A program made the translations under genes and the position numbers. From Zygophlyctis sp. KS116 (Eukaryota > Fungi > Chytridiomycota), in contig BAAFSQ010000172.1 of NCBI GenBank assembly GCA_054661495.1, forward strand, positions 1 through 21,499: a DNA stretch of 21,499 nt, given 5' to 3'. Below are positions 1-21,499 of the stretch, in pieces (the first letter of the stretch is position 1; each line of letters begins with the position of its first letter). The notes under the pieces are model-generated. The model had not been told where the DNA came from, did not search any database, and saw nothing but the letters and a program-made list of their open reading frames with translations.

Positions 1-77
1 ATTTGGCTACGTCAAGGGGAAAACTATTAATTATCTCAAGTTTGGTGAGCCCTGCGCTAATAAAAATTTTTAAAGTC
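1..77. repeat. Left copy of terminal inverted repeat (77 bp)
   Basis: 1-77 is the exact reverse complement of 21423-21499; the match breaks at position 78/21422. Confidence 0.97.
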
Positions 78-360
78 TTAGGGACCCCACATTTCCCAAT
101 GTGGGTCCGTAACATCAAATAAAGGAAAGCTAGGATTGCATTTCATAAGATAAATAGAACCTTTAATCTCATTAAGAAAGTGAGGACTAATAGATTTAAA
201 AGTGTGATTCTAAAGAAATCTTTGTAATGTTGAAATCCAAAGAATCGTAAGCTTTCTAGGAAATGATTAAGCATAAGAATGTACAGGTATAAATAATGTG
301 TATATCAAGATCTTACTAATGAACTGGGCGAGTGGGGAAATCTTTTTAGATGTGTGCGGC

Positions 361-1734
361 TCAAATTTGGTATCCAATATAAGAGAATAAGATAGCCATT
401 AAGTCCATATAAGTAAGTAGGGTCATAAGAATAAAATTAAATCCTAAGATAAAATAAATAACTAAGTTTCCTTCTAATTTAGCGATAGGTAATGCATAAG
501 AACTAGGGGAGAATAATATATAATAAGCAATTCGAATGTAATTAGATACGGCAACAACAGTAGTAAGAATAATAATACTAAATAAGAAAGGATGAAAGAC
601 TAAGAAAGTTTTAGAGAGTAATAAGTATTTAGCAAAGAAACCAGGTAAAGGAGGGATCCCAGCGATAGAGAATAAAGATATAACTAAAGAGAAAGCCATG
701 AAAGGATTAGTTTTAAATAAACCTTTTAATTGTGTGAAAGAATCCATATCTTTTTCATAAATCCGGTAAAGTGCGATTAAAATAATAAAGATGTTAAGTA
801 CGGGTAAAATATAAAGTACAACATTGTAAAGAACTAAGCCAGAATATTGAATAATAATTAAGAAATAACCTAAATTAGCAATAGCACTGAAAGCTAAGAA
901 TCTTCTAATTTTGAATTGTTGATATAAAGCAAATGAACCAATAATAAGAGATAAGAATCCAGCAATAATAAAGAAATTGTTTTGACACTCTAAGAAATCT
1001 ACTAAGTTAAGAGCTAAGAAAATGTATAATAATTTAGGAATATTAGAGATGTAAGCAGCGATAGGTAAGTTAGTAGTATCATAAAGGTCCGGAGCCCAGT
1101 AATGAAGAGGAGCAGCACCCATTTTAAATAATAAAGCGAAAATAATCATAATAACAGGTAAATCAAGAGATTGAAAAGACATAGCAATATAAACAGATTC
1201 AAACTCTAAACTACCAGTAATATGATATAAAATAGCGAGACCTAAAAGTAAGAAAGCAGTACTAAAAGCACTAAGTAAGAAATATTTTAATGAAGCAGAT
1301 AAAGCCTCTTGTTTTTTTACACCATTACCAATAATAATAATATAAAGAGATAAATTAAAAAGTTCCCAAGAGATAAAGAAGATAATAAAGTTATAACTTT
1401 CTAAAAGGAAAGAAGCACTAATAAGGTTAGTAAAAAGAATAAGATAAAACTCAGGTTTAAATTTGATATCTCTGTAAGCAACTAAAAGGATGAGGGCAAT
1501 CAATATAAGTAATGACTCTTGAGCTAAAACAGCTTGGTTAATTCGAAGACAATCATTTAATAAAGTAATAGCAAATCCATCATAAAAAATGAAAGTATCA
1601 AAAACACTAGAGGCAAAAGCGAGAGCTAAAGAGATAATAGCCAATCTATAAATATAAGCATTCTGTTCAACTTTCATCCCAGAGAACACAATAATATGTA
1701 AGAAAAGGTTAATAAAAAGTAAATTAGTTAACAT
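361..1734 (-). CDS. nad2: NADH dehydrogenase subunit 2
   Basis: Motifs EALSASLKYFLLSAFS, FKMGAAPLHYWAPDLY, RRFLAFSAIANLGY, SIAGIPPLPGFFAK; ATG start, TGA stop. Confidence 0.96.
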   Translation of the reverse strand: MLTNLLFINLFLHIIVFSGMKVEQNAYIYRLAIISLALAFASSVFDTFIFYDGFAITLLNDCLRINQAVLAQESLLILIALILLVAYRDIKFKPEFYLILFTNLISASFLLESYNFIIFFISWELFNLSLYIIIIGNGVKKQEALSASLKYFLLSAFSTAFLLLGLAILYHITGSLEFESVYIAMSFQSLDLPVIMIIFALLFKMGAAPLHYWAPDLYDTTNLPIAAYISNIPKLLYIFLALNLVDFLECQNNFFIIAGFLSLIIGSFALYQQFKIRRFLAFSAIANLGYFLIIIQYSGLVLYNVVLYILPVLNIFIILIALYRIYEKDMDSFTQLKGLFKTNPFMAFSLVISLFSIAGIPPLPGFFAKYLLLSKTFLVFHPFLFSIIILTTVVAVSNYIRIAYYILFSPSSYALPIAKLEGNLVIYFILGFNFILMTLLTYMDLMAILFSYIGYQI

Positions 1735-1768
1735 TATGAGAAGGAATAAAAATTAATAAATGGTCCAA

Positions 1769-2542
1769 TTATGATCCCCACCAATAATAAACGACGAAGA
1801 CAAATAACCAAACAACATCAACAAGATGCCAATAATAAATAGCAAACTCGAAACATAAGTGATGCTCAATAGTAAAATGATCATATAAAATTCTCAAATA
1901 AGAGACAATTAAGAAAAGAACACCGACAATAACATGTAAAGCGTGTAATCCAGTAGTCATATAGAAAATAGAACCATAAACAGAATCAGCGATAGTAACT
2001 TCTCCATAAAAATACTCATTATATTGTAAGAAAAGGAATAAAGCTCCAAATAAGATAGTAAAGAAAGTCATCCAAAGACTAAGATATTTTTGTCCAGCAA
2101 GGAAAGCATTATGAGCGATAGTTAAAATGAAACCAGATGCAACTAAAACAGAACTACCTAATAATGGAATAGCCCAAGTGTTAACGGGATTAATACCCTC
2201 CGGAGGCCATTGAACACCGAACTCAATAGAAGGAGCTAAACTAGAATGAAAGAAAGCCCAAAAGAAACTAGAGAATAACATAATTTCAGAAATAAGGAAA
2301 AGTAAGAAACCAATTAAGATACCATTTTGTACTTTTTTAGTATGAAAACCAGCTTTAGCTTCTCTAATAACATCTCTCCACCATTGGAAAGCGATAAGTA
2401 AAACCAAGGCAATTTGAACATAGAAATAAGGACCCATATGAGTCAACCATTTAACAACAGTGAATCCTAAAGATAATAATGAAAAAGATAGCATAATCGG
2501 CCAAGGAGAAACGTCCACTAAATGATAAGGATGTTTATACAT
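1769..2542 (-). CDS. cox3: Cytochrome c oxidase subunit 3
   Basis: HPYHLVDVSPWP, WWRDVIRE, TGLHALHV, YWHLVDVVW. Confidence 0.99.
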   Translation of the reverse strand: MYKHPYHLVDVSPWPIMLSFSLLSLGFTVVKWLTHMGPYFYVQIALVLLIAFQWWRDVIREAKAGFHTKKVQNGILIGFLLFLISEIMLFSSFFWAFFHSSLAPSIEFGVQWPPEGINPVNTWAIPLLGSSVLVASGFILTIAHNAFLAGQKYLSLWMTFFTILFGALFLFLQYNEYFYGEVTIADSVYGSIFYMTTGLHALHVIVGVLFLIVSYLRILYDHFTIEHHLCFEFAIYYWHLVDVVWLFVFVVYYWWGS

Positions 2543-2595
2543 AAAAATCTCAAATCCTAATTCTTAAAAGATACCCCCCGGTCTGAGTGCAAAAG

Positions 2596-2877
2596 TTAGA
2601 ATGTACCTAATGTACCTTTATTAGGATAGAAATTAATGAGTATAGCTAATCCAAAAGCAGATTCAGCACCAGCAAGTGGTAAAATGATTAAAGTAACTAA
2701 TATACCTACAGCATCATCTAAAATAAAAGAAACTTGTAAGAAAATTAACCCAATAGCTAAAAGTAAAACCTCTAAAGCAATAAGTAAGAAAATGAGATTT
2801 CGATTACCGTTAAAAAGGAACATCACCACCCCCAAAATAAATAAGAAAAAAGAAAGTGTTAAACTTAATAAAATCAT
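2596..2877 (-). CDS. nad4L: NADH dehydrogenase subunit 4L
   Basis: 93 aa hydrophobic protein with RNLIFLLIALEVLL and AGAESAFGLAILI. Confidence 0.95.
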   Translation of the reverse strand: MILLSLTLSFFLFILGVVMFLFNGNRNLIFLLIALEVLLLAIGLIFLQVSFILDDAVGILVTLIILPLAGAESAFGLAILINFYPNKGTLGTF

Positions 2878-2966
2878 TATTAAATAAAGTCAAAATTTCT
2901 AAATATCACCACCCCCCGGGCCCCCATACCCTGCATTTTTAACGGACCCCCGGGGGGGGCCCTCCA

Positions 2967-3518
2967 TTAAGCTAAAGTGATCCATAAAACTCCAATTAAA
3001 ATTAACCAAAGAATATAACTAATCAGAACAATAATAAGAGGCCATTTAATATAAAGTAACTCAGCTAAGACATGAATATCAGTATAACTTTGTACAGCAT
3101 CAGACCAATTAACATTAAAGTAAGTAAAAATCATATCATTTTCTAAATAAACTAATCTAAAAGAATAAGCTAGAGCAGAAGCTAATAAGAAAATCATAAA
3201 GTAATACAAGTAATTAACCCATTTATTAGAGTCGACCCCCCTTAAGGTGGGTCCAGAGTAATCTAGTTTTTCAGTAGCCCAATTATCTAAAGGAACCATC
3301 ATAATAACAAAAAGGAAAAGAATAGCAATAGCTCCAATATAAACAATGAGATAAGTAAGTCCTAAGAAAAAGAAATTAAGAATAATGAAAATGAAGGATG
3401 AGAAAATGAATAGAGAGATTAAAGCTAGAAGTTTTTGTATAGGATCCCATTGTGTGACTAGGACTAAGGCGGAAATAAAGATACCCAGATTAGCGGCCAG
3501 GAAAATATAGTTTAACAT
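2967..3518 (-). CDS. nad6: NADH dehydrogenase subunit 6
   Basis: LIVYIGAIAILFLFVIMM motif. First ATG is at 3518 (the track starts at TTG 3524). A GC hairpin at about 3231-3254 is read in frame (GPTLRGVD). Confidence 0.94.
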   Translation of the reverse strand: MLNYIFLAANLGIFISALVLVTQWDPIQKLLALISLFIFSSFIFIILNFFFLGLTYLIVYIGAIAILFLFVIMMVPLDNWATEKLDYSGPTLRGVDSNKWVNYLYYFMIFLLASALAYSFRLVYLENDMIFTYFNVNWSDAVQSYTDIHVLAELLYIKWPLIIVLISYILWLILIGVLWITLA

Positions 3519-3544
3519 ATTCAATAAAGTATCAAATATATAGA

Positions 3545-4285
3545 TTAACGAAAGCTATTAAGGAAGTTAATGTAAGAATTAAGACTAACGGCATGTAAAC
3601 CAATAGGCATAAAACCATGTAAAATCCCACAAAGCTCAGAGCATTGTCCATAGAAAGTAGAAGGTCTGGTAATAACAAATCCAACAGAGTTTAATCTTCC
3701 TGGAATAGCATCACTTTTAATACCTAAGGAAGGAATAGCAAAACTATGTAAAACATCATTAGAAGTAACTAACAATCTGACACTAGTATTAACAGGTAAA
3801 ACTAAGTAATTATCAACAGTAAGTAATCTATTATCACCCACCTCTAAATCTTCATCCTGAACTAAGAAAGAGTCGAAATTAATATGATCCCCAATAGAAT
3901 CTACGTAATCAGAATACTCATAATTCCAATACCATTGATTACCAGAAACTTTAACAGTAACCTCGGCATCAAGAATTTCATCCATAACATATAAAAGAAT
4001 TAAACTAGGAATACCAATAGCCCATAAAATTAAAGCAGGAGAAATAGTCCAAGCTAATTCAATCTCATCCCCATGTCTAAGATCTCTCAGAAAATCCCTT
4101 TGAATTAAAGCACTAACAAAGAACCAAAGAACGACAGTTAAAATAATAATTAAATAAAATATGATAGCATCATGTAATTCAATAATACCCTACATATTAT
4201 TAGAAGCCGGATCTTGGAATCCATAAGACCAATCATTAGCAAAATCGGCACAAATAGCCCAATTAGCCATAATATAAAGAGTCAT
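3545..4285 (-). CDS. cox2: Cytochrome c oxidase subunit 2 (246 aa, one UAG=Leu)
   Basis: Frame extends through TAG 4190-4192 to ATG 4285 (alternative start 4270): GFQDPASNNM(L)GIIELHD, ELAWTISP, GNQWYW, CuA motif CSELCGILHGFM. Confidence 0.96.
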
Positions 4286-4350
4286 AATTAGGATAGGTGG
4301 GGGGGTATTTCTTATATAATAAGCAACCTCGGGGAGGGTTCTGAACCTTT

Positions 4351-4453
4351 TACTCCTAGCATTGTGCAAATGCTGGAACTACTCCAAGCATTGTGCAAAT
4401 GCTGGAACTACTCCAAGCATTGTGCAAATGCTGGAACTACTCCAAGCATTGTG
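4351..4453. repeat. Tandem array, about 3.5 x 29 bp (tactccaagcattgtgcaaatgctggaac)
   Basis: Units start at 4351, 4380, 4409, with a partial unit at 4438. Each contains the agcatt...aatgct hairpin of the dispersed element family. Confidence 0.95.
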
Positions 4454-4482
4454 GGGGCACTAGGTGATATTAAAAATTTACA

Positions 4483-4908
4483 TTAGCTCTAATGGACCGA
4501 TCGCTGGGATTGAAGTGATTTAAAGTCTTGAGAGGTTCCTAATTTCAGGGCACCTTTTTTCCATTCATAAATAAAACCTAGTGTTAAAATAATCATAAAG
4601 AATAAGTAAGCTAATAAAGGAATAGGACTTTGCATAGTTTGTAAGATAGTAGCTAAGGGGAAAATGAATATAATTTCGAGGTCAAAAATGAGATATAAGA
4701 TACCAATAATCCAATAAAGAACATCAAACTTAATTCTAGCGTTAGTATGAATAGGGTCAAATCCGCACTCATAAGAAGACAGTTTTTCACTATCTTTCTG
4801 TGAGAGACTAGTTAAGAAATTCATAAGGTATAAAACACTTAAAATGATAGCGATAAGGAAAATAAGACATGCTAAACTGAGGCCAAAACTGTACTCCCAT
4901 AATTCCAT
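4483..4908 (-). CDS. nad3: NADH dehydrogenase subunit 3 (C-terminal part of the 419-aa fused frame)
   Basis: EKLSSYECGFDP, ILYLIFDLEIIFIFP, GFIYEWKKGAL. TAG 4489-4491 reads through to TAA 4483-4485. Start is uncertain (ATG 4908, or the fused start at 5742). Confidence 0.92.
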
Positions 4909-5742
4909 AGGAGAATGAAGGAAATAAAGGTTGTAAGTTTTTTTAATGTTATATCGATAGTTATAATAATCTAGGTCATGCATACAACGATAAGTTTCAA
5001 TCAGACTAGGGAAAATCTCTTTGTTAACAAGCATCCGTAATCTTTTAGCATAAAGTTCTTTAGGTAAATCATTAAATCCTAACTAATTATTGGGGTCTAA
5101 TTTAGTAATATCATACCGGAAAGTCATAGTAGGGAAATTAGAAGTGTTCTCATAAGCTAAACCATAACCAACCCAAACTCTAGAGCGTTTTAAGAGCTCT
5201 GAATCAAGGAAAGATTCATAGAATGGGAAAATAGTATTGAAAGAAGGCCATCCTCTAGAGACCATATATTTATCAATTAACTCAATAAGATGGGCAAAGA
5301 AGGAATCATAGTAAAATAGGAAAATGAGACCTAAAATAAGTAATCCACAAATCCGAACCTAAATGAGAGATTGATTAGTAAAATACTTGTAAAGGTAAGT
5401 GCAAAGGAAAAGAACTAGCATAATAATAAAGATAACAGTGTAATCGTTTTGTAACCGATAAGTACACATAATGCCATTGTAAATAAAATTATCGATACAC
5501 TGAAATTTCATCTCTGAAAAGAAGAATTTGTCCTCACTTAATTTAAAGAACATAGGTACAGACAAGTTTCGAACTCTCCAAAGAAATAAGTCTCTAGAGA
5601 GGTAAATACCATAAATAAGAACTGAAACAGAAACGATTAATAAAGTAATATGAATGAAACGAAAAAGAACCCCTAAAGGGGCCCCAATAGGAGGGAAAGA
5701 AAAATTTCTTATGGATTTGTCCATTGGAGAATAAAAAGTCAT
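4483..5742 (-). CDS. orf419: atp6 N-terminus + unknown membrane domain fused in frame to nad3
   Basis: Track ORFs 5359-5742, 5083-5265 and 4489-5034 share one frame. Each ends in TAG (Leu), and the linkers contain no TAA/TGA. Confidence 0.75.
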
Positions 5743-5804
5743 TTTAGAAGTATTTCACACATACACACTATACTTATCTTTCGAAAATTATCCTATCCTA
5801 AGAG
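5720..5804. repeat. 85-bp direct repeat, copy 1 (atp6 5' leader + first 7 codons)
   Basis: Identical to 14487-14571. Confidence 0.96.
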
Positions 5805-5812
5805 TCACTATT

Positions 5813-5911
5813 GGGCCCCCTTGGGGGGGGCGACAAGCCCCTAATTTAAAATTAGGGGTGCCCCCAGCCCCTAATTTCAAATTCTGGGGTCAAGCCGGGC
5901 CCCGATCCAGG
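5813..5911. repeat. GC-rich hairpin cluster
   Basis: gcccccttgggggggg followed by two agcccctaattt..aatt..gggg hairpins. Confidence 0.75.
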
Positions 5912-5913
5912 CT

Positions 5914-7383
<1,470 letters not shown>

Positions 7384-7592
7384 ACAAGTGACTATCTTAT
7401 CTTTAGAGTTATAGCCCCAATACTGAGCATAATATAAGGAAAGTAAAATTTTAACCTTAAAACCTGGGCCCCCCCCCCCAGGGGGGCCGGACTAGGGCCT
7501 TTAAAATAAGTCTAACCTCATAAATCAGATGGGTCCGAATGGATCATCTGCCATCCTAAATGGACCAAGTTTTATATCTATGCGAGACCCCT

Positions 7593-7653
7593 CGGACCCA
7601 GCATTGTAAAATGCTGGGGTCCCGGACCCAGCATTGTAAAATGCTGGGGTCCC
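7593..7653. repeat. Tandem duplication 2 x 30 bp of hairpin element A (cggacccagcattgtaaaatgctggggtcc)
   Basis: Two exact adjacent copies, each a stem-loop. Confidence 0.93.
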
Positions 7654-7957
7654 AATGGGACTCCTATCTTGAGAATATCCATATAGGATAGGGTCCCTCT
7701 GGACCCAGCATTGTAAGTGCTAGGGGTAAAGGGGGCCCTTTAGGCCGTTTTTCTTAAACTACATCCACAATATCTACTGGGGAGCCCCTTTAGGGGTGCC
7801 CCCATTTAATTAATAGAACGATAGGTTTTACCTATATCTTTGAACCATAATAGCTTTCTACTGGGGAGCCCCTTTTCCCCCAGCGACCCCCTATAGGGGG
7901 GTCCATTGGTCCAATCACTACAATTCGGTCCTACATCGATGGGTCCCAAAAAAAGGG

Positions 7958-8039
7958 TATGTCTGGTGGGAGTCGAACCCACAAGGCTTTCACCAGTTAC
8001 TTTAGAGATAACCGAGTTTTCCAATTTCTCCACAGACAC
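7958..8039 (-). tRNA. trnL: tRNA-Leu (anticodon CUA, decodes UAG)
   Basis: Cloverleaf: anticodon arm gttat-ctCTAaa-gtaac, long variable arm, T arm gtggg-ttcgact-cccac; 82 nt. Confidence 0.93.
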
Positions 8040-8085
8040 AACCAATAAACCTCAATAGTACCTCCAGCATAGGATGCAGGGCCTC

Positions 8086-8156
8086 TAGAGACGATAGGAC
8101 TCGAACCTATAACAATAATTTTGGAGATTATTATTTTACCATTAAACTACATCTCT
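8086..8156 (-). tRNA. trnW: tRNA-Trp (CCA)
   Basis: Anticodon arm ataat-ctCCAaa-attat, T arm atagg-ttcgagt-cctat, paired acceptor stem. Confidence 0.95.
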
Positions 8157-8267
8157 AAACTTTCTGGATCCTATAGTATTTTTGTTGGGGGCACCTCTGG
8201 GGGCCCAGCACTCACAACGAACCCTGGTCGTTGGGCATTCCATATAGGCTTCGACCCGGTCCCAATT

Positions 8268-8340
8268 TCAGAATGGCAGGACTTGAACCTACAACCTCTG
8301 CTACCCAAAAGCAGTACTCAACCAATTAAGCTACATTCTT
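8268..8340 (-). tRNA. trnP: tRNA-Pro (UGG), A1:G72 mismatch
   Basis: Anticodon arm ctgct-ttTGGgt-agcag; acceptor stem aagaatg/cattctg. Confidence 0.95.
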
Positions 8341-8410
8341 GAAGGTTAAGGGAATCGAACCCTTATCAATAGCTCGACAAGCTAGCATTTTACCATTAAA
8401 CTAAACCTCC
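8340..8410 (-). tRNA. trnD: tRNA-Asp (GUC)
   Basis: Anticodon arm tagc-ttGTCga-gcta, T arm aaggg-ttcgatt-ccctt, acceptor ggaggtt/aaccttc. The discriminator falls on 8340. Confidence 0.93.
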
Positions 8411-8439
8411 ATATATGGTGGATACTCATTTCGACCCCA

Positions 8440-8904
8440 TTACATATAATCCCAAAACTATTTTAATTCTTTTAAAGTTCTAATTAACTCTCTAGTAGTA
8501 TAACTATCTACATTATCATAAATATCCTGAAAATATTTGTCCTAGGCATAACTTTCAGGTGTTCTAGCTTCTACGTAATATCTTCTCCATTCATTCCAAA
8601 CAAAGCCTCTAGTCATATCTCTAAGTCTTTTAATACCTTGAATAGAATCAATGAGGTCTTTTATCTTATAAATTAAATCCGCTCGTCTATAAGGATTCTG
8701 AGGATCATTTTCATGTAAAGATGCAATATACTATCTACCATCTCTAATATAACACAACATATTATCTGGGTGATAAGGATCAGAAGTTGGAATATCTTCA
8801 CCAGTATGTGGACACCCTAAATCCTGGGCATGTAACTAATTTAAACAATCGTCCAGGGATCCACTAATAAAAGTACTAAGCCCCTAATATATAAGAAATA
8901 CCAT
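8440..8904 (-). CDS. orf154, hypothetical protein (visible only with UAG=Leu)
   Basis: ATG 8904 to TAA 8440, 5 internal TAG, no TAA/TGA. A/T-ending codon bias like the true genes; same strand as its neighbours. Confidence 0.65.
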
Positions 8905-9002
8905 AAGCTAGGACCCCCCCCTGGGGGGGGGTCAAACCCAAAGGAATCAACTCCCTCAAGGTGGTCCGGAGTGGGCGAAATCTCATCAATTTGAACATAG
9001 AG

Positions 9003-11069
9003 TTATAATATAAGGATAATGATCATCTATAATAATATATAAGAAATATTCTAAAATAAGAATAAACCAAAGATAGTAAGTAAGACATAGTGAATAATAA
9101 ATCCAGTATATAAAATCTCAATATTGAAACTATTAAAATTTAATTTTCTAAAGATACCAAAGGGTCCAAAATATTGTAATAATCCTTTATCAAAATATCT
9201 GTAAAGACTAATAGAGTTATTTAATGAACTATGCATAATCCAGTAATTAAAGATATTAAAGTGAGAGAATGTTTTTGTTATCCAATATAAAGGCACTACA
9301 TTAGGACCCCCCGGTAGGGGGGTCGATACTGGTTTAAGATTGTCGGATCCAGCATGGGACTCCCTTTTAAATTGTGTAAGAAGTTTTCCTTGATATTTAA
9401 GTGGAACACCCAGATCTAAGCTTTTTAAAGTACCAATATTATATTTTTTTCTTAAAGGTAATAATGTGATTAATAAAACTAAAGGCTAAGATACAATTAA
9501 TTTTAATATTGTAAATTCAGATAAAGAACTATCAAATAGACGAATTCTACTAGGATGAGTAAAGATACTATTCATATAAATTTCAGTACCACCACCGATA
9601 AATAACTCTTGAGTCAGATATCCGAAGAATATAGATCCTAAGGCTAATAAGATGAAAGTAAATAAGATAGGGAAATCTAAAGGATCATGTATCATGTTGG
9701 TTAATCTATTATTAAAGTTTGGTTTACTCTAGAATGTGATAATTAATAGTCTGATAGAGTAAATACTAGTAAGGAAAGCAGCGACTAAAGTTAATAAATA
9801 AGCAATAGTTTGTGTGGTATTATTAGGAATAAATAGTATTTCCTAAATAAAATCTTTAGAGTAGAATCCAGTAAAGAAAGGAAATGCCATTAAAGAAAGA
9901 CTACCTATAATAAAGCAGGAATAAGTGATAGGTAAGAAGTGAACTAAATTTCCCATTTTTCTCATATCTTGTTCATCTAGTAAGGCATGTAAAACAGCTC
10001 CGGCGGACTAGAATAATAAGGCTTTAAAGAAAGCGTGATTAATTAAGTGAAATAAAGCTAAAGAGTATTGACTAATACCACAAGCAACAACCATATAACC
10101 TAATTGACTACTAGTAGAGAAAGCAATCTATTTTTTTAAGTCATTTTCTAACTAACCACAGGCTGCGGCCTATAATGCAGTAATACCTCCTAACCATGTG
10201 ATTACAACCTAATTAAGACTAGACCATTCCAACATTGGACTTATTTTCATAAATAAATATACTCCTGCAGTGACCATAGTAGCGGCATGAATTAAAGCTG
10301 AGACTGGAGTAGGAGCTTCCATAGATTCTGCTAACCAAGTATGTAATCCAAATTGGGCACTTTTGGCCATTGCTCCAATCATTAACAATATGATGGCTAA
10401 AAACTATAAATCACTATTAATTAGATGACTTAAAGGTAATAAAACTGCAAAAGACTAATCACTGGTAATAGCTAAGACCAGTATAATACCTAACATTAAT
10501 CCATAATCACCTAATCTATTTATCTAAAAGGCTTTCATTGAGGCTAAATTAGCGGACATTTTTGTAAACCAGAAATTTATTAACTAATAAGATGCAACTC
10601 CAACACCTTCCCATCCTAAGAACTATATTAACTAATTATCCCCAGTTATTAATAATATCATGGTAAAAGTAAAGAAAGAAAGATAAAAGAAAAATCTTAA
10701 AATATGAGGATCACCATTCGGGCACCCTGGACCCAGCATTGGAAATGCTGGGGATTCCGGGGGCCCCATATAACTATAACTATACTATTGAGCTAAGAAA
10801 GAAATTGTTATTACTGGTAAAAACATTGAAATTGTCAAAGTATCAAAGGTAAAAGACCAATCTAATTGAATCTATTCATATTTTATCCAATGACCCTAAT
10901 TGATGGTGACGGGTGATCCTGTCATAACTACCTCATAAAAAGAAATTAAAGTCAAGATCTAGGTAATAAACATACTTAGTATACTTAATATTGGTCCTAG
11001 TTTTATACCATTGAATCGGTTTGACTACTAACCACCCTATAAAGGTAGAAATATTAAACTTAGATACAT
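9003..11069 (-). CDS. nad5: NADH dehydrogenase subunit 5 (688 aa incl. in-frame GC insertions)
   Basis: [67 protein letters not shown]. Many TAG=Leu; TAA at 9003-9005. Confidence 0.95.
10719..10766. mobile_element. 48-bp GC-rich hairpin element inserted in frame in nad5
   Basis: gggcaccc-[ggacccagcattggaaatgctgggg]-gggggccc lies between the codons for YM and NGDPH. Confidence 0.85.
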
Positions 11070-11081
11070 ACTTACCTAATA

Positions 11082-12530
11082 TTATAATATATTATATAAA
11101 GAAACTTGAATACTATCTATTATCTAATGAGGATTGACTCCGAGATAAACTATAAAGAATAATAAAGGTACAAATAAATGAATCTCTTTACGAGTTACAT
11201 CATCAAACTATACAGGTAAATGATTACTAAATTGTCCATAAGCTATTTTATGGTAAGTCCATAAGAAGTAAATTGGCTACTAAAAACTTATCTAGGTTAT
11301 TATTACTGTAACAATAGGGTTTAATAAAGCACTACCATAATAGATTAAAAATTCACTGGCAAATCCAAAAGTACCTGGTAAACTTAAATTAGATAAACTA
11401 AATATTAAAAATAAGGTTATATATACTGGCATGATAAAGGTTAAACCTCTATAATATTTTAAAGTTCGAGTATGGTAACGATCATACTAGACTCCTACTA
11501 ACATAAACTATCCTCCAGAAACTAGACCATGAGAAATTGAATAACAATAACTACCTACTAGACCATGAATATTATTTGAAAAAATACCTATTATTGAAAT
11601 ATTCATATGAGCTATACTTGAATAGGCAATAACTTGTTTTAAATCTATTAATGATAAAGCTGAGATACAACTATAAATTATTCCTAATATAGCTAACTAA
11701 GTGACAAAGGGTAAGAAAAATTCACATGCTTCGGGAAACTAAGGTATTGAAAATCTTAAAAATCCATAAGTACCTAATTTTAATAATATAGCAGCCTAGA
11801 TCACTGAAGCACTGGTATTACCTTCGGTATGGGCTAAAGGTAACCAAATGTGAAATGGTACCATAGGGACTTTAATTGCAAATGATATAAAGAATCCCTA
11901 CCATAAAATATATTGAGTTGATCTATCTATTTCTATTGATAATAATAAAGGATATTCAGTAGTACCTCCCACAAAATATAAAAATACTATTGAAATAAAT
12001 AAGAATAAAGAACCCAATAATGTATATAAAAAGAATTGGTATAAAGCAGATAATTTTTTGTTTCTACTTCCAAAGTATCCTATTAAGAAAAACATAGGTA
12101 ATAAAACTGCTTCAAAACTTATAAAGAAATATATTAAATCTAAGACTAAAAAGACCATTAAAGACCAAAAGTTAATTAATAATATAGAATATAAAAATTT
12201 AACGGGCATAACTGAAACACTTTTATAACTTTGCTATAATATTATCGGTAATAACTAATTAGTCTACCAAATTAACCAGATTGAAATACCATCGATTCCT
12301 AATAAACTTCCATTAATGGTAGTAATAAATTGAAAACTGGGATTTAAAGGATCAAAGAGAAACTACTAAATAGTACTATGCACAAAATTTAATAAACTTA
12401 GATAAAAAGAAACTCTTATACTATTTTCTGTCTTATCATAGGCCGTGTATAATATTGATAAGATAGGCATTAACTATAATGGGCCCAGCATATTCTGTTG
12501 GACAAACTATGACTAATTATTTATAACCAT
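11082..12530 (-). CDS. nad4: NADH dehydrogenase subunit 4
   Basis: [49 protein letters not shown]. About 19 TAG=Leu; alternative start at 12491. Confidence 0.95.
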
Positions 12531-12602
12531 ATCTCTGTAATTGATATTATTAGTGTACTTATGGTCCTCCCGGGATCCATTGTAAATGTTGGGTACACAT
12601 AT

Positions 12603-13715
12603 TTAACCAATAATCATTAAAATTATAAAGTAACTAAAGTAAATGACTGTTGATAATTGACTTAAGAAGACATAAGGTTGATAAGCTGGTTTTCCACCTA
12701 ACCACATTAAGAAGAAGAAATTAAAGACAAAGATCCAGAATAAAAAGTTTAATATTGGTCTAAATCTATTGGCTCTAATATTCTAAGTATGAAACTAAGA
12801 TAAGGGGAATAAGATTAATAAAGCACCAAACATTCCTAATACTCCTCCTATTTTATTAGGGATAGCTCTTAATATTGCATAAAAAGGTAAGAAATACCAT
12901 TCGGGGACTATTGAGGCAGGTGTTACTAAAGGATTGGCTGGAATAGAATTATCTGGATGACCTAAATAATTGGGAGAATAAAAGATAAATAAACTTATTA
13001 AGATAAATAGCCATAAAAATCCGATTAAATCTTTGGAGGTGAAATAAGGGTGAAATCTTAATCTATCACTAGAAGATTGGATTCCTTCGGGATTATTACT
13101 TCCGGTTACATGTAAACTGATTAAATGCATTATGACTAAGGCTAATAATACAAATGGTAGTACAAAATGCTAACTAAAGAATCTATTTAAAGTTGGATTC
13201 TCGACGGAAAATCCTCCCCAGATGAATTCTACTAAACTGGTTCCGATCCAAGGAATTGCTGAAAACTAATTGGTAATGACTGTGGCTCCCCAAAGACTCA
13301 TTTGACCAAATGGTAATACATATCCTATAAAGGCTATGGCCATCATTAAAATATAAATGACCACTCCTATTGACCATAATAAAGTTCTAGGACTTCGGTA
13401 AGAACCATAATATAAACCTCTACCCATATGTAAATAGACAAAGATAAAGAAAAAAGAGGCTCCATTTGCATGTAAATATCTTAAAAACCAACCATTATTC
13501 ACATCTCTCATTATATGTTCCACACTATTGAAGGCTTCACTCACTGAAGGAGTATAATGCATGGCTAAACTTACACCACTTATGATTAAGATTATTAAAT
13601 TCTAACCTAATAAAGACCCAAAACTCCAAAAATGGGAGATATTTGAAGGTAAAGGAGAATCTATTAAATAAGTATTAGCCTAACTCTAGATTGGATTAGA
13701 TTTACTAATTTTCAT
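12603..13715 (-). CDS. cob: Apocytochrome b (no introns)
   Basis: [52 protein letters not shown]. One continuous frame with TAG=Leu. Confidence 0.98.
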
Positions 13716-13792
13716 AGACCTTCTATTTGGGGATTCTTAAATTTGAGGGTCCACCCCTAGGGGCTCCCCAGTTCTTAAAAAGTGCCCACGCA

Positions 13793-14509
13793 TTAGATCA
13801 TATCTCGGATAGTTATACAAGTGATAAAGGTAAAGATATAAGCTTGTAAATAAGCAATTAATAACTCCTAAGCTAAAAATAAAGAAACTAATAATAAAGG
13901 TAAACTTAATATTAATAAAGAAACATTATTTAAATAAGCTAAATAAATAAAACTTATTAACACTTTGGCTAAAATATGACCTGTGATTAAATTAACGGCT
14001 AATCGTAAACCTAAACTAAAAGTTCTTGTTAAATAAGCCTAGATCTCTAAAGGCACCATTAAAAAGATTAAAGCAAAAGGTGTTCCTGCTGGTAAAAAGG
14101 CGGCAAACTAATATAATTTGTGACTAAAGAATCCCATTATTAATACTCCCATTAAAATGGTAAAAGCTAAGGTTAAGGTCATTACTATCTCGACGGTTGG
14201 TGTTGAACTATAAGGGACCATTCCAATTAAGTTAGAAAATAATATTACTGTAAATAAGGTATAAATTAAAGGAAAGAACATCTCTAATTTAGGGCTAATA
14301 TAACTTTGAACCATTGAGAGTAAAGTTCGATAAAAGGACTCATTTAAAATTCCAAACCAACTACTTACTAATAAATTACTTTGTAAGGTTCCGATCATTA
14401 TTGAAATAAACATCACTAACTATAAACCATAATTGATATTGGTGAAATTCTATGTGAAAGATAATACACTATAAATTTCATATTGTTCCATTGGAGAATA
14501 AAAAGTCAT
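13793..14509 (-). CDS. atp6: ATP synthase F0 subunit a
   Basis: MTFYSPMEQYEI, SNLIGMVPYS, RTFSLGLRLAVNLITGH, LQAYIF; 238 aa. Confidence 0.96.
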
Positions 14510-14571
14510 TTTAGAAGTATTTCACACATACACACTATACTTATCTTTCGAAAATTATCCTATCCTAAGAG
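14487..14571. repeat. 85-bp direct repeat, copy 2 (native atp6 5' region)
   Basis: Identical to 5720-5804. Confidence 0.96.
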
Positions 14572-14676
14572 ACTCTATTTAGCCCAGAATTTTTAATTAT
14601 GAGGTCTCCAGACTGGGTAGAAATGCAGAGATAACTACATAGGGGGCTGGCCCATTAACTAATCTTAGGAATGGTC

Positions 14677-14841
14677 TCAAACGGACCAGTCGCTGGGTCC
14701 AAAGAGCTAAGAATTTCTGGATACTAATATTTTCTAGGTTTTAGGTAAAGAAACACTTTGATGGTAAGTCTATAATAAAGTAAATACTAATAAGATCCAA
14801 GATATTAAATTGATCCACCAATAAGGTCTAAATTGAGGCAT
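14677..14841 (-). CDS. atp8: ATP synthase F0 subunit 8 (54 aa)
   Basis: MPQFRPYWWINLISWILLVFTLLLTYHQSVSLPKTLKILVSR...; 3 TAG=Leu, TGA stop; lies upstream of atp6. Confidence 0.9.
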
Positions 14842-14900
14842 TCCTTAAATTGATATCGATTCTTGTACTACATTCCACATTTTTTAAATTACTAGGATTA

Positions 14901-14996
14901 GACCCTCTGGTCCCAGCGACCCCCTACTCCCCCAGCATTTTCAATGCTGGGTATAGGGGGGTCCATTTTTAATGCTGGGGTGGAGTAGAGGGGTCC
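14901..14996. mobile_element. Nested GC hairpin element composite B[A[B[A]]]
   Basis: gaccctct..cccagc..gacccccta..cccagcattttcaatgctggg..taggggggtcc..atttttaatgctgggg..agaggggtc. Confidence 0.8.
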
Positions 14997-15000
14997 ATAT

Positions 15001-15897
15001 TTAACTCTAATAGTAAACTATTATTGGCTAAGTTATTATCTAACCGATAGCTATTGGTAAAATTAATAACCAACCTAAATTTAATAATTGGTCAAATCTA
15101 TATCGAGGTACACAAGATCTTACCCATAACATGATAAACTACTAAATGGTGGGTTGAAAGATTCCAAAAAAAAATATACTAAAGAAGGCTGAAATGGTTA
15201 ACATATTGGCATATTCTCCTAAAAAGAAAAAGGCAAAGGCTACTGCTCCATGTTCTGTCATAAAACCTGCTACTAATTCACTCTCTGCTTCTGGCTAATC
15301 AAAAGGAGCTCGATTGGTCTCGGCTATTGCTGATACTAAAAATAACTAAGCTACTGGAAATAAAGGAAAGATATTTTTGACCACTGATTGATTCTCATAG
15401 ATATCTGGTAAATTCACTGATCCATTTAAAAATATTATACATAACTAAACTAAACTTAAACTCACTGAATAACTGATCATTTGAGCGGTGGATCTTAATC
15501 CTCCTAAAAAAGGGTATTTACTATTTGCAGACCAACCGGAAAATATTACTCCATAAATACTTAACTCTGAAATGGTTATAAAAATCTAAATTCCTGCTCC
15601 TCGCAGATCTGTTATCATCTAAGTTGGACTTATTGGCTAAACCTACCAATTTAACTAAGCAAAGAAAAATATTATATAAGGTGCTAATAAAAATATTCCT
15701 TTATTGGACTCTGAAGGTATTACTGTCTCTTTCTAGATTAATTTAACACCATCTGCTATTGCTTGTAAAAGACCCTCAAATCCTACTTGATTGGGACCTA
15801 CTCTTCTTTGACCTGCTGCCATCACTTTTCTCTCAGCCTATGTGGAAATAGCTACACTGATTATAACGTATAATAATATTAATAAAGAACCTTCCAT
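15001..15897 (-). CDS. nad1: NADH dehydrogenase subunit 1
   Basis: ST(L)[47 protein letters not shown](L)[18 protein letters not shown]; 298 aa. Confidence 0.97.
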
Positions 15898-15986
15898 TGT
15901 ATTATGAGACTTTTATTGATGTAAATCTTGACATATCATTAGATATTGGAATGCTTTTCTACTTAATACTTTCACTTACAAGATTA

Positions 15987-16053
15987 GGACCCCCCTGGGC
16001 CCAGCGACCCCCTATGGGGGGGTCCATTGAAAATGCTGGGGGTACTGGGGGTC
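15987..16053. mobile_element. Nested GC hairpin element composite B[A[B]]
   Basis: ggacccccc..cccagc-gaccccctatggggggg tcc-attgaaaatgctggg..gggggtc. Confidence 0.75.
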
Positions 16054-16699
16054 GACTCATGTTTTTGAAAGACGTAGGAGCCCTTATTGTCAACCTAAGG
16101 CAAAATCCCTCGCCCCGTTGACTACTCGTAAATATTGGCTGGACTGAATTGGGGAGCCCCTAGGGGTGCACCCAAAACATAGGATATCCGGTGACCGTGT
16201 TTACCCTATATAGTTGAATTACTATTGCAAAGGCCGTATTTGGCAGGACGTACCTAGAACTTTATGTTCCCTTCTACAAACTAAAGTGTAATAAACCATC
16301 GATTGAAAGTTAGCATATTGGAGACTAAATCGGAGCACTAGGATAGATGCTGTGGAGAATTTGATGATCGATAATGATCAGGTTGATTGGCGTGCTACCT
16401 AAAAGACATTTATAATGAGAATACTGTTGGAGATTATCCTCGAGATCCTATTTAACGTAGGACACCACCGGTTTAATCTGTATTGCATGCTGGTCGATTT
16501 GCCAACCCTATATAAAGATTGACAAAAAAGAATATATTATAAGCTAATTGGCCCCCTTTTGAAGGAGGGCGGCCCAGTATTGGGGGTTCCCATAAGGGTG
16601 CCCCTTGTCCCAGTATTTTCATACTATATCCAGCATTAGACCTTTTAAGGGGTCGTAAACACTGGACGGGCAATACTAGGTTATCTTGTATAAATCTTC

Positions 16700-19150
16700 T
16701 ATTTATTGTCTTTCCAAAATATAAAGTGGATTGTTTCTTCCTTGATATGTATTCAGGAATTAACTTTTAAGTACTTAACCTATTTAGCCTAGAGAATGGG
16801 GCATGGCCCTAATACCTCTTTGGTTTATCATGTAATCAGAGGTACTTATTAAAAAGTCCTCTCGTACTATCTTAACGACCAATCTATTTTAACAATCTCA
16901 GAAGATAGAAACCGATCTACCTCACGGTGATCTGAACCCAGCTCACGTTCCTTTTTATGTGGAGAACAGCCACACCCTTGGTATCACTTACAACACCAGG
17001 AAAAGAAGAGCCGACATCGAGGTGCCGAACCACGAATAAGATAAGGACTCCAATTCATGACTAGCCTGTTATCCCTTAAGTTACTTTGATTCCTTAAGCG
17101 GAATATTTATATATTCCGGATCACTATGACAAACGATAATTTTGGGTTCCCCAGATCCCCAGTGACCCCCTATTCCCCCAGCGACCCCCCTAGAGGGGGG
17201 TCCATTTTCAATGCTGGGTATAGGGGGGTCCATTTAAAACACTAGGTTGTAGGGTCCTATATCATTATAATTAGTTTTGTAAAACTTATTATTAAGTTAA
17301 ATTCTTCCATTGCAATTTCATTTAACCTTTGTAGTCCTACGTTACTTTTTAGTAGGAGTCCGCCCCAGATAAACTATCTCTCTAACATTTACATTGATAT
17401 GCCAGATAATAGTAAAGCATTAAAGGGTCTTCTCGTCTGACTGAGATTTAATACGTATCTGCACGTACATTATAATTTCACATGATCCTCTGATAAGACA
17501 GTTGATATGTCGTTGCACCATTCATGCAGGGCACCAATTAAGTGTCGAGGAACTTCGCTACCTTAGAACCGTTAGAGTTACAGCTGTCGTTTATTAGATA
17601 TTCCCCCAAGACTAGCTTGGAATTAAATGACTAACACTGGACAGATGACAGATCTAATACTTTTTTATTTAATTAGCTAAATCCTATGTTTGAGGTAAAC
17701 AGTCGCACATCAGTTTTGCCGAGTTCCTTATCAGAGGTTCTTCACTTAACCTTTTTTTATATACCTGTGTCGGTTTAAGTATGATTGTTACACTATTTCC
17801 TGTTAAGACTCCTCAGGGCCCAGGCCCCTTTACAAGAAGTCGAATCTTTAGATCTTTCGATCGACCATCCCTTTATTTAGGTTAGGTATCATGTTAACTC
17901 ATCGCAATCAATTTTAACGATGAAAACCGAGAAATTAAGGTCAAAATGATTAGGAGGCAGGTTACCCCACCCCACACATTTTTTAACGCTACTCATGTCA
18001 GCATTCTCTTTGACATCATCTAGATGTCTTGTACCGCTACCAGAACTCTTGAATTTTTAAGGAATTAACCCTCTTATATATTGCTTACACGCTCGCACGC
18101 TTACACATTATACTTTATCCAATTGTTCTCTTTGGTTATAGTTAATAGGAGAGATCCGTTTATTATCGATTCCTTAAACCATTTCTCTTCCTTGAGTTGT
18201 TACCCACTCCATTACAGATGGCTACTTCCAGGCCTACTGGGGGAAGTTATCACAACTATGAATCTTAAAATCACTTCCCTACGACCCCCTGATCTCCAGC
18301 TGGTGTGCTGGGTCATTCGGGGGCCCCGACTAATTTAGAACTTTTTCCCAAAGATGGAGTTATTTCTCATTTGATTATAGAACTTCGCTCCAATAATCTG
18401 ATTGTATATCTTACATTATATAAATTTCTTAGTTGTAGATCATCTTGATACTATACTCTACATAATTTATTATATACATTCTACTGCCATAGTTTTCGCG
18501 GTAAACCAGCTATATCTTAGTTCGATTGACATTTAATCTCTTTTCATTGCTTTACCTAGATTTTTGCCACAATCACAAGTTCGGTCTATTTTATACCTAG
18601 CAATAAAAAGTTCACTAAGTTTCGGGTCAAATTAATTAAATTTTGTATTTTCATTCGATTGCTCTTACTTAATCAATTTACTTGCTGACCCCTTATGCAA
18701 AAGGTAACTCATTCCAATTATTCATGGGTTGAGACTATCTTCAGATGATATGCTTCCAGATCTTTTTCACTACCCTTATGGATTCTTTTCAACTTTCCCT
18801 CACGGTACTTTCCACTATCGCTATAAAGAAATTTTTTTATCTAGATGCTCTTTATTGAAACATCGATTAGATGAAACCAGTGGGGCACCCCTTAAGGGGC
18901 ACCCTAACTGATCCCAAATTTATATATTCTGAGCTTTCATTCATCATTACTTACTCTATTTTTTTACGCCATATACTAAGATATCTCAATTCTATGACTT
19001 TTTTATCTACCTTTTCAGGTATGGAGAGTTATTGGTGGACTCGTTAAAATCCACTTGGGGGACCCCCTAAAGGGGGTGCCCGAATAATTTTAGACTATTA
19101 CATCTTCCATTTCCTTTATAGCTAGCCATCCGCATAAAACCCTACTAATT
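16700..19150 (-). rRNA. rnl: Mitochondrial large subunit rRNA (ends approximate)
   Basis: Reverse complements of the sarcin-ricin loop (gtcctctcgtact, about 16856), PTC motifs (gaacccagctcacgt, gccgacatcgaggtgcc, cctgttatccc), cttcgctaccttag, ctttccctcacggtact, and a 5' helix gctagccatccgc at about 19121. Confidence 0.93.
17143..17258. mobile_element. Nested GC hairpin composite A'[B[A[B]]] inside rnl
   Basis: ccccagt-gacccccta-ttcccccagc-gacccccctagaggggggtcc-attttcaatgctgggta-taggggggtcc-atttaaaacactagg. Confidence 0.8.
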
Positions 19151-19257
19151 GTTTTTTTATCCATAACTACTAGGAACTGAGTATTGGGATCCATCGATTC
19201 AGGGAGATGAGTATCCGGAGACTAATAGCAATGGTAGAAAAATTAAAATATGTAGTA

Positions 19258-20512
19258 TAGTTTCGTGTATGATTATGGCTCAATTGAACGCGTATTCATA
19301 GACCTGACACATGCGAATTGAAAAGTTGAGGGTTTCGGCCTTAGACTTAGTAAATAGAAAGGTGAGTAAAGGATTTATTTACCCAACGGACCCCCCTAGA
19401 GGGGGTCGGTAGATAGTAATATCTTAAGTTGGATAATTTATCCAGAGTTTTAGGTAGTAGAGAGATGAAGATCTCATCTAGCCGATGATGCTTAACGTAA
19501 GTCACAGATGGTATGAAAAATCATCCCTTTGGCAGCAGTGAGGAATCTTGGGCAATGGTTGAAAGACTGACCCAGTTTATGAATTAGGCAATACGACGCT
19601 TTGGATGTACTTCTGGAGAAGAGTATGCCATTAGAGATTATTGTAGAATGAACGATATCTCGGATTTTCGTCCCGGCCAAATCTGTGCCAGCCGCCGCGG
19701 TAAGACAGAAGATGGGTTTAAACACATTGATGGACGGCGTTTTTTATCATGAATGGGCAGAAAGCGTGGTCAGACTTAATTGATTGAGTTACCGATTCTT
19801 GCCGGCTCCCCTAAAGGGGCCCCAATTGGAGAGATGGTTCTTGATTATCTCGAACTCACAATTTAGAGTTACTTTTGAGGTTATGTAGAATGATTCATTT
19901 AGGCGTGATATCCTGAGAGATGTTTTGGAAGAATAACTGTGAAGACTGATAACTGAAAGTAACTGTCGTTTACCCACTAAAGTATGGAGAACGATAGGGA
20001 TTAGATACCCCTGTAGCCCATACCCTAGATCGAGCTTGAAAAGAGATAGCTCCGCCTTCGAAGTACGATTGCAAAATTGAAATGGAAATAAGTTGACGGG
20101 TCCCGATAAGAGCAGTGGAACACGTGATTTAATTGGATGATACCCCATATATCTTACCTTTATACTTAGGTGTTGCATGGCTGTTGCAAGTGAGTCCAGC
20201 AATGGGGATAAACTTACTAATAAGTTCTTTAGAGAGCTATCAATACAAGTAATCACGGCCCAATGTTAAAGGCATACACGTGTTACAATGGTTAATCACA
20301 AATAAACAAACTTAACCGTAGTTCGGATAATTCTCTGGAATCGAGAATTTGAAGCTGGAATTGCTAGTAATCGTCATTTATTATCTGACGGTGAATGTTT
20401 ACCTCGGGATTGTACAAACCGCCTGTCAATACAAGAGAAAGGTCCTAGCGGGTCTTGATCAGGTATAAGTCATAACAAGGTCATGGTACCGGAAGGTGCT
20501 GTGTAAGTCAAT
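19258..20512 (+). rRNA. rns: Mitochondrial small subunit rRNA (ends approximate)
   Basis: tgattatggctcaattgaacgc, ggcagcagtgaggaat, gtgccagccgccgcggtaa, ggattagataccc, tgttgcatggctgt, tgtacaaaccgcc, aagtcataacaagg. Confidence 0.95.
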
Positions 20513-20546
20513 TAGGGAATACCTAAATAATACTATAGTTGGTGCA

Positions 20547-20618
20547 GGGGGCACCCCTATACCCAGCATTGTAAATGGACCCCCCTAGAGGGGGTCGCTG
20601 GGGGAAAAGGGGCTCCCC
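20547..20618. mobile_element. Nested GC hairpin composite C[A[B]]
   Basis: gggggcacccct-atacccagcattgtaaat-ggacccccctagagggggtc-gctgggggaa-aaggggctcccc. Confidence 0.8.
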
Positions 20619-20778
20619 ACTTGAAACTAATATTTATTCTAAACAGGGCCTGAGATGATTGTTTAGACTTCAGCCAAGGGAATGCTGGGTCAATAGTCAT
20701 TGGTGTCCGCCACGGGTGCTCCCATTTGGGGCCGGAATAGGGTGGAAGTTCATTATTGTAAAGTAGTGAGAATTCAGG

Positions 20779-21066
20779 ATGTGGGGAGATGGTGCCCCCA
20801 CTATGCCATATCTTGAGCAAGATGGTTTAGAAATTACGGCTACGTGCTATGTTGCTCCCTTCTATCTAATGAAAAACAACGACGATTGCAAGTGGATAGA
20901 GATACCTACTTTGGGAGACTCTGACATTTCGAAAAGAAGGTTTTGGGGTCCCGATTTAACACAGTTGCTATGCTGGGTGGAGAGGGGCTGGAGTCTAGAT
21001 GGTGAACTGAGCTAGACGTTTGTATAGGTTCCTTACACTTTAGTCTCTTAGTTTGACGTAAGTTGA
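20779..21066 (+). CDS. orf95, doubtful hypothetical protein
   Basis: The track ORF reads through TAG to TGA 21064-21066. No recognisable motif. Confidence 0.2.
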
Positions 21067-21117
21067 GATTGGGAGATTATGACAAGAATGAGTTTACTTT
21101 ATATTCATCTATTTATT

Positions 21118-21342
21118 ATGTTAATGGCTGCAAAATTAGTAGGAGCTGGTTTAGCTACTATCGCTTTAGCTGGAGCTGCAATTGGTGTTGGTTAGATCTT
21201 CGCCGCTTTAATTACTGGTACTTCTAGAAATCCTTCTTTAAAAAGTGAGTTATTCAATCAAGCTATTTTAGGTTTCGCTTTAACTGAGGCTTTAGGTTTA
21301 TTCGCTTTAATGATGGCTTTAATTTTCCTTTACGCTTTCTAA
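21118..21342 (+). CDS. atp9: ATP synthase F0 subunit c (74 aa)
   Basis: [25 protein letters not shown](L)[27 protein letters not shown]; TAG 21193-21195 is Leu. Confidence 0.98.
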
Positions 21343-21422
21343 CTCGGTTTTGGGACTCCCCTTATCCTCAATATTGGGACTTTGGGTTATAGGGGTTTTC
21401 CACTTAAGACAAAACAACAATC

Positions 21423-21499
21423 GACTTTAAAAATTTTTATTAGCGCAGGGCTCACCAAACTTGAGATAATTAATAGTTTTCCCCTTGACGTAGCCAAAT
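21423..21499. repeat. Right copy of terminal inverted repeat (77 bp)
   Basis: Exact reverse complement of 1-77. Confidence 0.97.

Follow-up and report, generated by a model that had tools for sequence, protein, structure and literature searches.

From bacteria to humans, the membrane-bound core subunits of complex I hardly vary in size, and the accessory subunits are nucleus-encoded. Solved mitochondrially encoded chains of the core subunit Nad3 (Nad3/NuoA, PF00507) have 111-146 residues. A long N-terminal stretch ahead of the Nad3 core is found in Chlamydomonas ND3 (9f5x_S, 279 residues), which we take to be a nucleus-encoded precursor with an import presequence. The chimeric ORFs of plant CMS loci (orf79 and T-urf13 type) are young, extra and strain-specific mosaics, in which the 5′ flank and first codons are borrowed from an atp gene. 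Fused cox1-cox2 genes, in which one frame possibly yields two proteins, are known from amoebozoan mitochondria (PMC7194472). MCOX2e of unionoid mussels (PMC2430956) is an old, lineage-specific, multi-helix membrane extension of cox2 with a hydrophilic part; it has no homologue elsewhere and evolves under purifying selection, faster than the core to which it is joined.

Here, we describe a mitochondrial nad3 of a chytrid fungus whose C-terminal 120 residues share the three membrane helices and the YECGF loop with Nad3/NuoA, but in which this core is preceded by a predicted folded domain of 255-280 residues. Its closest counterpart in working is MCOX2e, since both are old multi-helix additions under purifying selection, and no homology is claimed; MCOX2e belongs to complex IV, is C-terminal, has ~185 residues and is tied to male-transmitted mtDNA, whereas the nad3 extension belongs to complex I, is N-terminal and occurs in a fungus. 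Similarly to the amoebozoan gene, the long nad3 is one frame with possibly two proteins; however, both halves of cox1-cox2 are known respiratory subunits, whereas here all 14 standard genes exist apart from the extension. As in plant CMS ORFs, an atp 5′ flank and first codons have been copied onto a membrane ORF, but the present frame is the sole nad3 rather than an extra gene, and its domain is conserved across a deep clade. The match to Chlamydomonas ND3 covered the core only.

The window, i.e., the whole stretch of 21,499 nts analyzed (contig BAAFSQ010000172.1 of Zygophlyctis sp. KS116), holds most of a chytrid-type mitochondrial genome, with cox1-3, cob, nad1-6, nad4L, atp6, atp8, atp9, both rRNAs and four tRNAs, and near-identical DNA was present in lake, estuary and wastewater samples. 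The core genes are uninterrupted only when TAG is read as a sense codon. Because 74 in-frame TAGs occur across seven core genes, the residue most commonly opposite to them in homologues is Leu (268/486) and a tRNA with a CTA anticodon is encoded, TAG was assigned to Leu (table 16). The features that concern the long frame under this code are as follows.

4483-5742, minus strand: nad3 with N-terminal extension, 419 codons plus TAA under table 16; homologues in one frame
5668-5685, minus strand: in-frame insertion of a GC-rich palindrome, 18 nts = 6 codons, missing in other strains; a similar element lies at 19808-19834
7955-8040, minus strand: tRNA-Leu reading TAG, anticodon CTA, long variable arm; required for reading the nad3 frame through

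The frame runs from 5742 to 4483 on the minus strand (1260 nts), with TAG at codons 128 (5361), 220 (5085) and 418 (4491). The initial annotation, made from the sequence alone, had joined three ORFs into this uninterrupted frame of 419 codons, which was confirmed, together with both of the linkers it quoted. Because TAG is read as stop in standard annotation, the long gene is hidden from it, and databases list its pieces as short hypothetical proteins. Two independent runs gave contigs over 4479-5755 and 4712-5755, with substitutions but neither a frameshift nor a stop; in both runs the 18-nt palindrome was lacking. Contigs of an RNA library spanned 4424-5274, 5293-5706 and 5292-5749, and the first of these bridges the extension and the Nad3 core, indicating presence in the library and not a transcript end or level. 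In genome G000, the extended gene is single copy and the sole nad3, and no nuclear copy or NUMT of it was found there. The only nad3 of this organism, 3-4 times the normal length, encodes Nad3 together with an old, clade-specific N-terminal domain of ~255 residues. No earlier report of an extended chytrid Nad3 was found in the literature searched, which was mostly non-subscription; a study of chytrid mitogenomes lists nad3 without comment (PMC6131824), and an unremarked long annotation may exist among GenBank organelle records.

Inspection of hydropathy, conservation and a structural model divides the protein into the following parts.

5593-5670, minus strand: membrane helix 1 of the extension, residues ~25-50, continuing as a long helix in which R56 and P63 are conserved (hydropathy, model, conservation)
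5377-5451, minus strand: membrane helix 2 of the extension, residues ~98-122 (hydropathy, model)
5293-5370, minus strand: membrane helix 3 of the extension, residues ~125-150, with conserved D146 at its end (hydropathy, model, conservation)
4948-5292, minus strand: soluble helical part of the extension, residues ~151-265, with conserved G192, G194, D216, P217, P245 and L247 (model, conservation)
4897-4947, minus strand: linker, variable in length and modelled with low confidence, containing M279, which is not conserved
4537-4896, minus strand: Nad3 core, residues ~283-402 (PF00507, E 7e-27)

Three hydrophobic stretches followed by a soluble part had been noticed in the initial annotation, and the present helices agree with them. 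In the core, the Pfam family PF00507 matched residues 303-400 with 93.9 bits against a curated cut-off of 23.3, and similarity to solved Nad3/NuoA began near residue 290 (E 3e-22 to Paracoccus NuoA, 8qby_A; also to plant and fungal Nad3). The core contains three membrane helices, the conserved YECGF loop and the DLE and YEWKKGAL motifs. The assignment of Nad3 to residues 279-419 was therefore correct as to its C-terminal location but too wide, because residues 403-419 form a non-conserved tail and the Met at 279 is not conserved. The structure of the extension was predicted with AlphaFold using P0157, a database protein in which the three TAG positions are given as Gln. The model was all helical (pLDDT 90, pTM 0.84), with three long helices bearing the membrane segments and then a compact helical part, and its confidence fell in the linker (pLDDT 53-66).

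Homologues collected via the Nad3 part and translated with table 16 each formed a single frame of 388-527 codons, with Nad3 as its last part. The long frame was found in L003/4, L005, L009, L011, L013, L015, L020, L021 and L025 and in the proteins P0121, P0122, P0129, P0130 and P0157; the first four of these proteins are full-length long forms, some of them without any TAG. Wherever flanks were visible, the order was cox1, then nad3, then cox2. P0021 and the cox1/nad3 chimera L036 were regarded as artefacts. Across the extension, 16 distinct environmental sequences could be aligned, with pairwise identity from 80% down to 12%; R56 was invariant and D146, G192, G194, D216 and P245 were nearly so. 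Conservation falls on R, D, G, P, F and L, and on no His or Cys. One subclade has an additional hydrophobic stretch of ~100 residues ahead of the extension.

A run of about 278 codons free of TAA and TGA had been taken as a sign of selection, and its probability by chance at the composition of the window is ~3e-6. Substitution rates with the homologues agreed with that suggestion. Between the window and L003, dN/dS of the extension was 0.21 (bootstrap 0.14-0.32), similar to that of nad6 (0.24) and above that of the core (0.07), indicating purifying selection. Codon-model omega was 0.12-0.13 in the subclade of the window, 0.21 in L013/L021/L025 and 0.27 over all sequences (lnL -7846 vs -7951 with omega = 1), and each of these estimates gave a far better fit than omega = 1. 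In L011/L018/L019/L023, omega was 0.78 and did not differ from 1, indicating either relaxed or positive selection; pairwise dN/dS there reached 2 (L018 vs L023). Judged from these alignments, the extension is an old conserved domain under purifying selection and not a recent mosaic.

The frame begins with MTFYSPM, identical to Atp6 as the initial annotation had stated, and this identity belongs to a repeat of 99 nts.

5720-5818, minus strand: copy at the nad3 5′ end, ~76 nts from the 5′ flank and the opening 23 nts of the coding sequence (MTFYSPM); 85 nts exact (5720-5804)
14487-14585, minus strand: second copy, at the atp6 5′ end

In the closest other species (L003/L004, extension 78% identical), the diverged non-coding flank was still recognisable, but nad3 starts with MKT, and the nad3 starts of the more distant homologues all differ from MTFYSPM. 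Near-identical strains have MTFYTPL but share 100% identity with the window in Atp6. On the simplest reading, the seven residues would have come along when one of the two 5′ ends (nad3 and atp6), which may share an expression signal, was recently copied to the other and the copied piece ran a few codons into the gene. By these comparisons the Atp6-like leader is incidental and not a conserved part of the protein, and the proposal that it forms a meaningful part of a fusion was not supported, 23 coding nts being involved in a mostly non-coding repeat. The likeness to plant CMS chimeras drawn at the same time was not supported either, since the extension is old and conserved and the gene is the sole nad3. 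No conserved RNA structure was found in the shared 5′ flank or in the region before M279. In L097 (1-1082 and 8942-10023), the 3′ half of cox1 occurs twice and is followed once by atp6 and once by nad3 via the shared repeat, which is either a misassembly or a recombined sub-genome.

Relatives of the extension were sought with TAG-free pieces of the frame, searched separately, and with the database proteins. Outside the clade, no relative was found by sequence or family in Pfam, PHROGs, PDB by profile, word-index searches, plasmids or ESM Atlas features, and an HMM scan of 1.84 billion representatives gave 15 matches, all of the long-nad3 family. Foldseek gave no match at E<0.001 among PDB and viral structures. 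The best hits of the VIA structure search (Z 9.0 over ~90 residues) were generic three-helix bundles, and the best TM of the Atlas structure search was 0.38. All of these structural negatives are weak, because the full-length model missed even ND3. Tandem duplication of Nad3 was rejected by hhalign of the extension against the core (probability 0.4%, E 0.16). Fusion with Atp8, which would call for an MPQ start, a single helix and no second copy, was also rejected: a separate atp8 lies at 14841-14677. An origin from a homing endonuclease or intron maturase was discarded as well: LAGLIDADG, GIY-YIG and RT/maturase families of Pfam gave no match, the predicted fold is an all-helical membrane fold, and no joints were seen in the RNA contigs.

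Short nad3 genes occur within or beside this clade of freshwater chytrids, in L024/P0015 and L017/P0009. In the tree of Nad3 cores, the extended forms made up one group with the two short lineages inside, and chytrid-like sequences outside it were short; monophyly of the extended forms was compatible with the 124-column core (p-AU 0.14). P0021 had been labelled extended without evidence in the first tree and was excluded from the AU test. The tree is most simply explained by a single gain and two losses, and these losses are likely. In L024, nad3 is relocated between nad4L and cox3, and the extension was not found in the 6.2 kb available; in L017 and L095, nad3 begins right after a stop and keeps a segment that looks like the last part of the linker. 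A separate gene for the extension was found neither in the 6.2 kb of L024 nor in the 14.9 kb of L026, and the contigs of L017/L095 are too short to show one. Since nad3 is short in the two lineages, some members of the clade can probably do without the domain.

Both ends of the contig (window 1-77 and 21423-21499) enter the same 2.5-kb contig (G000:C727, L112) in inverted orientation, which points to terminal inverted repeats on a linear mtDNA or else to a large inverted repeat. The 2.5-kb contig holds tRNA-Met, tRNA-Tyr and an apparent broken remnant of a single-subunit RNA polymerase, of which we take the sequence VTVHDCF to be a signature. Since this inverted-repeat end bears an apparently decayed RNA polymerase of the plasmid type, a linear plasmid is a possible donor of the domain.

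The proposal of a greatly extended complex I subunit or a polyprotein agrees with the conserved frame, the selection and the lack of a conserved internal Met. A Met near the Nad3 core is missing in six homologues (L005, L011, L015, L018, L020 and P0012), and over very deep divergence a stop has nowhere become fixed between extension and core; for these reasons Nad3 is, by sequence, most likely translated as one long chain. With a probability of about 50%, we consider the extension to be an accessory module, built into complex I on its intermembrane-space side, that would still be attached to Nad3, a reading drawn from the alignments and the predicted fold. Translation would start at the upstream ATG (5742). 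The N-terminus of Nad3 lies in the intermembrane space, and from this known topology of Nad3/NuoA the three added helices would bring the new N-terminus into the matrix. The loop that follows the first of them would presumably face the intermembrane space, and so would the soluble part, which precedes Nad3 helix 1; both would lie below the Nad1/Nad3 region, where accessory subunits sit. The extension would then dock near Nad1/Nad3 as a supernumerary module and serve in structure, assembly or supercomplexes rather than in catalysis. A structural, attached module is favored because there are no cofactor ligands and the linker has no conserved cleavage motif among the homologues. The nuclear genes NDUFA13, NUXM and NDUFA1 are present, so that the domain is no replacement for those three. 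Against this reading, the variable linker with its pLDDT of 53-66 is equally compatible with a cleavage linker, complex I manages without the domain in L024/P0015 and L017/P0009, and omega is 0.78 in the L011/L018/L019/L023 subclade.

Cleavage of a long precursor in the linker on the intermembrane-space side, e.g., by Imp1/Imp2, is less likely but the main alternative; it would release normal Nad3 and either a three-helix protein with its own job or a discarded pro-domain for insertion or assembly. The extension is predicted to fold by itself, the frame has neither an internal stop nor a conserved internal start, the clade keeps a second conserved mitochondrial ORF as an extra protein (below), the fused amoebozoan gene offers a precedent, and two S26 peptidase genes are present in the nuclear genome; however, these peptidases are general in fungi, no cleavage motif is conserved, and in none of the loci covered was the extension a free-standing gene. 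SPME, which resembles the Atp6 maturation site, was rejected as a conserved site of the Atp23 type, because it stands before the Nad3 core only in close kin of the window. That an internal start at M279 or a non-ATG codon produces ordinary Nad3, the long form being minor or having a separate role, seems improbable: M279 is at the normal Nad3 start position in the window, L003 and P0003, and the short-nad3 relatives begin with Met in the same area, but the six homologues without Met there and the lack of a fixed stop speak against it. We consider it very improbable that a mobile or plasmid-derived ORF was captured in frame and is tolerated, nearly neutral and without real function. The polymerase remnant at the genome end, the probable losses and an omega near 1 in one subclade would fit such a capture, whereas omega of 0.12-0.27 in three of four subclade sets, a frame kept at 12% identity, the invariant R56 with near-invariant D146, G192, D216 and P245, the confident predicted fold and the absence of any match of the extension to a homing endonuclease, maturase, plasmid or viral protein oppose it; the selection tests already largely refute this reading. 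A recent CMS-like chimera with a functional Atp6 leader, e.g., a pro-peptide cleaved by Atp23, is hardly credible. Its first seven residues are those of Atp6 and Atp23-family genes exist in the nucleus, but the leader is missing in all other species and altered in near-identical strains with unchanged Atp6, and the body of the ORF is no mosaic of other mitochondrial genes (self-BLAST, hhalign). The comparisons of the leader across species and strains refute this reading as a general trait.

The conserved domain on a core subunit of complex I is real. A predicted folded domain of ~30 kDa kept by selection on Nad3 would be an accessory module encoded in mtDNA, or else part of a natural polyprotein with a fifteenth protein, and the long Nad3 offers a direct test of the origin of accessory subunits and of the export of large domains by mitochondria. 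We tentatively suggest, at somewhat less than even odds, that the lake-chytrid clade gained a wholly new membrane domain encoded in mtDNA, with a previously unseen fold, that is fused to Nad3 and kept in the mature enzyme. If this is true, then together with the second ORF it would show a small fungal mtDNA gaining respiratory-chain protein rather than losing it.

The second conserved ORF (window 8440-8904, minus strand, 154 codons under table 16) has a soluble part in addition to a single hydrophobic stretch at its N-terminus. It had no match in Pfam or the ESM Atlas and no similarity to the nad3 extension. It is conserved in L003, L009, L013, L097 and L098 and tandemly doubled in L011 and L020, i.e., in the same clade as the extension. 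Elsewhere in the window, rns and atp9 lie on the strand opposite to the other genes, and cob, nad4 and nad5 (9003-13736, minus strand) share one reading frame with single stop codons and short leaders between them. cox1 (5914-7383, minus strand) has no intron and ~489 codons from its likely start, with a C-terminus shorter than usual. GC-rich palindromic elements are dispersed in the genome (5668-5685, 4351-4453, 7593-7652 and others); they vary between strains, and some lie in frame within coding DNA.
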